Source: Escherichia virus TH06. From it: a stretch of 64,000 bases of DNA. Position numbers and translations under genes: made by a program. The notes under the pieces were generated by a model. That model was not told the origin of the DNA. It saw only the letters and a program-made list of their open reading frames with translations, and did not search any database. Positions 1-64,000 of this stretch are shown here, piece after piece. Where the stretch lies: sequence record MT446386.1. One strand, given 5' to 3'. Positions within the stretch are counted from its first letter, which is position 1. The number at the start of each line of letters is the position of its first letter.

Positions 1-2
1 TC

Positions 3-1327
<1,325 letters not shown>

Positions 1328-1331
<4 letters not shown>

Positions 1332-2221
1332 ATGAAGAGGTAAAAGCTTTAAAGAAAGCTCTTGCAATTAAAATCAAACATTTAAATTTCGTCAGAGATG
1401 AGTTGGAGGAGCTATCCAACTTATCAGGATATGAGTTACAGAATGAGCTTGTAGAGTTTCAAATCAATATTGATGGCGGTAAATACGTAGAAACAACTAG
1501 AGCGATTTTACCTAAAGTTACTGGTAACAAAACTTCTCCAATAGACTACTCACATGACCACACGGAGCAATTAGAAATGGAATCTCAAGGCAATCCAGCA
1601 CTGACCAATATGGTGGGAGATTCCCATTATAAGCCTTTAGTAGTAATTCTTAATGGGCCTCCGGGTTGTGGTAAAGATACGATAGCCAATGCTTGGGTTA
1701 ATGCCCATTCATACCATCACAATTATTCAACCAAATCCTTCAAGGAGCCAATGTACAAGGTAGCTGCTGCTGCACTAGGCATACCTCTAGAAAACTTTCT
1801 AGCACGCTATGAAGACCGTGAATGGAAAGAAAAACCTAGACCAGAATGGGGAGGGAAGTCTGTAAGAGATTTGATGATTTCTACAAGTGAAGACTTCTTA
1901 AAACCTATGTTTGGCAATAATCATATGGGGACTCTTGCTGTAAAGAGCATCAAACAAGAAGGGCTAGGTCAGGATGATATTGTCGTGTTTACTGACGGAG
2001 GTTTTGATGCAGAGGTACGAGAACTAGAAAAGAATTTCCATGTCCAAGTTGTCCAAGTTCTTAGAGATGGTTGCTCTTTTGAGGGAGATTCTCGCTCATA
2101 TATTGAAGGTGAGCAGAGAAAAACATATCTACTGTATAATGACTCAACTGTTGAATCAGCAGTGTTAGATCTAGATTGGATTATTGATCAAGCTCGGGAT
2201 GATATTTATGGAAGAAGTTAA
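1328..2221 (+). CDS. P-loop NTPase, possibly a nucleotide kinase
   Basis: ATGA overlap with upstream stop; Walker A-like LNGPPGCGKDT; track start at 1322 is GTG. Confidence 0.4.
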
Positions 2222-3026
2222 GCTCCCTGAAGTTGCTCTAGTGGATGCTGACGTTCTTCGATATGAAGTGGGTGCTCTTACTCAGGAGCATCCTTTTCTT
2301 GACACAGGACGTGTTCCAGTTGATTACAATTTCATGATTGAACGACTTCAGTACAAGATTGATACGATCATATCTCGCTCAGGTTGCAGTAAGGTTGTAT
2401 TCTACTTCAGCGAAGGTGGTAACTTCCGTTTCGATGTTGCTAAGCAACAAGACTACAAGGCAAACAGACCTCCCGGAGAAAGACCTTTTCATTGGCAAAA
2501 CGTTGGTGATTACATTAAAGCCAAGTACGAATACATTGAGGTCTTTGGGAGAGAAGCTGATGATGCACTAGCTGAAAGGCAACGTAGGGATAAGAATACT
2601 ATCATCTGTACCAGAGACAAGGATTTGTTGATAACTCCCGGATGGCATTATCGCTGGGCTTGTGGAGAAAGGCAGAAAGAAGTCCCTCCTCACTATGTAT
2701 CTGATTTAGTCTCATGGCAAAACTTCTTCTATCAAATGTTGATTGGAGACGGTACGGATAATATTTCCGGATGTGGGGAACGTGAAGAAGTCATGTGGGG
2801 TGGTAAGCTTCAGCTTCGACGTCAAGGAGTAGGGAAGAAGGCAGCAGCTAAATTACTAGCTGGTGTTACAGATAAGTGGACCATGTATCATATAGTACGA
2901 ATGGAATATTATAAGAAGTTCGATACTGAAGATGAAGAGAAGATGCTTGAGAATGCGCGGCTGCTCTTTGTTGGTCAGACTCCTGAAGACCTGTTCGACT
3001 GGACATGGTTAGATAAATCTTGGTAA
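2199..3026 (+). CDS. 5'-3' exonuclease / flap endonuclease (FEN family)
   Basis: Motifs LVDADVLRY, GREADDALA, ICTRDKDLL, IGDGTDNISGCG and GKKAAAKLL (H3TH-like); start uncertain among TTG 2184, ATG 2199, ATG 2208. Confidence 0.6.
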   Translation: MIFMEEVKLPEVALVDADVLRYEVGALTQEHPFLDTGRVPVDYNFMIERLQYKIDTIISRSGCSKVVFYFSEGGNFRFDVAKQQDYKANRPPGERPFHWQNVGDYIKAKYEYIEVFGREADDALAERQRRDKNTIICTRDKDLLITPGWHYRWACGERQKEVPPHYVSDLVSWQNFFYQMLIGDGTDNISGCGEREEVMWGGKLQLRRQGVGKKAAAKLLAGVTDKWTMYHIVRMEYYKKFDTEDEEKMLENARLLFVGQTPEDLFDWTWLDKSW

Positions 3027-3039
3027 TAAGGATATTATA

Positions 3040-3219
3040 ATGGGTAAATTTGATTATCGTTCATATGATGAAAACTACTCCAACCGTGAATCTCGTAAAG
3101 ACCAAAAGATTAAACATCAACTGTTTGATCAGAGAACTGGTCGTATTCCTCGTGAGGGTAAGGTGAGCCATCGTGTAAACAAACGAGTTTGGGAAGAAGC
3201 TGATTATGGCGAAGTCTGA
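3040..3219 (+). CDS. hypothetical small protein (59 aa)
   Basis: ATG preceded by AAGGA; below the track length cutoff; overlaps the next gene start. Confidence 0.3.
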   Translation: MGKFDYRSYDENYSNRESRKDQKIKHQLFDQRTGRIPREGKVSHRVNKRVWEEADYGEV

Positions 3220-3607
3220 GAAGACTCGCTGTAGTGGAATGTGGACTGAAGCTCGTTACAACTCTTTCATCAAGTCAGGGATTCGTTCTCTGACTAGAAA
3301 GTGGAAGCCCATGTTCGATGCACTAGCAGACGCCAAGACAGAGCAGAAGATTAATCCAAAGACAGGTAGACTGGCAATGCACTTTAAGTGTGCCATGTGT
3401 GGTTCTGACCACCCTGTAAAGGATATGGCTATTGACCACATAGAACCTATAGTTCCTCTTGACCACGAAGCAACTTGGGATGAGATCATCTCTCGTGCTC
3501 TGTGTGAGAAAGAAGGTTTTCAGGTTCTGTGTAAAGACCCTTGTCATAAGATTAAAACAAAAGAAGAGAATGATGCAAGAAAACAATTCAAAAAAGGAAA
3601 TGAGTGA
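3206..3607 (+). CDS. HNH endonuclease
   Basis: Cys pairs and DHIEP ... CHKIK HNH-type motif. Confidence 0.55.
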   Translation: MAKSEKTRCSGMWTEARYNSFIKSGIRSLTRKWKPMFDALADAKTEQKINPKTGRLAMHFKCAMCGSDHPVKDMAIDHIEPIVPLDHEATWDEIISRALCEKEGFQVLCKDPCHKIKTKEENDARKQFKKGNE

Positions 3608-3827
3608 TGATCAAAAATCTACGCAACAAGTGCTTCGCTTTCGCTATCGCAATTGGAGAGGCGAGGTTTCTGACCGGTCCGTTATTCCACTCCGAACCTC
3701 CGTTGCTAGCTCCCGTTTTCATAACGGTGGCAAACCTTGTTGGATTATGACAGCAATAGATGTAGAGAAAGATGAGATTCGAGAATTCAAACTCTCTGAC
3801 ATTATTCAGTATTATGATTTAATCTAG
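3600..3827 (+). CDS. hypothetical protein (75 aa)
   Basis: In-frame ATG with RBS AAGGAA inside track ORF 3459..3827; overlaps HNH stop. Confidence 0.4.
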   Translation: MSDDQKSTQQVLRFRYRNWRGEVSDRSVIPLRTSVASSRFHNGGKPCWIMTAIDVEKDEIREFKLSDIIQYYDLI

Positions 3828-3835
3828 GAACTGAC

Positions 3836-3997
3836 ATGATCACACAAGCAGATAAAAATAAACTCTTCGACTTAATCCATGACCTACTAGAAGCTCAGAG
3901 CTTTATTGACAATGCCGATACTTGGGAGATGGAAGCAGCTGGAAAAGCTTTTGATGAAAGTGAAGAGAAACTTACTAATTTTATAAACACAATCTAG
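3836..3997 (+). CDS. hypothetical small protein (53 aa)
   Basis: Open frame from ATG 3836 to TAG 3995..3997, translated by hand. Confidence 0.25.
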   Translation: MITQADKNKLFDLIHDLLEAQSFIDNADTWEMEAAGKAFDESEEKLTNFINTI

Positions 3998-4154
3998 GGG
4001 GAGTTATATGAATGAAGAAGTTGTTATTCTTGGAAGTAAATCAGATTGGTTCTACGGAGGCATCTCAGGATGCTTTGAAGATGAACATCCAGACTTCTGA
4101 AGAGAATTGGGATGTATGACGAATTTGATGGTTTTTAAAACTTAGAAACAAATA

Positions 4155-4191
4155 AAGCCCTCTTGGATTTCTCCTTGAGGGCTTTTCTTTT
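4155..4191. terminator. bidirectional intrinsic terminator between convergent plus and minus transcription units
   Basis: Hairpin AAGCCCTC...GAGGGCTT followed by TTTTCTTTT on plus; U-rich on minus as well. Confidence 0.6.
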
Positions 4192-4192
4192 A

Positions 4193-7100
4193 TCACTCCT
4201 TAGGTCGAACTCTTACACGGAGTCTCGATTGACGCTTACTGCGTTCAAGCTTCTCTGACAATGAGCCACGTTTAATCTTCGGCTTCCCTTCGTCATTAAA
4301 CTTCTCCAAGAACTGCAAGTACTCAGTACGATTGGTTGTCTTGTAAGAAGGAATCTTAATATCAGGGTTCTCTTCAATTACACGTCTCATCTTCGCTACA
4401 TCATCCCTACCAAGCAACTTACTCTTAGCCTGTTCAGCTGTAGAACCAAAGATTTTCTCCAGTGCTCTGGATTTGTTACCACCTGCGGAAGAAGCACCAA
4501 GTTTAGCAATGGCAGAGTAATCATCAGCACTAAACCAAGCTACTGGATTATCACCATACTTCTTCTTGTTTTCAGCAGCAGTCTGCAATGCACGTACAAA
4601 GCGACGGTTGTTACCAGCCTTATCTGCACCATGAACCCTGTCTAAAACTTCAGCCACACTAACCAACTCATCCAAGCTTTTCCCACTCAAGAAAGCTTTC
4701 TCTACTTTATCAGCAAAGACCTCTTCCTGTTGTTTAATGCTTTCCAAGATATCAGAATTTGCTTGAGATCTTTCATCATCAGGCAGAGCAGAACGAATCT
4801 TCTCCATCTCCAACTCTTCCTCTTGCAGTTTCTTAATATCAGAGTCAACCTTCTGAGCCTCCTCAATAGCCTTCCTGGTATCCGCATCCAAGTTATCAAG
4901 CTTACCTTCAGTATCTCCAGTAACCTTAACAATCTCTTTCTCGATAGGGGTCATTGATTCATACTTCTTAGCAAACTTCTCAACATCAGCTTCGATACGA
5001 GAACGAGCATTCTGATGTTCAGTAGGAGTCATAGGCTTCTCAAGAAGTGCATAACGGTTATCCATATAGGAACCAGCAAATGCTTCAGCATCCTCTCTAG
5101 ATATGCCCTTATCTTCCATAGTACGCATCAGGCGGCGATGAATGTCATCACGTTGACGTTGTACTGCCATAAGGTCATTCTCACGCTCTTGGGCCGCTTT
5201 AAGCTCTTCACTGCGCTTAACTCTCTTGTCCACATCAAACTTACGGTTCATTTCTTCCGCTTGCTCATACATCTTGTTCCACTTGGCCTGACGAGCATCT
5301 TCCTCTGCATCAGTTAAACGACGCTGACGATCAAGGTAATCTGACTCGGCGTTGTGGATACGTTCAATGTAACTACGGAACTTCTCTGGAGGAACTGGAG
5401 AGTTCTTGTCATGGTGAGCAGCCAACTGTTTCAATGTACGAGATTCCTGAGCCTCACGAACAGGTTTAGGTAAACCTTCCATCATCTTCTCAATCTCACT
5501 CTTCTGAGCTGCAATAGCCTCTAGAGTTTTACGTTCATTCTCAACAGCAGCCTTAGCATCTGAACGAGCCTGAGCCTTTTTCCTGAGGGTAGCAAGACGT
5601 TCTTCACGAGCCTGTAAGTGCTTAGCAGCAGCTTCGTACTGAGAGTTCTTGTTAGCTTTGTTGAAGGCATTCACTTCTCTGTTGTAGGTGTTAATAAACC
5701 CATCCCAAATATCCTTCATCTGACCGACTTCCAAAGCCTCTTCCCTACCAGCCTTCTCTGAAGATTTAAACTTCCCATCTACAAAGTCATTCATCAGCTT
5801 ACGCATAGCATCTTTCTGAGCAGGACGTAAAGGTTCTGAATCAATCAAAGCATCAATCTCAGACTGAAGCTCTTTCTTCTGGTCAACCAGTTTAGGAGCA
5901 TCTTTCTTATCGAAAGCTTTGTTCTCTTCTAGAGCTTGTTGGTACAGTCTATCAAACTCATCCTCACGCTGCTTCTGATACAACCTTTCAGCACGACGTT
6001 TCAGACTATCCAAGTTAGTTACGTTCCCACCTAAACCTTTCTCTTCAGCACGTAATGCCTTAGTGGCAATGTCTTCTGGCAGACCACGTTCTTTAACCCA
6101 TTCAGCAAAATTAGTTCGTACAGTGTTGTTCTTAGCAGTAGCAATACCTTGCTGAGAGGCCAGCTGGTTACGAGCCATTTCTTCATGACGTTCAGTATTG
6201 ATAGCATTATCTTCCTGACGAATACGACGCATCAGTTCCTTAGGATCGCCTTTATAAGCCAAGAAGTTTTCAGCAGTAGCTTTAGCTTTAGCAGCCTTAG
6301 AGTACAGAGAACGAGCAAAGCGTTCTGCACGATCTTTAGTAGCCTGACGAGCAGCACTAGACATAGCAGCTAAACGTTCTACACCACTTGCCGGTTTAAC
6401 GTCCTGTACAGCTTCCTTAGGAGCTTTAGGAGCACGAGCAGGTAATGGCTCAGCTTTGACTGTTGGTTCCTCTACGGTTGGTTCTGGAGCCTGTGCGGCC
6501 TCTTCTTGAGCACGTTGCTGTTCCATTGCACGACGCTCCTCTAGAGGGTTACGAGCAGGGAGAGGTTCAGCCTGTGGAGCTTGTTCGACCGGAGCTTCTT
6601 GAGCTGCTGCTGCCTCTTCTTCAGCGCGACGCTGTTCAGCCTGACGGATAGCGCGTCTTTGCGCAACTAAATCACGAGCTGTGAGAGGGGTTTCTTGAGG
6701 AGTAGAAGAAGGAAGATTTTCTTCCGTCACAGTACTAGAAGAAGGCTCCCGAACCGGTTCGGTTTCCACGTCATTTTGCGTCTTAAATTTAATGTCATCA
6801 ACAACTGGTTCTTCTTCCATCTTAGCACGAGCTTCATCAGCAGTAGATTTAGCACGAGCAACTTCCAAATCACCACGAGCCAGAGAGCGGATAGCTTCAC
6901 TATTAGACTCTTGTTGCTTAACACGTTGAGAACGGGCACGCTGAGAAGAGAAGCGATTCAGAGCATATTTAGCAGCACCGAGAGTGTTCATCACCAGACT
7001 AGGAGAAGAAGCCTCACGGAATCCATCATCAGTCAAGGAAGTCCAACCACGATCTTGGTTGCTCATGAATTTAGCTGTATTGTTCAGAGTGTAAGCATCT

Positions 7101-8659
7101 TGAATAGGATTAAAACCTTCAGGCATACCTTTCAGTTTCTTCAACCCACCGATAGCTTTCTTCATCTCTGGAGAAACATTATCAGCCATCTTCTGTAGTT
7201 CAGTAGCTTTCTCTACAAAGTTATTAAAATCTTCACCTTCACGAGCTTTGAATCGATTTGCTTCATTGTAGAAAGTCTTGTAAGCATCAATGAAATCACG
7301 GTCAGCTTGTGTACGATTCTTAATATCAATCGGACTACCAGTAAAATCACCAGAAGCTCGGAGAGAAGTTAATTCACGGTCTAGGTTATCTAGAACATCT
7401 GTAAGAGCTTTCGTGTTGTCTTTGGTGTAGTCAGCCATTGCATCCTTCATAGCAACAGCCTGCTTCTGGTTGTGCTCATTATCAGCAAATGCTTTACCAC
7501 GAGTCTTAGCAGGAGAAGCTAAAGGATTAAGGCCCGGAATGTTGGAATGTTCTTTCTGAACAGAAGCAGCTTTCTCAGCACGAACTTGGTCAGTATTAAG
7601 AATACGCTGAGCAGCAGGAGAATCTACAGCAACAGCATCTGTAATACGGAATCCATTCTCATCCAGAAGGTTAAGAGCAGAAGCAGCGTTAGCAGTTTCA
7701 GCTTTAGAGTAAGCTTCTTTCAGTTCATCAATATTCTTAGCACTACGAATTAGTTCATCATCAGCAGCAATATCAGTCTTCGCATACTCTGGAGTATTCT
7801 TGAAGACAGCAGAATCCGGACGGCTAATCAAACCATGAACCCCACCAACTGCACCACCGAATGCAGCACCCATAGCACCTTCTTCGATAGCACCTTCTAA
7901 TACATTGGCAAAGGTTGTGTCATCTCCGTGCTTATTCTGAGCTTCAGCAGCACCCACAAGAGCACCACCTTTAGCACCAGCCACTGCGTTACTAGCAACG
8001 TTCTGACCAATACGTCCAAGTGTGGACTCAGCTGTACCGACAGCACCTGGAAGGATTCTCTGAGCCGCATAGTTAGCACCACCAACTAAGGCTGCATCTA
8101 GAATAGACTTATCTTCTCCCTCTTCAGGGGTTTGGTCTGCATATGCACGACCTGTCTCACGACCTGCGATGATAGCAGCAGCAGCCAATGGGTTAGCAAC
8201 TGTCAAACCGATATCACCAGCAACGCCAGCATACTGACCGACAGTTTTACCAATCCCATCCTCAATCTTATCCATACGTTCTTTCAGAAGGTTCTGAGAG
8301 TTCTCTTGGATACGCTTACCATAACTAGTTTGTGCTCCAGCTAGATTCTCACCAATCTCAACTAAACCACCAATACCTTTAGCAGCACTAGCTGCAATAT
8401 TTGCACCACCAGATTGAAGAGCATTTGACACACCTTGAGCAAACTCACCTATAGCACCACGTTCTTCTTGTTGTGGTTGTGCTACTGGTTGTTCCTCAGG
8501 AATAGAGCCACCTGCTGCCTTATATTGTTCTCTCATTTGAGCTTGTTGCTCCGGAGAGGCATTCAGATACGCAGGAGCTTTGGAAGCTTCTTCCCACGGT
8601 TTAATGTTAGCCATAACGTCTCCTTTTATAAATAAAAATGTCCTACCCCCTATATACAT
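4193..8659 (-). CDS. large internal virion / ejection protein (1488 aa)
   Basis: Last gene of late operon; long coiled-coil rich ORF; position analogous to podovirus internal core proteins. Confidence 0.45.
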   Translation of the reverse strand: MYIGGRTFLFIKGDVMANIKPWEEASKAPAYLNASPEQQAQMREQYKAAGGSIPEEQPVAQPQQEERGAIGEFAQGVSNALQSGGANIAASAAKGIGGLVEIGENLAGAQTSYGKRIQENSQNLLKERMDKIEDGIGKTVGQYAGVAGDIGLTVANPLAAAAIIAGRETGRAYADQTPEEGEDKSILDAALVGGANYAAQRILPGAVGTAESTLGRIGQNVASNAVAGAKGGALVGAAEAQNKHGDDTTFANVLEGAIEEGAMGAAFGGAVGGVHGLISRPDSAVFKNTPEYAKTDIAADDELIRSAKNIDELKEAYSKAETANAASALNLLDENGFRITDAVAVDSPAAQRILNTDQVRAEKAASVQKEHSNIPGLNPLASPAKTRGKAFADNEHNQKQAVAMKDAMADYTKDNTKALTDVLDNLDRELTSLRASGDFTGSPIDIKNRTQADRDFIDAYKTFYNEANRFKAREGEDFNNFVEKATELQKMADNVSPEMKKAIGGLKKLKGMPEGFNPIQDAYTLNNTAKFMSNQDRGWTSLTDDGFREASSPSLVMNTLGAAKYALNRFSSQRARSQRVKQQESNSEAIRSLARGDLEVARAKSTADEARAKMEEEPVVDDIKFKTQNDVETEPVREPSSSTVTEENLPSSTPQETPLTARDLVAQRRAIRQAEQRRAEEEAAAAQEAPVEQAPQAEPLPARNPLEERRAMEQQRAQEEAAQAPEPTVEEPTVKAEPLPARAPKAPKEAVQDVKPASGVERLAAMSSAARQATKDRAERFARSLYSKAAKAKATAENFLAYKGDPKELMRRIRQEDNAINTERHEEMARNQLASQQGIATAKNNTVRTNFAEWVKERGLPEDIATKALRAEEKGLGGNVTNLDSLKRRAERLYQKQREDEFDRLYQQALEENKAFDKKDAPKLVDQKKELQSEIDALIDSEPLRPAQKDAMRKLMNDFVDGKFKSSEKAGREEALEVGQMKDIWDGFINTYNREVNAFNKANKNSQYEAAAKHLQAREERLATLRKKAQARSDAKAAVENERKTLEAIAAQKSEIEKMMEGLPKPVREAQESRTLKQLAAHHDKNSPVPPEKFRSYIERIHNAESDYLDRQRRLTDAEEDARQAKWNKMYEQAEEMNRKFDVDKRVKRSEELKAAQERENDLMAVQRQRDDIHRRLMRTMEDKGISREDAEAFAGSYMDNRYALLEKPMTPTEHQNARSRIEADVEKFAKKYESMTPIEKEIVKVTGDTEGKLDNLDADTRKAIEEAQKVDSDIKKLQEEELEMEKIRSALPDDERSQANSDILESIKQQEEVFADKVEKAFLSGKSLDELVSVAEVLDRVHGADKAGNNRRFVRALQTAAENKKKYGDNPVAWFSADDYSAIAKLGASSAGGNKSRALEKIFGSTAEQAKSKLLGRDDVAKMRRVIEENPDIKIPSYKTTNRTEYLQFLEKFNDEGKPKIKRGSLSEKLERSKRQSRLRVRVRPKE

Positions 8660-8681
8660 TATAGAAGGCAGGACTTAGGTC

Positions 8682-10331
8682 TTATTGAGTAAACCAGCTA
8701 GTGTCTTCGACAGCTGATAAAGCACCATTAAGCTTAGGATTGGTTGCTGCACCACCAACTGCTTCTTCTGCTTGTTCAGAGAAAACACCTAGAGGGTCAT
8801 AGAAACCACCAGAAGGGATTGCACGGTTAACCAATGCAGTAGCTCTCTTCTTATCCATACCAGAACCGATGTAAGCTTCAATCGTAGCTCTCTTAGCATC
8901 AGCAACACCTTTCATTGCAGAGGTGTGACCAACGTTAGCTTGCTTACGAGCATAAGCAAGAGCAGAGTCAGTAGGACGCCATCCAGATTTCAGTGCAAAC
9001 TTGTTGCCAACACGAACGAAGATTGATGGGTCTTCTGCAAAGTGCCCTAAGTCTTCTTCGGTAAGAGAACGAGTAGCACCGATTTCAGCCCTTGCGGAGT
9101 TCATGATAGCCTGCATGTAAGCAGAACGAGCTGTCTGATAGTCTTTATCCTTAACAGCCTTATCAGCCAAATCCAAGTCTTTGTTAGACTGGTTAAACAG
9201 GCCACCTTTCTCTGCCCACTGCTTAGCAACCGTACCTTCAGCTGTGTTCTGAGCAAGACGAACTTCTTTCGGGTTAAAGTTAAAACTCTGAGCAGCTTGC
9301 TCAGCACGTTCAGCCTTAACCTTATCACGATAACCAATCAACTCTTTCTGACGTTCAAAGTTCATGTTAGCCCTTTCTTCAGCGGCACGACGAGTTTCAT
9401 CAGCACGCTCACGCATAGTTTGCTCTTGAATCTGTTGACGTCTATCCCATTCAGCATTTTGTCGTTCTTCACGAGCAGCATACAGTGCTTCTTTCTGAGC
9501 AGGGTCTACAGCTCTCATCTTCAGTAGAGATGGGTCTCCGTTAGCAATAGCAGCTGCGATCGAGTCTTGAGAGAAGCCTTGTTCAATCAGAGCATCACGG
9601 TTAGCTTCAAGTTGCTTCTTAGTCTCATCTTGATTAGCCATTCCCTGACCAATCTGGAAAGCTTCAATAGGAGACTTACCTGACATAATGGAAAGACCTA
9701 CACCCATCAAACCTGTGTAGAAACTAGAGTTCTGATAGAATGGTTCTTTCTGTAGTTTGTTCCAAGCTTCCGAAGGGTCTTTAGCTTTCGCAACTTGCAA
9801 GATATCGTTGTTAACACGTTCCTGATCTTTAGCACGAGTAGCAGCAGTCATTCCATCACCAGCGTCTTGTCCTTGAGCAAGAGTATTAATCACACCTTGT
9901 GCCTGTTCAACCTGAGAAGGAGTAAACTCCATAGGACCAGCTTCTAACGGTTTAGTAGGAGGTGTTACCGGAAGAGGTTCTGATTCTGGAGGAATAGAAG
10001 AAGGAGAAAGTCCAGCAGCTTGCATGGTTTCTTGATTCTCAAACTCAGGAAGAGTTACATCCTGTTGTGCTTGAGGTTGTACATCATTTGGGATATCAGA
10101 AGGAAGACCATTACTCTGAACAGGATTCAACATATTCTGATAATCTACTGAAGTTTGACCTACAAGAGAGGAAAGCCCAGCAGGTATAGCAGGACGTTGA
10201 TACATAGAAATATCTGCTGTCTGAGTTGGTCTAGCCATATAAGGAGAGGCCGAAGCCGCTCCCGGATTAACACCATAGAAAGTATTTCTCGGGTCACGAC
10301 TTCTGACCTGAGCGTAAGTTGTCTGTTGCAT
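8682..10331 (-). CDS. internal virion protein (549 aa)
   Basis: Long ORF in late operon with charged coiled-coil segment. Confidence 0.4.
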   Translation of the reverse strand: MQQTTYAQVRSRDPRNTFYGVNPGAASASPYMARPTQTADISMYQRPAIPAGLSSLVGQTSVDYQNMLNPVQSNGLPSDIPNDVQPQAQQDVTLPEFENQETMQAAGLSPSSIPPESEPLPVTPPTKPLEAGPMEFTPSQVEQAQGVINTLAQGQDAGDGMTAATRAKDQERVNNDILQVAKAKDPSEAWNKLQKEPFYQNSSFYTGLMGVGLSIMSGKSPIEAFQIGQGMANQDETKKQLEANRDALIEQGFSQDSIAAAIANGDPSLLKMRAVDPAQKEALYAAREERQNAEWDRRQQIQEQTMRERADETRRAAEERANMNFERQKELIGYRDKVKAERAEQAAQSFNFNPKEVRLAQNTAEGTVAKQWAEKGGLFNQSNKDLDLADKAVKDKDYQTARSAYMQAIMNSARAEIGATRSLTEEDLGHFAEDPSIFVRVGNKFALKSGWRPTDSALAYARKQANVGHTSAMKGVADAKRATIEAYIGSGMDKKRATALVNRAIPSGGFYDPLGVFSEQAEEAVGGAATNPKLNGALSAVEDTSWFTQ

Positions 10332-10344
10332 ATTTATCTCCTAA

Positions 10345-11313
10345 TTAAGTACTAGCCAACCCACCGATTACACCCCCAGCTAATGCACCCCAAGGCCCAA
10401 AGGAAGAGCCAGCTGCTGCACCACTCATAGCTCCACCAAGGAAACCACCTTTGCCACCAGATGTTTTAGTAGTTGTAGTTTGTCCGAGAGCACCGTTAAG
10501 TACACCTGCTGCACCGAGTTGGTTATTGATATCTTGCCATCCCCAATTAGCTGCGTTCTGAGCATTCTGGTAGGCATTATCATATTCATTCTGTTGTTGC
10601 TGTTGTTGCTGCAACCCTGCATTCCATTGATTCATTATTTGCTGTTGAGACAAATTAGCACCCTGCTGACCTAGGTTAGAAAGGTTAGAACCAATATTAG
10701 AAAGACCAGAGAGAGCAGCTGCCTGATTCTGTCGATTACCAGAGAGGATGCTTTCAGCTTGGCTAATAGCCGAGTTATAGGCACTATTGGTAATATCTGT
10801 TGCTTGGCCTTGCATCTGATTCAGAGCATCACCTTGGGCAAAAGATTTAGCCATACGAGCACCTGAACCTTGTTGACCAGCAAACTGTTGAGCTAACTGA
10901 GGAAGAGCATTACGTGCCAAGTTCTGTTGAACCTGTTCATTATTAGCTGTAATGGCTGCTTGCACAGCGTCATCATCATACAGTTGACCAGCGAGAGCAC
11001 CAATCTGTTCTCCAGTAATCCCACCTTGTCCAGAGAGGCTCTGATAGCCTTTATAGGCATTATCTAGATAACCCAAGCCTTGACCTGCTGCATCCATGTA
11101 TTGCTGTGAGAGAGTGCCCAAAGCGCCAGATTGTGCTAGGTTGTTAAGTGCCTCTGTCTGATTATTATTAAACCCTACATTATCTCGATAAACATAATCC
11201 CCTGAACTAGTATTACCGATCTGCTGGTTAAGCTGGTCAATATACTGTTGAATGTATTCAGGGCGAATCATTTGGGAAGTAGTTTTACTACCCCCGCCTC
11301 CGAAAAGTCCCAT
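10345..11313 (-). CDS. Gln/Asn/Gly-rich virion protein
   Basis: Low-complexity Q/N/G-rich sequence; N-terminus MGLFGGGGSKTT parallels the next gene. Confidence 0.4.
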   Translation of the reverse strand: MGLFGGGGSKTTSQMIRPEYIQQYIDQLNQQIGNTSSGDYVYRDNVGFNNNQTEALNNLAQSGALGTLSQQYMDAAGQGLGYLDNAYKGYQSLSGQGGITGEQIGALAGQLYDDDAVQAAITANNEQVQQNLARNALPQLAQQFAGQQGSGARMAKSFAQGDALNQMQGQATDITNSAYNSAISQAESILSGNRQNQAAALSGLSNIGSNLSNLGQQGANLSQQQIMNQWNAGLQQQQQQQNEYDNAYQNAQNAANWGWQDINNQLGAAGVLNGALGQTTTTKTSGGKGGFLGGAMSGAAAGSSFGPWGALAGGVIGGLAST

Positions 11314-11325
11314 ATCAAATCTCCT

Positions 11326-12378
11326 TTAGTTTGCTCCAAATGCCCCTAAGACACCACCTAAGATATTACTACCTGCTGTGGATAACCAGTTAGACTGACC
11401 TCTCTGTTGAGAAAGATTAGAACCTCCAATCATAGGTCCAGCCATTCCAGATTGCCCACCTGAGTTGTTATAGGAACTCCAAGCATTCTGAGTCTGTTGA
11501 TTAGGAGAGAAAGCACCCATACGACCTGCAATACCTAAACCAGTGATACCAGCACCTAGGAGCTGTTGTCCAGTATTAACACCCGGAGCAGCATTCTTAA
11601 TTGTATACCCAGCCATTGGGCTTACACTATTTAATACATTAAGTTGGTTGTTAAGCTGATTCCACCCATACTGCTGAGAGCCAATAGCGTTCTGCCAATT
11701 AATATCAGCTTGAGCTTGGGCTTGTTGCTGTTGTAGATTACCAGCCATGAGTTGATTCTGGATAGCTTGTTGAGTTGCCTGAACACCTTGAGCACCTAGG
11801 TTGAGATTCTGTCCAGCCAATCCTGACTGAGCACCAAGTAAACCTCTCTGGAAGTTTTGGTCTTGTTGAAGAGCACTGATTCCCATATTCTTGCCACTGA
11901 TAGTACGAGCTAAGTTTGTATTAGCACTGTTCAGAGCAGCACCTTGAGCAGCAGCTCTACGGAGAGAGCCTGAATCAGAACCATTTCCGAGGGATACATT
12001 GGAAGCTGCCTTACTAGTCGCTTGAGCAAGAGCTGAGTTATTCAATCCTTTACTAAAGTTATTAACACCATCAGCAGTTAGACCACCACCATTGACAATA
12101 TTCTGATACTGCTGTGCAAGAGAGTTTAATTGGTCCAACCCTTGCTGTGTACGAGGCGTGTACATATCAGCCAATTGCTTCTGAGTAGTAGAAGCTGCTA
12201 AGTTGTTCAGAGCACCCTGTTGGTTGCCATTAAACCCAGCCAGTTGTTGGGAGATGAATCCCGGATCGTTGTTCTGCATATTCTGAGCATTAGCAACAAT
12301 CTGCTTCAGCAGGGCATCAACCTGAGAGGAAGGGGCCACTGTGGTTTTGCTAGAAGCTGATTTTCCAAATAAAGACAT
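11326..12378 (-). CDS. Gln/Asn/Gly-rich virion protein (paralog of 10345..11313)
   Basis: N-terminus MSLFGKSASSKTT; Q/N/G-rich. Confidence 0.4.
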   Translation of the reverse strand: MSLFGKSASSKTTVAPSSQVDALLKQIVANAQNMQNNDPGFISQQLAGFNGNQQGALNNLAASTTQKQLADMYTPRTQQGLDQLNSLAQQYQNIVNGGGLTADGVNNFSKGLNNSALAQATSKAASNVSLGNGSDSGSLRRAAAQGAALNSANTNLARTISGKNMGISALQQDQNFQRGLLGAQSGLAGQNLNLGAQGVQATQQAIQNQLMAGNLQQQQAQAQADINWQNAIGSQQYGWNQLNNQLNVLNSVSPMAGYTIKNAAPGVNTGQQLLGAGITGLGIAGRMGAFSPNQQTQNAWSSYNNSGGQSGMAGPMIGGSNLSQQRGQSNWLSTAGSNILGGVLGAFGAN

Positions 12379-12397
12379 AAGTCCTCCTTAAAGATTA

Positions 12398-13180
12398 TTA
12401 CTTTACACCAATGCTAGCCAGACGTCTGAGCACTGCTTGTGTTTGTGGACTGTACTGAGAACCTGCTGCATGTGGTGCACTTGCCCTCTGAACTGTTTGA
12501 GAAGTGGGAGGTTTACCAGCAAGCATAGCAGCTACCCCTAATACTGCATTACCAAAGTTCTGTTGAGGTTTCTGATTTTCGCCTTCCTGCACTTCATCAG
12601 AGTAAAACTCTACTGGATTTCCACCTAAAGCACCTGTCTTAGAAGCAGCAATCTCTGCCTGAGTTGGAGCTTGTGCGGCCTTCTCTCTATCTAACAAGTC
12701 AGGACTAAACTGATTGACTGGTTGAACAGCTTGCAAAGCTCCAACAGGGTTAGCAATCTGAGAAGCTGCATCACCATAGAAAGGAAGAAAGTGTTTGTTG
12801 TTCATTGAGTCAAGGGCTTGAGGTGTAAATCCCTTTTTACCAGCGAACATTTGCTTAGCACCACCGATACCTTCTGAGTAACCAACCATTGCTTTCTTAA
12901 CATCACCATTAAAAGCCTTTAAGTTATCTCTAATATAACGAGCACCCATATCAATATTCTTTGCTGGGTCAAGTCTGTCTTCTAGTTTGTAACCGTAATC
13001 TTTAGCCAACCCTTTACTAATCTGCATTAAACCTACAGGACCAGTTCCAGAAGCCACTGTAGGACGACCACTAGACTCTCTTTGGATTACAGCATGAATC
13101 AAAGCAGCAGGAATCCCATACTTCTTTGAAGCCTGTTGAACCATTGGGTCTAGTTCTTCAATACCCATTCTAATTGACAT
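12398..13180 (-). CDS. SLT-domain lytic transglycosylase (virion-associated)
   Basis: VIQRESSGRPT and GLMQISKGLAKDYGY motifs typical of soluble lytic transglycosylases. Confidence 0.6.
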   Translation of the reverse strand: MSIRMGIEELDPMVQQASKKYGIPAALIHAVIQRESSGRPTVASGTGPVGLMQISKGLAKDYGYKLEDRLDPAKNIDMGARYIRDNLKAFNGDVKKAMVGYSEGIGGAKQMFAGKKGFTPQALDSMNNKHFLPFYGDAASQIANPVGALQAVQPVNQFSPDLLDREKAAQAPTQAEIAASKTGALGGNPVEFYSDEVQEGENQKPQQNFGNAVLGVAAMLAGKPPTSQTVQRASAPHAAGSQYSPQTQAVLRRLASIGVK

Positions 13181-13189
13181 AATAACTCC

Positions 13190-14224
13190 TTATTGTATAC
13201 TCCTGAATATTTTCCTAGCATCTAATATCGGAATGCTTAATCCGAGAGCACCACCCCCTCCTAAATCGTATTGGTCACTCCAAGAGTAAATCATCCTACC
13301 GAAACCTGTGCTGAAAGAAGAGCCATTCATCATGTGAGATCTTGTGTGTTGAAAATACCAACCACTAGTCCTGCCTCTTATTGCTCCGGCTCCGTAAGAT
13401 AGTGGTATCATTGGATAGGCCAGAGATGTGTTACCACCACTCATAGGCATAAATCCCTCAACACTAAAAGGGGTTCTATATGTAGAAAATACACACTGAT
13501 ACCCATTTGGAGAAAAGATATTTAAACCTCCATTATGAGTCGGTACTCCAGAACCATCACAGAAGACGGCAATTCTAACACCGCCAATGGATCCTGTTTG
13601 GTTTGTGTTACCATTATCATGAGACCTGTTCTGGTACACATAAACAACCCTATTGGATGGATTGTATAGAAGCCCTGCTCCTCCGTTACTCCAATTTGCG
13701 TAGACAGTTGCTCGGCTCATATCAAAACCACCAATATCTGGTATTTGAAGAGAACCATTTATGTCACCTTCCCAAGCCCAAATACATTGACCAACAACTC
13801 CAGAATCAGAGATTGAGAAATAGTCAGCAGAGTTGGAGAATGTGATTCCATAGTTCCTATTAGCTCTAGGCCATATTTGATACACATTAAAAGCCATATC
13901 AAATATCCAACCGTTTACGTTATAGTCCATAGTAACTCTGAAGGTTGAGTTATTAATAACAGATATGTCAGTTATCCAATATACATCAGATGTTAAATTG
14001 GGAGGTATGTATCTCTCCCAAACAACAGACCCTGTTGGAACTATAACTATCTGACCACTACCATCCCAACCACTTATAGGCAAGTCACAGGTATTTCCAC
14101 TAAAAGAGAAATTCCCACTGACCCTATTTCTGAGTTGAGGGAATGTGCTACCACTATCAATATAAATATCAGCAGGGGCCGCTGGACCCGGACCAACCGG
14201 GCGTGTCCATATTCCATATGCCAT
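13190..14224 (-). CDS. tail / structural protein
   Basis: ORF in tail module; no specific motif recognised. Confidence 0.35.
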   Translation of the reverse strand: MAYGIWTRPVGPGPAAPADIYIDSGSTFPQLRNRVSGNFSFSGNTCDLPISGWDGSGQIVIVPTGSVVWERYIPPNLTSDVYWITDISVINNSTFRVTMDYNVNGWIFDMAFNVYQIWPRANRNYGITFSNSADYFSISDSGVVGQCIWAWEGDINGSLQIPDIGGFDMSRATVYANWSNGGAGLLYNPSNRVVYVYQNRSHDNGNTNQTGSIGGVRIAVFCDGSGVPTHNGGLNIFSPNGYQCVFSTYRTPFSVEGFMPMSGGNTSLAYPMIPLSYGAGAIRGRTSGWYFQHTRSHMMNGSSFSTGFGRMIYSWSDQYDLGGGGALGLSIPILDARKIFRSIQ

Positions 14225-14225
14225 G

Positions 14226-15260
14226 TTACCAACTCCCTATTCTTATGCGAAGAGTTCCACTCCCATCATAAAAATCTATTCTATTACCATTCATCCACAA
14301 CTGAGAACCACCTGTACCACCCATAACAAAATCACCACCAACAGTAAGTCTCCAGTTAGAACCCCACATAGAGCCAGCAGTAATCTTATCCGCTGACAAG
14401 TTCTGAATCTGAGCATTGGAGATGGATACGTTATCGATCTGTGCCCATTGGATTCTAGCGTTAGCAATCTGAGCTGTTGTGATATTGACATTCTTTATAT
14501 CAGCAAATTCCATCCTAGCTCGCCCACCCTCAAACACGAAGGGAGTATTCCCAGAGCTACCATCACCAACAATAAATTTGTTAGCTGTTACTTGGAATTG
14601 ACTGTTTGTACCATTATTAGTTAACTTGACCCCAGCATATCTTCCGTTGACTGTAGAGTTAATACCCCACGTAGCTTCATACTCAGAGAGTTTCATATAC
14701 TGAGAAAGGCTTCCGTTGATATTTTGTAGTTCTGTCTGAACAAGAGCAATCTCTTGACCTTGATCGTTAACAATACCTTCTACTGTCTGAATTTTAGTTG
14801 TGTTACCTTCGATGCTGGTCTTAAAACCAGATACAGTGCTTTCTAGCTTCACAGGGGGTTGAACAGAATTATCCCAAATGTCCTCAGTGGACAGGTTCCC
14901 CATCTGGGTTTGGATATCTGCAATAGCTGTTTCTATCTCTGTAGTAATTCTATTCTCAAGCTCATCAAATTGTAGATTCATTGCATTAAGAGCTTTAATA
15001 CGAACATCAATCTCTTCGTGAATTTCATCTATAGCTTGGAACATTTGGTTAGTAGCTGTGCTAACTTTTTGTAATTCATCATACACGGCTACGTTATATG
15101 TTTCTGTGTCCTGTACATTATTGAGAAACCCAACGTTGTACGGGAGTGTGGTGTTATTGCGACCAGTGTTCTTACGAAAACCACCTGCACCCATAAGTTC
15201 CTCCAAAACAATAAAAGGGGCACGAAGCCCCTTGTTGTTATCTCCGCCCGCCAACAGCAA
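14226..15260 (-). CDS. tail fibre protein
   Basis: C-terminal repeat ANARIQWAQIDNVSISNAQIQNLSADKITAG resembling phage tail-fibre repeats. Confidence 0.45.
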   Translation of the reverse strand: MLLAGGDNNKGLRAPFIVLEELMGAGGFRKNTGRNNTTLPYNVGFLNNVQDTETYNVAVYDELQKVSTATNQMFQAIDEIHEEIDVRIKALNAMNLQFDELENRITTEIETAIADIQTQMGNLSTEDIWDNSVQPPVKLESTVSGFKTSIEGNTTKIQTVEGIVNDQGQEIALVQTELQNINGSLSQYMKLSEYEATWGINSTVNGRYAGVKLTNNGTNSQFQVTANKFIVGDGSSGNTPFVFEGGRARMEFADIKNVNITTAQIANARIQWAQIDNVSISNAQIQNLSADKITAGSMWGSNWRLTVGGDFVMGGTGGSQLWMNGNRIDFYDGSGTLRIRIGSW

Positions 15261-18255
15261 ACTCTATCGTTAAACCATTGATAGCAGCATTACTGTTAAC
15301 ATCATTATCTATAACATTATAGAAAAGGTATGGATGGTTCAGCCTCACAGAGACATGCCTGTCAACACCAATTGTATAAGTCTTCGATGTGTGTGGGTGT
15401 CCGTATTCATTTGAGAATTGACTACCACCAGCTTCAAATATGTAAGTACCTGAACCGGTTGTCTGAGGCCGGAACCTGTTAATATGCTTCTGATTCCACT
15501 CATTAGTCACATTATCAAAATCTATACCAGTCCTCTCCAACCTCATTTCCAGAGGCTTCTCTATAACAACATCATTTAGCCTGTCATAGAAATAATCAAG
15601 AGCACCTACATCCACTTGATAGAATCCCTTCAAGAATGAACCTACTATCGTAACCCTCTGTCTAAAGTTTGTTGCATCCTTTCTCCAAACGAGTTCTTTA
15701 ATAGATGGGTCATCCCAAGTGATTTCTTGGAAGTCAGACCAGATTGGACCTCTTTCTAAAACAGGAGGATCAACCAGACCAATACACTGAGCATATGGTA
15801 TAGTACGGAAAGACCAAGTATCAAACTCGTAGTTCCATACAGCAGCTTTAGTACAAGCGAAGCTTTCTTTTGGCTCCCCCGGTCCTACATAGAGAACCCA
15901 AACTTCTTTCTTATCCTGATGCAAGTGCACTCGAGTTGCTAGAGGGTTAACCAGACACACCTCGTTAATCAGCATATTCTTGACACGGTTAGATGCAATT
16001 GACTTCTTGGTTGCACCATTATGCAAGATTACATCATTCTGAGTAACTACGAAATGACTACCTTCTACTTCAACCACGCACTCAGGAGCAAGGATACCAG
16101 AGTCGTTAAAGAGCTTCTTGAACATTAGAGGTTGGTACGTGTTATTAGTCGGAGAACCAATATACGTTTCAAACTCTGTATAAACGAACAAGTAATCTTT
16201 AAGAGGTAGGATATCAATCAAGCTACCATTAGAATCTGCTAGATCAATATAACCAGCATACCCATTCTCTAGAGCCTGAGTCTGACCTACGATGTTAGAA
16301 GCTAAGTCCGAAGACACAACTCGATCATAGGCAAAGTCATCCCACAGTGTAGGAGCCTTGTTCTCATTGGCAAAGTTAGACCAACGAAGACGAAGCGGAT
16401 AGTTAGTGGTAACACCAGAAGCATTAGCTTCTCTCATATTCAGAGCAAAAAGACGGTTGTTAAAAGATCTCACTCTCTCACATTTCCAGTTAAACTTCTT
16501 GACTGAAGGGTTTCCATCATTATCCACAACTGTTTGCTCACCCCATCCCGGAAGATCTACAAAGTATTCTGATTCGAATTCTTTTACCTGAGGAGTTTCA
16601 TAGTGAGTTGTAGCAACTGCACAGTTAGAGATAACAGCATGATACCAAGGATAGTCATCAAAAGCATCGTAATCTTTTTGAGTCATCTGACTAACAGTAC
16701 AAGTTACGTTAATCTCTCCTTTACGAAGAGCAACCAGTTTGATAGATTTACCAGTAACTGAGGTTGTAGAAACATAACCAGTCTTATCAACAGACCACTG
16801 ATAGGAGTACTCACCTTCCGGAGAAGCTGTGGCTGTAACAACAATCTCTTCACCAACATCAAGAGAAGCGCTGACAATATCTAAGGTGACAGATGACAAA
16901 GGAGTTGCGAGTAAAGAAGCTCTTGCAAAACCTTCAATGTCATTCACGTTAGAGTAGTCGTAGAAGTTGTTACCTTCATACATCCCTGACGTATCAATAC
17001 CGGATGTAGGCTCAGCAAAATAAACCGTCTCTTCACTTTCAGGAGGAGTTACTACTTCTTCCTCTTGAGTTTCTACTGACTCTGACACAGGAGCGGCAAA
17101 TGCCATAGCACTTGTTCTCATTGTCCTTCCAGCTAAATCCACACGTACAATACAGACAGCAACTCTGTTACCTTCTTCAGTGGTAGCTGTAATCTCAGTA
17201 AAACCAGCAAGTAGAGCGTTGATCGTCCCTTGTGTACTAGTCCCTGATACTGTTGCAATATTTGGATTAGAAGAGGTCCAAGTAATATTTTGATTAGGGG
17301 CGTTAGCAGGAGAAAGGGTAGCAGTTAAGATGTACTGAGAACCTCTACTCACAGTAACATCTGACTGGCTTAAAGAGATACTATCAATCTGAGGGATAGA
17401 AACAATCTCACAAGAAGCAGTCTTAGTCCCGTTATCAGCAGTGATTGTTACATTACCTTCTCCATTCGCTGTAATGACAGCAGTTAAAGAGTTGGCGTTA
17501 GGGGTTACGGATACAATAGAAGCGTTACTGCTGGACCAAGTTACAGGAGTCTTGCCAGTAACAGCCGTGAGAGTAGTAGTCCCTCCCTTACGAATTGTAA
17601 CAGTATCTTGACTCAAGAAGATGCCTGAATCACCATCTATGATATTAACAGCAATCTGAGCCACTACGGATTCATTGGCAGTAGAGATAGTTACTACAAG
17701 ATTACCCTCTTTCTCAAAAGATGTTAGAGTAGCAAGTTTAGAGTCACTAGGGTCTACTGTAATACTTCCATAAGATGAGTTACTAACCTCCCAAACAAGA
17801 TCAGTATTGTTGGCATCAGCAGGAAGAAGAGAAACCTCTAGATTCTTGGTCTGATTGAAGTTCATTGAGATGGTTGATTCTTTAGGAACAATCTGAGAAA
17901 CAACCGGATAAATCTTAATTGAGGCAGAAGCCTTTTTAGTGACTGTAGCAACCTTACGGCTAATATCAGTCAAGCTTTCATCTGTCAGTTTATATAACTT
18001 CTTATCCGTACCTACAACAAGAAAGCTATTACCTGCGCTATAATAATCGAAAGGCATAGAAATGAAAGACAGAGGGGTTAAATCCTTATCTTCATCTACA
18101 TAAGAAAGAGGGGCATTGCCCCCCGTCTTAAATACTCTCTGCTCAACAAACCGAGCATTTATAGCATTAGTGAAAGCATTAGGAGCTAAGTCTGTCGGAG
18201 CCTGATCAGCGATAACGCCTACAGCACCTAATGACTTTATTGGATACAGCGCCAT
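15238..18255 (-). CDS. large tail protein with Ig-like (Big_2-type) repeats
   Basis: 1005 aa; several Thr/Ser-rich beta-strand repeats resembling bacterial Ig-like domains. Confidence 0.45.
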   Translation of the reverse strand: MALYPIKSLGAVGVIADQAPTDLAPNAFTNAINARFVEQRVFKTGGNAPLSYVDEDKDLTPLSFISMPFDYYSAGNSFLVVGTDKKLYKLTDESLTDISRKVATVTKKASASIKIYPVVSQIVPKESTISMNFNQTKNLEVSLLPADANNTDLVWEVSNSSYGSITVDPSDSKLATLTSFEKEGNLVVTISTANESVVAQIAVNIIDGDSGIFLSQDTVTIRKGGTTTLTAVTGKTPVTWSSSNASIVSVTPNANSLTAVITANGEGNVTITADNGTKTASCEIVSIPQIDSISLSQSDVTVSRGSQYILTATLSPANAPNQNITWTSSNPNIATVSGTSTQGTINALLAGFTEITATTEEGNRVAVCIVRVDLAGRTMRTSAMAFAAPVSESVETQEEEVVTPPESEETVYFAEPTSGIDTSGMYEGNNFYDYSNVNDIEGFARASLLATPLSSVTLDIVSASLDVGEEIVVTATASPEGEYSYQWSVDKTGYVSTTSVTGKSIKLVALRKGEINVTCTVSQMTQKDYDAFDDYPWYHAVISNCAVATTHYETPQVKEFESEYFVDLPGWGEQTVVDNDGNPSVKKFNWKCERVRSFNNRLFALNMREANASGVTTNYPLRLRWSNFANENKAPTLWDDFAYDRVVSSDLASNIVGQTQALENGYAGYIDLADSNGSLIDILPLKDYLFVYTEFETYIGSPTNNTYQPLMFKKLFNDSGILAPECVVEVEGSHFVVTQNDVILHNGATKKSIASNRVKNMLINEVCLVNPLATRVHLHQDKKEVWVLYVGPGEPKESFACTKAAVWNYEFDTWSFRTIPYAQCIGLVDPPVLERGPIWSDFQEITWDDPSIKELVWRKDATNFRQRVTIVGSFLKGFYQVDVGALDYFYDRLNDVVIEKPLEMRLERTGIDFDNVTNEWNQKHINRFRPQTTGSGTYIFEAGGSQFSNEYGHPHTSKTYTIGVDRHVSVRLNHPYLFYNVIDNDVNSNAAINGLTIEFAVGGRR

Positions 18256-18264
18256 AATTCCTCC

Positions 18265-19068
18265 TTAGCTAATACGTCTCCAAATGTGAGCTGCTCTGAA
18301 TGGTGGCAAAGTGTTAATAGGTTGACGAGAGATATCATCACGACCAAGACTTACACTACCAGAGATTGTATGAGTATGCGTGTCGTTATCAGTTCTCTGA
18401 CTGTAACCACCACCCGGACTATACCAGTTTGGTGAGCTGTTATGACCACTAGCATCTCCACGACCAAATACCATATTGTGACTGTGGGTGTTACTGGATA
18501 AGGAGAAGCTGGAGCCATTAACTGTCATCAAAGGTACGTTCTCTGTTCGAATGGTATTGAAGACACGACCACCAGTACCACCTGCTTGGAACTCAACTCT
18601 CTGAGCATTAGGGACAGAGCCATCAGGGTTTACTACACCAGTACCCATAATGACACCAGTCACTTTAGCCCAAGAACCAAACCCTAAGGAGATAGAATCA
18701 CCGGGGTTAATATCTTCTTCAGTGATGTAGTAAGAGCCAATTCGATAGAGCTTATTCTCCATCCAGTTCTTCATGAACGCTTCCATCTGACCTTTAGTGA
18801 CAACGTCCTTGTCACCAGTTCCCGGAGTAACGTTCTTGATCATAAGACCACCAACATCCATTGCATCACCAGTAAACTTGAGCTTCTCTGACATAATCTT
18901 AAAGGTGTCAGAATCAATATCAACTGGCTCTGTGACATTGGGGAATGTGTTCTGTAGTGTTTGTTTAATGAGGCGGATTTGAGCCGCCCCTTCGTAGATG
19001 TAATCCCTGTCTCTAGGATAGAGTGGGTTTAAATCGGTAATAACTACCGCATTAGTTTCGATAGCCAA
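18265..19068 (-). CDS. tail / structural protein
   Basis: ORF in tail module; Gly/Ser-rich C-terminus. Confidence 0.35.
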   Translation of the reverse strand: MAIETNAVVITDLNPLYPRDRDYIYEGAAQIRLIKQTLQNTFPNVTEPVDIDSDTFKIMSEKLKFTGDAMDVGGLMIKNVTPGTGDKDVVTKGQMEAFMKNWMENKLYRIGSYYITEEDINPGDSISLGFGSWAKVTGVIMGTGVVNPDGSVPNAQRVEFQAGGTGGRVFNTIRTENVPLMTVNGSSFSLSSNTHSHNMVFGRGDASGHNSSPNWYSPGGGYSQRTDNDTHTHTISGSVSLGRDDISRQPINTLPPFRAAHIWRRIS

Positions 19069-19080
19069 AAGGCACCTCCA

Positions 19081-19572
19081 TTAATATTTACCTTCGGTGT
19101 AAAGATTAGCTTCTGCAACTCTTCTATTATGAAGACCCTGACTTCTCTGCTTCTCTCCCTTGACCGTTATTTTATCCCAACGAAGAAATTCGGAATAAAC
19201 ATCCCCCTTAACATCTCCATTGATTACTTTCCTTAACTTAGATGTGCTCAAAGCACCACTGCCAACGTTGAAGTTGAAAGAAGTGAGTGCATCAAACTCA
19301 TGAACTAGTAAAGGAACCTTTATGTTCTTCTGAGTAGCACGAACAGAGTCTTGTGTGTCTCTATCTAGCAGAGCTAGACAATCCTCTATAGAATACGTTA
19401 ATCCTTGTCTAACCGGATAACCATTCATATCGCGCGTAGCCCCTACACATATAGTCCAGATACCTGCGGAATCTTTATAAGCCTTGGTTCTCATACCCTC
19501 ATGCTTCATGATGAATTCCATTCCAGCTGGGCTTAAGTTTAGTTGTACAGGTGGCAATGCGGCGTTATCCAT
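19081..19572 (-). CDS. GH24 (T4-type) lysozyme / endolysin
   Basis: N-terminal EFIMKHEGMRTKAYKDSAGIWTICVGAT matches the T4 lysozyme family catalytic region. Confidence 0.65.
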   Translation of the reverse strand: MDNAALPPVQLNLSPAGMEFIMKHEGMRTKAYKDSAGIWTICVGATRDMNGYPVRQGLTYSIEDCLALLDRDTQDSVRATQKNIKVPLLVHEFDALTSFNFNVGSGALSTSKLRKVINGDVKGDVYSEFLRWDKITVKGEKQRSQGLHNRRVAEANLYTEGKY

Positions 19573-19601
19573 TTCTAACCTCCTTTTGTGGTCCCTTTAA
19601 A

Positions 19602-19820
19602 TTAAGGTAGTATCTTTCTCAGAGCGTTAGATTCAGCATCAGGACAAATAACAACTAGATTATTTTGAATGGTTCGCTGCTTACATTGAGAACTAAGTTT
19701 CTCTACTGGAGCAGGTGCTGTAACTAATGGATGAACTGCGCTTACAGGGATTGCAGTAGATACCACGACTCCTGCACCTAAACAAACTAAACCATATACA
19801 GCTTGTTTCATCATTTTCAT
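19602..19820 (-). CDS. small membrane/secreted protein next to lysozyme (possible lysis protein)
   Basis: N-terminal hydrophobic segment AVYGLVCLGAGVVVSTAIPVSA; lies immediately upstream of the lysozyme. Confidence 0.3.
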   Translation of the reverse strand: MKMMKQAVYGLVCLGAGVVVSTAIPVSAVHPLVTAPAPVEKLSSQCKQRTIQNNLVVICPDAESNALRKILP

Positions 19821-19891
19821 TTGAGTGTCTCCTATAAATTAACCTCTTGGGATATATTAGTTTCATTACTTACTAAGGGTACTTACTACTA

Positions 19892-19909
19892 AAGCCCCCG
19901 AAGGGGCTT
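19892..19909 (-). terminator. hairpin downstream of tail-fibre gene
   Basis: AAGCCCC-CGAA-GGGGCTT hairpin just after the stop of 19913..22081. Confidence 0.4.
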
Positions 19910-19912
19910 ATC

Positions 19913-22081
19913 TTACTTCTCTGCTAACTTAGCTTCTAGAACTTCAATACGTTTCAACAGGTCTTGAACAACTTGCATGGTGTCGAGGAGCATTGGAGCT
20001 GAGTCTAGCTCTTTCTGTTCTTGTTCTACACCGTCGTTGTCATGGAACTTACGAGTCTTAACATAAAGAGGTTCTACCTTTTCTGCTTGCTGTGCGATAA
20101 TACCACGACGAGTTCTTCCTTGTTCGTCATTGTTGTACACGAATGATTTGAAGTCCAAACCTTTAATCGCACGAATTGCTTCATCAGGCGAGAGATCTTG
20201 AATGTTGTGTTTCAACCTTTCATCTGACACAGGATTCATAGCAAGAGTATAAGTTCCGGTTGAACTTGGCTGCCAAGTGTAGTAGTAAATCTCGTTCCTG
20301 TTTGGTCGGAGAGTTAAACGACAACCATATTTGTTGTCTTCATCTCCCGAAACATGCCAACAGGAATCAGCAAAAGATCCAGCATCATTGTGAATCATCC
20401 CTACATGGGTAGTAGTTTTGTATCCACCTTGGGATGCTTGGGAAGCACTCAGTATAGAGTTAAAAGAGTAGTTAGCACCAACCCCTTGGTTGTCTATAGA
20501 AAACGTCCCTCTGCGACTTCCTGTTTCACTCCAAGACATCAATGTTCTAGACCGAGCAACATATCTATCAGAGTTCAGGGTTCCAGAATCGTCAAAAGCT
20601 AATTGCTTGGTAACTCCTTTGGTTTTATTATAAACATTGATAATCCCATAATAAGCTCCGTCGATATAAGCATCAGTTTGGAGCGTAGTAGAGGCTTCTA
20701 CTTCTGAACCTATTTTATATTCAGAAACAACTGAACCGCTAGTTACCCTAGTTCCACCAGCAGGACGGTTTGCATCACTGTTAATAACTGACCAAGAGGT
20801 GTTAGCAGCAGTAAAACCACCATGCGCACGAATAGTCCAAACACCTACAAAGTTACGGGTCAGAATCTCCTCAGTGGAGCGACCATAAATAGGACTGGAA
20901 CGCGATGCGTCAAAGTTTGTGGATATGTATTTACCTCCAGTCCCCACTGGAGCCACATCGTCTGTAGAGGTGATTGATTGAATTGCCCCGTCAGTCGCCA
21001 CCTGCCCAGGAGCGGAGGCTAGTGTTACCATTGTGTGAGGGGACGCATATGTGATGTTCGGTGCAGCAGAATCAAACACTTGACCGTTTGCAGCAGAATT
21101 ACCACCATCACCACGGCCATATAAAGCTCTCAGTGACCCCTCTTGGATGCCATTTCGGTCAGGAACACGGAAAGTTGTTGTACCGTTTCCGGTAGAATAC
21201 CTACCCCTCTGATAGATATTAGACAACCAAAGAGAGTCTTCAATTGGGGATAGCAGTTGTGCATAAGCCCATAAATCTGGGTAGTCAGCACGATTCAAAA
21301 GCTGCCCATCCGACACAACCTCAAAAGCTGGGATGAAAGCTCGACTATCACGTAAGTGGAAATCACCAATACCAAAGTTAGAAATACCACTCATGGTAGG
21401 ACCACCAGAACCACCACCACTATTTCGGAGCTGTCTCAGTGTAACCGCATCATAATCTCCAACTGCATCAGGAACAGTAACGGGTTGAGTGAAGGTTACC
21501 TTCTGGGTAAGTTGTTTGATATCAGAGTTAATCCCTGTACGAGTAACACCAATAGTCCGACCTTTGGAATCTTTGACATAAGAACCAATTGCAGCAAAAG
21601 GCAAATCCTCAATCTCTGGACGATACCGTTTAGAATAGACCGGATATTTAGTTTCTACTCCAGAGTCGTTCTGGTCTACTACTTGAAGACGACCAGCAGA
21701 ATGAATCTCTACACCTTGAACTGAAGAGGCATAGCTACCAATCTTGATTGAGTTATCGGGAGTAACCTTCATCATATCCACAGACTCTACACCATTAGCA
21801 CCAGTAGATCGGAAAGGTGTATCATTCACAACCCAAGGGTCTGCTCTGAATAAAGCACCAGACATAAGAGGTTGAATTGAATCTAACACGTAGTCCTTAG
21901 ATGCACCTTCTGTTTTAGTTTGGTATGTAGCAGCTGCATCGGTTTTCTGTAAGTACTTATCAGTCAGATTCACAGCCCCTGCCTGACCATCTACTGTAGA
22001 AACACCAACAACTGCCGCATCTCTGGTCACAACTACGTGGGGCATCATTATGCCAGATTTGGGCATTAATTCTCTAGACAT
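19913..22081 (-). CDS. tail fibre/spike with C-terminal intramolecular chaperone (S74-like) domain
   Basis: C-terminus DERLKHNIQDLSPDEAIRAIKGLDFKSFVY resembles the autoproteolytic chaperone domain of phage fibres. Confidence 0.55.
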   Translation of the reverse strand: MSRELMPKSGIMMPHVVVTRDAAVVGVSTVDGQAGAVNLTDKYLQKTDAAATYQTKTEGASKDYVLDSIQPLMSGALFRADPWVVNDTPFRSTGANGVESVDMMKVTPDNSIKIGSYASSVQGVEIHSAGRLQVVDQNDSGVETKYPVYSKRYRPEIEDLPFAAIGSYVKDSKGRTIGVTRTGINSDIKQLTQKVTFTQPVTVPDAVGDYDAVTLRQLRNSGGGSGGPTMSGISNFGIGDFHLRDSRAFIPAFEVVSDGQLLNRADYPDLWAYAQLLSPIEDSLWLSNIYQRGRYSTGNGTTTFRVPDRNGIQEGSLRALYGRGDGGNSAANGQVFDSAAPNITYASPHTMVTLASAPGQVATDGAIQSITSTDDVAPVGTGGKYISTNFDASRSSPIYGRSTEEILTRNFVGVWTIRAHGGFTAANTSWSVINSDANRPAGGTRVTSGSVVSEYKIGSEVEASTTLQTDAYIDGAYYGIINVYNKTKGVTKQLAFDDSGTLNSDRYVARSRTLMSWSETGSRRGTFSIDNQGVGANYSFNSILSASQASQGGYKTTTHVGMIHNDAGSFADSCWHVSGDEDNKYGCRLTLRPNRNEIYYYTWQPSSTGTYTLAMNPVSDERLKHNIQDLSPDEAIRAIKGLDFKSFVYNNDEQGRTRRGIIAQQAEKVEPLYVKTRKFHDNDGVEQEQKELDSAPMLLDTMQVVQDLLKRIEVLEAKLAEK

Positions 22082-22096
22082 TTATTTCTCCTTAAA

Positions 22097-22112
22097 GCTC
22101 CCCGAAGGGAGC
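22097..22112 (-). terminator. intergenic hairpin between the two large fibre genes
   Basis: GCTCCCC-GAA-GGGAGC hairpin directly upstream of the RBS AAGGAG of the 722 aa gene. Confidence 0.35.
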
Positions 22113-22121
22113 ATTATTGTT

Positions 22122-24902
22122 TCATTTAGAAGGCATCTCAACACGAAGGTCAATCCATCTTCCAGAAGGGATATCAATTGGTTCACCATCCACCACACCT
22201 TCTATTACATTACTTGCAAAAGAAGGAACTCCCTCGTGAGTTCGATGGTAAGTTTTCAGAGTAATATCACCTTCTTCATCAACTTCATAATCAACCCAAA
22301 GAAGAGGTAATCCGTTAGAGTTCTGAGGAATAGAAAAACCACCGTCATTACCACCCCAAGAGGCATCTGAGTTAAACCCTAAGACTCCTGAGATTTTATA
22401 GACACCAACATCTAATCTTTCGGTTGTCACTCCTTGGGCTTGGTCATTAGCTTCAGAAGACCCGTCAGATTTTAGTTTGACTATAGGGGATGCAATTTTA
22501 ACAAAACCATTAACATCTACAGTGGTGTTCAAGTCCCGTACTAAGAAATCTCTCCAGTTAGTAATCAAAGCTGGGTCATTGGTTCTTTGACGATACCGAG
22601 GAGCTTGGTTGGTAATAGTAGAGAAACCAATCTGAGACCAGTTACCACCGCGACCTCCTTCTGATATAGTCATAATCTCTGCATAAGAATAAGGCGCTCC
22701 ATTACCTCCGGGGAAAGGGGAAACGTCTTGACTATAGAACCCAATACCTGTTGGTAAATCTTCACTGCCATAAAAAGTTGATTGACCATACTGACAATGC
22801 ATGGCTCCTAATTTTTCAGAACCTTCAGCTGGTGTTTTCCCTCCAGTACCACCACTTATTACTGGCAAGGCTATTCTAGAAGAATCAGAGTTATTGAAAT
22901 ACCCCCAATCTGCATCTGTAATAAAGAAGGTATGTTCTCCAGAACCATCCAGCAGTTTTGTGTCTGTTGAACTTTGAACAAGCTTATCCACCTTCAGATT
23001 GACACGAGCAGCAGCCTCAGAGGTCGCTCCTGTACCACCTTGTCCTACCCCTAAAGCTCTCCATGCTGAGTCAGCAGAACTATAAGCCCCCCAAGAGGTG
23101 TCTGAAATTGTTAAATATGAAGATTTACTAGGAGCCATAACTATGGTTTCATTGCTAGGCTGTAAAAATCTCTCCAAATTTAAGCTAATTCGAGCATCGT
23201 TTAATGTGGTTGCTCCCGTACCACCTGATTCTATAGCAAAAGGTACAACTTCTTCCGTCCCTGCATTAATAGAAGCAACAAGTCCCGAGTTATCCACTTT
23301 GAAAGCATACTCCCCGTTAGGAGATCTATAACTGTTATAAGATTGAGGATCAGCCTGATCATTACATAAAACCCCCTGGACCAACGCCGACCTACGAAGC
23401 GAGCCAATATCGGTAACACCTGTACCACCCTGAGCAACAGAAAGAGGGGTAGTCAATCCACTAAGGGATGTGATATCAGAGTTAGCGCCTGAAGATGCTG
23501 CCCCAACATTAGCAGCTGTGAGGACTACATTACCATTAGCGTCATCAGGGGCTTTTCCGTTTACGGTTACAATGTAAGGAATCTGAGATTGAACACGACC
23601 TTTGTAATTAGCATCTTTATCTGAATCAGGAGACCTGATAGCCTCACCACCAGTCCAGTCAGGAAGTCGGATACTTATAAAGTTAGTAGAATCTGCATCA
23701 GTTATACCATCAGCCAGCTTACCCCAAGAGAAATATTGACGAGCACCAGATTGCCATTCAGTTTCAGAAACAACAGGAAGTTGTCCACTGACAAGAGATG
23801 GACCTAAGTCTGAAGCAGATTCTTTAGATACTAGACGACCGTCAGCTGGAAGAACACCCGGATAGGAGATATTCTTCGTTGGGTCATAAGGGAACATCAC
23901 CATCTCACCAAGATACAGAGAAGGGTTTCCTGTTGGAATAGTAATGTCAATGTTACCACTGGAATCTGGAGAACGGGAGTTAACAGTAAGGATCCTACCT
24001 TCAGTTTTAACAGGAGTTAATGTTTTGTTAGCAGCAACAGTGTAGAACTCATACTTAGTAGCTTCCCAGACTAAGACTTTCTCACCAACTTGACGATACT
24101 GAGCGTCAGCATCAGCTTCTGCTTTTGATTGGTATGTCTTGGTAGTTTTGTCAAACTTGTCGTTAATCTCTTGACGGCTATACTGAGCAACGTTCAGAAC
24201 ATTCCCTAAACCTACCGTCTCTTTGTTGATTGTTAAGGCAACCTCTCCATCAAGAGCTGGACCACCGTTAATAGAAACAGAACGAACAGACGGGATTAAG
24301 TTGGCAATGTTCTCTAGAGTAGTCTTGTGGACAGTATTATCATCTTTGTCAACATAGAAACCCAAGTCACCTAACTCTGGAACACCGGTAGGTGCTGTAT
24401 CCAAATCCTTAACAGAACCATCCTTTCCGGGATCACCTTCTGGGATACCTAGAGAGATTACACCAGTGTTCGGATTAAAAGAGCCAGTAGCCGGAGTTCC
24501 CGGAGGAAGTGTGGTTACATCAACGGACATTCCTAACAGAACGTCAAGCTGGTTCTGGACTTCAATAAGTTTCTGATTAATTAGAGCTACAGCATTATTC
24601 GCATCTGATACCGCTGCGTTAGTTTGAGCAATCAAACTCATCAGACGAGCATCTTGATCTTTAAAGTCCTGCTTAAGATCTTCGATATCCTGCTTCATCA
24701 GAACACCTTGCTGATACAAACGTTCTACTTCAGCGATCAGGTCATCAATTGTACCAAACTTAGACTCTGCTAACAGTGCCCAATATTTGGAGTCAGCTGC
24801 ATATTCTGCGGCTTGCTTATAAGCTCCAATAGAGCCTTCAGTAGCACCAAACTGCCCAACGTTATTCACTGCATCAGGTGCTTGGTTATTATAAACGATC
24901 AT
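22122..24902 (-). CDS. tail fibre / appendage protein (926 aa)
   Basis: N-terminal coiled coil, collagen-like GIPEGDPGKDG, long beta-rich C-terminal part. Confidence 0.5.
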   Translation of the reverse strand: MIVYNNQAPDAVNNVGQFGATEGSIGAYKQAAEYAADSKYWALLAESKFGTIDDLIAEVERLYQQGVLMKQDIEDLKQDFKDQDARLMSLIAQTNAAVSDANNAVALINQKLIEVQNQLDVLLGMSVDVTTLPPGTPATGSFNPNTGVISLGIPEGDPGKDGSVKDLDTAPTGVPELGDLGFYVDKDDNTVHKTTLENIANLIPSVRSVSINGGPALDGEVALTINKETVGLGNVLNVAQYSRQEINDKFDKTTKTYQSKAEADADAQYRQVGEKVLVWEATKYEFYTVAANKTLTPVKTEGRILTVNSRSPDSSGNIDITIPTGNPSLYLGEMVMFPYDPTKNISYPGVLPADGRLVSKESASDLGPSLVSGQLPVVSETEWQSGARQYFSWGKLADGITDADSTNFISIRLPDWTGGEAIRSPDSDKDANYKGRVQSQIPYIVTVNGKAPDDANGNVVLTAANVGAASSGANSDITSLSGLTTPLSVAQGGTGVTDIGSLRRSALVQGVLCNDQADPQSYNSYRSPNGEYAFKVDNSGLVASINAGTEEVVPFAIESGGTGATTLNDARISLNLERFLQPSNETIVMAPSKSSYLTISDTSWGAYSSADSAWRALGVGQGGTGATSEAAARVNLKVDKLVQSSTDTKLLDGSGEHTFFITDADWGYFNNSDSSRIALPVISGGTGGKTPAEGSEKLGAMHCQYGQSTFYGSEDLPTGIGFYSQDVSPFPGGNGAPYSYAEIMTISEGGRGGNWSQIGFSTITNQAPRYRQRTNDPALITNWRDFLVRDLNTTVDVNGFVKIASPIVKLKSDGSSEANDQAQGVTTERLDVGVYKISGVLGFNSDASWGGNDGGFSIPQNSNGLPLLWVDYEVDEEGDITLKTYHRTHEGVPSFASNVIEGVVDGEPIDIPSGRWIDLRVEMPSK

Positions 24903-24911
24903 ATTATCTCC

Positions 24912-25661
24912 TTATACACGAGAAGTACGAATACCATAAATATCAGGCAAGCTGCTCTGAAGTCGAGTCATGTTATTCGGAATTGCGATAGGTGAACCTG
25001 AGTACTCTTGTTTCTTATTCTGTTCTACCATTTCATCAAGGATAGCTTTTCCTAATGCTGACCATTTCTGAACACCATTATCATCTTGAACAAAGAGACA
25101 AGCATGACGTAGGGTGAAGTACAGAAGAAGTTCTGGTGCTATAGTAAGAATAGTACTAGTATCTGTATCTTCATGGAATTCCGGTGGGTCTGCATAATAG
25201 CTAAGAATCACTGAGTTTTCTGCTGGAATCAAAGGGCTTCCATCATCAGGGTAGTACGGAGTATCTGCTTCGATGCTAGGGTAGAAAATGAAACGACTAC
25301 CGAAACGAGCAAAGTTGACAGGTTGGTTATTCCAGTGAGATGGGTTAATTGTTCCATGCTGTCTACGATAGCTAATCTCTTCAGGAGAGGTTACTTGGAA
25401 GATTGTGCCATCTTTGGCTCTCATCATCCATTGAGCTTCTAAGTAATCAGGAGGAATGTAAGCTACTCCATCTTTAATATCTAAATACACTTCTTTTTCC
25501 AGAGGAGGAATACGTAAGTTACGATAAATCTCTTTCTCTGCAAAGTTAATAAAGTTTGGAATTTGATTAACAAATTCGTCATCGTCCCTATCTGCCCAGA
25601 GGGCCACGGCCTTCTTTAGCCACCCATAGGTATTGATGGGGTATTGAACGTCAGGCAACAT
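24912..25661 (-). CDS. virion structural protein (putative head-tail adaptor)
   Basis: Strong RBS GGAAGGAGG 6 nt before the ATG at 25661; track start 25688 lacks an RBS. Confidence 0.4.
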   Translation of the reverse strand: MLPDVQYPINTYGWLKKAVALWADRDDDEFVNQIPNFINFAEKEIYRNLRIPPLEKEVYLDIKDGVAYIPPDYLEAQWMMRAKDGTIFQVTSPEEISYRRQHGTINPSHWNNQPVNFARFGSRFIFYPSIEADTPYYPDDGSPLIPAENSVILSYYADPPEFHEDTDTSTILTIAPELLLYFTLRHACLFVQDDNGVQKWSALGKAILDEMVEQNKKQEYSGSPIAIPNNMTRLQSSLPDIYGIRTSRV

Positions 25662-26163
25662 AGGATACCTCCTTCCAGTTTGTGCCATTGATTATCAGGC
25701 TTATTGTACTTGAAGAGACTCCAAACTTCCTAGCTAAAGCTCTAGCTCCGAACTGTCTGTCCCTCGGTTTATAGTTCTCTAAACAGAAAAGAACTTGTTC
25801 TTTAGTAAGCTTGGAATTAGGGTTATCCTCAAGATTCCTTGGTGTTGAGAGTTTTGTTTCATAAGCATGTACACAGTTTTCTTGTTGAGTACACCACTCT
25901 AGATTCTCAATCCTGTTGTCATCTTTTATTCCATTCTTATGGTTGACATAGTCCTTCCCTTCTACTTTAGGAAGAAAGAGTTCAGCTATGACCCTGTGCT
26001 CTAGGTATGATTTCTTCTTGAAGGTTAGTACACGATATCCCTTATTATTAATACATCCAGCACGTTGCCTTTTCTGTTTATTGAATATATTACTCATAGA
26101 CCAGAAAAGATGCCCTGTATTTGGGTTATATGTAAAAGCTCCTCTGAAATCTGGCATTGCCAT
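25651..26163 (-). CDS. HNH homing endonuclease
   Basis: HNH core YLEHRVIAELF...NHKNGIKDDNRIENLEW; inserted between capsid and tail genes and overlapping the downstream gene start. Confidence 0.6.
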   Translation of the reverse strand: MAMPDFRGAFTYNPNTGHLFWSMSNIFNKQKRQRAGCINNKGYRVLTFKKKSYLEHRVIAELFLPKVEGKDYVNHKNGIKDDNRIENLEWCTQQENCVHAYETKLSTPRNLEDNPNSKLTKEQVLFCLENYKPRDRQFGARALARKFGVSSSTISLIINGTNWKEVSYVA

Positions 26164-26231
26164 AGGTTGTCCTCCTTGTTATATGTAGACAAAGAATATA
26201 CATTACACACTGGCTTGTATAGGTCTTAAAA

Positions 26232-26258
26232 CGAAAAAACCCCGCCCGAAGGCAGGGT
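26232..26258 (-). terminator. intrinsic terminator after capsid genes
   Basis: Hairpin CCCTGCC-TTCG-GGCGGGG followed by TTTTTT on the minus strand. Confidence 0.6.
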
Positions 26259-26264
26259 CTAGTT

Positions 26265-26777
26265 TTAAGCAGGTGTTACACCAGTAAAAGTGCATGTTGC
26301 ATTGATGGATGGGTCAGCTGTCAAACTTGCTTGAACAGTAACTTCGCCACTTGCAGCAGCATCTAAGGTTAACGCACCAGCGGCGCTTACTGTACCAGCT
26401 TCTGTAGGGGTTACAACAAACGTGTAATCCGCAGCAGTAGAATTAGTTACAGTAAACATGGTAGTGAAGTTAGTGGAAGAACCACCAGTTTTACCCGTAA
26501 TTGGACCCTTAGCTACAATAGTAGGAGCAGGAGCAACAATTTCAGAAATGGTTGCTGTACCAGAAACACCTTCTAAAGTTGCAGTAATGGATACATCAGT
26601 GGATTGAGACGCACTCGGAGCAGTATACAAACCAGACTGAGTGATAGAACCACCTCCTGTCACTGACCAAGTAAAGCCAGTTGTTTCGGTAGAACCATCA
26701 CTTTTCTCCGCGCTTGCAGTGAACTGCCGAGTAGCCCCTGTCTCTAGACTTGCTAAAGACGCAGGGCTAACAGTCAC
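26265..26777 (-). CDS. Ig-like (Big_2-type) domain, probably expressed as a frameshifted C-terminal extension of the capsid protein
   Basis: Frame is open upstream through the capsid stop; GTG at 26777; Thr/Ser-rich Ig-like sequence. Confidence 0.45.
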   Translation of the reverse strand: MTVSPASLASLETGATRQFTASAEKSDGSTETTGFTWSVTGGGSITQSGLYTAPSASQSTDVSITATLEGVSGTATISEIVAPAPTIVAKGPITGKTGGSSTNFTTMFTVTNSTAADYTFVVTPTEAGTVSAAGALTLDAAASGEVTVQASLTADPSINATCTFTGVTPA

Positions 26778-26788
26778 ACTGTCTACTG

Positions 26789-27847
26789 TTACGCCGCCAC
26801 CTTTCCCGCGGCAGTGAACAGAACGCCGGAAGCGTACGGGTTGCGGTGACGCAGACCAACTTCCATTTCAATCATCCACTTCTCGTAAGAACCGTCTTTA
26901 GCCAGTTCAGTGCGTTTCGGAGCACGCAGAACCATCTGAGTCCAGTCAGCGCTACGGAAGAAGTAAACTGCATCGGTAGGCATCCAACGGTTAACGATGA
27001 TTTTGTAGCTCTGGCCCAGCGGGTCAGTGATGCTGTTAACTTCGTAGATGAACTGCTTGGTGTTCTCAAAGATACGCTTACGTGAACCCTGAGTATTTTC
27101 TTGCAGACCAGCGAAGATCTTAGCATGAGCCGGGTTAATCATGATGATATCTGCTTCAGAACCAGCGGTATACAGTTGCAGAGTCATATCAAAGATATCA
27201 GCTTCGTCAAAACCAATGTTAGTGGTCGGGTTAGAAGCATTCTGTGCAACTTTAACAGTTACTGCACCAGTATCCGGGTCAGCAGGACCATTCTTGGTCT
27301 TGTCAACAACGCCACCAGCAAGACCACCGTGAGCACACAGGAACTGGAATGCACCAGTCTTACGAGCTGCATGAGTGTCGTTCAGACCAACAGTTGCAGG
27401 ATCAGTTGCAGAGTTAGTCAGGTACTGATCAGCCAGAACGTCGGTACGAGCCTGACCGGACAGAAGGATTTTCTCGAGGTCACGCTTGATCTCTTTACCT
27501 TTCTTCTCCAGCTGATACATCAGTTCACGACCACGACCGTAGTTAGCGGTGGTGTTAGCAGTATCAGAAACACGAACAACCTTACGCAGAATCTGAGTAA
27601 CGTTAGATTTGATAACAGTCGGTTTCATTTCGCCGTCTTCAGCACGAGAGCCTTCGACGTGTGCGTTATTACCGTCAACGCTTGCCAGTGCATCGGTCTG
27701 CCAGCTAAAGATAGTCTGGTTGATAGACTCTTTACCGGTCATAGATACGAACGGGGTATCCTGAGGGGACAGAACAGAAATCCAGTTAGCAAAAGAAAGT
27801 TTTTTACCATTCTGGTCATACGATACAAATAAAGTTGGATTAGCCAT
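26789..27847 (-). CDS. major capsid protein
   Basis: 352 aa ORF immediately downstream of the acidic scaffold gene and upstream of a strong terminator. Confidence 0.55.
   Translation of the reverse strand: MANPTLFVSYDQNGKKLSFANWISVLSPQDTPFVSMTGKESINQTIFSWQTDALASVDGNNAHVEGSRAEDGEMKPTVIKSNVTQILRKVVRVSDTANTTANYGRGRELMYQLEKKGKEIKRDLEKILLSGQARTDVLADQYLTNSATDPATVGLNDTHAARKTGAFQFLCAHGGLAGGVVDKTKNGPADPDTGAVTVKVAQNASNPTTNIGFDEADIFDMTLQLYTAGSEADIIMINPAHAKIFAGLQENTQGSRKRIFENTKQFIYEVNSITDPLGQSYKIIVNRWMPTDAVYFFRSADWTQMVLRAPKRTELAKDGSYEKWMIEMEVGLRHRNPYASGVLFTAAGKVAA
26801..26807 (-). other. slippery heptamer G GGA AAG (candidate -1 programmed frameshift site)
   Basis: X XXY YYZ motif four codons before the capsid stop; the -1 frame continues without a stop into 26265..26777. 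Confidence 0.45.
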
Positions 27848-27888
27848 GTTATGTTAGCTCCTATACTATTAATAATTTAATTTGTCGA

Positions 27889-28965
27889 TTAATCTACGAG
27901 GAATTTGAATGCGTCTTCGTGACTAACGCGACCCTCTGCGAATGCCTTGGCAACCTTAGCGTTGTCGGGCTTATTGGAAGTGCGAGACTTTGCAGCATCA
28001 GACTTCACAACCTTGCGTGGAGCACCGGGACGTTTAATCTTAGCCATCACCTGTTGCTTACCTTTATCAAATTGGTATGCTTTATGGAGAGCTAGGAAAA
28101 TAGACGGACGGTTTTCCTTCAATACTTCTTCTTCAGTAGCACCTAAGTCAATTGCGTATTGCATTAAGTTTTGATATAAGTTTTCATCCCAATTTGGAAT
28201 CTCGCGTTTCAGAATATTAACACATTCAATACTCTTGGCTTGGAAAGCTTCCTGCTCTTTAGCTGCTGCTTCCTGCTTAATACGGACCTGAGCCTGTTCA
28301 AGCTGTTGACGGCGAGCTGTGTACTTCTCTAGGAAACGTTTGTTTTCAACATATGCTTGAGGATCTTCTACTGCAAGCTTGTCCCAATCAAAACCGTTAT
28401 AATCTTCAATTACTCGGTCTGCTTCTAAAGACGCTAGTTCTAATACATCCTTCAAACCTACTACACGTTCCTCGAATGCTTCCATATGACGCTGAAGAGT
28501 TGATTCTCGTTCTGTCATATCAGCACCAGTAAGATAGCCATTAGAAAGTTCTTCAATAGTCATCTCACGTCCATCAGGAAGGGTGATAACGGTTTCGTAG
28601 TCTACATCAAAGACTTCACCTTCACCGTCAGCAGAATCATCTTCATACTCTGCATCGCTTGAATCTTCTTCCTCTTGTTCTTCTGCTTCAGAGGATTCGT
28701 CTTCATCTTCTTCGACTTCGCCTTCCTCTTCACGATCTTCCCAACCATCTTCATCTTCGAACTTAAGCTCATCGCTTTCACCGAGAAGGTCGGTATCAAA
28801 GTCGAAATCGTCACCGTCTTTTTCCGGGAACTCATCGTCAATGTCCACTTCTGGTTCTTGTTCAGATTCTAATCGACCGAGTTCTTCTTTGAAAGAACCT
28901 TTCAGGTCATCCAGTTGGAGGAAAGATTTAAAATCGTTCGGGTCAATATAATTATCTTGTGGCAT
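27889..28965 (-). CDS. scaffolding protein
   Basis: Highly acidic Asp/Glu-rich N-terminal half, helical C-terminus, located between portal and capsid genes. Confidence 0.5.
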   Translation of the reverse strand: MPQDNYIDPNDFKSFLQLDDLKGSFKEELGRLESEQEPEVDIDDEFPEKDGDDFDFDTDLLGESDELKFEDEDGWEDREEEGEVEEDEDESSEAEEQEEEDSSDAEYEDDSADGEGEVFDVDYETVITLPDGREMTIEELSNGYLTGADMTERESTLQRHMEAFEERVVGLKDVLELASLEADRVIEDYNGFDWDKLAVEDPQAYVENKRFLEKYTARRQQLEQAQVRIKQEAAAKEQEAFQAKSIECVNILKREIPNWDENLYQNLMQYAIDLGATEEEVLKENRPSIFLALHKAYQFDKGKQQVMAKIKRPGAPRKVVKSDAAKSRTSNKPDNAKVAKAFAEGRVSHEDAFKFLVD

Positions 28966-29201
28966 TATGAAACATCTCCTGCACTATTGATAGCAGCTTT
29001 TATGACCTCTTTTAAGCTACCAACCATTTTATACTTTTGATAACAATCTTCGCGTTTCTTATTCTCATGAGGTTCTGTTTGAACTATCTCTGTCATGAGT
29101 CTTTCTTTCAATGCCTCTAATGCTGCGTCAAGACTGCCGTTAAGGTTGAGAGCCGCCAAAGCGGCGGCGTGCTCTTTATTAAATTGATGTCTAATGTTCA
29201 T
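28965..29201 (-). CDS. hypothetical protein (78 aa)
   Basis: Small ORF between portal and scaffold. Confidence 0.3.
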   Translation of the reverse strand: MNIRHQFNKEHAAALAALNLNGSLDAALEALKERLMTEIVQTEPHENKKREDCYQKYKMVGSLKEVIKAAINSAGDVS

Positions 29202-29210
29202 TCGACGTCC

Positions 29211-31454
29211 TTAGTTTTTACTTCCAAGACGTTTGCCTGGAATCCGTGAATCTTTGAGAGAAGCTTGTTGCTCTTTCTTAGTTACATTAGCTTCTTTCTT
29301 TTGGAGTTCCAAAGTTTTATCCTGAACACGAGCTTGCTGAACAATCTTCTCTTGGTCTACCTGATGAGACATAACCATCTGCAATTCTTTCAGTACAGAT
29401 TCATACTGACGGACCTGCTGTTGCATAAGAGCTAACTTGTGCTTAGCTTGTTCCAGAGTAGCATTGTTGTCTTCTTTACGGTTTTCCAGAGTCATTGCAT
29501 CTGCTGCATTTTCTTGCTTGAATTGCAACTCTTCCTGACGTAGACTTAATTCATCCGCAGCTTTCTGCTGTTCGAATGTAGTACGTTCACGTTGGTCGAA
29601 TGCATCAGCAATCATCTTCTGAGAAGAAGCCTGTACGTTCTCAACCTGTGCTTTAGTCATCTCGAGCTGGAGGATTTCCATCGGAGAAGGTTCTGGAGGT
29701 TGATACTGTTCCAGAGGCAGAAGGTATTTATGTGTGTCCTTAATGCCCATCAACTCAAAGATCTGTGCAGTCATGTAACGATCTTGCTCCAAACCAAAGA
29801 GAGGCGCTAACTGTGCATCTGCTGCAATCAGCTGTTTCAAGCTAATCAGTTTCTGTGCACGTTCTGCTTTCTCATTAGGAGAGATAGCTACAACAACTTG
29901 AAGATTGTGACGAGCTGGCAGTTGTTTTGGATTTACCTGAATCATACCACGAGGGGTTTGTACCTCGATAGGAACTTCACCATTTTCTCTGATAAGGTTG
30001 TAAATACCACGCATCAATTCAACCATACCGTTGTGAGCAATGTTACGACATACCATACGGAGGCGGTTCTGTGCAGCATTCATCATCAAGCCTACGGTTG
30101 CATAAGCGTTATCATTCTTAAACACATCAGGGTTGATACCCATGCCTAGTTTGGTTACACCGGTACGTGTCTCTTTAAGCTCCTCAGACATGCCTAGAAG
30201 GCCGTCAATACCTTGAGGTAGGTTATGGTATGGGAACAGGTCAATAGCGTCCTGACGTTCCATTTCAACCACTCCACCGGGACGGTTATCAAGCAGAGAG
30301 CGACGGTCGTATGCACCAACAAGAGCTTTGTATCGACCATAGTTAGCATTGTTGACGTTATCAATATAACCACGAACTAACGCGGTACGTAAATCTTGAA
30401 TATCTTTCGTAATGTCATAGACCGATTGACCATAGAAGGAACCCGGAATCGGATACGGACAGAAGGTTACAAACGGAATGTGAGTTACTTCTTCAGTGTG
30501 AAGGATATGCTCACCAGCTTGAATAACCTGATAGAGTTTAGACTCTTTATTCTTATCTAGAACACCAGTACGAATATAGTGCTCATAAACCCAAACCATA
30601 GAAGCGATATCTTCGGTATCTGTACCAATATCAGCATCAATATCCTGACGCCAGTCAGTACGAGACCAAGCAACTGTAGATTGAGTGGTATCCATCGTGT
30701 CTGTCCAGTCGTTGAATGCTTCAATCTCATCTTTAGGGAAGCCCATAGCAACCAGATCTTCTTTAGAGCGACGTACACGATGACAGAAATATTGTGCATC
30801 TGCGAAAGAGGTAGCATGTTCATCAACAAAGATTTGCTCTGAAGGAACATATTCAACTTTCACACGTTTAACAGTTTGTTCGTAAGTAACTTTAACATCT
30901 ACTGTACCATCTTCATTTTCTTCAGTGAAGATTTCCAGATTCTTGAGTCCACCAGCTTCTAATCCCTGAACATATGCAGCCAATGCTTCCGGTGGTACAC
31001 CTTCAGCCTCTTCAGTTTGAGTAGAAGTTTGCTCATCCCAATAATACTTGATAAAAGAGTTACGAGTAACTAGACATTCTTGTGCAGCAGAAGAGATAAT
31101 ATTGTATCCCGGATTATCACGCAGAAGAATTTGGTTAACTAATTTAGTTGCTACATCAGCAGCATCAGAATCCTGTTGGTTGTCAGCTACGAAAGTAACT
31201 GCTTCATCACCAGAACAGAATACGTTAATAATATCTTGCAATGTACCGTTAACAGATTCCCAAACAGTACGATCTACCCAACTAGAGCTGCCAGCAGTTA
31301 CTGGTGCAGGTAAGTTACCATAGAAATATTCCCAAGCTTCACGAGCATAGCCCTTAACAGCCATGTCCACGTAACCTTGAGCGTAATTAAAACGACGTTG
31401 AAGGTCAACACGTAACTCGTCCAACACCTCTTCACTATATTTTTGCTTAGCCAT
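29211..31454 (-). CDS. portal protein
   Basis: 747 aa ORF immediately downstream of large terminase; size and position typical of podovirus portals. Confidence 0.55.
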   Translation of the reverse strand: MAKQKYSEEVLDELRVDLQRRFNYAQGYVDMAVKGYAREAWEYFYGNLPAPVTAGSSSWVDRTVWESVNGTLQDIINVFCSGDEAVTFVADNQQDSDAADVATKLVNQILLRDNPGYNIISSAAQECLVTRNSFIKYYWDEQTSTQTEEAEGVPPEALAAYVQGLEAGGLKNLEIFTEENEDGTVDVKVTYEQTVKRVKVEYVPSEQIFVDEHATSFADAQYFCHRVRRSKEDLVAMGFPKDEIEAFNDWTDTMDTTQSTVAWSRTDWRQDIDADIGTDTEDIASMVWVYEHYIRTGVLDKNKESKLYQVIQAGEHILHTEEVTHIPFVTFCPYPIPGSFYGQSVYDITKDIQDLRTALVRGYIDNVNNANYGRYKALVGAYDRRSLLDNRPGGVVEMERQDAIDLFPYHNLPQGIDGLLGMSEELKETRTGVTKLGMGINPDVFKNDNAYATVGLMMNAAQNRLRMVCRNIAHNGMVELMRGIYNLIRENGEVPIEVQTPRGMIQVNPKQLPARHNLQVVVAISPNEKAERAQKLISLKQLIAADAQLAPLFGLEQDRYMTAQIFELMGIKDTHKYLLPLEQYQPPEPSPMEILQLEMTKAQVENVQASSQKMIADAFDQRERTTFEQQKAADELSLRQEELQFKQENAADAMTLENRKEDNNATLEQAKHKLALMQQQVRQYESVLKELQMVMSHQVDQEKIVQQARVQDKTLELQKKEANVTKKEQQASLKDSRIPGKRLGSKN

Positions 31455-31515
31455 CTATTCTCTCCCTCGGTTGATAGCTTAAATAAAAGAAGGGAGGACA
31501 AACCTCCCCCTTACT

Positions 31516-33057
31516 TTAGTAACTCTGATTCCATCTGCTTACGTTTGCCTCATACAGAGAAGCACTTCCGTAGCTAACGTCATGCTTAGAGCGACCACGA
31601 TGTGTAACAGAGCACGCTGAATAGCGCATTGCATCCATTAAGTCATCATGTTCTTTAATAATCTTACCAACCTTACGGTGATATCTAGCTTTCTCTTCGA
31701 ATAGCTTAGCATTAGCGGCTGTGTTAAAGATTTTAAAGCGTCCACTCATCATTCTTTCTCGGATATCTGTGATTCCCGGTTCTACAAAGAAGTTCTTTTT
31801 ACCATCCATTCCAATTTTGTTGTAGAAGGTCTCACTCTGTACGTTAACTCCTGCATTCTTATAGAATTGAGCAACAGATGAGCCACTACCTTTCTCAATA
31901 TTGTCCGCATCGTGCGGTAGGATGACAGGAATCCACTGACCACGACCATTAATAGCTGGAGCATGATACACTGGAGTAAAGCCACCTTCTTTATATGAGT
32001 CGTAAACATAGATAGTATCCGTGTTTGCATCGTAAGCTGTCCAAACAGCAGCAGTTGGGTGATCAATACCAATATCAATTGCACAGACACGTTTCCACGT
32101 ATCAGGAATTTCGAATGGTTCACATTTAATTGTGTCATCCGATACATCATAAATCAAACCACTTCCTAACAATGGCATACCTTTCGAACGCATCTCTAAC
32201 TGCCACGCTGGAATACCTTCAGTCATATCTTTTATATCTTGGTCAGTGATATGTCCACCTAGGTCTGCATGAGCATCCCACCAAGAAGCGTTCTGGAAAT
32301 ATAGAGAACCTGTGTTCTCATCCCCTTCACCTTTCATAAATTTATCTACCAGTTCAGTTAAACCGTTCTCTGGTGTAGCTGTAATTGTAACTAGACCTTT
32401 AGTTGTGAGTGTACGTGTGACGCACTGTGCGAATATAGCCATAGACTCGTATGGATCTTCTTCGTCTAACCAAATGTAGTCAACTGTTGCACCCATCAAT
32501 GTGTGTTCACCCTGTTGGGTTGAACGGAATTCTAATGTACTTAAACCGTCAAACTCCCCTCTCTCATTTTGATGTTTGATTTGTACGATTTGAAGTTTGT
32601 TACCATCTCGTTCTATCGTGTCAATGACGATAGCATCACGAGGAATGACACCTGTCCCCAATAAGTTTGTATCCTTTCCGATAGGTGTACCAAACAATTC
32701 CTTTTGCAATACTTTCCTTGTGGAATCCCCTGTAATACCAACTGCCCATGCTAAGATAGGTCTTTTAAATTTATATCCTGTCCACCAAGTTGGGTAGCGA
32801 CCTGTGACATGACAAGCAAACTCGTATGCCTCGCTATAAGATTTACCAACACGGTTCGCTGCACACAAGAATCTAAAGCGATGCTTCAATCCTGCTGCAT
32901 AAAATTTCTTTTGGAAGTCATACGCCTTGAAAGACAAAATCTTATTATACTTCCTCCATTGGTCACGCTCTTTCAACATATTCAATAGTGCTTTCTTTTC
33001 CTCTACACTAAGATTGTTACCAGTTAGAGCTTCATAAATTTGTTTATCTAATGACAT
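31516..33057 (-). CDS. terminase large subunit
   Basis: Walker A-like CAANRVGKS, Walker B-like WLDEEDP, C-terminal nuclease-like DIGIDHPTAAV. Confidence 0.75.
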   Translation of the reverse strand: MSLDKQIYEALTGNNLSVEEKKALLNMLKERDQWRKYNKILSFKAYDFQKKFYAAGLKHRFRFLCAANRVGKSYSEAYEFACHVTGRYPTWWTGYKFKRPILAWAVGITGDSTRKVLQKELFGTPIGKDTNLLGTGVIPRDAIVIDTIERDGNKLQIVQIKHQNERGEFDGLSTLEFRSTQQGEHTLMGATVDYIWLDEEDPYESMAIFAQCVTRTLTTKGLVTITATPENGLTELVDKFMKGEGDENTGSLYFQNASWWDAHADLGGHITDQDIKDMTEGIPAWQLEMRSKGMPLLGSGLIYDVSDDTIKCEPFEIPDTWKRVCAIDIGIDHPTAAVWTAYDANTDTIYVYDSYKEGGFTPVYHAPAINGRGQWIPVILPHDADNIEKGSGSSVAQFYKNAGVNVQSETFYNKIGMDGKKNFFVEPGITDIRERMMSGRFKIFNTAANAKLFEEKARYHRKVGKIIKEHDDLMDAMRYSACSVTHRGRSKHDVSYGSASLYEANVSRWNQSY

Positions 33058-33126
33058 ACTTCCTCCAATTTAAAAATAGAAAAGGGAAAGTCCCTTCGTC
33101 AAAGAACCTCCCCTTCTTTCCTTTAC

Positions 33127-33600
33127 TTAACTCTCGTCCGCTTCCTCCCCCTTTTCAGCGTCCTCAGAGTTGTCTTCTTCTGGAGGCATAACGTCGATAC
33201 CAAGTGCTCCAGTCAAGAAGTCCTTGATTTGTGCATTCAATGATTCTTCGTTGATTACATTCTCTTCCTCAATCTTAACTTCAACAGAGGCCGCCTTAGG
33301 ATATACCAGATCTGCAACTTTTGATGCAGCCTTGAATCTAAGATCAGGTGGAATATTAGGATCTTCGTAAATTTGAATTAACACTTCATCAGGAGACAAA
33401 TGACTTGCAGCAACACGGTCCAACATTAATTGTGTCAGTTTACCTCTACTACCTCTGGGTCGTCCGAATTTATTTCCCTTTTGAAACTTCCCATTGCTTG
33501 GATTCATACCACGGCCTTCAAGTTCTTCCGTTACTCCGGGTAATCTTCCTGTAATCTCAGCTACCTGTGCAGGCGTGAGTTCTCCGTTTTCTCCAAACAT
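33127..33600 (-). CDS. terminase small subunit (putative)
   Basis: Basic segment GNKFGRPRGSRGKLTQ and acidic C-terminus; directly upstream of large terminase. Confidence 0.45.
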   Translation of the reverse strand: MFGENGELTPAQVAEITGRLPGVTEELEGRGMNPSNGKFQKGNKFGRPRGSRGKLTQLMLDRVAASHLSPDEVLIQIYEDPNIPPDLRFKAASKVADLVYPKAASVEVKIEEENVINEESLNAQIKDFLTGALGIDVMPPEEDNSEDAEKGEEADES

Positions 33601-33656
33601 TTTATACTCCTTCTACATTATCAACAACACAAAAAGCCTCCCAACGGAGGCAAATA

Positions 33657-34289
33657 TTACTTACAATCACCAACGGACAGGTTAAACATCTTACCTAGAG
33701 CAATCGTCTCACCTTCCCACGGAAGTTCTGCACCCTTCTCTTCCTCTAAAAGAATAGAGCCGTCGACCAAAAATTTTTCGTAGTCTCGCAGTGCGTCGTC
33801 TACTAGCTCACTCTTGTGAATCCATGTAATTGTTTCTGTACCATCCTCTTCGATTCTAACATCACGATGCCATTCATCTTTGGAGGTAATATAATCATGG
33901 AGCATTTCGTATTCAGCTTCTTCAATCATCTCAATCATTGCACGAGCATAGTCAGGGAGGTGATCATGTTTAGTAGATTCGTATTCAACTACTTCCAGAG
34001 TAGAAGGCTTAGCCCGTGCAACTTCTTCAAGTACTTTTGAGCGATCTTTGTAGTAGTTCTCATATTTATCACCAATAGTACCGACTTGAAGTCCACGGTA
34101 TTGTTCTACTAAACTCATCATATCTTTCTTCTCCGTAATAGTTGGTTTAAGAATACTTCCACTATATAAATCTTGTACAGCCAATCCTGAAACATTTCCC
34201 ATAGTTTCTAAATGCTGTAAGCTACAACCAGATCGACATAGCTGTGAATTGTAATCGTTAAGGTCCATCGCTTGGATTAAATTATTCAT
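33657..34289 (-). CDS. hypothetical protein
   Basis: Start chosen at MNNLIQ with RBS AGGGAGA; track start 34364 would overlap the upstream gene. Confidence 0.4.
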   Translation of the reverse strand: MNNLIQAMDLNDYNSQLCRSGCSLQHLETMGNVSGLAVQDLYSGSILKPTITEKKDMMSLVEQYRGLQVGTIGDKYENYYKDRSKVLEEVARAKPSTLEVVEYESTKHDHLPDYARAMIEMIEEAEYEMLHDYITSKDEWHRDVRIEEDGTETITWIHKSELVDDALRDYEKFLVDGSILLEEEKGAELPWEGETIALGKMFNLSVGDCK

Positions 34290-34536
34290 TTGTATCTCCC
34301 TTGCTGTAATCTTTGTATGTTTCTTTTCTGTAAGTGCGGAATGCTCTGAAGAAGAGCCAACCAAAACTACTTACATCAATTGTAATATCGAAATCTGTTT
34401 CATCATCTAAATCAACAAGACGGCCTAAGCAAGTAGCTTCCATCCCTTCTTCAGAGTCACTGTTGACCACGAAAGCGTATGTCTCCGTTCTGAACCGAGG
34501 CACCATCTCTGATAAAAAGTCTAGTACTAAATTCAT
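34282..34536 (-). CDS. hypothetical acidic protein (84 aa)
   Basis: ATG preceded by GAGGAGAAG. Confidence 0.4.
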   Translation of the reverse strand: MNLVLDFLSEMVPRFRTETYAFVVNSDSEEGMEATCLGRLVDLDDETDFDITIDVSSFGWLFFRAFRTYRKETYKDYSKGDTNE

Positions 34537-34768
34537 AATTCTTCTCCTCTGAATAAGAGTATAAAGGGCACATCATAAGACCTACCCGTAAAGGCCACCT
34601 CACATTAACACCCGTGAGAATACCTGTATTCATTTTCGTAGTCTTCTTCAGAGAAGCTACCGTATTCATCTTCTGTCATACATCCCTCTGATAAAGTTAA
34701 GACATAAAGGGGACGTCATCTTTGATGACTACTTCACATTAAGGCACCCCCATAAAGGCCATGTCACG

Positions 34769-34933
34769 TTAAGGCCTATCCATCCATGTGCTGTGTTTAA
34801 GCTTACCACATTTACTACATCTCCAAGTGGACTTATAAAGGGTGTGAACTCTTTCATCCCCGTAAGCTTTGCGTATCCGATAGTACTCATGATCACATTT
34901 GAATTGCTTAATGATTAACTTAATTTTCCACAT
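34769..34933 (-). CDS. small Cys-containing protein (54 aa), first ORF of the late operon
   Basis: Hand-translated MWKIKLIIKQFKCDHEYY...WRCSKCGKLKH; below the track cutoff. Confidence 0.3.
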   Translation of the reverse strand: MWKIKLIIKQFKCDHEYYRIRKAYGDERVHTLYKSTWRCSKCGKLKHSTWMDRP

Positions 34934-35658
34934 AAGTTCTCTTTCAACCTTATATATAAGAGTTTAAAATTCTGATTTGACTGAGTAGGGCTAGCCGCTT
35001 CCCGCGCGTTTCCTAAAAGGGGGGAGTCCTCATTTAAAAAAGGGTTATTGGCAATGCCTTTACCTTCCTTTTCAACGTTCCACTTTTCCCCGTGCCTACT
35101 CCCCGTTATTCTTTCCCCGTGTATACCATCCTATTCATTAGCTACCCGTTTATTTAGTACCCCTTTAAAGAGTGAGAGAAAGGCTATACTCTGATAACGG
35201 TCTGTTAAGGCGTGATAATAACAGGTCTAATAATACCCCTAGTTACTACCCCATTCCCCCATAGTTACGTTGATAATAGTTTCAATAGTAATGATTATGA
35301 GTGCAATAATGATATATGTATTAATTAAGTGGATGATTGTGTTTCTTTTATTCTTTTCTTTTTCAGCGTGCCTTTGTGAGCGTAGCGAACGTCTTTGATG
35401 TTTGAGTTATACAATTATTTAAGTGGTATATTATTACCGCACTATCTTGCTATGTTTCCCCGTGGTCTGTTCTGCGGTTGTGTGTTCCCCGTTTGCCCTG
35501 GTCTGTTGGTCTGCTACCCGTAGCACCAGCGTAACACCCGTAGGATTAGTGTTATAAAGTAACAATAGCTAGTAAGCTGATTCTCTGAGTATGGAAAGTT
35601 TAGTAAATTAAATTCCTTTAGTTTTCAGTGAGTTATAAGAAAGTTAGAAAATAAATGG

Positions 35659-35686
35659 TTGACAGGTTTTTCCTTTATTATATAGT
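35659..35686 (+). promoter_or_regulatory. sigma70-type early promoter
   Basis: TTGACA, 16 nt spacer, TATAGT; A-rich upstream; about 45 nt before the ATG at 35731. Confidence 0.5.
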
Positions 35687-35730
35687 TGCGATTGTAATTT
35701 GTAGTTTTCATCAACCATAAGGAATATCAA

Positions 35731-36603
35731 ATGTCTAAAGTAGCAATTAACCACTTGAACAAAGCAAACGAAAGTCTTTCCTCTTTAGGCTTAACTGTTG
35801 GTAGTCCTGATGCGTGGATGGAAAACGAAAGCGCACGTAAAGGATTCAAAAACTCTGTAATGCTGGCTTGCTTGATCATTAATTCTACTGCGAACGCTTT
35901 ACAGTGTGAAGATGAAAGCACGTTCAAAGAGAACGGTTTTACCGATATGCAGGACGCTATCAATTGTTACATTCAAGCGAATTTGGATAGCTGGAATCAG
36001 AAAGATTGGCCTGAGTCATGCCGTGATGTGAAAGCTGAATTATCCCGCTTGTCTGTCATGGTTGAAGCATGGAACAAGAAAAACAAGAAACAGCCAATCA
36101 AGCCTACTGTTGCAAGTAAGATTATGAAGTCTGTTAATCTGGCAAGTTATGCACTGGTTGCAGCTATCGGTGTTAGTGCACTGGTCACATCTCTTTCTGA
36201 TAAGGCTATCGCTAGTCCTGCTCCTGCAACTGATGCGGCTAGTGTCTTCTCTAGTTCCATCAATAAGGGTTGGATGATTTGCAACGGTGCGGATAGTGAC
36301 AGCAATAATATCGTGCTAAAGATGAAATTTAGCAACGTAACAAATGATGGCGTTCTCTTTCAATCTAAAACGTTAGATAATCAGCCTAACAGTGATCTAG
36401 TTCTCAAGCGTACTGATAACGATGCGGATATGGTGACATTTGGCACTGTACAACGTTACGAAGACGTTAAAGCTGTAACCAACCTAGTGAGCTATGGCCC
36501 GATCAATGAGTCGATGATTGCTACAACTGTTTACAATAACGCTGATAACGCTGTTTATACCGTTCACGTTAATTTAGCCAACTGTATTAAGGCTAGTAAG
36601 TAA
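35731..36603 (+). CDS. early membrane-associated protein
   Basis: RBS AAGGAA; central hydrophobic helix VNLASYALVAAIGVSALVTSL. Confidence 0.5.
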   Translation: MSKVAINHLNKANESLSSLGLTVGSPDAWMENESARKGFKNSVMLACLIINSTANALQCEDESTFKENGFTDMQDAINCYIQANLDSWNQKDWPESCRDVKAELSRLSVMVEAWNKKNKKQPIKPTVASKIMKSVNLASYALVAAIGVSALVTSLSDKAIASPAPATDAASVFSSSINKGWMICNGADSDSNNIVLKMKFSNVTNDGVLFQSKTLDNQPNSDLVLKRTDNDADMVTFGTVQRYEDVKAVTNLVSYGPINESMIATTVYNNADNAVYTVHVNLANCIKASK

Positions 36604-36628
36604 ATAACCTATTTTCAGGAGTGTAAAA

Positions 36629-36892
36629 ATGGCTATCAAAGAAGTTAGATTATCTAATGGCTATTCTGTTTTTGTTGGCGATACCGCTATCACGTTTAAT
36701 CTGCGTCATGGTCAGTTAACGTTGCCTGTTGTTACTTTCTGCGTTATGGATTTTAAACAGGCTAAAAATTGGCTATCTGCTATCGGCGTTGAAATTAACC
36801 GTGATGATTTTCGTTCTATATATTTTGACGGTGGCTTGTCACTGGCTAACCTGCTCAATCATGGCCTTGTTGGAGGTGGCACTAATGGGTAA
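36629..36892 (+). CDS. hypothetical protein
   Basis: ORF with RBS GGAG upstream. Confidence 0.45.
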   Translation: MAIKEVRLSNGYSVFVGDTAITFNLRHGQLTLPVVTFCVMDFKQAKNWLSAIGVEINRDDFRSIYFDGGLSLANLLNHGLVGGGTNG

Positions 36893-37139
36893 TGAAACAA
36901 TCGCACTGATTGACACGCACAATTACGGTGGCGTTACGCTCTCCTTTGATGAGTCAATCGACTACACTTATTTGTCCTTTCTAACTAAGGGTGAAATAAA
37001 AACTATTAGCTTTCCTGCGGTCTATTTAGTACAGGATTATCTCACTATTGGGAAGTATTTAGCCCAACGCGGGATTCTTCTGTCGCTGGAAGAAGTGGAA
37101 CAGGTTAGCGTAGCATTTTTTGGCGAGGATAGCAACTAG
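36889..37139 (+). CDS. hypothetical protein
   Basis: ATG at 36889 overlapping the upstream stop. Confidence 0.4.
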
Positions 37140-37243
37140 TGATTCATGATTATTTTTGGCGTTGCTTGTTCGTTGTTACAGTGGCGTTATTCGTCGCTGA
37201 TATGCTTTATTCTTATATTCTCTAACTATAGGTGATTATTATC

Positions 37244-37609
37244 ATGGGTATTATCAAATTTGTAGTAAAAGTATTCGTGGGCTTCTTCCTTGTCGTTCTC
37301 CTGCTGGGTGTGCTCCTATCGGCTATGGGTAGCGTTAAGGCTGCAACATTCTCCCCTGCTACGGTTGACGGCTTGCAATGTACTTATCTTGTAGAAAACT
37401 ATGAAACCGGTAAAAAGTCACCTAAAGTTATTATTTTGCATGTAAATGATTTCGATCATGTGCAATCATATGATAAAACTGTTCAACTGGTAAATGAAAC
37501 AACCGGTAAACAAGTCATGATTGATCACTTGATGCGCTCATCGTTAACGCTCTTTGATGAGTCCATGAATGAAATTGAATCCGGTAACGGTCAATGTGTA
37601 AATCCATAG
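37244..37609 (+). CDS. secreted/membrane protein
   Basis: RBS AGGTGA 9 nt upstream; N-terminal signal-like hydrophobic region. Confidence 0.45.
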   Translation: MGIIKFVVKVFVGFFLVVLLLGVLLSAMGSVKAATFSPATVDGLQCTYLVENYETGKKSPKVIILHVNDFDHVQSYDKTVQLVNETTGKQVMIDHLMRSSLTLFDESMNEIESGNGQCVNP

Positions 37610-37685
37610 GGTTACTATTTCTGCTTTATTGTGCCGTGGTCATGCCTATGGTCATAATTTATCTGATACTTTAAAACCTTCCTAT

Positions 37686-37709
37686 AAGCCTCGCTATGAG
37701 GCTTTTTTC
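37686..37709 (+). terminator. intrinsic terminator
   Basis: AAGCCTC-GCTAT-GAGGCTT followed by TTTTTT. Confidence 0.65.
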
Positions 37710-37913
37710 ATTTCTAGGGTGATTGTATGGCTTACTCCCTTTTAGCTCGCTACAGTGCGTTTCAGGCCGCTTATTATTGCTTTACAAGCCGTTTTCTATG
37801 ATGTATCACGCGCCCCCGCTCTTTTACCTCCTGATTTCTTCCGGTGTCCTACCGACAATAAAATAAATTCCTTTATAAAACAGTGAGATGAAAAATAATT
37901 TGAAAAAAGGGTA

Positions 37914-37941
37914 TTGACATGATTTTCCTTTATAGTAATAT
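37914..37941 (+). promoter_or_regulatory. sigma70-type promoter with A-tract UP-like element
   Basis: AAAAAAGGGTA TTGACA, 16 nt spacer, TAATAT; spacer resembles that of the 35659 promoter. Confidence 0.5.
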
Positions 37942-38070
37942 GAATCCCGTAGTAAGCAGTAAGTAACAACAAGTAGTAAAAACTCCTCGATAGGTGATTA
38001 GCATCACGGTAAAAGGCTTCAACGGGGAGCGGTAGGAATACCGACAGTAAGACGCACAATGAAGGTGCTA

Positions 38071-38084
38071 CGCTCTTTAAAAAT
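38071..38084 (+). repeat. copy 1 of CGCTCTTTAAAAAT motif
   Basis: Exact 14-mer. Confidence 0.6.
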
Positions 38085-38119
38085 CAGGCTAGAAAGTGAA
38101 AATATTCTTAAAAAGAGTA

Positions 38120-38148
38120 TTGACACCAGAAAAAGCCTGATACATAAT
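38120..38148 (+). promoter_or_regulatory. sigma70-type promoter
   Basis: AAAAAGAGTA TTGACA, 17 nt spacer, CATAAT; downstream GAGCACTCA nearly identical to the 38608 promoter. Confidence 0.55.
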
Positions 38149-38179
38149 GAGCACTCATTCAGCGATGAATCAAAACATC

Positions 38180-38194
38180 CCGCTCTTTAAAAAT
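38180..38194 (+). repeat. copy 2 of CCGCTCTTTAAAAAT motif
   Basis: Exact 15-mer followed by ATGA. Confidence 0.6.
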
Positions 38195-38449
38195 ATGATT
38201 TGTCTTACAGGTGGCGGTAACGTCATTACTATAAGGCGCTTAGTTGATCGCTAGAATTGATTCCTGATTCATACGTGAATAGGCGGACGAAGAGCAACAA
38301 AATAAGCCTCATTTGTTCGATACTTTCAAATGGTCGATGCTTGAAAGCGCACTAGATTCCTAAAAGACAAATCAGACTTATCATCTTGCCCTTTCGCAAA
38401 GATTCAAGCGAGATAAGGGAACGGAATAAAAGAAGATGATAAAAAGAGT

Positions 38450-38477
38450 TTGACAAGCTAACACGATGTGTTAAGCT
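38450..38477 (+). promoter_or_regulatory. sigma70-type promoter (weaker -10)
   Basis: AAAAAGAGT TTGACA, 16 nt spacer, TGnTAAGCT extended -10. Confidence 0.4.
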
Positions 38478-38489
38478 GTAAATGCTCCA

Positions 38490-38504
38490 CCGCTCTTTAA
38501 AAAT
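38490..38504 (+). repeat. copy 3 of CCGCTCTTTAAAAAT motif
   Basis: Exact 15-mer followed by ATGA. Confidence 0.6.
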
Positions 38505-38607
38505 ATGAATCATAAGTTTAAGCCTCACCGCTTAATCCTCAATCAAATAAAGCTGATTGATATATCCTCCCAATAGCGGGAACGACGAAAAAAGATTAAA
38601 AAAGTGG

Positions 38608-38636
38608 TTGACAGCGAAAACAACATGATTCATAAT
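38608..38636 (+). promoter_or_regulatory. sigma70-type promoter
   Basis: AAAAAAGTGG TTGACA, 17 nt spacer, CATAAT. Confidence 0.55.
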
Positions 38637-38725
38637 GAGCACTCACTAAGCAAATCACCGCTTCAGTGAAAAGCGCAACAACGGCTAACAGTTGCATAGC
38701 GTGAGAAAGCACGCTGATAGGTTTA

Positions 38726-38740
38726 CCGCTCTTTAATAAT
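38726..38740 (+). repeat. copy 4 (variant) CCGCTCTTTAATAAT
   Basis: One mismatch relative to the other copies. Confidence 0.5.
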
Positions 38741-39557
38741 TTAAACATTCTCCTATATCGGTTGAATATGCTTGATGATAATAACCATCGGAAAGCATAC
38801 CAGATAAAACGGTGTAAGATTCTCTAAACTATCAGAGAAAACAATCTTACAATCCCTTGCTGGAAACGTCACCACTGATAAACGGATTCATTGAGTGTAC
38901 GCAAAGACTTAAGCTAATCGCCCACGGTTAAGGGTAGCGGCGGTCATCGCTAACAAGGCGCTACAGTGAAAGAAGTTAATCAGGGTAGGCAAGCCCGAAG
39001 AATTAACGCTCAATTGAGAGCGGCGGGGAGTGGTTAAAAAGTGGCAAATTGCTATTTAACAATAAGGTTTAGTGTGAACGTTTACGATGTGAATGATTTG
39101 AGGCCACTATCGATGGCGTACATAGTCAGTTTATGTAGTAAACTTGCCGAAAGATATAAAACGTCAGAACATTAGACGGTCAATGACTCTTTCACAATAG
39201 CATCCCGTTGTGGGCGATGGCTAGTGATTGAGAGTTGATACAAAAGGATAGGCGAGAGCGAAAGCAAAGTAGACGATATTGCCGACGGTTACAATAAACG
39301 TAACTAATTAGAGTCGGACGCACTGCCTTATTGTGATGATTGATCATCGCTATCAGGTCGGCTTCGTTTATAGCGACTAATTAAAGATACCAGATGAAAC
39401 ATCACGGATAAGGGGGCGGCAAGGTTAACTCCTGATAAGACCGCCCCGCTTATCAATAATTACTTAACAATGAGTGGTTATTGATAAGTTAATAGTGACT
39501 TAAACAAGCTCATAGAGAGCGGGGCAATAGCGCCCTTACAATTGAAAGGTGAATATC

Positions 39558-40457
39558 ATGGCTAAAGTTTTTACTCTGGTTAACGAATCTGGTTTTAATG
39601 CACTGGCTAACAACATTCGTAGCAATAACGCGGCGATCAAACAAGATGTCTCTAACTTCCTGTTAGGGCACTTACAGCACTTCCGCAGTAACGGTAAAAA
39701 GCTGGACGTATTGCAGACGGCGGTTGACTTCTTGTTAACTGAACGTTTTCGTGATATGGATGTGATTGCCACTGCAATTACTTTCTTAACTCCTATCAAG
39801 TTTAACACTGATGCGGCAAATGGTCGTAAAAAGTGGATTAATCTGGAAGGTGAGGCGAAAGCTAAAGAAGACGCGAAAGAAGCGCAAATTAAAACCAAAA
39901 TGGAACAAAACCGCGCTCGCTGGTCAAACGCTTTCGAAAACTTTGCTTTAGGCCGTGAAATTGAAGTCGATAACCCTAACTTTTACAAGGGTTGCAATGA
40001 CAATGTGGCGGCACACCTGCAAATCCCGGCGAAAAACAAGGAAGACTTTAACCAAGATATTTACGCTTTGGTTGAACGCTTGAATGCAATCCGTATTGAA
40101 GCCAAATTACTGGCTGATGAGCGCAACGGTGCAACTAGTGATAACACTATCGCCCTGAGTGAAGAAGTAGGAAAGGTTAAGAAATCTTTTGATTCACTCA
40201 TCAAGAAAGTCACGGCCTCAACGGTAGCGATCTCTGATAACTACCTGATGAACGCATCAAGCAAGGAATTAGAATCACTCGATTCATACGCTGATGAAAT
40301 GGAAAAGACTGTTGCAGCTATGCAGGAGAAGTTAGAAAGTCTGCGCGGTCGTATCTCTTCAACGGTTGCTACCCGTACCGAACAAGCTGCGAAAGCAGAA
40401 GAGGAAGAAGTATTGCGTAAAGCGGCTGAAATTATGGCGGCACGTCAAGCGGCATAA
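39558..40457 (+). CDS. hypothetical coiled-coil protein
   Basis: RBS AAAGGTGA 7 nt before the ATG; track start 39549 is GTG. Confidence 0.5.
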   Translation: MAKVFTLVNESGFNALANNIRSNNAAIKQDVSNFLLGHLQHFRSNGKKLDVLQTAVDFLLTERFRDMDVIATAITFLTPIKFNTDAANGRKKWINLEGEAKAKEDAKEAQIKTKMEQNRARWSNAFENFALGREIEVDNPNFYKGCNDNVAAHLQIPAKNKEDFNQDIYALVERLNAIRIEAKLLADERNGATSDNTIALSEEVGKVKKSFDSLIKKVTASTVAISDNYLMNASSKELESLDSYADEMEKTVAAMQEKLESLRGRISSTVATRTEQAAKAEEEEVLRKAAEIMAARQAA

Positions 40458-40481
40458 GTAAGACAGTTTAAATAAACATAA

Positions 40482-40514
40482 GGTGCTATCTTAACGGGTA
40501 GCGCCTTTTCTTTT
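40482..40514 (+). terminator. intrinsic terminator
   Basis: GGTGCTA...TAGCGCC hairpin with one G-U pair followed by TTTTCTTTT. Confidence 0.5.
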
Positions 40515-40568
40515 ATCAGTGCATTGATTCAGTGCATTAATCAAAGAATTTAATCAAAGGTGATGATC

Positions 40569-40787
40569 ATGTTAATTACGCATACCACGATTTATAGGAA
40601 TCTTGTCAACGGTCAACATTACCGCCTATCTAAAAAGTATGGCGTTGAATGTAAATGTGTTATTACCGGTGAATGGTATCCGTCACCAATGAAGATTGAA
40701 ACGTTGGAACGTGAAGCGATCAGCTATATTATCACGCAAGAAACAACGTTAGGCCGTATCTTAAGAAAGTTGGGATTGAGAAAATGA
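40569..40787 (+). CDS. hypothetical protein
   Basis: ATG with AAAGG RBS; track start is GTG at 40560. Confidence 0.4.
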   Translation: MLITHTTIYRNLVNGQHYRLSKKYGVECKCVITGEWYPSPMKIETLEREAISYIITQETTLGRILRKLGLRK

Positions 40788-41008
40788 TATTCAGTAGCAA
40801 TTTTGGCAAGTGTCCTATTTGTGAGAAACATCGCAGCACGGGAAACCATCGCAAATGTAGTAAGATATTACAGCGCCAACGTGATAACAACCATTGGGAT
40901 ACTGTACACGCTAATCAGCGTAAAGAAGAAGTTAAAGAAATGGCTGTTAAAGCATCCTTTGCCCAATCCACCCGTATTGAACACATCCAAAGGTATCAAG
41001 CATTATGA
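40784..41008 (+). CDS. small Cys-containing (zinc-ribbon-like) protein
   Basis: CPICEKH ... HRKCSK; ATGA overlap with upstream stop. Confidence 0.4.
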   Translation: MIFSSNFGKCPICEKHRSTGNHRKCSKILQRQRDNNHWDTVHANQRKEEVKEMAVKASFAQSTRIEHIQRYQAL

Positions 41009-41214
41009 TCACTAATATTTCAGAGTTTAAGAAAGCGCCTTCTCGTCTGTTAGGTCGTCGTGTTGTGTATCTTTATAGCAATAAAGGTAAAGCTACAACT
41101 GGACGAATTACAACAGTAAGTAGTGTTACTAAAGGTTTGCTCAAGTTATGTGTAGATATGGACGATGGTACAATCCTGCTACGCAGTTGGAAGTCGTTTA
41201 GTTTACTTGATTAA
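41005..41214 (+). CDS. hypothetical protein
   Basis: ATGA overlap; weak similarity to the small paralog family. Confidence 0.35.
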   Translation: MITNISEFKKAPSRLLGRRVVYLYSNKGKATTGRITTVSSVTKGLLKLCVDMDDGTILLRSWKSFSLLD

Positions 41215-41283
41215 GTTGTTTGTTCAAGCCTATCACCTTGATGGGCTTGCCCGATATAACTTATCACTAAAAGGAATAAGATT

Positions 41284-41727
41284 GTGGCTAAATCAAAAAT
41301 CAGCATGAAGGGCGGGCGTTGTTTTGCTATCTCTGAACTGGAGAAAGAGAAGCCAAAGGCAACCAATCACGTCAGCAAGCGTAGTTTAAAACGTCGTGCT
41401 GCAAAGGCTGAGGCTGAATCTCATGTTCCTTCTAGTATACCTAAGCGCGTAGGCCATCGCGTTCATCGTGCTGATGCGTTATTGTTAGCTGATCATAAAC
41501 GATCTTTGTTACAGAGCGGGGGCGCTAAAACAGAAGAAGAGAAGAAGTTAGAAATCTTCTGTAATGGTCGCACCCGTGGTAAACAGAAGTTTAAGGGTAG
41601 CACGAAAGACCCGCAGGCTTTCCCTAAGACAAGCCAATGCGCACCTGATGTTTTCTACGCAGACAGTAAACATAAATGGGGCGTTGAGAAATACATTGAC
41701 CCCATCAAAGAGGCAAGGGTTAAGTAG
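41284..41727 (+). CDS. basic hypothetical protein
   Basis: GTG start 8 nt after AAGGA; Lys/Arg-rich. Confidence 0.4.
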   Translation: MAKSKISMKGGRCFAISELEKEKPKATNHVSKRSLKRRAAKAEAESHVPSSIPKRVGHRVHRADALLLADHKRSLLQSGGAKTEEEKKLEIFCNGRTRGKQKFKGSTKDPQAFPKTSQCAPDVFYADSKHKWGVEKYIDPIKEARVK

Positions 41728-41806
41728 TAGGAATATAGCCCCTCTTTTAGTACTATGACGCTCTTTCTGTAGCGTCGTGCCCTCTCCCCATTTGAAGATT
41801 CCGCAT

Positions 41807-41829
41807 AGCCGCCTTTGAGCGGCTTTTTG
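41807..41829 (+). terminator. intrinsic terminator
   Basis: AGCCGC-CTTTGA-GCGGCT then TTTTT. Confidence 0.65.
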
Positions 41830-41891
41830 CGTTGCTGTAAGTGCATTTGCGAGTGTATTTATAGCAACGGTCATGTGTTGCTTTCAGGTTT

Positions 41892-41918
41892 GCCCCGGCT
41901 ACGGCTGGGGCTTTTTTA
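41892..41918 (+). terminator. intrinsic terminator
   Basis: GCCCCGGC-TACG-GCTGGGGC then TTTTTT. Confidence 0.6.
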
Positions 41919-41966
41919 TGCCCGTAAAACAGGAGGTATCAAGTTCTGATAACAACGGCCCAGCTA

Positions 41967-42356
41967 ATGTTGACATTGACTATTTATTATGAGGCAGGGA
42001 ATCAGCCAACCGCATGTAAGGCTTTAGTTGCGGATACCGTAATAAATAGAATGGCACAACGAAAACTGACCGCTGAACAGGTGATAAGACAAAAGAACCA
42101 GTTTGAGTGGATTCCGGTACTATTAAAACAGGAGAAACCTTATAAACGTTATGTAAAGCTGATTCGTGATAAAAATCCGATGACTAAGCAAGCCATTGGA
42201 GAAAGCGAGCGGCTAGCTAAACGTGCCCTTAAGAAGAATTATGTTCCGCTTTATAGTGGGACTTACTTTCAGAGTAAGAGCGAAGGGGTGCCAAAATGGT
42301 ATGCCAATCCTATGTATTGTGGTGATTTAGTGTTCGATAATAGCTCTAGGGAATAA
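41967..42356 (+). CDS. SleB/CwlJ-like cell-wall hydrolase domain protein
   Basis: IYYEAGNQ...ALVADTVINR and NQF motifs match the Hydrolase_2 pattern Y.EA...VA..V.NR ... QFS. Confidence 0.45.
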   Translation: MLTLTIYYEAGNQPTACKALVADTVINRMAQRKLTAEQVIRQKNQFEWIPVLLKQEKPYKRYVKLIRDKNPMTKQAIGESERLAKRALKKNYVPLYSGTYFQSKSEGVPKWYANPMYCGDLVFDNSSRE

Positions 42357-42555
42357 TCTCTAGTGCCAGATTTAACAAACTAAATTCCTTTATAAACCAA
42401 CCACTTAGTAAATTTATTGAAAAAGATGGTAGTATTCTGGGACTATGGGTAATGCTCTGTATATAGACCCTTTGAAAATTTCTTAGAAAATAAGTTTACT
42501 AAATATAACTTACTTAAATAATATTACTTTTAATCTCTGATAAAGGGTAAATAAT

Positions 42556-42852
42556 ATGACTTTAGAGGTATATAAATTCCTTTTTGTAAGCTGTTTAACT
42601 ATCAGCGTTATAGGGTTTATTGTTCTCAGAAACAAAGCAGCAAGCTGGGAGAGAATGTATAAATCTCTAGTCCGAGTGGATGAGATGTATAATGAGAAAG
42701 TTAAAGTAACACTTAATGATCTTATTATGCAAGTTGAAGACAGAAATAAGCGTCTTCAGAACCTCAACCATGAAGTATTACGACTTGCTCGTGCTAATGA
42801 AGACTTGCGAGTAGCTATTGCTAAGCAGCAGGAGATTAACAGTGAAAGTTAA
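42556..42852 (+). CDS. membrane-anchored coiled-coil protein
   Basis: N-terminal TM helix followed by a heptad-rich segment. Confidence 0.4.
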   Translation: MTLEVYKFLFVSCLTISVIGFIVLRNKAASWERMYKSLVRVDEMYNEKVKVTLNDLIMQVEDRNKRLQNLNHEVLRLARANEDLRVAIAKQQEINSES

Positions 42853-43078
42853 TATTAAATCTGATCGTACAATGCTTCGATTAAATAACATGAAGCCGGG
42901 GGTTCTGTTTGAGCGTAAAGAATCCCTTTACATCAGAACCGACACATTGTACGCAGACAATTATGTCAACTGTGTTGATGTGGTAACTGGAAAGCTCATG
43001 CCTTTTAAACGGGATGAAGTTTGCCAAGTACGCAGTGATCTCCATATAACCAACATAGAGGCTAAAGATGAAGATTAA
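42842..43078 (+). CDS. small paralog-family protein (array 1, member 1)
   Basis: GTG start after AGGAG; motif KPGVLF; family resemblance to the following genes. Confidence 0.4.
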   Translation: MKVNIKSDRTMLRLNNMKPGVLFERKESLYIRTDTLYADNYVNCVDVVTGKLMPFKRDEVCQVRSDLHITNIEAKDED

Positions 43079-43325
43079 TCTTGAAGTAAATGAACCGTCT
43101 TTGTGTGTTGGTGATCTCAAACTTGGGGATGTATTCCAAATCAGGGAAACACGAGCAGATTTCTACATGGTTGTTCAGCTATTTACCTCACAGATTGAAG
43201 AGACCAAGCCTTCTGATGGGGGTTGTGTCGTCCTTAGTCTGACAAATAAGCAAGTCCTTAAACTTAGCTCGAAAAGCAAGGTTGTTCTTCTTCATGATGT
43301 TGTTATTACTAACAAGGGCAAGTAG
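43068..43325 (+). CDS. small paralog-family protein (array 1, member 2)
   Basis: MKINLEV ... LGDVFQI ... FYMVV. Confidence 0.45.
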   Translation: MKINLEVNEPSLCVGDLKLGDVFQIRETRADFYMVVQLFTSQIEETKPSDGGCVVLSLTNKQVLKLSSKSKVVLLHDVVITNKGK

Positions 43326-43544
43326 ATGGAAATTAAAGTAGTTGATTATCCTAAATATGCAAATGCAGAAGATGTTAAAGGTGGTGATGTTTTCTCTTAC
43401 GACAGACGTTTCTGGCTGATGTTAGAAGATAAAACTCCCGATGGTTTATGTAAGGCCGCCAATCTGAACAGCGGTTCTGTTGAAGTCTTCGGTCTATCAA
43501 CCACTGTTATGCCACGCCCTGATCTGTGTTTATCCCAAAAGTAA
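43326..43544 (+). CDS. small paralog-family protein (array 1, member 3)
   Basis: MEIKVVD ... GGDVFSY ... FWLML. Confidence 0.45.
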   Translation: MEIKVVDYPKYANAEDVKGGDVFSYDRRFWLMLEDKTPDGLCKAANLNSGSVEVFGLSTTVMPRPDLCLSQK

Positions 43545-43552
43545 CATCGACT

Positions 43553-43655
43553 TATAGCCCTTGTGTTTATCAGAGGGCTATGTGAGGGTGTTCCTCATTA
43601 ACTTATTAATTCAGGCATATGCCACACCGCTAGGGAGAGCTTGCTCGAACATCCG
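43553..43655 (+). repeat. conserved ~100 bp element, copy 1
   Basis: Shares TATAGCC hairpin with GAGGGCTATGTGAG, GCTAGGGAGAG and CTCGAACATCCG with 49016..49126. Confidence 0.55.
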
Positions 43656-43902
43656 GTGTTAGACTAAAACCTGTTCAATTTCGGTAGACTTTCCACTACG
43701 TAGGGGTACGTATTGGTTTGGGATTCAGGAGATCTCCTAGGGGTAGGAGGTCTTCACCAGTTGGGATAAGAGATAGCTCTAGAACCTGAACTCTTAGGCA
43801 GAGAGGGTCGGCAATGAGTACGCGGTCAGAATTAGCCTCCTGACTAGGGCTATCCCTTATATCAACTGGCAATAATGCCTCCACTAATAAAGAGAGAACG
43901 TT

Positions 43903-44043
43903 ATGAAGAAGTCAACCAAGCGTATGAACCGTCCTGAGCGTATGGATGCAGTAGCAAATGGTGCACTGAAGATCGAGTCTGCCATGCTGCGTCTGATGGG
44001 TAACATCCGTAAGCGTCAAGGTGGTTGGGTTTACAATAACTGA
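43903..44043 (+). CDS. hypothetical small basic protein (46 aa)
   Basis: Hand-translated MKKSTKRMNRPERMDAV...; weak RBS. Confidence 0.25.
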   Translation: MKKSTKRMNRPERMDAVANGALKIESAMLRLMGNIRKRQGGWVYNN

Positions 44044-44209
44044 TTTAATAAAAGGCTGCCTAGAAATAGGTGGCCTTTGTTGTTTTAATTAAGGGTCAAC
44101 TCTTACTTAAACTAACAACGGGTGTATGGTATTGACAGGCATCGGCACGGAACTTGTTACCAACAAGGTTGGCGAATCAAGACCTCTGTGAAGCTCCGAA
44201 GAAATCAAG

Positions 44210-44237
44210 GCAGGTTCGACTCCTGCTCCCCGACCAA
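44210..44237 (+). other. tRNA-like T-arm plus acceptor-3'-like segment (not a complete tRNA)
   Basis: GCAGG-TTCGACT-CCTGC followed by TCCCCGACCAAATC; no matching 5' acceptor strand found. Confidence 0.2.
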
Positions 44238-44256
44238 ATCAGCAAGAGGTGCTTAT

Positions 44257-44610
44257 ATGAGAAGCATGGTTAAAGATTGGGTAACTAAATCAGGTCTTCG
44301 TGCTGTGATTATGCACATGAACGACTCCCACTTTTGTGGATATGTAGAGCTACCAGACAGCTTAAAACATAAAAACTTCACCGGATATAACGGGAATGAA
44401 GAAGTTTGTTATGTAAGTGTTCATGGTGGTGTCACATGGCAAGATACCCTTGAAGAGATGGATGGTTTAGATACAATCGGATTTGATTGTGCCCATGCAG
44501 GTGATAAGACACGGTTCAACCCTAACGGGGTTCCAAGAACAGAAACGTTCTGCATCAACGAATGCGAACAAATGGCTGAACAACTAAGAGATCTCGAATC
44601 AAATGTCTAA
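44257..44610 (+). CDS. hypothetical protein
   Basis: ATG with RBS AGAGGTG; the track's longer form starts in unlikely upstream sequence. Confidence 0.45.
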   Translation: MRSMVKDWVTKSGLRAVIMHMNDSHFCGYVELPDSLKHKNFTGYNGNEEVCYVSVHGGVTWQDTLEEMDGLDTIGFDCAHAGDKTRFNPNGVPRTETFCINECEQMAEQLRDLESNV

Positions 44611-44779
44611 GCAAACAATCAAACATACGCAAGCTGGTTACTCTTATATCAACTCTCCTTGTTGTGGTGCTCGTGTGAATCTGGTTAAGGAAGAGGTTCG
44701 TATCGTTCAGCGTGGCGCTACTGTTGTCCGTTCATGCTGTGTCTGTGGTAATGACATTTTTATCAAAGGTAAAGTATGA
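44603..44779 (+). CDS. small zinc-ribbon-like protein (58 aa)
   Basis: SPCCGARV ... SCCVCGND; below the track cutoff; ATGA overlap with next gene. Confidence 0.35.
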   Translation: MSKQTIKHTQAGYSYINSPCCGARVNLVKEEVRIVQRGATVVRSCCVCGNDIFIKGKV

Positions 44780-45027
44780 AAAACTTCCAAGCTGCACCAA
44801 TCACGAAAGTTATTTCAGTTGATGATGTGATGATGACTGTTCCTCTGAACACTCGTTACATTGCAATTGACAAGATGGGTTATGTATGGGCTTGGAAGAT
44901 TAAGCCTAGCTATAACGCACTGTTCGACGAGTTTGTTTGTACTGGTACGTATAGCCCTACGTTCTTGGGTTTGTTTGGAGAGTTCGAAGGTCAGTATAAA
45001 ATCATCACTCTCCCTGCTTGTGCTTGA
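44776..45027 (+). CDS. hypothetical protein
   Basis: ORF with start/stop overlap. Confidence 0.45.
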   Translation: MKNFQAAPITKVISVDDVMMTVPLNTRYIAIDKMGYVWAWKIKPSYNALFDEFVCTGTYSPTFLGLFGEFEGQYKIITLPACA

Positions 45028-45034
45028 GGTTAGT

Positions 45035-45199
45035 ATGTTCAAGTGGTTTAAACGTCTATTCCATCTGCACGATTGGGTAATTCTCGAGAAGTATACACTA
45101 AAGATCACTGATGATTATGGTGGTACGAAACATAAAGGTTTACGTTATATCATGCAGTGCAAAACATGTGGTTGTATCACCAAGCGGGATATGATCTAA
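45035..45199 (+). CDS. small Cys-containing protein
   Basis: RBS GAGGT; CKTCGC motif; C-terminal part of track ORF 44861..45199. Confidence 0.35.
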   Translation: MFKWFKRLFHLHDWVILEKYTLKITDDYGGTKHKGLRYIMQCKTCGCITKRDMI

Positions 45200-45207
45200 A
45201 TAATTCT

Positions 45208-45283
45208 GCGCTCTTAGCTCAATGGATAGAGCAGTAGCCTTCTAAGCTATTGGTTACAGGTTCGAGTCCTGTAGGGCGCACCA
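45208..45283 (+). tRNA. tRNA-Arg (anticodon TCT)
   Basis: Hand-folded cloverleaf: acceptor GCGCTCT/AGGGCGC with one G-U, D-arm GCTC/GAGC, anticodon stem GTAGC/GCTAT, loop CTTCTAA, T-arm ACAGG-TTCGAGT-CCTGT, encoded CCA. Confidence 0.7.
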
Positions 45284-45377
45284 CATTTAGGGCTAGTATG
45301 GGTGCGGCACCAGAGTTAGTGTATCCCTGTTGAGGCAAGTGCTTTTATAACAGTGGGAATTACTTTCTTAGTGAGCT

Positions 45378-45404
45378 TCTGGTTCGATTCCAGATAGTCC
45401 ACCA
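45378..45404 (+). other. second tRNA-like T-arm plus 3' segment (no canonical cloverleaf)
   Basis: TCTGG-TTCGATT-CCAGA followed by TAGTCCACCAAATC; shares the ACCAAATC tail with 44210..44237. Confidence 0.2.
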
Positions 45405-45423
45405 AATCTAATAGGAGGTAATT

Positions 45424-45723
45424 ATGAGTTGGGGTGGTGTAATATCCTTAATCTGTATCTTCCTTGTCTGTGTGGCCCTTACAGGCTGCGTACAGAGCCG
45501 CCCTGATGGGTGGTGTGCAGTAGCAGTGGATGGTATTTGTGTATCTCGCTGGCATTCAGGAAACAAGATTCCTAGTGGTGAGATTGATATGCGCTACAAC
45601 GGGGCAACCTGCTCTAATGCTAACCCTTCTATCAACGAAGAGAAGTCTACGCCAGACAATGTTGTGATCGATACAGCGTTGTGGTGTGGCGGTTCTGTAA
45701 CAACAACCGGTAAGGAGTGGTAA
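45424..45723 (+). CDS. lipoprotein (possible superinfection-exclusion protein)
   Basis: Signal peptide with lipobox ALTGC; Cys-rich mature part; early-region location. Confidence 0.45.
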   Translation: MSWGGVISLICIFLVCVALTGCVQSRPDGWCAVAVDGICVSRWHSGNKIPSGEIDMRYNGATCSNANPSINEEKSTPDNVVIDTALWCGGSVTTTGKEW

Positions 45724-45724
45724 T

Positions 45725-45886
45725 GTGACTATTGAAGAACTCATTAGAACTCTTGAAAACTTATCTGTTACTTGTGGTCCAGATGCTATCGTCTACATCG
45801 AAGAACCTTCAGGGAATGAATACCCTGTGAAAGAGGTTCTTGAGTACTCAGTAGGAGATCTTTCATCAGTAACCCTAAGACATTGA
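45725..45886 (+). CDS. hypothetical small protein (GTG start)
   Basis: AAGGAG 7 nt upstream of GTG; hand-translated. Confidence 0.25.
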   Translation: MTIEELIRTLENLSVTCGPDAIVYIEEPSGNEYPVKEVLEYSVGDLSSVTLRH

Positions 45887-45887
45887 G

Positions 45888-46142
45888 GTGTATATGACAG
45901 CTCATTATTGGAATACAAAGAAGCTTCTTGAAGAGATGGCTGGGGGTAGTAAGTTCCAGTTAAACTCCATGCTTCGAATGGATGCCCGCTCTTTACGTTT
46001 CCAAGTAAAGATTGGTAACTTCAGTGATGGACTTTATTATACCTTGAAAGAAAGGATTAAGAAGACTCACTTCATCATATATGGACTCAAACCGAGAACA
46101 TATGTTAACTACATGTATTGGGATACATGCTACGATAATTGA
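45888..46142 (+). CDS. hypothetical protein
   Basis: RBS GAGGTG. Confidence 0.45.
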   Translation: MYMTAHYWNTKKLLEEMAGGSKFQLNSMLRMDARSLRFQVKIGNFSDGLYYTLKERIKKTHFIIYGLKPRTYVNYMYWDTCYDN

Positions 46143-46149
46143 GGTTATT

Positions 46150-46371
46150 ATGTTATTTGAAGCTAAGCAAACATTACCAGTAGTTCCTTTGTCTACACTT
46201 CTTAGTGGGAGTGCTTTTAGACATGATAATGGTTTTTGGATTAAGGGCGACCAAGAGGTTGGAGGGTATATTACCTGCATCAACATCTGCAACGGCGTTG
46301 TTGACGGATTTCGTCCAGCCGCTGAAGTCACTCCTCAATCCAACGCAAAGGTTGTAGGTTTAGTTTACTAA
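46150..46371 (+). CDS. hypothetical protein
   Basis: In-frame ATG with RBS GAGG inside track ORF 46081..46371. Confidence 0.4.
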   Translation: MLFEAKQTLPVVPLSTLLSGSAFRHDNGFWIKGDQEVGGYITCINICNGVVDGFRPAAEVTPQSNAKVVGLVY

Positions 46372-46380
46372 GGAGCCTGT

Positions 46381-46554
46381 ATGAGTTGTTTTGGTGGCGG
46401 TGAAGTAGATGACGATGATGACATGGAATCCAACGGTACATGCCCTGATTGTGGGTGTGAGACATTTGATGGGGTGTCAGTATATCCTGCCTGTAGTTAC
46501 TCACCAGTGATCTGTAAAACATGTGGAGATCAGCCTTGTGATCAATCTTGTTAA
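46381..46554 (+). CDS. small Cys-rich acidic protein (57 aa)
   Basis: Strong RBS AAGGAG; CPDCGC ... CKTCGDQPC. Confidence 0.4.
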   Translation: MSCFGGGEVDDDDDMESNGTCPDCGCETFDGVSVYPACSYSPVICKTCGDQPCDQSC

Positions 46555-46563
46555 GAGAATCTT

Positions 46564-46695
46564 ATGACTGAAGAATTTTTAGAGTGGTTTAGTGACACCT
46601 TCAAAGAATACCTATTCACTCCAGAAAGTTTAGAAGAGTTGAAAACCTACACTTGGTTGGCTTGGAGAGATAGCCGACGAAAAATGAATAAGTAA
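46564..46695 (+). CDS. hypothetical small protein (43 aa)
   Basis: Hand-translated. Confidence 0.25.
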   Translation: MTEEFLEWFSDTFKEYLFTPESLEELKTYTWLAWRDSRRKMNK

Positions 46696-46706
46696 GAGAC
46701 GATTAA

Positions 46707-46964
46707 ATGGGTTTACTTGATATTTTTATCTCAGTTTACTTTATTGGAGTATTCCTCTCTGTTTTAGTGCTGAAACTGCTATACAAGAAAGGTCTACTAA
46801 AAGGGGTCATTACAACAGAGTCTACCAGCTCTGAACCTGATGAGATGATGGTTGTGCTCTTAATTGTGTTGTGGCCTATCTCAATACTGGCAGGAGTTTT
46901 TTATCCAATAGGTTTGCTTCTGTTTAAAGCATATGACGCAGTTATGCATTTTATCTTTAAGTAA
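46707..46964 (+). CDS. small membrane protein
   Basis: Two hydrophobic helices. Confidence 0.45.
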   Translation: MGLLDIFISVYFIGVFLSVLVLKLLYKKGLLKGVITTESTSSEPDEMMVVLLIVLWPISILAGVFYPIGLLLFKAYDAVMHFIFK

Positions 46965-47175
46965 TATCGTGAAGGATTCTTACGAGAGTCCTTTGAGATA
47001 GGACTTCAGATCTCCTATCAAACTAACATTCATGTAACTAGCCCATAAGGGCGTTACCCTTTAATAACCCAGCCCACTAAGGGGGCGGGAGTTTAGTGCT
47101 GGATTGGCTTTACGCTTATTCCTACAAAGGCAACCGATTGTTAGATCTTACATGCAATATTAACTAATAGGATAA

Positions 47176-47206
47176 GGGAGGATTCGTCCCCTCCCCCTAT
47201 TTTATT
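47176..47206 (+). terminator. intrinsic terminator (weaker U-tract)
   Basis: GGGAGG-ATTCGTC-CCTCCC then CCTATTTTATT. Confidence 0.45.
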
Positions 47207-47254
47207 GAATCTTTATCTAAGCAAGTCTTACATAAATATTTAATTGGAGGATGT

Positions 47255-47566
47255 ATGAAAGCTCGAAGAACTATATGGACTCCGATGCAGATTGAAAATC
47301 TTCGGAGACTAATCAAAGAGTACTCGGTTCAAGAAGTTGCTCAGATTATGAATGTAACGGAGAATGCAGTTAACACAGCTTGTACTAAATTCGGAATATC
47401 AAGAGCTTCAGTCCGAGTTAAATGGTCTGAAGAAGAAGATCAGTTCCTTATCCGTAATGCTGGGTTCATGCCTATTCAGAGAATGGCTGACATGCTCGGT
47501 AGAAGTTATGCTGCTGTACAGAACAGGGCATGTATGCACCTTAATATTAGCCTCAAACTTAAATAG
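47255..47566 (+). CDS. putative DNA-binding protein with two HTH-like repeats
   Basis: Internal repeat W(T/S)..Q...L...I...... both ending in A(V/A)(N/Q)(T/N)(A/R)A. Confidence 0.4.
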   Translation: MKARRTIWTPMQIENLRRLIKEYSVQEVAQIMNVTENAVNTACTKFGISRASVRVKWSEEEDQFLIRNAGFMPIQRMADMLGRSYAAVQNRACMHLNISLKLK

Positions 47567-47574
47567 GAATCAAT

Positions 47575-47823
47575 ATGAAGATTACTCACAAGAAAGAAGA
47601 AGTGTCCACGGTTGATATCAACTCTCTTCCTAGTGGAGCAGTATTTAAATTCCCTGAGAGTTCTACTCTCTATGTCAAAGGGTCTGTGTCTGAAAGTCCT
47701 AATGTAACCGTTAACTCCGATCGAGCAATCACTCTTCGTCTATCTGATGGTAACGTAACAGCCCCTTCTATCTGGTGCCGAGTTGTCCCTGTATCGGCAG
47801 AACTTTTGGTGGATAATACATAA
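47575..47823 (+). CDS. small paralog-family protein (array 2, member 1)
   Basis: MKITHKK ... SGAVFKF ... LYVKG. Confidence 0.45.
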   Translation: MKITHKKEEVSTVDINSLPSGAVFKFPESSTLYVKGSVSESPNVTVNSDRAITLRLSDGNVTAPSIWCRVVPVSAELLVDNT

Positions 47824-48068
47824 TGAAAATCATCCCAAAGAAAAAGGATAATACGGTACGATTGGAAACAATCATTCCCGGAAACCCTTTCGTGGTTCAG
47901 AACGGAAGTGCCTCTCCTCAGTATTACATGAGGGTTGAAAATGCTTCTGGTAACATTCGTATAGCCAGTGGTTGGGTTCCTGTGGTAAACCTTTCCACAG
48001 GTGTGTTATCTGTTAAAGGTCTTGATGATCAGGTAGAAATGATTCGTATGTCAGTGGTTCAGGAGTAG
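47823..48068 (+). CDS. small paralog-family protein (array 2, member 2)
   Basis: MKIIPKK ... PGNPFVV ... YYMRV. Confidence 0.45.
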   Translation: MKIIPKKKDNTVRLETIIPGNPFVVQNGSASPQYYMRVENASGNIRIASGWVPVVNLSTGVLSVKGLDDQVEMIRMSVVQE

Positions 48069-48322
48069 TGCATATGAGCATTATTAACATTAAAGTTAAA
48101 GACAAAGAGGAAAAAATCCTCCGCGTCAGAGATCTAAATATGTCAGATGTGTTCACTCTCCAAGAGTGCCAAAATCAAAAGGTTTATATGATGACAGCTA
48201 AAAGCAGGGGTTGTCAACCTGCTGGAGCTGTTAACCTAGGCACTGGAGAACTACGTGTCATCTCTGGTGATATGGTTGTTGGTGAGAAGTTTATTAAGGC
48301 TGAAATCATCTTAACTTCGTAG
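48068..48322 (+). CDS. small paralog-family protein (array 2, member 3)
   Basis: MSDVFTLQ ... VYMMT. Confidence 0.45.
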   Translation: MHMSIINIKVKDKEEKILRVRDLNMSDVFTLQECQNQKVYMMTAKSRGCQPAGAVNLGTGELRVISGDMVVGEKFIKAEIILTS

Positions 48323-48330
48323 GAAAACAA

Positions 48331-48447
48331 ATGAGACGTAAAGCATATTCTTATGACGATATGATTAACCAGAAAGGCTTCGGTCAACGACAGCCTGACG
48401 GTTCAATTATCTGGTTCGTAAACGGACAGAAAAAGGTAGCTAAATAG
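48331..48447 (+). CDS. hypothetical small protein (38 aa)
   Basis: Hand-translated; weak support. Confidence 0.2.
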   Translation: MRRKAYSYDDMINQKGFGQRQPDGSIIWFVNGQKKVAK

Positions 48448-48553
48448 GCTCTCTTCTCTCCTCCTTTTAGTACTATGACGCCTCTCTGTGGGCGGCCCAA
48501 TTTGCGTAGGGAATTCCCTCTACGCAGCCATAACTTTTTAAGGAATTTCCCCT

Positions 48554-48787
48554 ATGTCTAAAGTAAGCGCAATTGATGCAATCCGTCAACCATTCCAGTT
48601 CCAATCTAAATCAACCCAAACCTTCAGTGAGCCTAAGCAAATTCGCTTGGGCGGCACAGAGAAGACTGTGTTTGATCTGGCTAAAAACAAGAGCGTTACT
48701 GTAGTTGATGGTGGCACTCTGGTTAACGTTTCCCATCGCATCCGCACTGGCAAAACTGCCAAAGATCGTGCTAAGAAAGGCGAGTAA
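48554..48787 (+). CDS. hypothetical protein
   Basis: ORF with start/stop overlap to the next gene. Confidence 0.45.
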   Translation: MSKVSAIDAIRQPFQFQSKSTQTFSEPKQIRLGGTEKTVFDLAKNKSVTVVDGGTLVNVSHRIRTGKTAKDRAKKGE

Positions 48788-49002
48788 TGATAACACTTGT
48801 GTCGATCGTTTACAGAATACACTACCGTCTAGACAAAGGTAAAACCTATAAGTGCAAGAGTAAGACAGGCAATAGATGCTCTGTAGAAAACAACTCTGGT
48901 CAATGGGTGGATGTACCTTGTTGTTGGTTCAGGAAAGACTTGACTAACAAAGAAATTGACGAAATCCTTAGTGATGGTTTTGTAAAATCAAGTGATTTTT
49001 AG
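48787..49002 (+). CDS. hypothetical Cys-containing protein
   Basis: ATGA overlap. Confidence 0.4.
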   Translation: MITLVSIVYRIHYRLDKGKTYKCKSKTGNRCSVENNSGQWVDVPCCWFRKDLTNKEIDEILSDGFVKSSDF

Positions 49003-49015
49003 TTGTAGTAACGCC

Positions 49016-58928: not shown

Positions 58929-59348
58929 ATGTCAGAAGTAATTTACGTAGCAACTTATGGTTCTCTTCGTCGTGGTCAAGCTAACTATTTAGTTAATGAT
59001 CGAGCTGGTGCTAAGTCAATTGGTGAAGGTTGGACTGAAGACAACTTTGATCTGTTCCGTTACGGTGGTTCCTACTTCCCGAGCATCTCTCTCGCACACA
59101 GCAATAACAATAAGCCTGTTCGTGTAGAAGTGTTTGCTACTGACAAAGCAGGTCTGGAAGGTCCGTATGACCGTCTGGAAGGTTACAATAAACGTAGCCC
59201 TGAAGACAGCTTCTATCAGCGTACTCAGATTGCCGTTAAGCTGGACTCAGGTGAAACTGTTATCGCTTGGATTTATCATATCGACGAAGAACAAGATGTT
59301 CTGGTTGAATCTGGCGACTGGTCAGAGTATCTGAAAAGTGAATCTTGA
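58929..59348 (+). CDS. gamma-glutamyl cyclotransferase (GGCT/AIG2)-like protein
   Basis: N-terminal YVATYGSLRRGQANY and downstream YDRLEGY resemble the GGCT fold signature. Confidence 0.45.
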   Translation: MSEVIYVATYGSLRRGQANYLVNDRAGAKSIGEGWTEDNFDLFRYGGSYFPSISLAHSNNNKPVRVEVFATDKAGLEGPYDRLEGYNKRSPEDSFYQRTQIAVKLDSGETVIAWIYHIDEEQDVLVESGDWSEYLKSES

Positions 59349-59541
59349 GAAAAGACAGGCTCTTCGGAGACTTGAAGCCAAGTATTTAATGCTACGGTGC
59401 AAAATCAATCGACATGAACGTTTCGTTGAAGCTGCACAATCTAAAAACTTTGAATCATCAGTGGAGATGTTCAAGACCCAACTTTCTTTTTATAGGAAAG
59501 AACAGGAACAAGTGTGGGATGAAATTCGTTCGTTCTACTAA
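59338..59541 (+). CDS. hypothetical small protein
   Basis: ORF. Confidence 0.35.
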   Translation: MNLEKRQALRRLEAKYLMLRCKINRHERFVEAAQSKNFESSVEMFKTQLSFYRKEQEQVWDEIRSFY

Positions 59542-59567
59542 GCTCAAGGATTCCAAGGAGGAAGAGC

Positions 59568-61358
59568 ATGTCAAAGATCATTTTGGGAGACACAGGTTGT
59601 AAGGAATGTATCTCTCATGGTCGTGATAAAACCCACAACCACATGATTCTCTTCCGTAACGAAGAGACTGGTGAGGAGTGGGGAAGTTGTAACCGTTGTG
59701 GGAATTACGAAGTGTTCGAAAAGGGCACTACACCTACTCCAAACGAGAAGAAAGAGTTATCCCCTGAAGAGTTGAGAGAAGTCTTAGATGATTGCTTAGA
59801 GCTTCCTCAGGGTGAACTTACTCGCCGTTTAATCCCAAAAGCTGTATCAGAGCGTTTTGAGTGTCGTATTGGCCTCAGTCAAACTGATGGTCAGACACCA
59901 GACAGTTACTTCTTTCCTCGTGAACGTGATGGAAACATTGTCGGATATGAGGTTAAGCTGCTAGATAGTAAGAAGTTCTATTACGTCGGCAGTGTGAAAG
60001 AAGCAGATTTGTTCGGTATGGCACAAGCTCAACGTGGAGATGTGTACAACAAGAAGCTGTTCATTTTTGAAGACCCGCTATCCTGTATGTCAGGTTTCCA
60101 TGTCCTTACGGCTTTTACAAATGCAACAAACATTAAACCAGCATGTGTTTCTTTACCGTTCGGTGCAGGTTCAATCTCTTCTGTGTTGTCTCGTAACCGA
60201 GACTTCGTAAATGGTTTTGAGGAGGTTGTGCTCTGCATGGACAACGATGATGCAGGTGAGATAGCTTTAACAAAAGGTCGTTCTTTATTCCCTCATGTTA
60301 AGTTTGCTCGTATTCCTAAAGGAACTTTCCCATACAACGGTGTGGAGAAAGAGATTAAGGATGCGAATGACATGCTTCTGTCTGGTCGTGGTCAAGAGTT
60401 ATTCAACATTCTCAAGTACTCAGCAAAGCGGGAATCTCCTGCTGGAGCTGTAACAATCTTTGATTGTCTTGATGATGCTCTGAAGAAAGCGGAGTGGGGT
60501 ATCCCATATCCGTGGAAGACTCTGAATGAGATGACCTTCGGTATTCGATGGGGAGAGGTGGTAGCAATTGGTGGTGGAGTAGGGAGTGGTAAAACACTCA
60601 TTGCTCACGAGCTGGTTGCCCATCTGTGCTTAGAGCATGGTTTTAATGGAGGTGGCTTCTTCTTGGAAGAGAAGGTAGGCATGTCTGTTAAGAACATTGC
60701 TGGTAAGTCAGCATCAATTCCTTTCCACCGACCTGATGTTGAATATGATGAGGAGGATTTGCGTAATGAAGCACTTCGTTATGCAGACAAATTCTTCTTG
60801 TATGACAACTTCGGACAGAACGAATGGGAAGACATTAAACAGTGTATCCGTTTCTGGGTAGTTGAAAACCAGTGTAAGTTTATCATCCTTGATAACATTA
60901 CCGCTCTGGTATCTCATTTAACACCTTCAGAGATTAACACTGAAATCAGTAAGATTGCTTCCGAGCTTGCTGGTATGTGTAAAGAGTTAGACTTTACCGC
61001 TTTCGTGCTATCTCACCTTAATGCTCCGGCAGGTGGTGCTCCTCATGAAGAAGGTGGACAGGTACGTGAAGTGCAGTTCACTGGTTCTCGTTCCCTTATG
61101 CGTTGGTGTCAGTGTATCATTGGCTTTGAGCGCGACAAGCAAGCTGATGGCTTAGCTAAGAACCTCTCAGTCATTCGATTACTGAAAGAACGTAACTACG
61201 GTCAGACGGGTGTCTGCTATACTAAGTATATCAGTGAAACCGGTAGACTTGTAGAAAGGGAAGACTTTGAAGTTGATGAAGATAATCCATTCGTTTTAAC
61301 TAACGGAGAGGATGCAGCTTCTCTCGTCAACCAAGCAGATGGAGCTTCACCGTGGTAA
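59568..61358 (+). CDS. DNA primase-helicase (T7 gp4-like)
   Basis: N-terminal zinc finger (CKEC...CNRC), TOPRIM-like [10 protein letters not shown], Walker [10 protein letters not shown], Walker B-like FIILDN. Confidence 0.7.
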
Positions 61359-61909
61359 AGAAAAAGAAGAAAGTGTTTGCATTCGATATCGAGAGTAATG
61401 CACTGTACGATGACATAACTAAAGTATGGTGTATTTACATCTTCAATGTTGAAACTGGTGAAAGGTGGGGCTATCGGCCTCACCAAATTGAAGACGGGAT
61501 TCGTAAACTTACAGAAGCTGATGTGCTCGTTGGTCATAACATTATTGACTTCGACTTACCTGCTCTGAAGAAGATGTATCCTTCTTTGATTAAATATCAT
61601 TTTAACGTCTTTGACACTCTATGTCTTAGTCGATATCTTAAACCTGACCGTATTGGTGACAGTCCTGAGTATCCGAAAGGCGACCCTAGACATGGCCCAA
61701 GAGGTCATGGCTTGAAGCAGTGGGGTGAGTTCTTAGAGGAACTTAAAGGAGATTACGGTGAGCAAGAGGAAGCATGGGATGCTTTCACTGAAGATATGTT
61801 TACTTATTGTGAACAGGACGTTAACTTAACCGTTAAGGTTTATAAATACTTGTGTGAACTCACAGGATTCGACCCTTACGACCCACCTTCATTATATTGG
61901 AAAATGTAA
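61352..61909 (+). CDS. DnaQ-like 3'-5' exonuclease (stand-alone)
   Basis: Exo I FDIES, Exo II HNIIDFD, Exo III YCEQD. Confidence 0.6.
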
Positions 61910-61910
61910 A

Positions 61911-63272
61911 ATGATTGTTATCCCGATTAACCAAATTGAAGATAAGGTTTCTCAACAACCTGATATCACTGTTGGTCGTCACTTCATTGAGCAATTGATT
62001 AATAACAACTTAATTCCAGACGGTATCTGTCCCATCATTACTGGTGGGGCTGTTCGAGATGCTGTGCTTAATAACACAGCTCCACATGACATTGATATCT
62101 TTATTGTCAGAGGACAAACACCAAGAACTCAAAACACATTCATCCCAACTGACCGTTGGCAAGCTCTTGGAAGAGAGATTGAAAGTAATGTGAAGGAATG
62201 GCTAGAGTCACAAGATATCGAGTATGCATCCCTTCTTGCTGAAGCTACGAACGAATCCTATGCTGGGGGTTCTCAATTAACATTCACTGATATTATTGAG
62301 TTTCAGTGGAATGGGGTTCGTATCCAATTCATGTTTAATTATCCTACTTCTATTGAAGAGGTATTGGATAATTTTCCTATGATGTGTCGTGGTGCGATGA
62401 CTCTTGACAATTTATTCATGACTTCTCATGGGTATTTGGCTATGACCGCCCCCTGTCCAGTGGTTGTTTCTAGTCGTGAAATCAGATACGTTCACAAGAA
62501 GTGGCCTAACTCGCAAGTATTGAGATTTTCCTCTCCAGCAGTTGCACATCAATACATGGCCCAAACTCGATATCTTCCCACACCCCAGCCGGTTAGTCAT
62601 CTGGTTAATGGATTAGGTCAGGTTTCTCTTATTGAGGATACAACAAGTGCTCAATATTGTGTTAACCGAGACATGAGTCGATTCTTTGGAATCCCTTATG
62701 AAGAGATTCAGTTAATGTCAAGCATTCATGGCTCTAGCCAGATTCGTGCATATTGGTCTGAAGGGTTGACAAACTTAACAACTAATACAGGAGGAGATCT
62801 CCTTGGTCGAGAAGATGAACCTAATCGGCACAATGCAATTGAAGGGGTGTTTGTAGCCCCTGCAATGCGCCGAGCACAAGAGTCACGAAGAGTAAGCCCT
62901 ACTCGTAGAACATCTTTTGAAGAAGCTCTTGGTATTACAAGTGATTCTATGGAGAGATGGATGGCTAGTCCTTCTCGTGGTCGTCCAAATGGTTTAACTG
63001 TTAGCGCACGTCAGTTCTCTGGTCAGGGTTTTGCTGTTGGTGATATCAACGCACCTGTTAGGGCTGTGTGGACTGATGAAGGTGTGGCCCAAGATGTGGC
63101 AGGTAGTCTTGATGTTCCTTCTCATGAGGAACTTGCTGAGACCATCAGTCGAAATCTCGCTGACCGCTTTGTTGCTAACAACCCTGAAGTATTAGAACCT
63201 CAAACCCGCACAGTTCGGTTTGCCGATGAAGCGGGTCGTGGAATCTCTTTTGACATGGAAACAAACAACTAA
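61911..63272 (+). CDS. Pol-beta-superfamily nucleotidyltransferase with a CCA-adding-enzyme-like head motif
   Basis: ITGGAVRDAVL...HDIDIF resembles the GG(A/S)VRD ... D.D motif of class II tRNA nucleotidyltransferases; start chosen at the ATG after the exonuclease stop. Confidence 0.4.
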   Translation: MIVIPINQIEDKVSQQPDITVGRHFIEQLINNNLIPDGICPIITGGAVRDAVLNNTAPHDIDIFIVRGQTPRTQNTFIPTDRWQALGREIESNVKEWLESQDIEYASLLAEATNESYAGGSQLTFTDIIEFQWNGVRIQFMFNYPTSIEEVLDNFPMMCRGAMTLDNLFMTSHGYLAMTAPCPVVVSSREIRYVHKKWPNSQVLRFSSPAVAHQYMAQTRYLPTPQPVSHLVNGLGQVSLIEDTTSAQYCVNRDMSRFFGIPYEEIQLMSSIHGSSQIRAYWSEGLTNLTTNTGGDLLGREDEPNRHNAIEGVFVAPAMRRAQESRRVSPTRRTSFEEALGITSDSMERWMASPSRGRPNGLTVSARQFSGQGFAVGDINAPVRAVWTDEGVAQDVAGSLDVPSHEELAETISRNLADRFVANNPEVLEPQTRTVRFADEAGRGISFDMETNN

Positions 63273-63281
63273 GGAATAAGA

Positions 63282-63815
63282 ATGAGTTTACTAGGAAGTG
63301 TTGAACTGCACGATGTAATTGACAATGGCTATCTGGATGCGGAGCATAAGTATGTTAACGCTGCTAGTGTGGATATCCGTATTGGTGATACTATCCTTGT
63401 TGAAGAACAGGCTGATGGCATCGTTGATATTGATGCGAAAGAGAATCTTCAGTGGAAGGAAGTAAAGATTCCTGAAGAGGGTTTGGTTATCACTCCGGGT
63501 CAGTTCTTCTTGGCTCACTCTATGGAGGAGTTTAATCTTCCAGATAACATCTCAAGTCTGTTTGTTCTGCGTTCATCTATGGCTCGTTGTGGTTTGAACC
63601 ATCTCCACGCTGGGTGGGCAGACGCAGGGTTTAATAGCAGTAAGCTGACATTTGAATTCCATAACGTAACCAAGCATCATAGCTTACGAGTTCGTGCTGG
63701 TATGCGTGTTGGTCAGATGGTTATGTTTGAGCACTCTCATGCAGGGGAGCACTCCTATGCAGTGAAGGGTCGTTATAATAACTCTGAAGGTGTAGTTGCA
63801 TCTAAAGGTGTGTAA
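63282..63815 (+). CDS. dCTP deaminase (Dcd family)
   Basis: SVDIRIG, VITPGQFFLAHSMEEF, RSSMARCG. Confidence 0.55.
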   Translation: MSLLGSVELHDVIDNGYLDAEHKYVNAASVDIRIGDTILVEEQADGIVDIDAKENLQWKEVKIPEEGLVITPGQFFLAHSMEEFNLPDNISSLFVLRSSMARCGLNHLHAGWADAGFNSSKLTFEFHNVTKHHSLRVRAGMRVGQMVMFEHSHAGEHSYAVKGRYNNSEGVVASKGV

Positions 63816-64000
63816 ATGAAAAAGTGGATTGTTCGTGTACATGATAACACGACTGGAGAGTTAGTAGCTGTAGATTTTGTTAAGACTCGAGAGCACGCAC
63901 GTAGGGTCAAAAATCAATACAAATCTACTTTTAGACTTAATAAGGTTACACTAGGAAAAGCTATCGTGAATAGTGAAGGTGCTTTTTGTGTTAACAGTAA
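63816..64000 (+). CDS. hypothetical protein, 3' end outside window
   Basis: ATG directly after the dCTP deaminase stop; open to the window edge. Confidence 0.35.
   Translation, partial: MKKWIVRVHDNTTGELVAVDFVKTREHARRVKNQYKSTFRLNKVTLGKAIVNSEGAFCVNS

Follow-up and report, generated by a model that had tools for sequence, protein, structure and literature searches.

The closest described relatives of the locus analysed here are the Bacillus enzymes SleB and CwlJ (PF07486; structures 4FET and 4F55). Their catalytic domain has an N-terminal helix with the catalytic glutamate (motif Y-x-E-[AS]), an NR motif and a C-terminal beta-hairpin. SleB also has a signal peptide and an N-terminal PG_binding_1 domain; CwlJ consists of the catalytic domain alone. 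Bacillus SleB needs muramic-delta-lactam, a constituent that E. coli murein lacks.

Among lysins of phages with Gram-negative hosts, Hydrolase_2 belongs to the dominant catalytic domains, and these lysins are highly positively charged (PMC8223927). The endolysins compared here are phrog_938, AEK82026 of phage 7-11, GAP52_091, CB7_83 and CR3_087 (Vequintavirinae/Certrevirus) and those of Phapecoctavirus; the putative endolysin of phiEcoM-GJ1, named in the GenBank note to AEK82026, belongs to the same Hydrolase_2 group. They are single-domain, basic proteins of about 130-145 aa, and CB7_83 has a signal peptide. In CR3 and CB7, SleB-like proteins have been implicated in lysis (PMC7344957). A second muralytic enzyme may stand alongside, as in Phapecoctavirus (GH24 plus Hydrolase_2) and 7-11 (M15 plus Hydrolase_2). 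Outside phages, the type VI secretion effector T6EC3 attacks Gram-negative murein with a catalytic domain of SleB type; it is delivered by the secretion system, has a periplasmic immunity protein as partner, and its toxicity in the E. coli periplasm depends on the equivalent Glu (PMC11148199). A literature search found nothing linking Kuravirus to SleB or to a "cell wall hydrolase".

Escherichia virus TH06 is a phiEco32-like Kuravirus. The window, that is, the whole stretch of 64,000 nucleotides analysed (record MT446386.1), carries two other wall enzymes and a holin:

12398..13180, minus strand: SLT-domain protein in the structural-gene module (E 1e-23)
19081..19572, minus strand: GH24 (Phage_lysozyme) endolysin of the late module (E 4e-32; PMC9965538, PMC4281155)
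19602..19820, minus strand: holin of 72 aa with one TM segment (phrog_11161, PHROG "holin"), immediately upstream of the GH24 gene

The SLT protein is inferred to be the counterpart of the SU10 ejection protein gp20, which has transglycosylase activity (PMC9509320). The preliminary description had listed a GH24 lysozyme and a virion SLT transglycosylase; both genes are present, and the virion role would follow from the presumed correspondence to gp20.

The two reading frames under study, ORF1 and ORF2, stand where that description had placed them, among the following features:

41284..41727: gene for a 147-aa protein upstream of ORF1; the 240-nt non-coding stretch after it holds the first hairpin
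41807..41824, plus strand: first terminator-like hairpin 5' of ORF1, from a consensus scan (AGCCGCCTTTGAGCGGCT, then a T-run)
41892..41918, plus strand: the stronger of the two terminator-like hairpins, with 7 G-C pairs in a stem of 8 bp and TTTTTT after it; the ORF1 Shine-Dalgarno follows about 13 nt on
41931..41937, plus strand: Shine-Dalgarno AGGAGGT, 9 nt 5' of the CTG at 41946 and 30 nt 5' of the ATG at 41967
41946..42356, plus strand: SleB/CwlJ-family (Hydrolase_2) gene in its proposed full form, 136 aa with a probable CTG start; the phi32_117 orthologue plus 7 N-terminal residues
41967..42356, plus strand: ORF1 as flagged beforehand and in GenBank, 129 aa with an ATG start that has no Shine-Dalgarno
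41991..41993, plus strand: GAG codon of the putative catalytic Glu (E9 in the 129-aa form, E16 in the 136-aa form; motif IYYEAGNQ)
42357..42555, plus strand: ORF1-ORF2 spacer, which measures about 200 nt in every relative, with conserved blocks at about 42374-42408, 42448-42469 and 42517-42529
42495-42522, plus strand: promoter-like pair TTTACT-16-AATAAT within the spacer
42556..42852, plus strand: ORF2 (phi32_116 orthologue), 98 aa; residues 5-23 (nt 42568..42624) form a TM helix, after which comes a long coiled-coil-like helix

ORF1 matches the Pfam family PF07486 Hydrolase_2 (E 1.7e-7; residues 13-114 against profile positions 2-85 of 100) at 32.2 bits, 5 bits above the gathering cut-off of 27 bits. 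A profile of ORF1 homologues retrieves the SleB catalytic domains from the PDB (4F55, E 8e-19; 4FET, E 4e-18), while a single-sequence phmmer search of the PDB returns nothing meaningful, and the family profile is needed. The AF2 model (pLDDT 92.5) leads Foldseek to SleB only, with probability 1.00, and ORF1 has the SleB catalytic-domain fold. These matches bear out the earlier suggestion that the early region encodes a further peptidoglycan-active domain, the third of the phage and different in fold, including the Hydrolase_2 hit that had been named as its check. E9 and R28 are invariant among 33 diverse homologues, down to 24% identity, and Q45 nearly so. E9 aligns with the Glu of the SleB motif YGES in 4F55 and 4FET (chain residue 120 of 4fet_B). 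By chain arithmetic this Glu is presumably E151 in B. anthracis numbering, a figure that reportedly goes back to Jing et al. in 2012. The invariance of the Glu disfavours a further idea of the preliminary description, a non-catalytic peptidoglycan-binding protein. ORF1 is predicted to be an enzyme of the SleB/CwlJ (Hydrolase_2) lytic-transglycosylase family, with one domain and an intact catalytic site. NCBIfam and PADLOC scans of ORF1 and ORF2 gave no real matches. Databases already tag the family: PF07486 is precomputed, and UniRef uses the name "Cell wall hydrolase SleB domain-containing protein". In PHROG the Kuravirus protein stands in a group of its own, 12974 ("unknown function"), and of the roughly 100 Kuravirus-like genomes nearly all call the gene "hypothetical".

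ORF1 shares with SleB and CwlJ the helix carrying the Y-x-E-[AS] Glu, the NR motif and the C-terminal beta-hairpin, and with CwlJ the reduction to a catalytic domain. It differs from them in its low identity (just 15-17%), in a helical insert at about residues 50-90 and in coming from a phage of a Gram-negative host whose murein has no muramic-delta-lactam; it also lacks the signal peptide and PG_binding_1 domain of SleB. It resembles the phage endolysins in being single-domain and basic (15 kDa, pI 9.7, net charge +10) and 32-36% identical to the 7-11 and GAP52 proteins, which are 141 aa long and match Hydrolase_2 at 61.7 bits. Unlike the Hydrolase_2 endolysins, it is not beside a holin or spanin, lies in the early arm and has a probable CTG/TTG start. 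Unlike CB7_83, it has no signal peptide. No TM segment was found either: with a 19-residue window, the Kyte-Doolittle maximum is 0.29 for the 129-aa form and 0.71 for the 136-aa form, against a TM threshold of 1.6. The absence of a signal peptide and of a SAR domain agrees with a predicted soluble cytoplasmic endolysin. The likeness to T6EC3 lies in the SleB-like catalytic domain and the equivalent Glu.

The true start of ORF1 is probably the CTG at 41946, 21 nt upstream of the annotated ATG. The spacing of the Shine-Dalgarno suits the CTG/TTG codon, not the ATG. The seven codons from 41946 to 41966 show only synonymous variation across Kuravirus and Suseptimavirus, in-frame stops sit one or two codons 5' of the CTG, two relatives (L007 and L009) have TTG at the aligned codon, and where TH06 has the ATG, Suseptimavirus reads CTT. 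In Kuravirus-like genomes with unrelated upstream inserts, homology picks up again at the AGGAGGT. The AF2 model places residues 4-17 within helix 1 (pLDDT about 93). Most Kuravirus-like genomes probably carry a call of this gene that is 7 codons too short. In SU7, ECBP2 and KBNP1711 the annotation begins at an internal Met and yields a 101-aa product without the catalytic Glu; these calls are start-calling artefacts. If the CUG start is real, its conservation after a strong Shine-Dalgarno would make it a rare documented case of near-cognate initiation throttling a toxic product.

ORF1 is strongly conserved. The phi32_117 protein of phiEco32 is 100% identical over 129 aa, with no non-synonymous change at a pS of 0.09; dN/dS is 0.09-0.10 against Suseptimavirus and 0-0.2 overall. 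Nearly all of the phage records that match the region (98 of 99) have ORF1 at 80% identity or more, the protein is 100% identical in 62 records, and the complete frame, N-terminus included, is undamaged in every genome examined. By these sequence comparisons the gene is under purifying selection and functional. Complete identity in 62 genomes is not obviously expected of a redundant endolysin and hints at a non-redundant role.

Some 22 kb separate the gene from the holin and GH24 genes; it lies outside a lysis cassette and, judging by its arm, probably outside late expression. The arm of phiEco32 that holds the ORF1 orthologue is classed as early, and the temporal class of phi32_117 is that of the arm as described (PMC8948821). 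A hairpin with T-run also precedes the SleB-like gene in L009 and in phage 7-11, whose record annotates a terminator there. RNA folding of the ORF1 leader gives a z of -1.2, with nothing beyond the terminator hairpin, and the ORF1-ORF2 spacer has no significant structure (z +0.75); an Rfam scan found no spacer family, only sub-threshold, terminator-driven matches. The SU7 annotation puts a promoter at the equivalent position of the spacer. The gp36 middle/late promoter consensus, TAATGTATA, has a sole nearby match, with 1 mismatch, inside ORF2 at 42653, and its window-wide count is that expected by chance; nothing here points to a late promoter.

The 7-11 and GAP52 loci share only the SleB-like gene and one phi32_99 homologue with the window in synteny, and an ORF2-like gene after the SleB-like gene is absent from both. 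Homologues of GH24, holin and SLT protein are absent from the first 50 kb of 7-11, and the SU10 paper notes that holin and lysozyme are missing from 7-11 and GAP52 (PMC4281155). The other "endolysin" of 7-11 is an M15 peptidase. That the SleB-like gene might be the sole endolysin of 7-11-like phages was considered and dropped, given the M15 "endolysin" of 7-11 and an "endolysin endopeptidase" in Privateer (PMC7881722). The SleB-like gene is a wall enzyme common to Kuravirus-like and 7-11-like phages, whose named endolysins differ (GH24 vs M15 peptidase).

ORF2 combines a TM segment with a coiled-coil part, as described beforehand: its single hydrophobic segment spans residues 5-23 (Kyte-Doolittle 2.15), AF2 models one continuous helix over residues 2-97 (pLDDT 93.5), and its profile matches only generic coiled-coil proteins in the PDB. 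In size (about 100 aa) and plan, a single N-terminal TM helix with a long helical or coiled-coil remainder, it resembles one-TM holins such as T7 gp17.5, the T4 antiholin RI, i-spanins such as Rz, and FtsB/FtsL, but it has no detectable homology to any of them; against an E. coli FtsB sequence, hhalign gives a probability of 0.16. Its database label "DNA helicase" is spurious, ORF2 being a 98-aa single helix without a Pfam helicase domain. The label comes from phrog_12154, whose profile of 98 positions ORF2 matches along its full length, and therefore provides no independent evidence for a helicase. A role as the Kuravirus i-spanin was rejected as well: the curated spanins of phiEco32 lie at 35.3-35.8 kb of that genome, the NJ01 spanin sequences match nothing in the window, ORF2 included, and the next ORF (42842..43078) has no lipobox, so that no lipoprotein partner adjoins ORF2. 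No holin family in PHROG or Pfam matches it. ORF2 is best described, from its sequence context, as a separately promoted early membrane protein and at most a candidate partner of ORF1.

On balance, and with modest confidence, we favour ORF1 as a second, auxiliary and probably ancestral cytoplasmic endolysin that would depend on the holin and be expressed at a low level. Transcription from the early arm would have to pass one or two intrinsic-terminator-like hairpins to reach the gene, and translation would begin at a weak CTG that follows a strong Shine-Dalgarno; little protein would therefore be made. Because it has no signal peptide or TM segment, the basic 15-kDa product would stay in the cytoplasm, where it would have no substrate. 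Late in infection the 72-aa holin (19602..19820) would permeabilise the inner membrane, giving ORF1 access to the murein, and ORF1 would cut glycan strands alongside the GH24 endolysin. We assume, by analogy with other family members from Gram-negative systems, that it would act on ordinary peptidoglycan. The lysis role is an inference from these sequence features. Its position in the early arm, far from the holin and GH24 genes, speaks against an endolysin, as does the shut-off of early sigma70 transcription, which gp79 brings about. In the proteomic data on SU10, the orthologue is not among the detected early products listed, which fits low abundance and is uninformative (PMC4281155).

The same early position could point instead to a non-lytic job, either cytoplasmic moonlighting or regulation, or limited wall remodelling or superinfection exclusion after an unrecognised export. 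T7 lysozyme, which regulates T7 RNA polymerase, is a precedent for the former. The identity in 62 records despite a GH24 endolysin, the retention of the gene in two phage families with exchanged canonical endolysins, and an expression that seems deliberately low would all fit. However, the Glu and the entire SleB core are kept as in active enzymes, no extra domain or surface feature points to a binding partner, and lytic transglycosylases are not known to have a cytoplasmic substrate; without an export signal, moreover, there is no route to a periplasmic role before the holin acts. We consider a non-lytic job unlikely. A broader proposal, which we hold to be decidedly doubtful, sees in the SleB-like enzyme the wall enzyme that is ancestral in, and defines, the clade of prolate-headed (C3) podophages (Gordonclarkvirinae and Grimontviridae). 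It would have stayed near-invariant while endolysins were swapped (GH24 plus holin vs M15), and would be throttled by terminators and a CUG/UUG start for a task that a late endolysin cannot do, either an early or non-lysis role of the T7 lysozyme kind or a coupling to ORF2.

Such a coupling was one suggestion of the preliminary description, which saw a possible alternative lysis module in the pair. ORF2 would then be a one-TM holin, an anchor or an RI-like regulator that gives or controls access to the wall. It has the size, single TM segment and charged helical tail of a holin, and its adjacency to ORF1 is kept in all Kuravirus-like genomes examined, even where ORF2 is only about 31% identical. 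Elsewhere in the family small multi-TM ORFs often adjoin distant members: among 42 distinct IMG/VR loci, at least 16 show an ORF of 106-114 aa with 3 TM segments 10 nt downstream of the ORF1 homologue, and these ORFs have no PHROG match, so that "holin-like" here refers to topology only. Certrevirus has a holin candidate whose gene overlaps that of the SleB-like protein (PMC7344957). But the early arm is wholly syntenic in relatives, and adjacency is therefore not specific evidence; a spacer of about 200 nt with conserved promoter-like blocks stands before ORF2, against the tight coupling typical of lysis cassettes; and the evolutionary rate of ORF2 is about 8 times that of ORF1 (dN 0.64 vs 0.076 for the same genome compared). 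The 7-11 and GAP52 homologues lack such a follower, no homology links ORF2 to the Kuravirus i-spanin, GH24 already has a PHROG "holin" ORF beside it, and a holin made early would kill too soon. The module is weakened accordingly, and we regard it as very unlikely.

Two further readings are highly improbable. ORF1 might export itself, its hydrophobic N-terminal helix serving as a signal-anchor-release (SAR) domain of the kind known from P1 Lyz and R21; all homologues have a hydrophobic stretch over their first 15-20 residues (e.g. MSFLVCWLALTLNIY in 7-11, Kyte-Doolittle 1.2), and Privateer has no identifiable holin (PMC7881722). Yet the 19-residue maxima of 0.3-1.2 stay below the TM threshold, no basic n-region was found at the N-terminus, and the stretch covers about 14 residues with the catalytic Glu at its end; its counterpart in SleB is the buried helix 1, and the model shows it so at pLDDT >90. 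The narrow Pfam score and the Glu-less 101-aa annotations of several genomes might equally suggest a decaying relic or a non-catalytic binding protein; the low dN/dS, the intact frame, the invariant Glu and the artefactual origin of the short calls leave that reading with scarcely any credibility, and the auxiliary endolysin remains the one we prefer.

Hydrolase_2 lysins of phages with Gram-negative hosts are already a recognised class and the ORF1 family is already tagged in databases, and the discovery value is therefore modest. The gains in annotation concern the "hypothetical" label, the short starts, the Glu-less calls in SU7, ECBP2 and KBNP1711, and the propagated false helicase label of ORF2. 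Kuraviruses are under development for therapy of pathogenic E. coli, and a very basic 15-kDa putative muralytic enzyme is a candidate enzybiotic. The wall enzyme common to two phage families is of the ORF1 type, not the named endolysin, which raises the question of which lysin is the original one.

A 3-kb query around the two genes considered here matches 99 phage records at 80–99% identity; the best matches, and every record examined, come from Kuravirus-group phages (Gordonclarkvirinae) that infect Escherichia or Shigella, among them EC.W2-6, SU10, and phiEco32. The two ORFs of the preliminary description are present in the window as it described them, together with its GH24 lysozyme and SLT protein:

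41967..42356, + strand: ORF1, SleB/CwlJ-type gene, 129 aa, 100% identical to phiEco32 phi32_117 and SU10 gp116
42556..42852, + strand: ORF2, transmembrane (TM) plus coiled-coil gene, 98 aa, orthologue of phi32_116/SU10 gp115
19081..19572, − strand: GH24 lysozyme; directly upstream lies a PHROG ‘holin’ ORF (19602..19820)
12398..13180, − strand: SLT protein, taken to be the putative counterpart of SU10 ejection protein gp20

ORF1 is a genuine SleB/CwlJ-family enzyme under selection. The Hydrolase_2 assignment holds at 32.2 bits against PF07486 (Pfam; gathering cut-off 27 bits), and ORF1 weakly matches the ‘endolysin’ family phrog_938 besides its own family, phrog_12974 (‘unknown function’). A profile built from close relatives, run exhaustively with HMMER, gave 75 representatives, the majority single-domain proteins of 130–145 aa. 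Across an alignment of 33 of them, with identity down to 24%, E9 (129-aa numbering) and R28 are invariant and Q45 nearly so. The family profile matches the SleB catalytic domains 4F55 (E 8e-19) and 4FET (E 4e-18), its motif Y-x-E-A aligning with SleB ‘YGES’, whose Glu corresponds to residue 120 in the 4fet_B chain. This residue is presumably E151, on the premise that the chain (222 residues) is missing residues 1–31 of a 253-aa precursor; Jing et al. are said to have identified E151 as the catalytic residue of SleB in 2012. The SleB glutamate is essential (PMC12331253, PMC11148199). Judged from these residues, ORF1 is apparently catalytically competent. Its product has a pI of 9.7 and a net charge of +10, and no export signal was found in it. 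Relative to phiEco32 there are zero non-synonymous changes (pS 0.09); dN/dS is 0.09–0.10 against Suseptimavirus and 0.18–0.22 against KBNP1711 and L009, a more distant relative.

The true gene is proposed to be 41946..42356 (136 aa), with a near-cognate CTG start. ATG 41967 lacks a Shine-Dalgarno sequence; a strong one, AGGAGGT, lies at 41931–41937, and the in-frame CTG 41946 comes 9 nt after it, with TAG or TAA in frame one or two codons 5′ of the CTG. The proposal draws on the exact restart of homology at this Shine-Dalgarno sequence in genomes with quite different upstream inserts (gp118 and gp119 in phiEco32, five genes in EcoN5, one in ShigP1), and on codons 41946 to 41966 (L-I-T-T-A-Q-L), which in Kuravirus and Suseptimavirus have only four variable sites, all synonymous third positions. 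It also draws on start codons in relatives: L009 and the similarly distant L007 (72% identity) have TTG at the codon aligned to the CTG and no ATG downstream, and the Kuravirus ATG is CTT in Suseptimavirus genomes. Helix 1 agrees, spanning residues 4–17 in the AF2 model of the 136-aa form (pLDDT ~93); in most family members ~8–10 residues precede the conserved helix. Translation from ATG 41967 instead is possible. Most other records call ORF1 from the ATG (129 aa), 7 codons short of the conserved frame’s CTG (TTG in distant relatives). The annotated product in SU7, ECBP2, and KBNP1711 is only 101 aa, from internal Met29 and without the catalytic Glu. The full frame is intact in all three, so the short form is an artefact of annotation.

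The arm carrying ORF1 belongs to the early class in phiEco32 macroarray work (PMC8948821). Three consensus TTGACA promoters (cf. SU10 Table S2) lie at ~37.9–38.6 kb, ~3.3 kb upstream of ORF1:

37914, 38120, 38608: TTGACA promoters, preceded by a terminator (37686..37704); they agree with the early-promoter cluster of SU10

The surrounding 37610..39548 is ~1.9 kb without any ORF of at least 90 aa, an unusually long non-coding stretch for phage DNA. Two terminator-like hairpins (41807–41824, 41892–41918) stand directly 5′ of the ORF1 Shine-Dalgarno sequence, and similar hairpins precede the SleB-like gene in L009 and in 7-11, a phage of another family. The upstream terminators and the weak start codon suggest that ORF1 expression would be low. 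No gp36-type promoter was found near ORF1 or ORF2, and no significant RNA structure or Rfam family around ORF1 (leader, spacer). The double-hairpin region, 41793..41919, gives sub-threshold Rfam sRNA matches (MicX, 25.8 bits; gathering score 75) that are most likely terminator-driven; a weak TTGCTG-N18-TATTTA promoter could conceivably drive a short, terminated transcript there. Compared with related loci, 41728..41930 is an insertion hot spot between a 147-aa gene and the SleB-like gene, empty in the window and SU10; the phiEco32 gp119 there is named ‘tail protein’, and the ShigP1 insert is a 125-aa ORF.

ORF2 bears out both features first ascribed to it: one hydrophobic segment (residues 5–23, Kyte-Doolittle 2.15) and profile matches to coiled-coil proteins only (designed coiled coils, tetherin, tropomyosin). 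Its model is a single helix, residues 2–97 (pLDDT 93.5). It is likewise constrained (dN/dS 0.06–0.30) and diverges far faster than ORF1 (dN against ECBP2 0.64 vs 0.076). Charge bias suggests a cytoplasmic C-terminus, a hint weakened by the same bias noted for the i-spanin of this clade. An i-spanin identity was rejected, the curated phiEco32 spanins lying at 35.3–35.8 kb of phiEco32, a region outside the window. ‘DNA helicase’, the name of the orthologues in phiEco32, KBNP1711, ECBP2, and EC.W2-6, was rejected too: no helicase domain was found in this 98-aa helix. ORF2 matches all along the 98-position profile of phrog_12154, the source of the label.

The proposal that ORF1 and ORF2 form a pair looks weak, given a promoter-like spacer and an ORF2 that looks like a separate transcription unit. 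Their adjacency is kept in every Kuravirus-like genome examined, including those with an ORF2 of only ~31% identity, and is not specific evidence of partnership because the whole arm is syntenic there. The spacer keeps its length (198–224 nt) and several near-invariant blocks in all lineages, even where ORF2 is ~31% identical:

42357..42555: spacer, conserved blocks at ~42374–42408, 42448–42469, and 42517–42529

It has sigma70-like hexamers, a promoter is annotated there in SU7, and no RNA structure signal was found in it; it probably contains at least one promoter or operator. ORF2 is the first in a series of small, overlapping ORFs and from this layout would head its own unit. No ORF2-like gene was found after the SleB-like gene of 7-11 or of GAP52, also 7-11-like.

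Beyond ORF2 come three small ORFs in a row (78, 85, and 72 aa; 42842..43544), all matching PHROGs 6570 and 7832, a hint of distant tandem paralogy; BLASTP among them gave no match. A tRNA-Arg(TCT) at 45208..45283 is followed by a 99-aa ORF (45424..45723) with a lipoprotein signal (…ALTGC), whose SU10 equivalent is named ‘putative lipoprotein’. An HNH endonuclease ORF (3206..3607; phrog_3106, E 6e-40) overlaps a 122-aa ORF (3459..3827); it is a possible mobile element, lying close to where the late module ends.

The two families, Kuravirus-like and 7-11-like phages, share the SleB-like gene as their wall enzyme, and their named endolysins are unrelated: the Kuravirus holin and lysozyme are missing from 7-11 and GAP52 (SU10 paper), 7-11 carries in its middle region an M15 peptidase ‘putative endolysin’ (AEK81965; L102 39019..39411) besides its SleB-like AEK82026 (Hydrolase_2, 61.7 bits), and the named endolysin of Privateer is an ‘endolysin endopeptidase’ (Privateer paper). 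The first 50 kb of 7-11 yielded no GH24, holin, or SLT homologues. GAP52 has TerD/TerZ-like genes upstream of its SleB-like gene and, two genes past it, a 182-aa lipoprotein (L005 3621..4169; lipobox LLGC).

Hydrolase_2 ranks with the dominant catalytic domains in the lysins that phages of Gram-negative hosts encode (PMC8223927). Phapecoctavirus, like the window, has both GH24 and Hydrolase_2, and SleB-like proteins have been linked to lysis in CR3 and CB7. Of 42 distinct IMG/VR loci, at least 16 have a three-TM ORF of 106–114 aa lying 10 nt after the ORF1 homologue (~2382..2702 in the contigs); these ORFs are conserved and holin-like by topology, and no PHROG match was found for them. Most economically, ORF1 would be a cytoplasmic, holin-dependent auxiliary endolysin made in small amounts, possibly an ancestral one. 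Given its early-arm location and extremely high conservation, it may have a separate early role. No paper that connects Kuravirus to SleB or to ‘cell wall hydrolase’ was found in the literature searched. The ORF1 finding is a correct, fairly ordinary annotation-level discovery that brings some useful corrections.

Follow-up and report, generated by a model that had tools for sequence, protein, structure and literature searches.

Seven divergent paralogs of a predicted small beta-barrel family in the early region of a phiEco32-like coliphage

Early 'ORFan' modules of virulent phages, such as the T7 class I genes, the SPO1 host-takeover module, LUZ24 gp1-gp13, and anti-CRISPR or anti-defence loci, are made up of small, early, co-transcribed, and variably present genes. 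Such modules are generally thought to be host-targeting (PMC4635203), and when 13 early proteins of Pseudomonas phage LUZ24 were screened in P. aeruginosa, gp7 was not one of the four growth inhibitors (PMC4635203). Two small genes of virulent podoviruses are LUZ24 gp7 (77 aa, an early gene) and coliphage N4 gp21 (74 aa, in the left part of the genome among genes for non-structural proteins); they are conserved within their genera in 71 and 16 records, respectively.

Kuraviruses, which are in use for phage therapy work, are represented here by a 64,000-nucleotide stretch of Escherichia virus TH06 (MT446386.1), hereafter the window. It is a Kuravirus (phiEco32-like) coliphage genome that matched Kuravirus EC.W14-3 with 87% coverage and 93.5% identity. 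A first-pass annotation of the window had reported six small, diverged paralogs in two three-gene arrays. All six ORFs (A1-A3 and B1-B3) were found, together with the scaffold motifs that had been quoted for them (GDVFQI, GDVFSY, GAVFKF, GNPFVV, SDVFTL, and GVLF, followed by FYMVV, FWLML, and similar segments). The two arrays stood, but the copy number did not, since a seventh paralog (C1) lies between them (Table 1). The true start of B3 is likely ATG 48074, which has AGGAG at -12 and agrees with the annotations of its orthologs. The paralog region is syntenic with gp95-gp116 of phiEco32, and the loci relevant to early expression are gp95-98, gp104, and gp113-115.

The region has been classed as sigma70-driven early genes in phiEco32, SU10, and YF01 (PMC4281155, PMC9965538, PMC8948821), which matches the early placement first proposed for the paralogs. 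Judging from this published class, synteny, and homology to the phiEco32 transcription map, the seven genes are probably expressed early. Consensus sigma70-like promoters were found at 37914, 38120, and 38608 of the window. Family proteins were not detected in SU10 proteomics of amplified and concentrated phage. We found no mention of paralogs or of a duplication in the Kuravirus papers checked.

Table 1 The seven paralogs in the TH06 window. Omega, dN/dS among kuravirus orthologs; leave-one-out E, E-value with the held-out group removed from the family profile.
Gene	Coordinates	Strand	Length (aa)	phiEco32 ortholog	Context	PHROG profile matches	Leave-one-out E	Median omega	Kuraviruses with gene	Alleles
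A1	42842..43078	+	78	gp115	GTG start; AGGAG Shine-Dalgarno; 11-nt overlap with A2 start	phrog_16423 (4e-49); cross-hits to phrog_6570, 7832, 7431	5.7e-14	0.08	10/10	
A2	43068..43325	+	85	gp114	Long beta2-beta3 loop insertion	phrog_9955 (1e-36)	5.5e-11	0.22	10/10	Two deep classes, ~55-58% vs 93-99% identity
A3	43326..43544	+	72	gp113	In A2 reading frame, lone TAG between	phrog_6570 (2e-32)	3.5e-13	0.10	8/10	
C1	46150..46371	+	73	gp104	Solitary, between arrays; within ORF 46081-46371; GAGG Shine-Dalgarno before ATG 46150	phrog_6570 (5e-24)	1.1e-13	0.14	10/10	Window allele is the SR02 allele, ~58% identity to others
B1	47575..47823	+	82	gp97	Directly 3' of HTH regulator gene 47255-47566	phrog_7832 (3e-27)	6.6e-10	0.10	7/10	
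B2	47823..48068	+	81	gp96	Start overlaps B1 stop by 1 nt	phrog_7431 (2e-31)	7.6e-15	0.11	10/10	
B3	48074..48322	+	82	gp95	ORF opens at GTG 48068	phrog_12612 (6e-42); cross-hit to phrog_7431 (1.5e-4)	6e-12	0.24	10/10	

The low pairwise identity noted at first among the paralogs was borne out (14-26%), and the significance of their similarity depended on the method. Pairwise phmmer among the seven proteins gave a single match (C1-A3, E = 0.001), and narrow HMMs built from orthologs only rarely produced cross-hits between paralogs, so that profile methods were needed to reveal the paralogy. When the family profile was purged of all sequences at least 30% identical to a held-out paralog, each held-out paralog was regained with E-values from 6.6e-10 to 7.6e-15, while the best non-family ORF among the 470 ORFs of the window had an E-value of at least 0.5. 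The family HMM also recognized additional array genes of phage Bas90 that were absent from the training set. PHROG cross-hits tied the paralogs together as well (A1 to the A3 family, 2e-8; A1 to the B1 family, 4e-6). In hhalign comparisons of ortholog-group profiles, five pairs had E-values of 6e-6 to 3e-4 and the other 16 pairs 0.002-0.06, mostly in register. Leave-one-out HMMs, PHROG cross-hits, and hhalign thus uphold the claim of true paralogs with one common scaffold. The gp79 ortholog (58234-58482, 82 aa), a known RNA-polymerase factor, was considered as a further member; it had no match to the family HMM, and its sequence is unrelated and helical-looking. The profile hits also included four giant proteins (P0136, P0174, P0217, and P0225); these either had Pfam matches that were weak and inconsistent with one another or were too long to scan, and they were set aside as uninformative or possibly repetitive artefacts.

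Good Shine-Dalgarno sites, overlaps of start and stop codons, and purifying selection confirmed that these are real coding genes. Kuravirus orthologs of each paralog are 54-100% identical, and median omega (dN/dS) ranges from 0.08 to 0.24 across the seven genes. This purifying selection leaves the initial description of the genes as rapidly diverging unsupported. The duplications instead are old, as members of the same domain family occur in more than 1,300 metagenomic clusters as well as in Vibrio phages, N4, and LUZ24, and the low identity of the paralogs reflects the age of the family rather than its speed of change. Several neighbouring early genes outside the family are just as mosaic as the family genes. 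The diversity pattern is therefore not specific to the family, and we do not claim family-specific diversifying selection. The paralogs are too short and too diverged to yield a reliable tree that would separate in-situ duplication from acquisition.

The ten kuraviruses compared have 13 ortholog types of the family between them, with 7-10 copies per genome. Of these types, five are universal and resemble early housekeeping functions more than genes of an arms race, and six are confined to one to four of the ten genomes. The arrays of TH06 are shorter than those in relatives, with Bas90 having 5+1+4 copies. Beyond kuraviruses, family members are widely distributed among virulent phages, and the family comprises more than 1,300 metagenomic clusters at 50% identity. 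One copy each was found in N4 and a metagenomic contig (L002), and one clear copy plus a weak second match in LUZ24 and Vibrio phage 1.101.O.

The domain is predicted to be a stand-alone five-stranded small beta-barrel of 72-85 aa that resembles SH3, Tudor, and KOW domains. The AlphaFold2 model of A3 (pLDDT 88.9) is a five-strand barrel (strands E22-25, 28-36, 42-46, 52-55, and 60-63), and in the models the domain has the features of the fold class, namely a strongly bent, antiparallel five-stranded barrel of ~60-70 residues. The A3 model matched independent BFVD models of B-type, A2-type, and C1-type orthologs (E from 1e-5 to 5e-3), among them the B2 ortholog of phage LAMP; the BFVD matches are uncharacterized phage proteins, including B-type orthologs and N4 gp21. 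The B1 model, built from a shallow alignment of 21 orthologs that are 78-100% identical to B1, had a pLDDT of 42 and lends array B no structural check of its own. Conserved residues (L..L..G.vF, an aromatic-Y-M-k-T strand, c-V-N-L-x-T-G, and V.pV.A.L) would form the hydrophobic core and tight turns, given their positions on the strands and turns of the model. The beta1-beta2 and beta2-beta3 loops, with 0-7 and 0-9 inserted residues in hmmalign, are free in length and sequence. Within ortholog groups, variability was 0.65-0.75 in loops and 0.32-0.49 in strands; loops changing faster than strands are expected in any protein. Isoelectric points of 4.9-9.2 in the window paralogs (family median 5.8, with 21% above pI 8) suggest that the proteins are neither DNA mimics nor obvious nucleic-acid binders.

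No paralog had a Pfam match above noise at E-values up to 1, none of 102 homologs from a wide-alignment search carried a precomputed Pfam domain, and neither NCBIfam nor the defence-protein models of PADLOC matched the family. Searching PDB sequences with the profile gave nothing but noise (rotavirus VP8* and pyranose oxidase, E 0.1-1), no match emerged when 185,579 genomes were scanned with a consensus sequence, and the literature searched showed no link between the family and anti-defence proteins. The paralogs represent a new sequence family of known fold, absent from curated family libraries.

A host- or defence-directed effector role, as proposed at first, is plausible. Our preferred reading, to which we assign a probability of about 45%, is that the domain is a loop-diversified binder scaffold of the early region that acts on host or defence targets and is not a growth-arresting toxin. 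Each copy would be a small binding module that lacks enzymatic activity and whose translation is coupled to that of its array neighbours. With the early region transcribed by the host sigma70 RNA polymerase, each copy may bind a different host or defence macromolecule early in infection, presumably through its variable loops, and neutralize or retune it. The one experimental datum found, that LUZ24 gp7 is not growth-inhibitory, comes from a single distant member in a different host; it speaks against a toxic host shut-off of the classic kind and is compatible with anti-defence action or a subtle modulation. Circumstantial evidence comes from the Gordonclarkvirinae, which show unusual resistance to restriction-modification and to the majority of the defence systems tested, by no known mechanism (PMC11990801).

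A chance resemblance among short unrelated or non-coding ORFs could be suspected from the phmmer comparison, in which only C1-A3 stood out. It is refuted by the leave-one-out E-values, set against those of every other ORF, and by omega values far under 1 in all seven genes, and it also disagrees with the PHROG cross-hits between families and the confident A3 model; we regard it as practically negligible. A quite unlikely alternative is that each barrel binds an essential host machine (for example RNA polymerase, the ribosome, or the replisome) and shuts it down, like T7 Gp2 or phiEco32 gp79; the paralogs share the early region with gp79. However, gp79 resembles the family neither in sequence nor in its apparently helical character, LUZ24 gp7 does not inhibit growth, and the paralogs match no Pfam family and score against known folds only at the level of generic small barrels. 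Moreover, seven to ten copies exceed the few essential targets normally hit, and closely related phages can do without six of the 13 types.

SH3-like, KOW, and Tudor barrels frequently bind RNA or DNA, and the proteins might accordingly serve as chaperones or regulators on phage transcripts or the phage genome, for instance in DNA coating and protection or translation tuning. This would fit the restriction resistance of kuraviruses without known DNA modification. It would also fit the occurrence of the same domain as 2-5 tandem repeats in SprT-like proteins of Bacteroidota, where the very basic repeats (median pI 9.7) carry a K(R/K)RTRY loop motif and hint at an ancestral nucleic-acid-binding role. 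The stand-alone phage members, however, are neutral to acidic at the pI values given above and do not have the basic loop motif, and their alignments show no evident conserved basic patch, which makes such a role improbable. Still less probable is that adjacent paralogs are subunits of one hetero-oligomer instead of independent effectors. Start and stop codons do overlap or abut inside each array, A2 and A3 share one reading frame across a lone TAG, and among the top 150 family representatives, about 14 are natural fusions of two domains and one has four domains. However, a fixed complex is hard to reconcile with the varying make-up of the arrays, in which A3 is absent from two and B1 from three of the ten kuraviruses and extra members come and go. 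Nor does it suit the single copies of N4 and L002, or the one clear copy in LUZ24 and Vibrio phage 1.101.O.

If the binder scaffold reading is correct, seven to thirteen distinct host or defence targets in E. coli would become accessible through a single fold that is small and easy to express, and the orphan genes N4 gp21 and LUZ24 gp7 would gain a role. A bolder version, which we consider doubtful, is that this very large and previously unnamed phage superfamily is a general-purpose loop-diversified binder scaffold, of which the 7-10 kuravirus copies form a multi-target counter-defence arsenal. If true, it would explain the resistance of kuraviruses to restriction-modification and most tested defences without known DNA modification. 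The unexplained resistance to host immunity is itself a reason to dissect these early genes. Whatever the function, once the seven PHROGs and the more than 1,300 metagenomic clusters are recognized as a single domain, phage annotation loses a block of its "hypothetical proteins", and the phage genes are tied to a C-terminal repeat of SprT-like proteases of Bacteroidota that had so far gone undescribed.

Each paralog of the window belongs over its full length to one of PHROG 6570, 7832, 7431, 16423, 9955, 12612, and 8365. These are kept as separate families, all of 'unknown function', with neither their unity as one superfamily nor the array layout recorded. The families cross-hit one another, and distant relatives match five or six of them simultaneously. 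N4 gp21 and LUZ24 gp7 (54 and 38 bits with the family HMM, and also matching in predicted fold) belong to the same family; they are single-copy genes rather than members of arrays of 3-5 as in kuraviruses. The only cellular homologs found were the C-terminal repeats of Bacteroidota SprT-like proteins (for example, Tenacibaculum MAG protein MFV0249145.1 and Aureibacter tunicatorum 'SprT'), with per-repeat E-values down to 1e-9. These chromosomal repeats follow a metalloprotease domain in one polypeptide, have no Pfam coverage, and carry their K(R/K)RTRY motif at the position of the beta2-beta3 loop. No sequence-profile relationship (identity 5-20%) was found with SH3-like barrels, including the KOW domain I of EF-P/eIF5A, the uL2 C-terminal domain, Tudor, the RNA-polymerase-interacting domains of CarD/TRCF, and the C-terminal Tudor domain of UvrD/PcrA, and the fold scores were those of any small barrel. 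EF-P typically has a lysine-bearing PGKG loop, in which the tip of the beta3-beta4 hairpin holds a conserved lysine or arginine that is modified. The Foldseek E-value to domain I of EF-P/eIF5A was only 4e-3, and in all seven paralogs the PGKG-type loop is missing, the equivalent hairpin being N-L-x-T/S-G. The kuravirus genes are likewise small and variably present, and probably early and co-transcribed, as in the early ORFan modules, but those modules consist mostly of unrelated proteins, whereas kuraviruses have multiplied one fold 7-10 times per genome.

The six small ORFs of the first-pass annotation were all found where it had placed them, in two three-gene arrays (A1-A3 and B1-B3), and a seventh paralog, C1, stands alone between the arrays. 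Pairwise identity among the paralogs is as low as had been noted (14-26%), and pairwise phmmer among the seven gave no match except between C1 and A3 (0.001), which justifies the caution with which their likeness was first described. Profile methods settled that they form one family. Each paralog belongs over its full length to a PHROG of its own and also matches the PHROGs of other paralogs (A1 to the A3 family at 2e-8 and to the B1 family at 4e-6, B3 to the B2 family at 1.5e-4; E-values refer to all 38,880 families searched). With ortholog-group profiles, hhalign scored five pairs at 6e-6 to 3e-4 and the other 16 at 0.002-0.06, mostly in register. In a leave-one-group-out scheme, sequences sharing 30% identity or more with the test protein were all removed from the 212-sequence family alignment, and the resulting HMM recovered every paralog at E-values of 6.6e-10 to 7.6e-15, against 0.5 or worse for the best of the other 463 ORFs in the window. 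The similarity is thus significant by profile, and chance resemblance, with which the nearly blank pairwise searches would agree, is refuted and has a negligible probability.

Positions of the paralogs and of other features of the region
Feature	Position	Strand	Remarks
sigma70 promoters, near-consensus	37914, 38120, 38608	+	upstream of the arrays
Gap between gp120 and gp117 orthologs	41728-41966		240 nt
Terminator-like hairpins in the gap	41807-41824, 41892-41911
ORF of 98 aa	42556-42852	+	just upstream of array A
A1	42842-43078	+	start GTG 42842, preceded by AGGAG
A2	43068-43325	+
A2/A3 junction	43323-43328	+	TAG stop of A2
A3	43326-43544	+
Gene-free stretch	43545-43905	+	361 nt, directly after array A
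tRNA-Arg	45208-45283	+	anticodon TCT; mid early region, between arrays A and B
C1	46150-46371	+	inside ORF 46081-46371; 73 aa; ATG 46150 after GAGG; phiEco32 gp104 ortholog; phrog_6570, 5e-24
B1	47575-47823	+
B2	47823-48068	+
B3	48074-48322	+	ORF opens at GTG 48068
Amidoligase-type cluster	49767-58227	+	amidoligase, COOH-NH2 ligase, glutamine amidotransferase and ATP-grasp genes
gp79 ortholog	58234-58482	+	sequence identical to phiEco32 gp79

For B3 the most likely start is ATG 48074, not GTG 48068; this ATG has AGGAG at -12 and agrees with the annotations of orthologs. A1 and A2 overlap by 11 nt, A2 and A3 abut, and B1 and B2 have one base in common, an arrangement consistent with translational coupling. 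A2 and A3 lie in one reading frame, parted by the stop codon alone. Natural two-domain fusions of the family occur elsewhere, and the pair could conceivably undergo stop-codon readthrough or reflect a recent split or fusion.

None of the relatives has an annotation in the gene-free stretch after array A. Eight kuraviruses share it from end to end at 92.5-99.7% identity, with NJ01 aligning in part only. It is conserved more than synonymous positions in the genes on either side, and is kept even where A3 is absent. Its RNA fold has a z-score of -2.9, and the consensus fold comprises 106 pairs with none broken and three compensatory double changes. Rfam gave no match for this stretch, a candidate for a structured non-coding RNA or a regulatory leader.

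A megablast search with positions 42500-48500 matched 145 phage records, the best being Kuravirus (phiEco32-like, Gordonclarkvirinae) coliphages, headed by EC.W14-3 (coverage 87%, identity 93.5%) and followed by SkaterBoy Bas90, SU10, NJ01 and others. The gene order is that of phiEco32 gp95-gp116. CDS 69-125 of SU10, gp82-122 of YF01 and the early cluster of phiEco32 have been classed as early genes transcribed by the host sigma70 RNA polymerase (PMC4281155, PMC9965538, PMC8948821). We infer from homology to these relatives that the paralogs of the window are early genes; near-consensus sigma70 promoters precede the arrays on the same strand. In YF01 and Paul, HNH homing-endonuclease genes adjoin the tRNA-Arg gene, and they are absent there in the window. 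Several relatives label the 98 aa ORF 'DNA helicase'; by eye it has a hydrophobic N-terminal segment followed by a coiled coil, and the label looks spurious. In place of the gap between the gp120 and gp117 orthologs, phiEco32 and Bas90 have ~1 kb with gp119 ('tail protein') and gp118; the gap fits EC.W14-3, the closest relative, whose Kuravirus clade has small genomes (~69 kb).

The family HMM was also run over the region syntenic to this one in nine further kuraviruses. The ten genomes each hold 7-10 members, in 13 ortholog types, and the window has the minimum set. A1, A2, C1, B2 and B3 are found in all ten genomes, A3 in eight and B1 in seven, and six other types occur in only 1-4 genomes each (two alternative types in the slot preceding A1, one from the A2-A3 interval, one from ahead of B1, and the phiEco32 gp98 and gp109 types). 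Several extra members that were absent from the HMM training set turned up at the expected array positions, which independently supports a real family. The proposed paralogy is not only confirmed but considerably extended. phiEco32 gp79, the known RNA-polymerase factor, which displaces sigma70 while activating the sigma of the phage, was considered as a further member and rejected as unrelated.

Median Nei-Gojobori dN/dS among orthologs was 0.08 for A1, 0.22 for A2, 0.10 for A3, 0.14 for C1, 0.10 for B1, 0.11 for B2 and 0.24 for B3. The paralogs are clearly under purifying selection, and therefore the ORFs encode proteins. The description of these genes as rapidly diverging was not borne out, given these ratios and the 83-100% identity of close orthologs; the low identity among the paralogs reflects their age. 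Alleles of A2 (~55-58% versus 93-99% identity), C1 (~58% versus 100%) and B3 (54-60, 83-85 and 100%) fall into deep classes whose synonymous divergence is saturated. The C1 allele of the window is identical to that of SR02 and ~58% identical to those of eight other kuraviruses, and A2 splits similarly, which points to recombination between deep lineages inside the early region. Since neighbours outside the family (a 46 aa ORF, a lipoprotein and a 54 aa ORF) are equally mosaic, we claim no special diversifying pressure on the family; recombination between lineages affects the entire early region.

AlphaFold2 modelled A3 from an 82-sequence family alignment as a small barrel of five strands with less confident termini (pLDDT 88.9, pTM 0.75); B1, with an alignment of close orthologs only, reached a pLDDT of 42. 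Matches to the A3 model in BFVD, a set of predicted viral structures, were uncharacterised phage proteins: Kuravirus C1, A2 and B-type orthologs (NJ01, Paul, 172-1, LAMP, ECBP2), N4 gp21, and proteins of Klebsiella, Erwinia, Proteus, Pseudomonas, Yersinia, Serratia and Vibrio phages. A fixed scaffold emerges when all 13 Kuravirus types, N4 gp21, LUZ24 gp7 and one Vibrio-phage member are aligned to the family HMM. It runs L..L..G.vF, aromatic-Y-M-x-T, V-N-L-x-T-G and V.pV.A.L.I, and insertions concentrate at two places, with 0-7 residues following beta1 and 0-9 following beta2. Variability among orthologs is higher in loops (0.65-0.75) than in strands (0.32-0.49), a pattern expected for any protein that argues at most weakly for loop-determined specificity.

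Searched with a profile, 1.84 billion representative proteins yielded 1,374 clusters at E <=1e-3. Among the best 150 of these, nearly all are single-domain proteins of 67-87 aa that begin with MKI, ~14 are fusions of two domains and one of four. The family consensus matched 406 phage records by tblastn (289 Vibrio, 88 Escherichia, 11 Pseudomonas, and others). By HMM, the family includes N4 gp21 (74 aa, 54 bits), kept in 16 N4-type records, and LUZ24 gp7 (77 aa, 38 bits), kept in 71 Bruynoghevirus records. No Pfam, NCBIfam or PADLOC model matched the family, the 102 homologs from a wide-alignment search were all without Pfam domains and unnamed or 'hypothetical', and members are scattered over at least seven unannotated PHROGs.

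The top representative match, an SprT-like protein of Tenacibaculum, carries the barrel domain as five repeats at its C-terminus; related chromosomal SprT-like proteins of Bacteroidota, on contigs of up to 4.8 Mb, have 2-4. Tandem repeats of this kind, 2-5 in number, end the SprT-like metalloproteases P0121 and P0272-P0282. Pfam does not cover these repeats, which look like a domain of bacterial SprT-like proteins that has yet to be described. They are strongly basic (median pI 9.7), whereas the stand-alone phage copies are neutral to acidic (family median 5.8; 4.9-9.2 in the window). At the beta2-beta3 position they carry a K(R/K)RTRY motif where the phage copies have variable loops, which points to this loop as a functional site. 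These differences suggest that the phage copies may have moved off any ancestral nucleic-acid binding.

The paralogs have a non-enzymatic size and lack TM-like hydrophobic stretches; they are not DNA mimics, nor are they obviously basic. Because of these properties, each barrel would most likely be a stoichiometric binder with specificity set by its loops. Binding to nucleic acid, for which the SprT-linked repeats and the fold class speak, is unlikely given the charge of the phage copies. That neighbouring paralogs are subunits of one complex would suit the gene coupling and the domain fusions; however, array composition varies, and we consider this reading somewhat less probable still.

When 13 LUZ24 early proteins including Gp7 (YP_001671880, 77 aa) were expressed in Pseudomonas aeruginosa by Wagemans et al., only gp4, gp6, gp9 and gp11 inhibited growth (PMC4635203). 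Gordonclarkvirinae are reported to resist restriction-modification and all tested defence systems except Fun/Z, by a mechanism that is not known (PMC11990801). Because Gp7 was non-inhibitory, six types are patchily present and Gordonclarkvirinae resist defences, we rank anti-defence or subtle host modulation by these putative binders, at a probability of about 0.45, above toxic inhibition in host takeover, which is as doubtful as nucleic-acid binding.

The amidoligase-type cluster of the window corresponds to phiEco32 gp80-gp88 by size and synteny, and Pseudomonas phage LUZ24 also has a cluster of this type in its early region (gp14-gp21). With gp7, the Kuravirus and LUZ24 groups therefore have more than one early-region component in common. 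The Kuravirus papers searched do not mention the paralogy. The fold and the notion of small early phage proteins are already familiar; what is new is a large sequence family of SH3-like barrels, expanded in kuraviruses. In N4, LUZ24 and other non-Kuravirus phages the gene is usually single-copy; arrays of 3-5 are a speciality of kuraviruses.

Follow-up and report, generated by a model that had tools for sequence, protein, structure and literature searches.

The phiEco32-like phage (Kuravirus) analyzed here carries two non-coding stretches that are genuine copies of one previously undescribed RNA fold of five helices, P1 to P5, in the early transcripts of phages of this kind. The window is the whole stretch of 64,000 nucleotides from Escherichia virus TH06; copy 1 lies at 43551-43665 and copy 2 at 49014-49136, both on the + strand, and the domain is ~115-125 nt long. 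A first-pass annotation had described an element of ~100 bp, present twice, and its coordinates for both copies were confirmed in the sequence; the element is real but forms only part of the conserved domain, which reaches the limits just given. The common hairpin is also as described (TATAGCCCT...AGGGCTAT in copy 1 and TATAGCCTT...AGGGCTAT, with a U.G pair, in copy 2) and is followed in each copy by GTGAG, GCTAGGGAGAG and CTCGAACATCCG. GTGAG proves to be the 5′ arm of a second hairpin (P2), and GCTAGGGAGAG and CTCGAACATCCG form the opposing sides of an internal loop within a further covarying hairpin.

Results

The pattern CTAGGGAGAG-N(2-20)-CTCGAACATC has exactly 2 sites in the 64 kb and none in 100 shuffles, and exact matches to AGGGCTATGTGAG occur at the two element sites only. 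A covariance model, R1, built from copy-2-type sequences only, with no copy-1 sequence in training, recovered copy 1 over its full length (61.8 bits, E=1.3e-10) and scored 144 bits on copy 2; the same search found no third copy. Searches of Rfam 15 gave tRNA-Arg as the sole match in the window at the gathering threshold, and at E<=10 nothing between 43400 and 49400 overlapped either copy. Each copy had been said to follow a paralog array, a description that found no support here: the ORFs immediately 5′ of the copies have no detectable paralogy (BLASTP E=0.058 over 19 aa; all-against-all search), and therefore the repeat is not simply a duplicated gene block, nor a by-product of block duplication. 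A coding or recoding role was rejected as well, as the short frames through the conserved core differ between copies and translation by read-through or frameshifting would yield no conserved product. In several database records the element is overlaid by “hypothetical proteins” (e.g. Bas88_0103), annotations that need revision. The parts of both copies and of the regions behind them are as follows.

43551..43665, + strand: copy 1 domain P1-P5 (R1 match, minimum-energy fold)
43554..43581, + strand: copy 1 P1 hairpin, UAUAGCCCU.../...AGGGCUAU (invariant outer pairs, covarying inner pairs)
43582..43598, + strand: copy 1 P2 hairpin, UGAGG/CCUCA (inner-pair covariation)
43599..43613, + strand: copy 1 A/U-rich single-stranded linker with conserved UAAC (alignments)
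43614..43623, + strand: copy 1 P3 mini-hairpin, GGC-AUAU-GCC (paired changes)
43624..43659, + strand: copy 1 P4 ACACCG/CGGUGU, internal loop, and P5 GAG-CUUG-CUC (compensatory changes)
43630-43636 (CUAGGGA) and 43647-43653 (GAACAUC), + strand: copy 1 internal-loop strands (invariant loop, X/Y covariation)
43693-43716, 43728-43755 and 43759-43867, + strand: P6, P7 and P8 of the structured RNA behind copy 1 (RNAalifold)
43903..44043, + strand: 46-aa basic ORF, phi32_112 homologue (ORF, homologues)
44051-44088: terminator-like hairpin 3′ of the 46-aa ORF (scan)
49014..49136, + strand: copy 2 domain (R1 144 bits, strand-asymmetric folding)
49016-49039, 49040-49056, 49057-49078, 49079-49090 and 49091-49130, + strand: copy 2 P1, P2, linker, P3 and P4/loop/P5
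49138..49179, + strand: copy 2 tail, antisense to host nrdD leader (E. coli genome matches, duplex energy)
49151-49159: perfect DnaA box within the copy 2 tail (consensus match)
49159..49176, + strand: hairpin P6 behind copy 2, AGAUAUU-GGGU-AAUAUCU, then a U-rich run
49194..49218, + strand: intrinsic terminator, GACUCU-UUUC-GGAGAGUC + U6 (consensus scan, conserved stem)

Covariation was scored for 22 pairs in 23 distinct sequences from four phage genera. All 497 scored cells were paired, against 32–46% in a control with the pairing partners slid, and compensatory changes were found in 7 of the 22 pairs. The earlier suggestion of selection on RNA structure is thus upheld, with pairing in the stems preserved by compensatory and wobble substitutions while the loops vary. 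The outer 6 pairs of P1 are invariant in 23/23 sequences, its inner pairs showing U.G/C-G and U-A/A-U changes, and the inner pair of P2 was Watson-Crick in all 36 distinct instances (U-A 17, G-C 13, C-G 6). P3 occurs as GGC/GCC, GCC/GGC and CCC/GGG, with two-sided changes in 2 of its 3 pairs, and compensatory changes affect 3 of 6 pairs in P4 and 1 of 4 in P5. These last two helices are separated by an invariant 7x7 internal loop, CUAGGG[A/C] / [G/A]AACAUC, in which a non-Watson-Crick pair, X/Y, itself covaries (A/G 23, C/A 10, A/A 3 and C/G 0 of 36 instances), the C/A state being present in three separate lineages. Tandem sheared A.G/G.A pairs adjoining P5 seem likely on our reasoning about this loop; compared by eye with K-turn, loop E / sarcin-ricin and UAA/GAN motifs, its register fitted none of them. 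Three pairs are U.G in 37 cells, and the G.U pairs point to the + strand. Folding of copy 2 gives -39.0 kcal/mol (z = -2.6) on the + strand versus -27.9 (z = -0.4) on the - strand, and the minimum-energy fold of the single copy 1 sequence is P1-P5. P1 was considered as an intrinsic terminator and rejected: GUGAG, the 5′ arm of P2, follows it in place of a U-run, and it is absent from the list produced by the terminator scan.

A search of related genomes, which the first-pass annotation had proposed, found the element conserved across four phage genera, Kuravirus, Nieuwekanaalvirus, Suseptimavirus and the Salmonella Moazamiviruses, with the fold present in about 100 genomes from two phage groups. 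The Salmonella phages have it at the same location, 5′ of a terminator and the amidoligase operon, and in every case a stop codon lies 5–13 nt before the element start; for copy 1, ORF 43326..43544 ends in a stop codon 8–9 nt before P1. Conservation is higher in the element than around it, a 126-nt stretch being >=95% identical in 71/98 phage records versus 4/118 for the surrounding 1.2-kb region. Pattern scans of IMG/VR and metagenomes gave true matches confined to the same phage groups; 18 other pattern matches, in soil and freshwater contigs, had neither P4/P5 pairing nor an R1 score.

Early promoters lie at 38.1–38.6 kb, with ~26 kb of + strand early genes after them. A scan of 38–52 kb found no strong sigma-70 promoter downstream of 38.6 kb, and therefore both copies are read from far-upstream early promoters; the terminator-like hairpins in that scan were at 40480, 41892, 44051, 47176 and 49194. 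Of the two copies, both said to close an early operon at its 3′ end, copy 2 does so, with a terminator after it, but copy 1 does not: ~240 nt of structured RNA and the 46-aa ORF precede the next terminator, about 500 nt from copy 1. RNAalifold on 8 phages showed compensatory changes in P6, P7 and P8 of that structured RNA, with GGGG loops in both P6 and P7. The copy-1 region had no detected match in E. coli genomes.

The tail of copy 2 (49138-49179) matches one chromosomal site at 86–95% identity in 5326 of 5426 E. coli genomes. In one genome inspected, this site lies just 5′ of the ATG of nrdD, the gene for the host anaerobic ribonucleotide reductase, and on the opposite strand, so that the tail runs antisense to about -47..-9 of the nrdD leader, adjoining the ribosome-binding site, with complementarity over about 37/40 nt. 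The predicted duplex has an energy of -58 kcal/mol, compared with -28 +/- 3.7 for shuffles. That the matching part of the leader is transcribed may be inferred from the position of the NrdR-box promoter, ~165–220 nt 5′ of the nrdD ATG (PMC12176259). A reciprocal search of 50,697 phage records found an nrdD-leader-like stretch in this phage group only. From ~49136 to 49169 (to GGGT) six aligned E. coli-phage sequences are identical, and the Salmonella phages retain only the core AAGA..GGTTATCCACA(G), a pattern compatible both with selection on a DNA-level DnaA box and with selection on an RNA seed.

That core contains a perfect match to the DnaA box TTATCCACA, at 49151-49159, invariant in all copy-2-type loci compared from E. 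coli and Salmonella phages. SE131 and 7-11 lack the hairpin P6 that follows copy 2 elsewhere. The terminator lies 60 nt downstream of copy 2 and 20 nt before the start of ORF 49238; E. coli and Salmonella phages share its stem but differ in its loop, the SU7, 7-11 and 4E8 records list it as a terminator, and the order of copy 2, terminator and enzyme (amidoligase / COOH-NH2 ligase) operon is kept from E. coli to Salmonella phages. The copy-2 region, and it only, has the anatomy of a small RNA (P6 at 49159-49176, UUUUUGUGUUU, and the terminator at 49194-49218) together with complementarity to a target near its translation start, in the predicted duplex with the nrdD leader. A literature search found no transcriptome of a phiEco32-like phage (Kuravirus), and the prophage small RNA svsR that the literature offers is unrelated.

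Discussion

An RNA processing or stability element, one of the functions proposed at first, is compatible with everything seen. Our best guess, made tentatively and at somewhat under even chances, is that the element is a “head” which marks off or stabilises the non-coding RNA behind it. The domain folds independently into its five helices, with the invariant 7x7 loop between P4 and P5, on the + strand early polycistronic RNA driven by host sigma-70, and works as RNA and not as a promoter. Placed directly past a stop codon, the structured head could mark and stabilise the non-coding segment that follows, with the invariant internal loop as a possible recognition surface for a putative host or phage protein. 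At copy 2 the following segment is built like a 3′-UTR-derived small RNA: a ~40 nt single-stranded stretch, invariant in the E. coli phages compared, is complementary to the nrdD leader by the ribosome-binding site, and after it come a hairpin, a run rich in U and a U-tailed intrinsic terminator. At copy 1 the same head stands before the 240-nt structured leader of the gene for the 46-aa basic protein. Copy 1 has neither a close terminator nor a match in E. coli DNA, and therefore the small-RNA picture is limited to copy 2. We infer the role in processing or stability, the recognition of the loop by a protein and the action in trans on nrdD from these arrangements. Several observations count against the head model: a 14-nt loop conserved so precisely and isosterically exceeds what a plain nuclease site or a stabilising hairpin would need, the small-RNA picture does not extend to copy 1, and the reduced nrdD-like tail of the Salmonella phages would suit a DnaA box too. 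A bolder version, to which we give a good deal less weight, is that P1-P5 heads a novel class of regulatory RNAs in virulent phages and binds a protein or the polymerase, and that a copy-2 RNA of ~49014-49218, freed from the early transcript and closed by the terminator, pairs via its invariant 40-nt tail with the nrdD leader and reprogrammes anaerobic dNTP synthesis during infection in the gut.

The main rival, clearly less probable than the head model, is processive antitermination of the put type, in which the nascent domain would fold, bind the elongating host RNA polymerase and carry it past the intrinsic terminators of the early region. Such a device would also suit the serial arrangement of the two heads on one transcript and the terminator immediately behind copy 2. 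In its favour, too, ~26 kb of genes follow the early promoters, with five terminator-like hairpins and no other strong promoter in the 38–52 kb scan. Moreover, an exact boxA-like CGCTCTTTAA follows each early promoter (38070-38735), so that elongation control appears to be used by these phages. Copy 2 stands before a conserved terminator with a long operon beginning 20 nt after it, the pair of copies recalls putL and putR, and the invariant loop could contact polymerase. However, the copies are in series on one transcript and not on two operons, copy 1 is ~500 nt away from the next terminator, the terminators 5′ of copy 1 (40480 and 41892) have no element, and the terminator behind copy 2 could otherwise be explained as the 3′ end of a small RNA. 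Neither HK022, searched with R1, nor Rfam supplied a match.

An operator for an RNA-binding protein, giving translational repression or protein-dependent antitermination of downstream genes, is unlikely, though the 46-aa product of ORF 43903..44043 is a candidate for the protein. Isosteric covariation in an invariant, purine-rich internal loop is a typical mark of sites bound by proteins or peptides, the N-terminus of the candidate, MKKSTKRMNRPER, is Lys/Arg-rich, and in Kuravirus a 58-nt insert before its ORF resembles the leader found ahead of the N-like gene 24 in P22-like phages. Yet homology searches with the 46-aa protein gave only close, unnamed homologues, Salmonella phage 7-11 carries it with no copy-1 element in front, and no direct protein-RNA link was found.

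It is improbable that P1-P5 is the ligand aptamer of a riboswitch or attenuator setting termination at 49194 and so controlling the amidoligase / COOH-NH2 ligase operon. The invariant junction and loop bases amid variable stems and the conserved order of copy 2, terminator and enzyme operon would suit it, but even at E<=10 Rfam had no match, ~60 nt including the DnaA box separate domain and terminator, and across the E. coli and Salmonella phages no conserved antiterminator pairing was found to join them, the one candidate (AAGAGC/GCUCUU) being missing in the Salmonella phages. Copy 1, moreover, has no adjacent terminator and unrelated genes downstream.

More improbable again is a DNA-level element, such as a single-strand initiation signal or a piece of a replication origin working with host DnaA. 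The invariant box GGTTATCCACA 20 nt behind copy 2 invites it, and single-stranded DNA hairpins also tolerate G.T wobble; but the box is single, with no cluster, and lies outside the common P1-P5 domain, copy 1 has none, and the GC-skew turning points in the window fall near 4 kb and 36 kb with none at 49 kb. RNA is the better match for an element that lies right behind stop codons on the transcribed strand and folds unequally on the two strands.

Finally, a promoter, whether read by the phage sigma factor gp36 (suggested earlier from the likeness of GAAC to an ECF -35 element) or by host sigma-70, has almost nothing left to recommend it. The promoters that gp36 uses consist of one element, tAATGTAtA, with its centre near -11, and lack a -35 (PMC4281155, PMC12276001); a + strand search allowing <=1 mismatch to that consensus gave no site within or adjoining either copy. 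In the RNA, GAAC falls within the covarying loop and helix: P5 has the CTC of CTCGAACAT as its 3′ arm, and the G/A after that CTC covaries with a base ~20 nt upstream, as would not be expected of a promoter hexamer. The only sigma-70-like match in the element (9/12, inside copy 2 at 49049-49078) loses its -10 in the Suseptimavirus and Salmonella phages and is no better than chance, with 18 promoter-like sites found versus 31 expected; TTGACA-17-TATAAT hexamers conserved among relatives were not found in the element.

Comparison with known systems

The put RNA of phage HK022 acts in cis to suppress termination, through contact with the zinc-binding domain of beta′ in the elongating polymerase. 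The TH06 element resembles putL and putR in being two related multi-hairpin RNA copies of 70–120 nt in phage early transcripts, with conserved stems and free loops, upstream of terminators and with no obvious need for a dedicated protein. It differs in having five helices where put has two stem-loops in about 70 nt, and in that its copies stand in series on one transcription unit; R1 at E<=10 had no match in the complete HK022 genome, and no homology with put was found.

The RNase III sites of T7 (R0.3, R0.5, R1, R1.1 and R1.3) are likewise repeated, similar structured elements, intergenic and just past stop codons in an early operon read by host polymerase, with a hairpin broken by a conserved internal loop, and the flanking mRNAs are stabilised once cleaved; a site of this type has some two turns of coaxial double-stranded RNA, with cleavage at an internal loop. 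The T7 sites, as folded for comparison, differ in having a near-continuous conserved upper stem of ~9–13 bp with an interrupted lower stem below it (CUCAAGGUC...GGCCUUUAUGAU), whereas the TH06 element has P4 (6 bp) and P5 (3–5 bp), 9–11 Watson-Crick pairs around the 7x7 loop. The T7 early region had no R1 match and no sequence similarity to the element. On this comparison of structure and sequence, a T7-type site was rejected for its stem architecture, its conserved sequence and the absent model match.

The nut sites of lambda and P22 and the rrn boxA are also early-transcript RNA signals that occur more than once. The P1 stem GCCCU/AGGGC coincides with the stem of lambda boxB, and the copy-1 linker CUCAUUAAC is like boxA CUCUUUAAC, agreeing with a GCUCUUUAACAA-like boxA at 8/9 positions, but the likeness is lost in copy 2 and in the Salmonella versions. 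The P1 loop, of 7–15 nt, is variable rather than conserved, so boxB-type loop recognition is excluded, and with boxA likeness in copy 1 only, a boxA/boxB identity was rejected; the nutL region of P22-like phages had no R1 match.

Like the terminator-ended 3′-UTR small RNAs of enterobacteria (CpxQ/SroC type) and phage or prophage RNAs directed at host mRNAs (DicF, for one), the copy-2 region starts after a stop codon with a structured 5′ part, and continues with a single-stranded stretch complementary to an mRNA by its ribosome-binding site, a hairpin, a U-rich run and a U-tailed terminator. Its complementarity is unusually long by comparison and coincides with the DnaA box, the P1-P5 head has no counterpart among known small RNAs (no Rfam match), and copy 1 lacks a small-RNA architecture.

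phiEco32 is a model for phage takeover of host transcription, through the sigma factor gp36 and gp79, and its relatives serve as therapeutic coliphages; we know of no description of RNA-level control in phiEco32-like phages. A deeply conserved fold supported by covariation is a ready experimental target. Early control in these phages must explain how one promoter cluster serves ~26 kb of genes past several terminators, and if the element directs processing, antitermination or small-RNA biogenesis it would add a missing layer of early gene control. The nrdD antisense, if true, would make a rare example of an RNA that a virulent phage directs at a defined host metabolic gene.

Results

BLAST of both regions places the sequence among the phiEco32-like podophages, with EC.W2-6, EC.W14-3 and EC.W8-1 as closest records (99% each) and about 100 related Escherichia/Shigella phage records; the phiEco32 reference runs in the reverse orientation. 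A long plus-strand early-gene block contains both copies of the element:

43551-43665, plus strand: copy 1, between the phi32_113 and phi32_112 homologues
49014-49136, plus strand: copy 2, between the phi32_91 and phi32_90 homologues

Inspection of the window sequence found both copies where the first-pass annotation had put them, with the shared blocks it described. A combined core pattern occurred exactly twice (0 in 100 shuffles), the hairpin-plus-GTGAG string matched exactly at these two places only, and a covariance-model search of the window returned no further copy. The proposal that each copy follows an array of paralogs did not hold, as the ORFs preceding copy 1 and copy 2 have no detectable relationship, and the non-coding similarity of the two copies, approximately 70%, is therefore not a by-product of recent gene-block duplication. 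In early transcripts the domain starts 5-13 nt past a stop codon. When both copies are read alongside relatives, five helices emerge:

P1: UAUAGCC(C/U)U.../...AGGGCUAU, apical part free
P2: UGAGG/CCUCA, UGAGU/ACUCA or UGAGC/GCUCA; its 5' arm is the GUGAG of the first-pass annotation
Linker: A/U-rich, carrying a conserved UAAC
P3: 3-bp hairpin (GGC/GCC, GCC/GGC or CCC/GGG) with RUAU loop
P4: ACACCG/CGGUGU in copy 1, CCGAUG/CGUCGG in copy 2, UCGGUG/CGCCGA in Salmonella phages
Internal loop within P4: symmetric and invariant, 5' CUAGGG(A/C), 3' (G/A)AACAUC
P5: short helix of 3-5 bp enclosed by P4, tetraloop variable

The previously noted blocks GCTAGGGAGAG and CTCGAACATCC are, on this anatomy, the two internal-loop strands with the P5 arms. 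When each copy was folded on its own, ViennaRNA predicted this P1-P5 arrangement both times, differing slightly in the extent of P2 and P3.

Selection on RNA structure, suspected from the sequence at the outset, is borne out by 23 distinct sequences whose stems pair throughout with compensatory changes. Among 14 copy-2-type sequences all 304 of 304 cells pair, with both-side changes in 5 pairs, and a covariance model built from these 14 alone recovered every copy-1-type sequence at full length (E about 1e-10). In the 23-sequence alignment 497/497 cells pair, and compensatory changes mark 7 of the 22 pairs; because the model guided this alignment, it leans towards the structure, but the copies can also be aligned by sequence. 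Shifting the 3' partners 1-3 columns lowered pairing to 32-46%. Counted over 36 distinct instances from every locus, the inner pair of P2 is U-A (17), G-C (13) or C-G (6), and the loop positions adjoining P5 are A/G (23), C/A (10) or A/A (3), never C/G. The C/A state occurs in Suseptimavirus copy 1, NJ01 copy 2 and the SE131/7-11 pair, and SeKF_80, a close relative of that pair, has A/G, a pattern that fits an isosteric non-Watson-Crick pair. Three pairs carry U.G in 37 cells of the 23-sequence alignment, where the opposite strand would give C.A mismatches. For copy 2 the predicted folding energy is -39.0 kcal/mol (z = -2.6) on the plus strand versus -27.9 (z = -0.4) on the minus strand, and all the genes around the element are transcribed in the plus direction. 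The element is a strand-specific, deeply conserved fold at the RNA level in early transcripts, and it is very probably a functional RNA structure, whatever the mechanism.

Related genomes carry the element as well, in about 100 Gordonclarkvirinae records (Kuravirus, Nieuwekanaalvirus, Suseptimavirus). Each fetched phage of this subfamily has two copies except EcoN5 (record L013), which has three, those at 13105-13227 and 14623-14745 reflecting a copy-2 block duplicated in tandem along with neighbouring genes. In the fetched genome parts of the Salmonella Moazamiviruses 7-11, SE131, SeKF_80 and pSal-SNUABM-01 there is one copy-2-type copy, in the corresponding position, the gap ahead of a terminator and an enzyme operon (COOH-NH2 ligase, amidoligase, glutamine amidotransferase and ATP-grasp genes). 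True hits in pattern scans of IMG/VR and JGI/ENA metagenomes were confined to the same phage groups; the remaining matches lacked the helices, drew no hit with the model and were rejected. Identity across the 126-nt element reaches 95% or more in 71 of 98 records, versus 4 of 118 for the surrounding 1.2 kb. Several GenBank records have "hypothetical protein" CDSs over the element on either strand (8019-8186, Bas88_0103, in L009; 12019-12159 in L020), which are probably false gene calls over structured RNA.

Early transcripts carrying the element originate from promoters at about 38.1-38.6 kb; past this cluster, the stretch scanned contained no further strong promoter. Positions 38060-39550 form about 1.5 kb of non-coding sequence with strong sigma-70 promoters:

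38120 and 38608: sigma-70 promoters, TTGACA-17-CATAAT
38451: TTGACA element
38070, 38180, 38490 and 38726: rrn-boxA-like sequences, CCGCTCTTTAA(A/T)AAT

Three boxA-like sequences lie 35-90 nt downstream of sigma-70 promoters and the one at 38070 precedes the 38120 promoter by about 50 nt, giving four in 700 bp (window total 9 observed, 2.7 expected). This clustering at early promoters suggests that early transcripts may be under Nus-factor antitermination.

Behind copy 1, P1-P5 gives way to a conserved single-stranded stretch UAGACUAAAACCUGUU, hairpins P6 and P7 with GGGG loops, a long stem P8, and the Shine-Dalgarno and start of a basic ORF, whose structured leader is 360 nt long. Each of P6, P7 and P8 has compensatory support.

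43783-43840: 58-nt insert at the P8 tip (BLAST match 43780-43846)
43903-44043: 46-aa Lys/Arg-rich ORF (MKKSTKRMNRPERMD...), phi32_112 homologue
44051-44088: terminator-like hairpin after the ORF

The insert is present in Kuravirus and Nieuwekanaalvirus and absent from Suseptimavirus. By BLAST it is 79% identical, in the same sense, to the nutL-gene 24 leader of the P22-like Salmonella phages SE1, ST160 and SEN22 (exact core 22 nt, TCGGCAATGAGTACGCGGTCAG), gene 24 being an N-like antiterminator. No part of the copy-1 region matched E. coli DNA. The 46-aa product has close but unnamed matches and no named homologue; its 7-11 homologue, gp135, comes after a zinc-finger ORF that is annotated "antitermination protein Q-like". 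A UAGGG(G/A) motif recurs at exposed positions (43630, 43702, 43738, 43848, 49097): each copy has it in its internal loop, P6 and P7 in their GGGG loops and P8 in its 3' arm. The P8 arms GAUAGCUCUAG / CUAGGGCUAUC resemble those of P1, so that alternative P1/P8 pairing is conceivable.

Behind copy 2, directly 3' of P4, a stretch at about 49136-49169 is identical through GGGT in six aligned E. coli-phage sequences, among which the U-rich sequence beyond the following hairpin varies.

49138-49179: match to one chromosomal site, 86-95% identity, in 5326 of 5426 complete E. coli genomes
49151-49159: perfect DnaA box within the conserved stretch

In the one hit examined, the site directly precedes the nrdD start codon and nrdD is encoded on the opposite strand, so phage plus-strand RNA is antisense to the nrdD leader over roughly -47 to -9, with the complementarity ending beside the GGAG Shine-Dalgarno. 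The predicted duplex has -58 kcal/mol versus -28 +/- 3.7 for shuffles, and the reverse search, in which the E. coli sequence preceding nrdD was compared with 50,697 phage records, matched the phiEco32-like group alone. Because the NrdR-box promoter is about 165-220 nt 5' of the nrdD ATG (oligonucleotide sequences of PMC12176259), this part of the leader should be transcribed. This tail leads into a hairpin, P6, and then a U-rich run; a conserved intrinsic terminator with its U6 comes next, and the following ORF begins 20 nt beyond it. Salmonella phages retain only AAGA..GGTTATCCACA(G) of the tail, and that of SE131 has about 19 nt of pairing, including one G.U, with the Salmonella nrdD leader. 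In its anatomy the region matches a 3'-UTR-derived, terminator-ended small RNA; a captured DnaA box may nevertheless have a DNA-level role here. The host nrdD leader DNA itself has two DnaA-box sequences (TTATCCACA), conserved in E. coli and Salmonella (L063, the E. coli nrdD region, 2517-2525 and 2592-2600; L064, 1518-1526 and 1595-1603) and downstream of the NrdR and FNR promoter sites. We know of no described role for them.

Discussion

The reading we favour, tentatively, is that P1-P5 is a processing and stability head that would delimit and stabilise the non-coding RNA 3' of it, its invariant internal loop being offered to a putative protein. Several features favour this: two different non-coding RNAs are preceded by the same head, the head always adjoins a stop codon, its strong first hairpin could protect a processed end, an A/U-rich single strand follows it, and the part downstream of copy 2 is small-RNA-like, which would give the terminator a purpose. 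The main rival, a read-through device like put, is rather unlikely; it would account for early-region transcription through several intrinsic terminators and explain the conserved terminator between the element and the long operon, and the complete HK022 genome, with putL and putR, gave no covariance-model match. A protein operator at the invariant loop is less likely still. A riboswitch seems improbable, and no Rfam family was found at the element at the gathering threshold or at E<=10. An element acting as DNA, with the DnaA box in its favour and strand-specific folding fitting RNA better, is very improbable. A promoter for the phage sigma factor, as once suggested, is hardly credible: the promoter consensus of gp36, the phiEco32 sigma factor, is tAATGTAtA without a -35 element (PMC4281155, PMC12276001), and the nearest gp36-type motifs are elsewhere, mostly on the minus strand. 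A conserved sigma-70 promoter was likewise rejected for the element, as was P1 as a terminator, there being no U-run behind it.

Among other known systems, the covariance model matched nothing in the T7 early region including its five RNase III sites, a P22-like PL/nutL region or host nrdD upstream regions, and no prior description was found in Rfam or the searchable literature, a coverage outside which the two primary phiEco32 papers fall. In kind, the element belongs with the conserved, structured intergenic RNAs of phage early operons, and its link to a host gene is unexpected.

Follow-up and report, generated by a model that had tools for sequence, protein, structure and literature searches.

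The region of Escherichia virus TH06 considered here, in a 64,000-nucleotide stretch of its genome (MT446386.1; the window), matches phiEco32-like coliphages (Kuravirus and sister genera, Gordonclarkvirinae) at 88–95% identity. Within an early-gene block of small open reading frames it carries a genuine tRNA gene, tRNA-Arg(TCT), at 45208–45283 on the + strand (ARAGORN; 72.4 bits in Rfam), and, packed on the coding strand in the manner of that tRNA, two elements, el1 and el2, each ending 19–21 nt ahead of the next ATG (44257 and 45424, respectively) and just upstream of its Shine-Dalgarno sequence. El1 lies ~1 kb upstream of el2, the two belonging to one early tRNA hotspot, and a hairpin resembling an intrinsic terminator (44051–44078, + strand; annotated as a terminator in the relative WFI101126) stands 39 nt upstream of el1. 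A promoter scan at el1 found none, TTGACA being present and an acceptable −10 absent. The phiEco32 gp36 promoter motif, tAATGTATAtA (PMC4281155), finds only loose matches within the elements (TTAGTGTATC in el2 and GGGTGTATGG in el1), which we judged to be chance.

What first marks both elements is a tRNA-type T arm. In el1, GCAGG-TTCGACT-CCTGC (44210–44226) is followed by TCCCCGA (44227–44233) and then CCAAATC (44234–44240); in el2, TCTGG-TTCGATT-CCAGA (45378–45394) is followed by TAGTCCA (45395–45401) and again CCAAATC (45402–45408). The pattern GGTTCRANTCC occurs at three sites in the 64-kb window—el1, el2 and the genuine tRNA-Arg—where shuffled sequence gives 0.32, a count of three being reached in none of 100 shuffles. 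The composite of T loop, 7 nt and ACCAAATC is found twice, against 0.01 expected per window, while the 8-mer ACCAAATC on its own is unremarkable (three found, 2.6 expected). The sequence therefore bears out the original prediction that these are genuine T-arm hairpins, each followed by 7 nt and CCAAATC. Of the coordinates given there, the starts (44210 and 45378) are exact; the ends (44237 and 45404) fall inside the tails, 3–4 nt short. Past ...ACCA the bases differ among relatives (CCAAATC, CCAAATT, CCAATTA, CCACTTT), so that ACCA alone is conserved; the DNA of both elements already includes the CCA.

Existing annotation passes over the two loci. Kuravirus descriptions list a single tRNA (PMC9965538; PMC4281155), and the kuravirus and Moazamivirus records that we inspected carry no RNA feature at either locus, which is left blank or, for el1, overlain by a hypothetical coding sequence. 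Our literature searches found no description of el1 or el2, the kuravirus papers giving one tRNA throughout. ARAGORN and Rfam, run on the window, likewise call tRNA-Arg(TCT) and neither element; Rfam at both gathering and permissive thresholds returns nothing besides tRNA-Arg, the tRNA model RF00005 has no match to the isolated elements even at E ≤ 10, and their best score within the tRNA clan is 15.2 bits for tRNA-Sec, against a gathering score of 47. The elements had been proposed not to be canonical tRNAs, and this holds: no second complete tRNA is found here, and in both the anticodon arm has been replaced.

They had also been taken for isolated 3′ halves with no 5′ acceptor strand. Here the original prediction was mistaken, as matching strands lie 82–85 nt upstream, at the edge of a mobile cassette. 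The complete el1 unit, from A1 to the encoded CCA, spans 119 nt (44118–44236; this and every feature below is on the + strand), is the block common to phages 7-11, SeKF_80 and pEC-N1203-2Af.1, and folds with its ends paired. Its 5′ acceptor strand, CGGGUG (44119–44124), pairs with UCCCCG (44227–44232) at five of six positions, with one U·C mismatch. There follow a 17-nt D-like region (44125–44141), weakly defined, with U8, A9 and A14 at their tRNA positions and only two modelled pairs; a long irregular hairpin of 58 nt (44142–44199) in the place of the anticodon arm, with apex CCAAC-AAG-GUUGG, on which alifold and constrained folds agree identically across all four variants; a 10-nt linker equivalent to the variable region (44200–44209); the T arm, GCAGG-UUCGACU-CCUGC (44210–44226), with a compensatory C-G to U-A change in 7-11 and SeKF_80; and the 3′ acceptor strand UCCCCG, then A and CCA (44227–44236).

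El2 repeats this plan in 116 nt (45289–45404), from A1 to the encoded CCA, in 29 phage records. Its T arm lies, as originally noted, about 95 nt downstream of tRNA-Arg, and the element itself begins only 5–6 nt past that tRNA. The 5′ acceptor strand GGGCUA (45290–45295) pairs with UAGUCC (45395–45400) at all six positions, the third pair being G·U, and the minimum-free-energy (MFE) fold pairs the ends. The D-like arm (45296–45312) has UGG and CCA enclosing an 8-nt loop, GUGCGGCA, that places GG and A at tRNA positions 18, 19 and 21; its one variant, G16 to A, falls in the loop. Next come a long irregular hairpin of 57 nt in the place of the anticodon arm (45313–45369; apex GAGGC-AAGU-GCUUU), an 8-nt linker (45370–45377), the T arm UCUGG-UUCGAUU-CCAGA (45378–45394) and the 3′ acceptor strand UAGUCC, then A and CCA (45395–45404). 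Numbered within the unit, the shared layout is a 5′ A at position 1, acceptor strand at 2–7, D-like region at 8–24 and long hairpin at 25–82 in el1 or 25–81 in el2, in folds made with the acceptor and T arm fixed.

Set against tRNA, the T arms of both elements have the full 5-bp stem and UUCRANY loop, and a canonical anticodon arm (5-bp stem, 7-nt loop) is absent from both, the apical loop being 3 or 4 nt instead. The sole alternative stem-loop in the hairpin region of el1, with 5 bp and a 5-nt loop, does not survive the AAG-to-GUA change found in nature; the lone candidate 7-nt-loop stem of el2 is, on inspection, interrupted by a U·U mismatch and capped by a loop that is not canonical. With a 57- or 58-nt hairpin ending in a 3–4-nt loop where the anticodon arm should be, el1 and el2 are unable to decode. 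Neither has the canonical acceptor end of 7 bp, discriminator and CCA: the T stem is separated from CCA by 7 nt in both, rather than the 8 nt of tRNAs, which leaves the stack of acceptor and T stems one pair short. The acceptor register is ambiguous, reading either as 6 bp followed by A73 and CCA or as seven positions with an A1·A72 mismatch and the discriminator missing. The explanation that we favour, with moderate confidence, is that el1 and el2 are accessory cassettes, each a complete, unannotated small RNA gene of tRNA-like form with no anticodon; as part of that same explanation, their bodies are probably tRNA-derived, retaining the acceptor stem, D-like region, canonical T arm and encoded 3′ CCA.

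The cassette boundaries come from comparison with relatives. A 127-bp block containing el1 (44118–44244, + strand) is present here and missing from Bas90 and WFI101126, which have the empty site aaactaaca/agaggtgc (the slash marks the junction); the block lies between the copies of an imperfect direct repeat, AAACTAACA / AAATCAGCA in this window and AAACTAACA / AAATTAACA in pEC-N1203-2Af.1. The el2 cassette is likewise flanked by an imperfect direct repeat, CCACAT/CCAAAT, and its empty site in WFI101126 and pEC-N1203-2Af.1 reads tRNA-CCA-(C/A)AT-CAAATAGGAGG. In every comparison the block opens with A and then CGGGTG (el1) or GGGCTA (el2) and closes at ACCA (plus AAT), so that the edges of both cassettes coincide with the RNA ends, whether they are defined against empty sites or against unrelated flanks.

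Both elements are missing from most relatives. Carriers of el1 comprise four Escherichia records only, together with the Salmonella phages 7-11 and SeKF_80 at 93–94% identity; these two belong to Moazamivirus, in a different family, and the flanks of el1 there have no homology to those seen here. El2 occurs in 29 Escherichia and Shigella phage records at 97.5–100% identity, is missing from WFI101126 and pEC-N1203-2Af.1, and has varied neighbours, with three tRNA-Arg alleles and two downstream genes. The two are distributed in all four combinations: both in this window and EC.W2-6, el2 without el1 in Bas90 and SU10, el1 without el2 in pEC-N1203-2Af.1, and neither in WFI101126. The cassettes are gained, lost and exchanged as units matching the RNA, in an early-gene tRNA hotspot of phiEco32-like phages. 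No copy of either element was found in 5,426 E. coli genomes. We considered and set aside an attP-like integration core, given the lytic lifestyle of the phages and the lack of any match in the host. Genuine debris also occurs at the hotspot, TH42 having, next to a tRNA-Arg-like gene that lacks the D arm, the truncated 3′ half of a tRNA, and in phage 7-11 an 11-nt fragment of a tRNA-Arg 3′ end lies downstream of an intact el1.

Mobility by endonuclease-stimulated or short-homology recombination would be plausible on the basis of these sequences. The recognition site of T4 SegB includes the T-arm motif conserved in tRNAs (PMC2330249). In YF01 the immediate neighbour of tRNA-Arg is an HNH endonuclease gene, other kuraviruses also have one in this region, and both cassettes have imperfect direct repeats at their flanks, AAACTAACA/AAATTAACA and CCACAT/CCAAAT. 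One could go further and assign the elements a role in DNA alone, their T-arm motif and repeat-like ends being homing endonuclease targets or modules for short-homology recombination and their RNA structure incidental. We regard this as improbable: such a role accounts for mobility but leaves the long arm, the conservation of the 5′ strand and the strand-specific wobble changes (C to U opposite G) unexplained, and in most element-bearing genomes no endonuclease gene adjoins the element.

The cassette edges bear directly on how the RNA ends are assigned. MFE folds pair the 5′ and 3′ acceptor strands in both elements, but a 6-nt complement (G·U allowed) turns up within ~150 nt by chance about one time in three, so the assignment of the 5′ strand rests mainly on its position: in both elements it coincides precisely with the left edge of the cassette, which was defined independently. 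The fold of el2 has a z-score of −2.27, comparable to that of tRNA-Arg (−2.04); that of el1, at −0.07, is not more stable than shuffled sequence, and we dropped thermodynamic stability as evidence because el1 is not significant. A joint covariance model was likewise abandoned when MAFFT misaligned the 5′ strands, and separate models were built instead, R1 from el2 and R2 from el1. R2 recovers el2 over exactly 45289–45404 (E = 0.027; 1.7 kb searched with filters off), and R1 matches tRNA-Arg through the acceptor, the D and T arms and ACCA, the long arm being treated as an insertion. This cross-detection is weak, and homology between the long arms of el1 and el2 was not detectable by MAFFT or by R1/R2 cross-search. 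Searched against 100 IMG/VR loci, the two models returned no full-length relatives, the matches being confined to tRNAs and short tRNA-like genes in whose alignments the long arm is a deletion.

Variation within each element respects the modelled structure. Among nine near-identical sequences (four of el1 and five of el2) there are 12 variable columns, not one of which breaks a modelled pair. Two columns form the single T-stem pair with a compensatory change, C-G to U-A; in four more the pair survives the change, through two cases of C to U opposite G, one of G·U becoming A-U and one of A-U becoming G·U; and the remaining six fall in loops, among them the whole of the el1 apical loop (AAG to GUA). 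The variants in the el2 hairpin are a G·U to A-U, an A-U to G·U and one apical-loop change. Covariation shuffle controls on this small and closely related sample are not significant for el1 (85 of 500) and uninformative for el2, and we take the structure-compatible variation as supportive of the fold. El2 is 97–100% identical where flanking coding sequences are 75–90% identical, a level equal to that of the functional tRNA-Arg, and its identity holds even beside a different tRNA-Arg allele or downstream gene; such high identity could reflect recent horizontal spread, and not purifying selection. Anatomy, cassette boundaries, conservation and structure-compatible variation are thus all read directly from the genomes compared.

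These comparisons weigh on the suggestion, made in the original prediction, that the elements are tRNA remnants: decaying pseudogenes or recombination scars from tRNA-Pro-like and tRNA-Gln/Ala-like genes, functionless and kept by chance or hitch-hiking. Much at the locus is congenial to that idea. The 3′ ends look like those of real tRNAs from which 1 nt has been deleted, the locus, a rearrangement hotspot, does contain true remnants (those of TH42 and the 11-nt fragment of 7-11), both elements are dispensable, and the fold stability of el1 is ordinary. A decaying tRNA, however, would not be expected to look like this. El2 is as conserved as tRNA-Arg while its flanks diverge; el1, still 93% identical in a distant phage, has passed between phage families as an intact unit and differs there by structure-preserving changes; no substitution breaks a helix, one is compensatory, and neither element is truncated at a cassette edge; and the same unusual dimensions and end geometry recur in two sequences unrelated to each other. 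Decay is accordingly disfavoured, and we think it rather unlikely.

For el1, a coding explanation also deserves attention. An open frame runs across all four variants from a GTG at 44122, in frame with the 117-aa open reading frame downstream, so that el1 might encode an N-terminal extension or a small upstream open reading frame; annotation pipelines have placed coding sequences over it in pEC-N1203-2Af.1 and SeKF_80, and three of seven codon changes are synonymous. An open frame of 39 codons nevertheless arises by chance in roughly 40% of such sequences, the GTG at 44122 has no Shine-Dalgarno sequence, and the real start, ATG 44257 with its AAGAGGTG, is retained in relatives that lack el1. 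The downstream partner of el1 varies among genomes, and el2 has no + strand open reading frame. We consider coding by el1 extremely unlikely.

The position of the elements ahead of genes raises a different alternative, related to the processing-signal mimics of the original prediction, in which they are cis-acting processing signals—tRNA ‘punctuation’, comparable to t-elements—that cut the early transcript and set or stabilize the 5′ terminus of the mRNA that follows, with the excised RNA as a by-product. Such a role is an established one for plant mitochondrial t-elements (PMC1920247), and the placing of el1 and el2 just upstream of the Shine-Dalgarno sequences of ATG 44257 and ATG 45424, with el1 lying between a terminator and the next gene, fits this. 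Against this, relatives without the elements express the same genes with Shine-Dalgarno sequence and spacing unchanged, and in phage 7-11 the next gene is 77 nt from el1. An acceptor/T-arm minihelix, moreover, would be enough for processing, yet a specific 57- or 58-nt arm is conserved, even across phage families. A purely cis-acting function seems to us unlikely.

Returning to the reading of el1 and el2 as small RNA genes, we infer expression, processing sites, stability, charging and a biological role along the following lines. Both would be transcribed within the early polycistronic RNA and excised by host tRNA-processing enzymes, as for the adjoining tRNA-Arg. The stem and the ACCA motif would direct RNase P to the junction of single strand and helix, 5′ of C44119 and G45290, and trimming past the encoded CCA would fall to RNase E and 3′ exonucleases, leaving the downstream mRNA with a 19–21-nt leader. 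The predicted products are stable, non-decoding RNAs of about 115–118 nt, acceptor-arm mimics bearing a specific long arm; that of el2 may be a substrate for alanylation, or may engage enzymes recognizing the acceptor end of tRNA, by binding them or as a decoy.

The case for alanine lies in the acceptor helix. Alanyl-tRNA synthetase (AlaRS) takes its identity from G3·U70 and A73 in that helix, independent of the anticodon. If the mature 5′ end of el2 is G45290, the acceptor reads G1-C72, G2-C71, G3·U70, A73 and CCA, which is the AlaRS identity set, and G3·U70 and A73 are invariant in the five variants. Since the enzyme reads these features and not the anticodon, alanylation of el2 is a concrete prediction from sequence, one that hinges on the putative RNase P site. 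The third acceptor pair of el1 has no G·U. Its end is tRNA-Pro-like (C-G first pair, A73), but prolyl-tRNA synthetase (ProRS) requires the anticodon as well, and charging of el1 is not predicted.

A bolder reading, which we put forward only tentatively and hold to be doubtful as a whole, joins these points: el1 and el2 would belong to a widespread and unrecognized phage class that includes T4 RNAC and the comparable genes of large phage tRNA arrays described below, a class that shows enzymes an authentic acceptor/T-arm/ACCA end while being kept out of decoding, with el2 charged with alanine by host AlaRS and the RNAs serving as donors for non-ribosomal aminoacyl transfer or as decoys or sponges for toxins of host defence. 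Toxins directed at the acceptor end include toxSAS/CapRel, which pyrophosphorylate the CCA end, nucleotidyltransferases of the MenT/AbiE type, and acceptor-stem nucleases. The window also contains an open reading frame resembling a CCA-adding enzyme (61854–63272), with a weak match to the PolyA_pol head domain; the protein is annotated as CCA-adding-like in SU10 (PMC4281155) and could be part of the same counter-defence. The elements may, as the original prediction proposed, be substrates for the nucleotidyltransferase, although both already encode CCA.

What is new here is the presence of two structured tRNA-like RNA genes at kuravirus loci left blank or miscalled; annotation pipelines overlook such genes or place spurious open reading frames over them. 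Natural, near-isogenic phages with and without el1 and el2 exist, some of them in public collections (BASEL), making direct testing possible, and the odd geometry that the elements share—a pair short, an ACCA end, no anticodon—together with the AlaRS-type acceptor of el2 yields concrete biochemical predictions. Their importance would rise considerably if the RNAs were charged or acted against host defences directed at tRNA ends.

Pattern scans suggest that el1 and el2 have company, with other anticodon-less tRNA-like genes in large phage tRNA arrays. One of 132 nt (L142) has an el2-like 5′ end, GGGCUA-AUAUGG; one of 109 nt (L063) has el1-like ends, CGGGGA/UCCCCG-A-CCA; and forms of about 50–70 nt occur at L001, L057, L134–137 and L139. 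The array genes suggest a broader, heterogeneous class, a lead only in that the design of the scan forced the 3′ geometry. In IMG/VR we did not retain a 7-nt spacing ahead of CCA as a family signature, since it is confounded there by ordinary tRNAs having U1-A72 and C73 followed by CAA and does not count towards a short-acceptor class.

Canonical phage tRNAs share with the elements the T arm, acceptor pairing, a CCA followed by AAU, tight packing and cassette behaviour; they differ in having an anticodon arm, and 8 rather than 7 nt from T stem to CCA. Resemblance to particular tRNAs is seen at the ends. The 5′ end of el1, ACGGGUGUA, resembles CGGGGUGUA of a Vibrio phage tRNA-Pro, and its 3′ end resembles the CUCCCCG-A-CCA of that tRNA, one base shorter. 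The T arm and 3′ strand of el2 are 93.5% identical to tRNA-Gln of Klebsiella Jiaodavirus phages, and its acceptor, with AGGGCUA at the 5′ end, departs from the GGGGCUA/UAGCUCC-A-CCA of E. coli tRNA-Ala only in the change of G1 to A and the loss of C69. With tmRNA, as with tRNA-Ala, el2 shares G3·U70, A73 and a ...UCCACCA 3′ end, but tmRNA has a tag reading frame and pseudoknots and is ~3 times the size, el2 being too small at 116 nt; ARAGORN calls no tmRNA, and the Rfam tmRNA_permuted model reaches 7.5 bits where its gathering score is 47.

Other systems pair a tRNA-like end with foreign sequence. Engineered tRNA scaffolds, like the elements, carry a foreign hairpin in place of the anticodon arm. 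T-elements, mascRNA and the MHV68 TMER units mimic the acceptor and T arm within longer transcripts, adjoining mRNA ends as el1 and el2 do, and are presumed to recruit RNase P and 3′ processing; these are eukaryotic or organellar, whereas el1 and el2 have an encoded CCA and a large specific arm and are dispensable mobile cassettes.

Stable tRNA-like RNAs of phages have a history that goes back to species 1 and 2 of T4, their role still unexplained, and the closest known analogue of el1 and el2 is T4 RNAC (species 1 RNA), by architecture and location and not by sequence. Its function is still described as unknown (PMC3014915, PMC9697503). The T4 gene order is tRNA-Arg(UCU), rnaD (119 nt) and rnaC (139 nt); like el2, RNAC is thus a stable-RNA gene in a tRNA cluster, downstream of tRNA-Arg(UCU) and on the same strand. 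The T arm of rnaC, CCGGG-UUCGAAU-CCCGG, is followed by the 7-nt CGUUUCG, which pairs with a 5′ CGAUUCG, and like both elements RNAC combines a T arm and paired termini with an expanded body that has no anticodon loop. In sequence the two are apart: R1 searched against the T4 region reaches only E = 0.12, over the T-arm part, with no profile homology to rnaC, and blastn of el1 and el2 against phages gave no T4-like match outside tRNA 3′ ends. They are distinct in detail as well, for the seven terminal pairs of RNAC include two U·U mismatches and are not followed by an encoded CCA, the RNAC body consists of two arms (about 70 and 26 nt) where el2 has a single 57-nt arm, and the T4 RNAs are reported to be late, whereas el1 and el2 lie in an early region.

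A strong terminator-like hairpin with a T-run (window 44051-44078, + strand) lies 39 nt 5' of el1, the first of the two anticodon-less tRNA-like RNA units, and no promoter was detected between this hairpin and the next gene. With a terminator upstream and no promoter detected, el1 and the genes downstream of it must either be reached by read-through or have a promoter that went unrecognised. The same terminator is present in relatives that lack el1, where the next start codon follows it after ~45 nt. In two genomes el1 is covered by pipeline-called 'hypothetical protein' CDSs, at 1508-1651 of the pEC-N1203-2Af.1 locus (L007) and 263-424 of the SeKF_80 locus (L008); because they begin with GTG, have no Shine-Dalgarno sequence and continue differently at their 3' ends in the two genomes, these calls across el1 look spurious.

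Non-decoding tRNA-like genes also occur in other phage and metagenome contigs, several of which carry arrays of 14-37 tRNA genes. Those at L142 2352-2483 (-), L063 1614-1722 (+), L134 7791-7862 (-), L135 about 500-564 (+), L139 4012-4081 (-), L001 3564-3612 (+) and L057 2565-2631 (+) each have a T arm followed by 7 nt and CCA, on bodies that range widely in size, from about 50 to 132 nt. Compensatory hairpin changes, UGACAC/GUGUCA versus UGAAAC/GUUUCA, distinguish the L134 gene from that of L135. A human gut contig (L138 42-115, -) yields a tRNA-Ala(CGC) call whose 3' end, UAGUCCACCA, is the same as that of el2, the second tRNA-like unit of the window; paired with a 5' strand (U)GGCCUA, it has the same one-base-short acceptor geometry, with C·U at the third pair. 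Given its low coverage (1.9x), this short-acceptor tRNA may be an assembly error.

Elsewhere in the window, a 472-aa ORF (61854-63272, +) weakly matches the Poly A polymerase head domain (E = 7.5e-4, below the Pfam cutoff); its counterpart, SU10 gp74, is reported as a 'class II CCA-adding enzyme nucleotidyltransferase domain' protein. Genes for COOH-NH2 ligase, amidoligase and glutamine amidotransferase form a phiEco32-type cluster (51938-56581, +) farther downstream than the tRNA hotspot.

The kuravirus tRNA-Arg(TCT) locus holds three clearly distinct alleles, differing by phage: the window type (45208-45283), the YF01 type (L010 114-189) and a T4-like GTCCC... type in pEC-N1203-2Af.1 (L007 3013-3087). 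Replacement of the tRNA gene, and not its divergence in situ, seems to account for them. In Salmonella phage 7-11, an 11-nt match, CTGTAGGGCGC, to the T stem and acceptor 3' strand of the window tRNA-Arg occurs ~45 nt downstream of el1 (L004 ~2663-2673); as no tRNA is predicted at this site, the match looks like a decayed tRNA adjoining an intact el1. In Escherichia virus TH42, whose record is marked UNVERIFIED, ARAGORN finds no tRNA at L011 60-190; the sequence there includes a tRNA-Arg(TCT)-like gene that lacks a D arm and has a long additional region (GGGGGTT-TATCTCA-CCCGT-CTTCTAA-ACGGG...GCAGGTTCGAGTCCTGT-AACCCCC), and after this gene come a truncated YF01-type tRNA 3' half and then el2. 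The tRNA-Arg of some kuraviruses has an HNH endonuclease gene directly against its 5' end or overlapping it (YF01, L010 1-123; also hits H27 and H28). By analogy with T4 SegB, the HNH endonuclease may drive the shuffling of the tRNA cassettes and of the tRNA-like ones.

Follow-up and report, generated by a model that had tools for sequence, protein, structure and literature searches.

The gene at 45424 to 45723 of the DNA analysed here, a stretch of 64,000 nucleotides from Escherichia virus TH06 (MT446386.1; termed the window), encodes a small lipoprotein and raises the question of whether this phage closes the infected cell to further infection and, if so, by acting on which host protein. The initial annotation had grouped the product with two further early envelope proteins as candidates for superinfection exclusion. 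The region from 44000 to 47500 is 88-98% identical to approximately 100 podoviruses of Escherichia and Shigella in the subfamily Gordonclarkvirinae, among them TH38, MN05, NJ01, KBNP1711, phiEco32, SU10, and Paul, and by sequence the window is a Kuravirus, a phiEco32/SU10-like podovirus. The late structural genes occupy the minus strand from 4193 to 34364, and the plus-strand genes from 35731 onward correspond, in reverse orientation, to the phiEco32 cluster that starts at the right end of its record and reads leftward. The features at the head of this cluster and around the lipoprotein gene are as follows.

35659 to 35686, plus strand: best sigma-70-like promoter (TTGACA, 16-nt spacer, TATAGT), a consensus match only, at 11/12 positions
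45208 to 45283, plus strand: tRNA-Arg(TCT), directly upstream of the lipoprotein gene
45413 to 45418, plus strand: Shine-Dalgarno sequence AGGAGG, 5 nt 5' of the ATG
45424 to 45723, plus strand: gene for a 99-aa prolipoprotein assigned by sequence comparison to the Rtp45 family (PF24052), ATG start, orthologue of phiEco32 phi32_106

The open reading frame lies behind a strong Shine-Dalgarno sequence and its product has Cys22 in the lipobox and four further cysteines (Cys31, Cys39, Cys63, and Cys88) in the mature part, which bears out the original description of a lipoprotein with the lipobox LTGC and a Cys-rich mature domain. The N terminus (MSWGGVISLICIFLVCVALTG followed directly by Cys) comprises a signal peptide of aa 1-21, whose hydrophobic h-region reaches a 19-residue Kyte-Doolittle mean of 2.7, leading into the lipobox L-T-G-C with Cys22 (codon 45487..45489) as the predicted lipid-modified residue. 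The n-region is atypical in containing no Lys or Arg. From the lipobox the chain continues as C22-V23-Q24, placing Val, not Asp, at position +2. Under the Lol rule of E. coli, lipoproteins with a +2 residue other than Asp go to the outer membrane, and this is the predicted destination of the window protein. Among all possible open reading frames of 35 aa or more on either strand this is the only credible lipoprotein candidate in the 64-kb window, the sole other match of the lipobox scan being a junk open reading frame of 35-42 aa at 35270. The phiEco32 orthologue phi32_106 is 74% identical and annotated as "putative phage lipoprotein," and phiEco32 has the same order of a tRNA and then the lipoprotein gene. 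The neighbors of the gene in the window are the tRNA and small soluble open reading frames; neither ARAGORN nor Rfam calls a second tRNA between tRNA-Arg and the lipoprotein gene. PADLOC and NCBIfam scans of the lipoprotein are empty.

Ten Kuravirus-type homologues share without exception the signal peptide, the lipobox, and the five Cys residues, which excludes chance as the origin of these features. Among the 10 sequences the signal peptide has a mean pairwise identity of 0.94, the core (aa 23-63) one of 0.81, and the C terminus one of 0.79, compared with 0.44 (minimum 0.04), with insertions and deletions, across aa 64-87. The identity profile along the chain thus describes a conserved core with the pattern RPDGWC...C..W..G..P.GE.D.RY.G, a hypervariable loop of aa 64-87 closed by the two invariant flanking residues Cys63 and Cys88, and a conserved C-terminal tail (GS..T.GKEW).

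The lipoprotein gene is probably expressed early, as judged from synteny with the phiEco32 early cluster and from three sigma-70-like promoters that match the consensus at 11/12 positions. The phiEco32 counterpart cluster belongs to the early class transcribed by the host sigma-70 RNA polymerase, and the promoters recognised by the phage sigma factor of phiEco32 precede genes 6, 13, 26, 40, 58, and 68 (PMC8948821). In the window the best of the three sigma-70-like matches (35659..35686) heads the rightward early-type cluster, and the other two, likewise consensus matches only, are located on the plus strand at 38120 and 38608. A scan for the promoter motif of the phage sigma factor gp36 (TAATGTATA), aimed at placing the boundary between early and middle genes, finds two exact sites in the window, both on the late minus strand, and 17 sites with one mismatch compared with 18.6 expected by chance. 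As the gp36 motif sites are uninformative, the timing assigned to the lipoprotein gene follows from synteny.

The lipoprotein matches PF24052 ("Phage lipoprotein family") with E 8e-35 and 119.1 bits against a cut-off of 27, its aa 3-99 spanning all 80 positions of the profile; for comparison, Rtp45 reaches 128 bits. The sole meaningful match among all PDB sequences is 9rps_D (E 2.8e-14), chain D of PDB 9RPS, which is Rtp45 of the siphophage Rtp (UniProt Q333D9). PDB matches of the C terminus to designed armadillo repeat proteins are repeat-summing artefacts, each stretch having an i-Evalue above 50. The alignment of the window protein with Rtp45 extends from the signal peptide as far as residue 66 and resumes at the C terminus (TGKEW compared with GSKEWN), with 47.6% identity across 42 aa of the mature parts (E 5e-16). 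Features common to the protein and Rtp45 are an SPII signal with lipobox, a Cys pair (C31/C39, aligned with the disulphide Cys30-Cys38 in Rtp45), the hairpin motif W..G..VP.GE.D.RY.G, and KEW at the C terminus. The lipobox Cys is invariant in 20/20 members of a family alignment, and the window protein contains all of the family-invariant residues of this alignment (C22, G29, C31, C39, and G60) as well as the near-invariant W43, G46, G52, D55, R57, and Y58 and the C-terminal KEW. By these measures the product of 45424..45723 is a member of the Rtp45 family, and it shares PF24052 over the full length with both Rtp45 and SE_Oeko (bas18_0026), superinfection-exclusion lipoproteins of LptD-dependent small siphophages.

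A profile search of 1.84 billion representative proteins returns 17 clusters, 15 of them real and composed of lipoproteins of 73-109 aa with a common core. The other two (P0014 and P0025) are spurious, being repetitive and apparently eukaryotic sequences that arise as repeat-summing artefacts. A word-indexed protein search yields only nine clusters for the lipoprotein. As judged from these searches PF24052 is a small, phage-restricted family. The likeness to Rtp45 is confined to approximately 60 residues, and the Kuravirus proteins add an insert of 24-45 aa between two Cys that Rtp45 lacks; the window protein further differs from Rtp45 in its n-region without Lys or Arg. This Cys63...Cys88 hypervariable insert is also present in some other family members (P0010, P0011, and P0020), and P0011 combines a different signal peptide with a long insert nearly identical to that of the Kuravirus variant P0008, a pattern that suggests the mature domain has been exchanged between phage groups. 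The Cys-bracketed insert could change the target of the lipoprotein or its binding mode.

Rtp45 is the superinfection-exclusion lipoprotein of an LptD-dependent phage and its structure has been solved bound to LptDEM (PMC12685063, PNAS 2025). It occupies a periplasmic site on LptD close to strands 5-8, flanked by LptE and LptM, from which a long hairpin passes through the LptD lumen and shifts extracellular loop 4 by up to 20 Å, a displacement incompatible with docking of the receptor-binding protein (PMC12685063). For the window lipoprotein an AlphaFold2 prediction from the 10-sequence alignment has a mean pLDDT of 41 and is unusable, a modelling problem that the Rtp45 authors also had with AF3 (PMC12685063).

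Two other kinds of phage lipoprotein have to be compared at this point, the o-spanins (Rz1-like) and the FhuA blockers of the Cor/Llp type, and it is very improbable that the window protein is either of these. It resembles them as a small phage lipoprotein with several Cys residues, and Cor of T1, phi80, and N15 is a small lipoprotein with an exclusion function that is encoded at the siphophage receptor-binding locus. T1 Cor also gives a weak PF24052 match, which at 17.7 bits remains below the cut-off of 27 and covers aa 3-51 including the signal peptide; however, there is no BLASTP match between mature T1 Cor and the window lipoprotein, phmmer gives 7.4 bits, which is not meaningful at that comparison size, and the T1 locus proteins ST31 and ST32 (T1 being a FhuA user) are not members of DUF6453, the receptor-binding family described below. 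T5 Llp is absent from the PDB sequence search up to E = 10. An o-spanin would sit poorly with the surroundings of the gene, as no i-spanin gene is adjacent to 45424..45723, the overlapping o-spanin/i-spanin pair of Paul is annotated near the sigma-factor gene at a position just off the left end of the window, and phiEco32-type phages are listed with spanin families of their own (PMC6139136). The o-spanin, Cor, and Llp identities are rejected on the sequence evidence and on the neighboring genes.

The two envelope proteins that had been grouped with the lipoprotein are encoded in the same early-type cluster.

35731 to 36603, plus strand: gene opening the early-type cluster, its product a bitopic membrane protein of 290 aa with a hydrophobic segment at approximately aa 134-156
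37244 to 37609, plus strand: gene for a 121-aa protein with an N-terminal hydrophobic segment ending VKA/A, a signal peptide or signal anchor

The 290-aa protein has a single central hydrophobic segment preceded by KKNKKQPIKP and is without an N-terminal signal, a topology indicating a bitopic membrane protein and agreeing with its earlier description as a membrane protein. The protein is modular, with its N-terminal 120 aa occurring in unrelated Klebsiella and Escherichia phages, and the homologue is split into two genes in many relatives. For the 121-aa protein, which had been called secreted, the N-terminal hydrophobic segment is confirmed and either a signal peptide or a signal anchor is possible. 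Its homologues are annotated as "terminase," probably wrongly. Pfam, PHROGs, PADLOC, and NCBIfam yield no function for either protein, and an exclusion role for these two is unsupported speculation. The initial proposal of early envelope proteins as exclusion candidates stands for the lipoprotein, through homology to Rtp45, and among the three for the lipoprotein alone.

In the siphophages Rtp and Oekolampad, the phage encoding SE_Oeko, the receptor-binding protein is of the DUF6453 type, and a gene of this family is also present in the genome analysed here, that of a podovirus. It is located with the tail-needle gene on the late strand.

13190 to 14224, minus strand: late gene immediately following the tail-needle gene, its 344-aa product a DUF6453 protein orthologous to SU10_019 (gp19)
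14226 to 15194, minus strand: tail-needle gene, product 99% identical to SU10 gp18 (SU10_018; PDB 7z4b_EA)

A tblastn search of the window with Rtp44 has a match within 13190..14224 (25% identity over 286 aa, E 1.6e-15), and the product of this gene belongs to PF20051 (DUF6453) with E 1e-25, a Pfam family that Rtp44 matches with E 1e-113. Its only PDB sequence match is the receptor-binding protein of Oekolampad in complex with LptDE (9rpt_C, 9rpw, and 9rqi; E 1.9e-9). The AlphaFold2 model of the gp19 orthologue, calculated with 24 homologues, has a pLDDT of 79 and a pTM of 0.81, and in a Foldseek search with this model 9rpt_C is the sole match at E ≤0.001 (E 1e-11, probability 1.0, target-normalised TM 0.75). 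PADLOC and NCBIfam scans of the gp19 orthologue are empty. The identity to the siphophage receptor-binding proteins is only 22-26%, and in DUF6453-type receptor-binding proteins the conserved residues are at the base, not at the tip that binds LptD (PMC13035648), so that a switch of receptor by gp19 is conceivable. From these comparisons we propose that the gp19 orthologue is the terminal receptor-binding protein of the virion and the functional partner of the lipoprotein.

The arrangement around the needle resembles that of the siphophage tail tip. The C-terminal part of the needle contains a Phage_Tail_Tip domain (PF09327, aa 181-267), the lambda-J-like protein Rtp43 has PF09327 at its distal end (aa 971-1099), and BLASTP aligns needle aa 71-338 with Rtp43 aa 904-1115 (E 4e-6). 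With PF09327 in both the needle and Rtp43, the order of a J-type tip domain and then a DUF6453 protein is common to siphophage and podovirus, and the order of needle and then gp19 is confirmed in SU10 and Paul. We propose the needle as the docking site of the DUF6453 protein. The SU10 structure assigns gp16 as short fibre, gp17 as nozzle, gp18 as needle, and gp20-24 as ejection proteins, with gp19 unmentioned (PMC9509320); gp19 is also unreported in the SU10 cryo-EM densities and in the SU10 mass spectrometry, in which the major gel bands alone were analysed.

The association of DUF6453 with LptD comes from siphophages. A 2026 preprint drawing on 1,050 genetic screens describes four unrelated families encoded downstream of siphophage gpJ, each associated specifically with FhuA, BtuB, LptD, or YncD (bioRxiv 10.64898/2026.04.02.716166), and among these receptor-binding families DUF6453 is the one associated with LptD (bioRxiv 10.64898/2026.04.02.716166; PMC8594841). 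Mutations in lptD block seven BASEL siphophages with a shared receptor-binding module, Bas01, 02, 14, 18, 19, 20, and 25 (Maffei et al., PMC8594841), and three of the seven, TheodorHerzl, Oekolampad, and VogelGryff, are among the matches found here. In the literature searched, neither LptD nor Rtp45/DUF6453 is connected with Kuraviruses or with any podovirus of E. coli, and no trial of Kuraviruses on lptD mutants is found; the BASEL and CPT genome records label both genes as hypothetical or "membrane protein."

The joint occurrence of the two genes is apparent from a tblastn search using a fusion of the lipoprotein and the gp19 orthologue as the query, which gives 574 places in 423 phage records. 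Both genes are present in 60/60 of the best-matching records of the 423, all of them Gordonclarkvirinae and including SU7, 172-1, phiEc_1, and Bas86/87; each of these 60 top-ranked records has two separate places, that is, the genes are both present and unlinked. In a spread sample, searched with an approximate query in which the first 55 residues of gp19 were taken from the alignment consensus, both genes are found in 14/14 Gordonclarkvirinae rows. In the siphophages, by comparison, the two matches usually fall in one place, the genes being adjacent; such adjacency is seen in at least nine lineages. In Rtp the gene rtp45 adjoins rtp44, which encodes the receptor-binding protein, and lies 3' of the lambda-J homologue rtp43, and Oekolampad is arranged likewise. 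Unlike rtp45, the lipoprotein gene of the window is not located 3' of gpJ and is found 31 kb from the DUF6453 gene, after the tRNA in the early-type cluster. A precedent for this Kuravirus arrangement is provided by Klebsiella weberviruses such as TAH8, mtp13, and VAC11, siphophages of another host genus with PF24052-type lipoproteins (37.6% identity over aa 8-99), in which the lipoprotein and DUF6453 genes are also unlinked and approximately 10 kb apart. Adjacency is therefore typical of PF24052 and not universal.

The siphophage linkage to the receptor-binding-protein genes bears on the purpose of a lipoprotein bound to LptDE. Such a protein might act mainly on the export of LPS and O-antigen or on the integrity of the outer membrane, for host takeover or in preparation of lysis, with receptor blocking as a side effect; this would be compatible with the Rtp45 hairpin entering the LptD lumen and touching LptE and LptM, with the dependence of Kuravirus adsorption on O-antigen (PMC11990801, PMC6393563), and with the extra variable loop in the Kuravirus proteins. 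We regard it as improbable, as no family member is known to act in this way and the tight linkage of the siphophage family to receptor-binding-protein genes argues for a receptor-blocking role.

The separation of the genes in Kuraviruses leads to a further possibility, that the lipoprotein binds LptDE and excludes only rival LptD-dependent siphophages, the Kuravirus itself being no LptD user and gp19 recognising a different receptor or serving elsewhere, for instance in assembly or ejection. In favor of this, the lipoprotein gene lies apart from gp19 among early host-takeover genes, gp19 is unreported in SU10 virions, and a proposal in the literature assigns contact with the cell surface to the short tail fibres (PMC9509320, PMC11990801). 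Across Kuravirus genomes the allele identities of the receptor-binding protein and the lipoprotein are also uncoupled: in SGF2 the receptor-binding protein is at 62.5% and the lipoprotein at 93.9%, and in the 101114 phages the values are 93.9% and 59.6%, respectively. This uncoupling is not a strong objection to a functional pair, since both proteins would bind one highly conserved host protein on opposite faces. Set against exclusion of other phages only are the presence of both genes together in every sampled Gordonclarkvirinae record, the position of gp19 after a needle with a J-type tip domain exactly as in siphophages, and the specific association of the DUF6453 family with LptD, and we consider this possibility unlikely.

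The reading that we favor as probable is that 45424..45723 encodes a lipoprotein of the outer membrane whose binding to LptDE keeps out DUF6453-type proteins, including the phage's own gp19 orthologue carried on the needle tip, with LptD as the Kuravirus terminal receptor. We infer the outer-membrane localisation, the LptDE binding, the exclusion phenotype, and the role of gp19 as virion receptor-binding protein from homology and gene association, and the early timing from synteny and consensus promoter matches. After export and attachment of lipid to Cys22 the lipoprotein would sit in the inner leaflet of the outer membrane and there, like Rtp45, bind the LPS translocon LptD/LptE(/LptM) at its periplasmic rim and in its lumen. 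Its β-hairpin would be pushed up into the LptD barrel and would lock extracellular loop 4 where it prevents the docking of DUF6453-type proteins such as the gp19 orthologue (13190..14224), which the virion would carry at the tip of the tail needle. The infected cell would in this way be protected from superinfection, progeny would be spared wasteful ejection on infected cells and debris, and unrelated LptD-dependent siphophages would be excluded as well, an effect expected whether or not gp19 is the Kuravirus receptor-binding protein. The initial annotation had stated that early envelope proteins of lytic phages often block the receptor or DNA entry, naming neither the receptor nor the protein family and drawing no connection to the tail gene, and for the lipoprotein this part of the claim gains support from the homology to PF24052/Rtp45 and from the partner DUF6453 gene.

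The proposed action follows the same logic as that of T5 Llp, an early outer-membrane lipoprotein of a lytic phage that acts periplasmically on the phage's own receptor and stops the receptor-binding protein from attaching (PMC12685063, PMC4728585), with the exclusion by the Kuravirus protein being predicted from its sequence. There is no detectable sequence similarity to Llp, which targets FhuA and acts by long-range allostery rather than by steric displacement of a loop, and llp adjoins oad, the gene for the receptor-binding protein.

For the group as a whole, we lean with less assurance, and only slightly, toward the view that Kuraviruses (phiEco32, SU10, and approximately 90 sequenced relatives) use LptD as the terminal receptor through a siphophage-type module made up of the J-type needle tip, the docked gp19, and the early Rtp45-type lipoprotein. 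The receptors of Kuraviruses, SU10 included, have been described as unidentified (PMC10743462), as has the trigger for the unusual rearrangement of the Kuravirus tail (PMC10743462, PMC9509320), and binding of gp19 to LptD may be the trigger for needle release and nozzle formation. Kuravirus-resistant mutants lose O-antigen only (PMC11990801, PMC6393563), as expected if the terminal receptor is essential, and some phiEco32-like phages infect rough mutants directly through an outer-membrane surface receptor (PMC6393563). The module of J-type tip domain, DUF6453 protein, and Rtp45-type lipoprotein may have been inherited from or exchanged with small siphophages, with the lipoprotein gene moved to the early genes.

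Kuraviruses are common candidates for phage therapy, and the presence of an Rtp45-type lipoprotein together with a DUF6453 gene next to the needle gene gives a concrete and testable hypothesis for both their terminal receptor and their receptor-binding protein. If it is correct, the essential and highly conserved LptD would be a receptor common to small siphophages and a large group of podoviruses, which would explain why resistant mutants lose O-antigen only. It would also predict cross-exclusion between Kuraviruses and LptD-dependent siphophages, which is relevant to the design of phage cocktails. The receptor module and its exclusion gene would then be separable in the genome and yet kept together in evolution, and this would be the first such receptor module in a short-tailed coliphage.

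The gene for the 99-aa lipoprotein (window 45424..45723, + strand; Rtp45 family, PF24052) has its Shine-Dalgarno site ~115 nt from tRNA-Arg(TCT), whereas in phiEco32 the gap between the tRNA and the orthologous gene 106 is just 22 nt. The spacer in the window spans 45290..45405, and its terminal part, GGTTCGATTCCAGATAGTCCACCA, resembles a tRNA T-arm and acceptor stem with a CCA end. No tRNA is called in 45290..45405 by ARAGORN or Rfam, and the segment may represent a decayed second tRNA.

The two other envelope ORFs named in the initial annotation lie in the early-type cluster. The 290-aa membrane protein encoded by 35731..36603 (+) is modular, with an N-terminal region of ~120 amino acids that is also present in Klebsiella siphophages and large Escherichia myoviruses and a second part (aa 129-290), composed of a TM segment and the C-terminal domain, that is confined to the Gordonclarkvirinae and forms a gene of its own in many relatives (PHROGs 15368 and 21410). 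The 121-aa product of 37244..37609 (+) has a signal or anchor at its N-terminus. Many GenBank entries, as well as PHROG 13168, label its homologues "terminase", which looks like an annotation error passed from record to record.

The divergent intergenic region at ~34400..35700, which separates the late (-) cluster from the early (+) cluster, is where phiEco32-type records have their terminal repeat and physical genome ends. The window therefore derives from a permuted or circularized assembly. The relative Paul has an annotated spanin pair, whose position would fall just past the left end of the window.

Proteins of the receptor-binding loci have a similar short start motif in common, as listed below.

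N-terminal residues of proteins from receptor-binding loci
Window 13190..14224, (-) strand, Kuravirus gp19 (proposed receptor-binding protein): MAYGIW
Rtp44: MAQGIY
RBP_Oeko: MGAGIL
T1 ST31: MSYGAF
T1 ST32: MAYGIS

The motif may serve for docking to J-type tip domains (PF09327) and be common to receptor-binding families that are otherwise unrelated.

Within the lipoprotein family, the two extra cysteines enclose almost the same 36-aa insert in P0008, a Kuravirus variant, and in P0011, a protein whose signal peptide is quite unlike that of P0008, which suggests the mature domain has been exchanged between phage groups. The temperate lambdoid Enterobacteria phage mEp021 also encodes a lipoprotein of PF24052 type, 40% identical over aa 2-60, and the PF24052 family is thus not limited to virulent phages.
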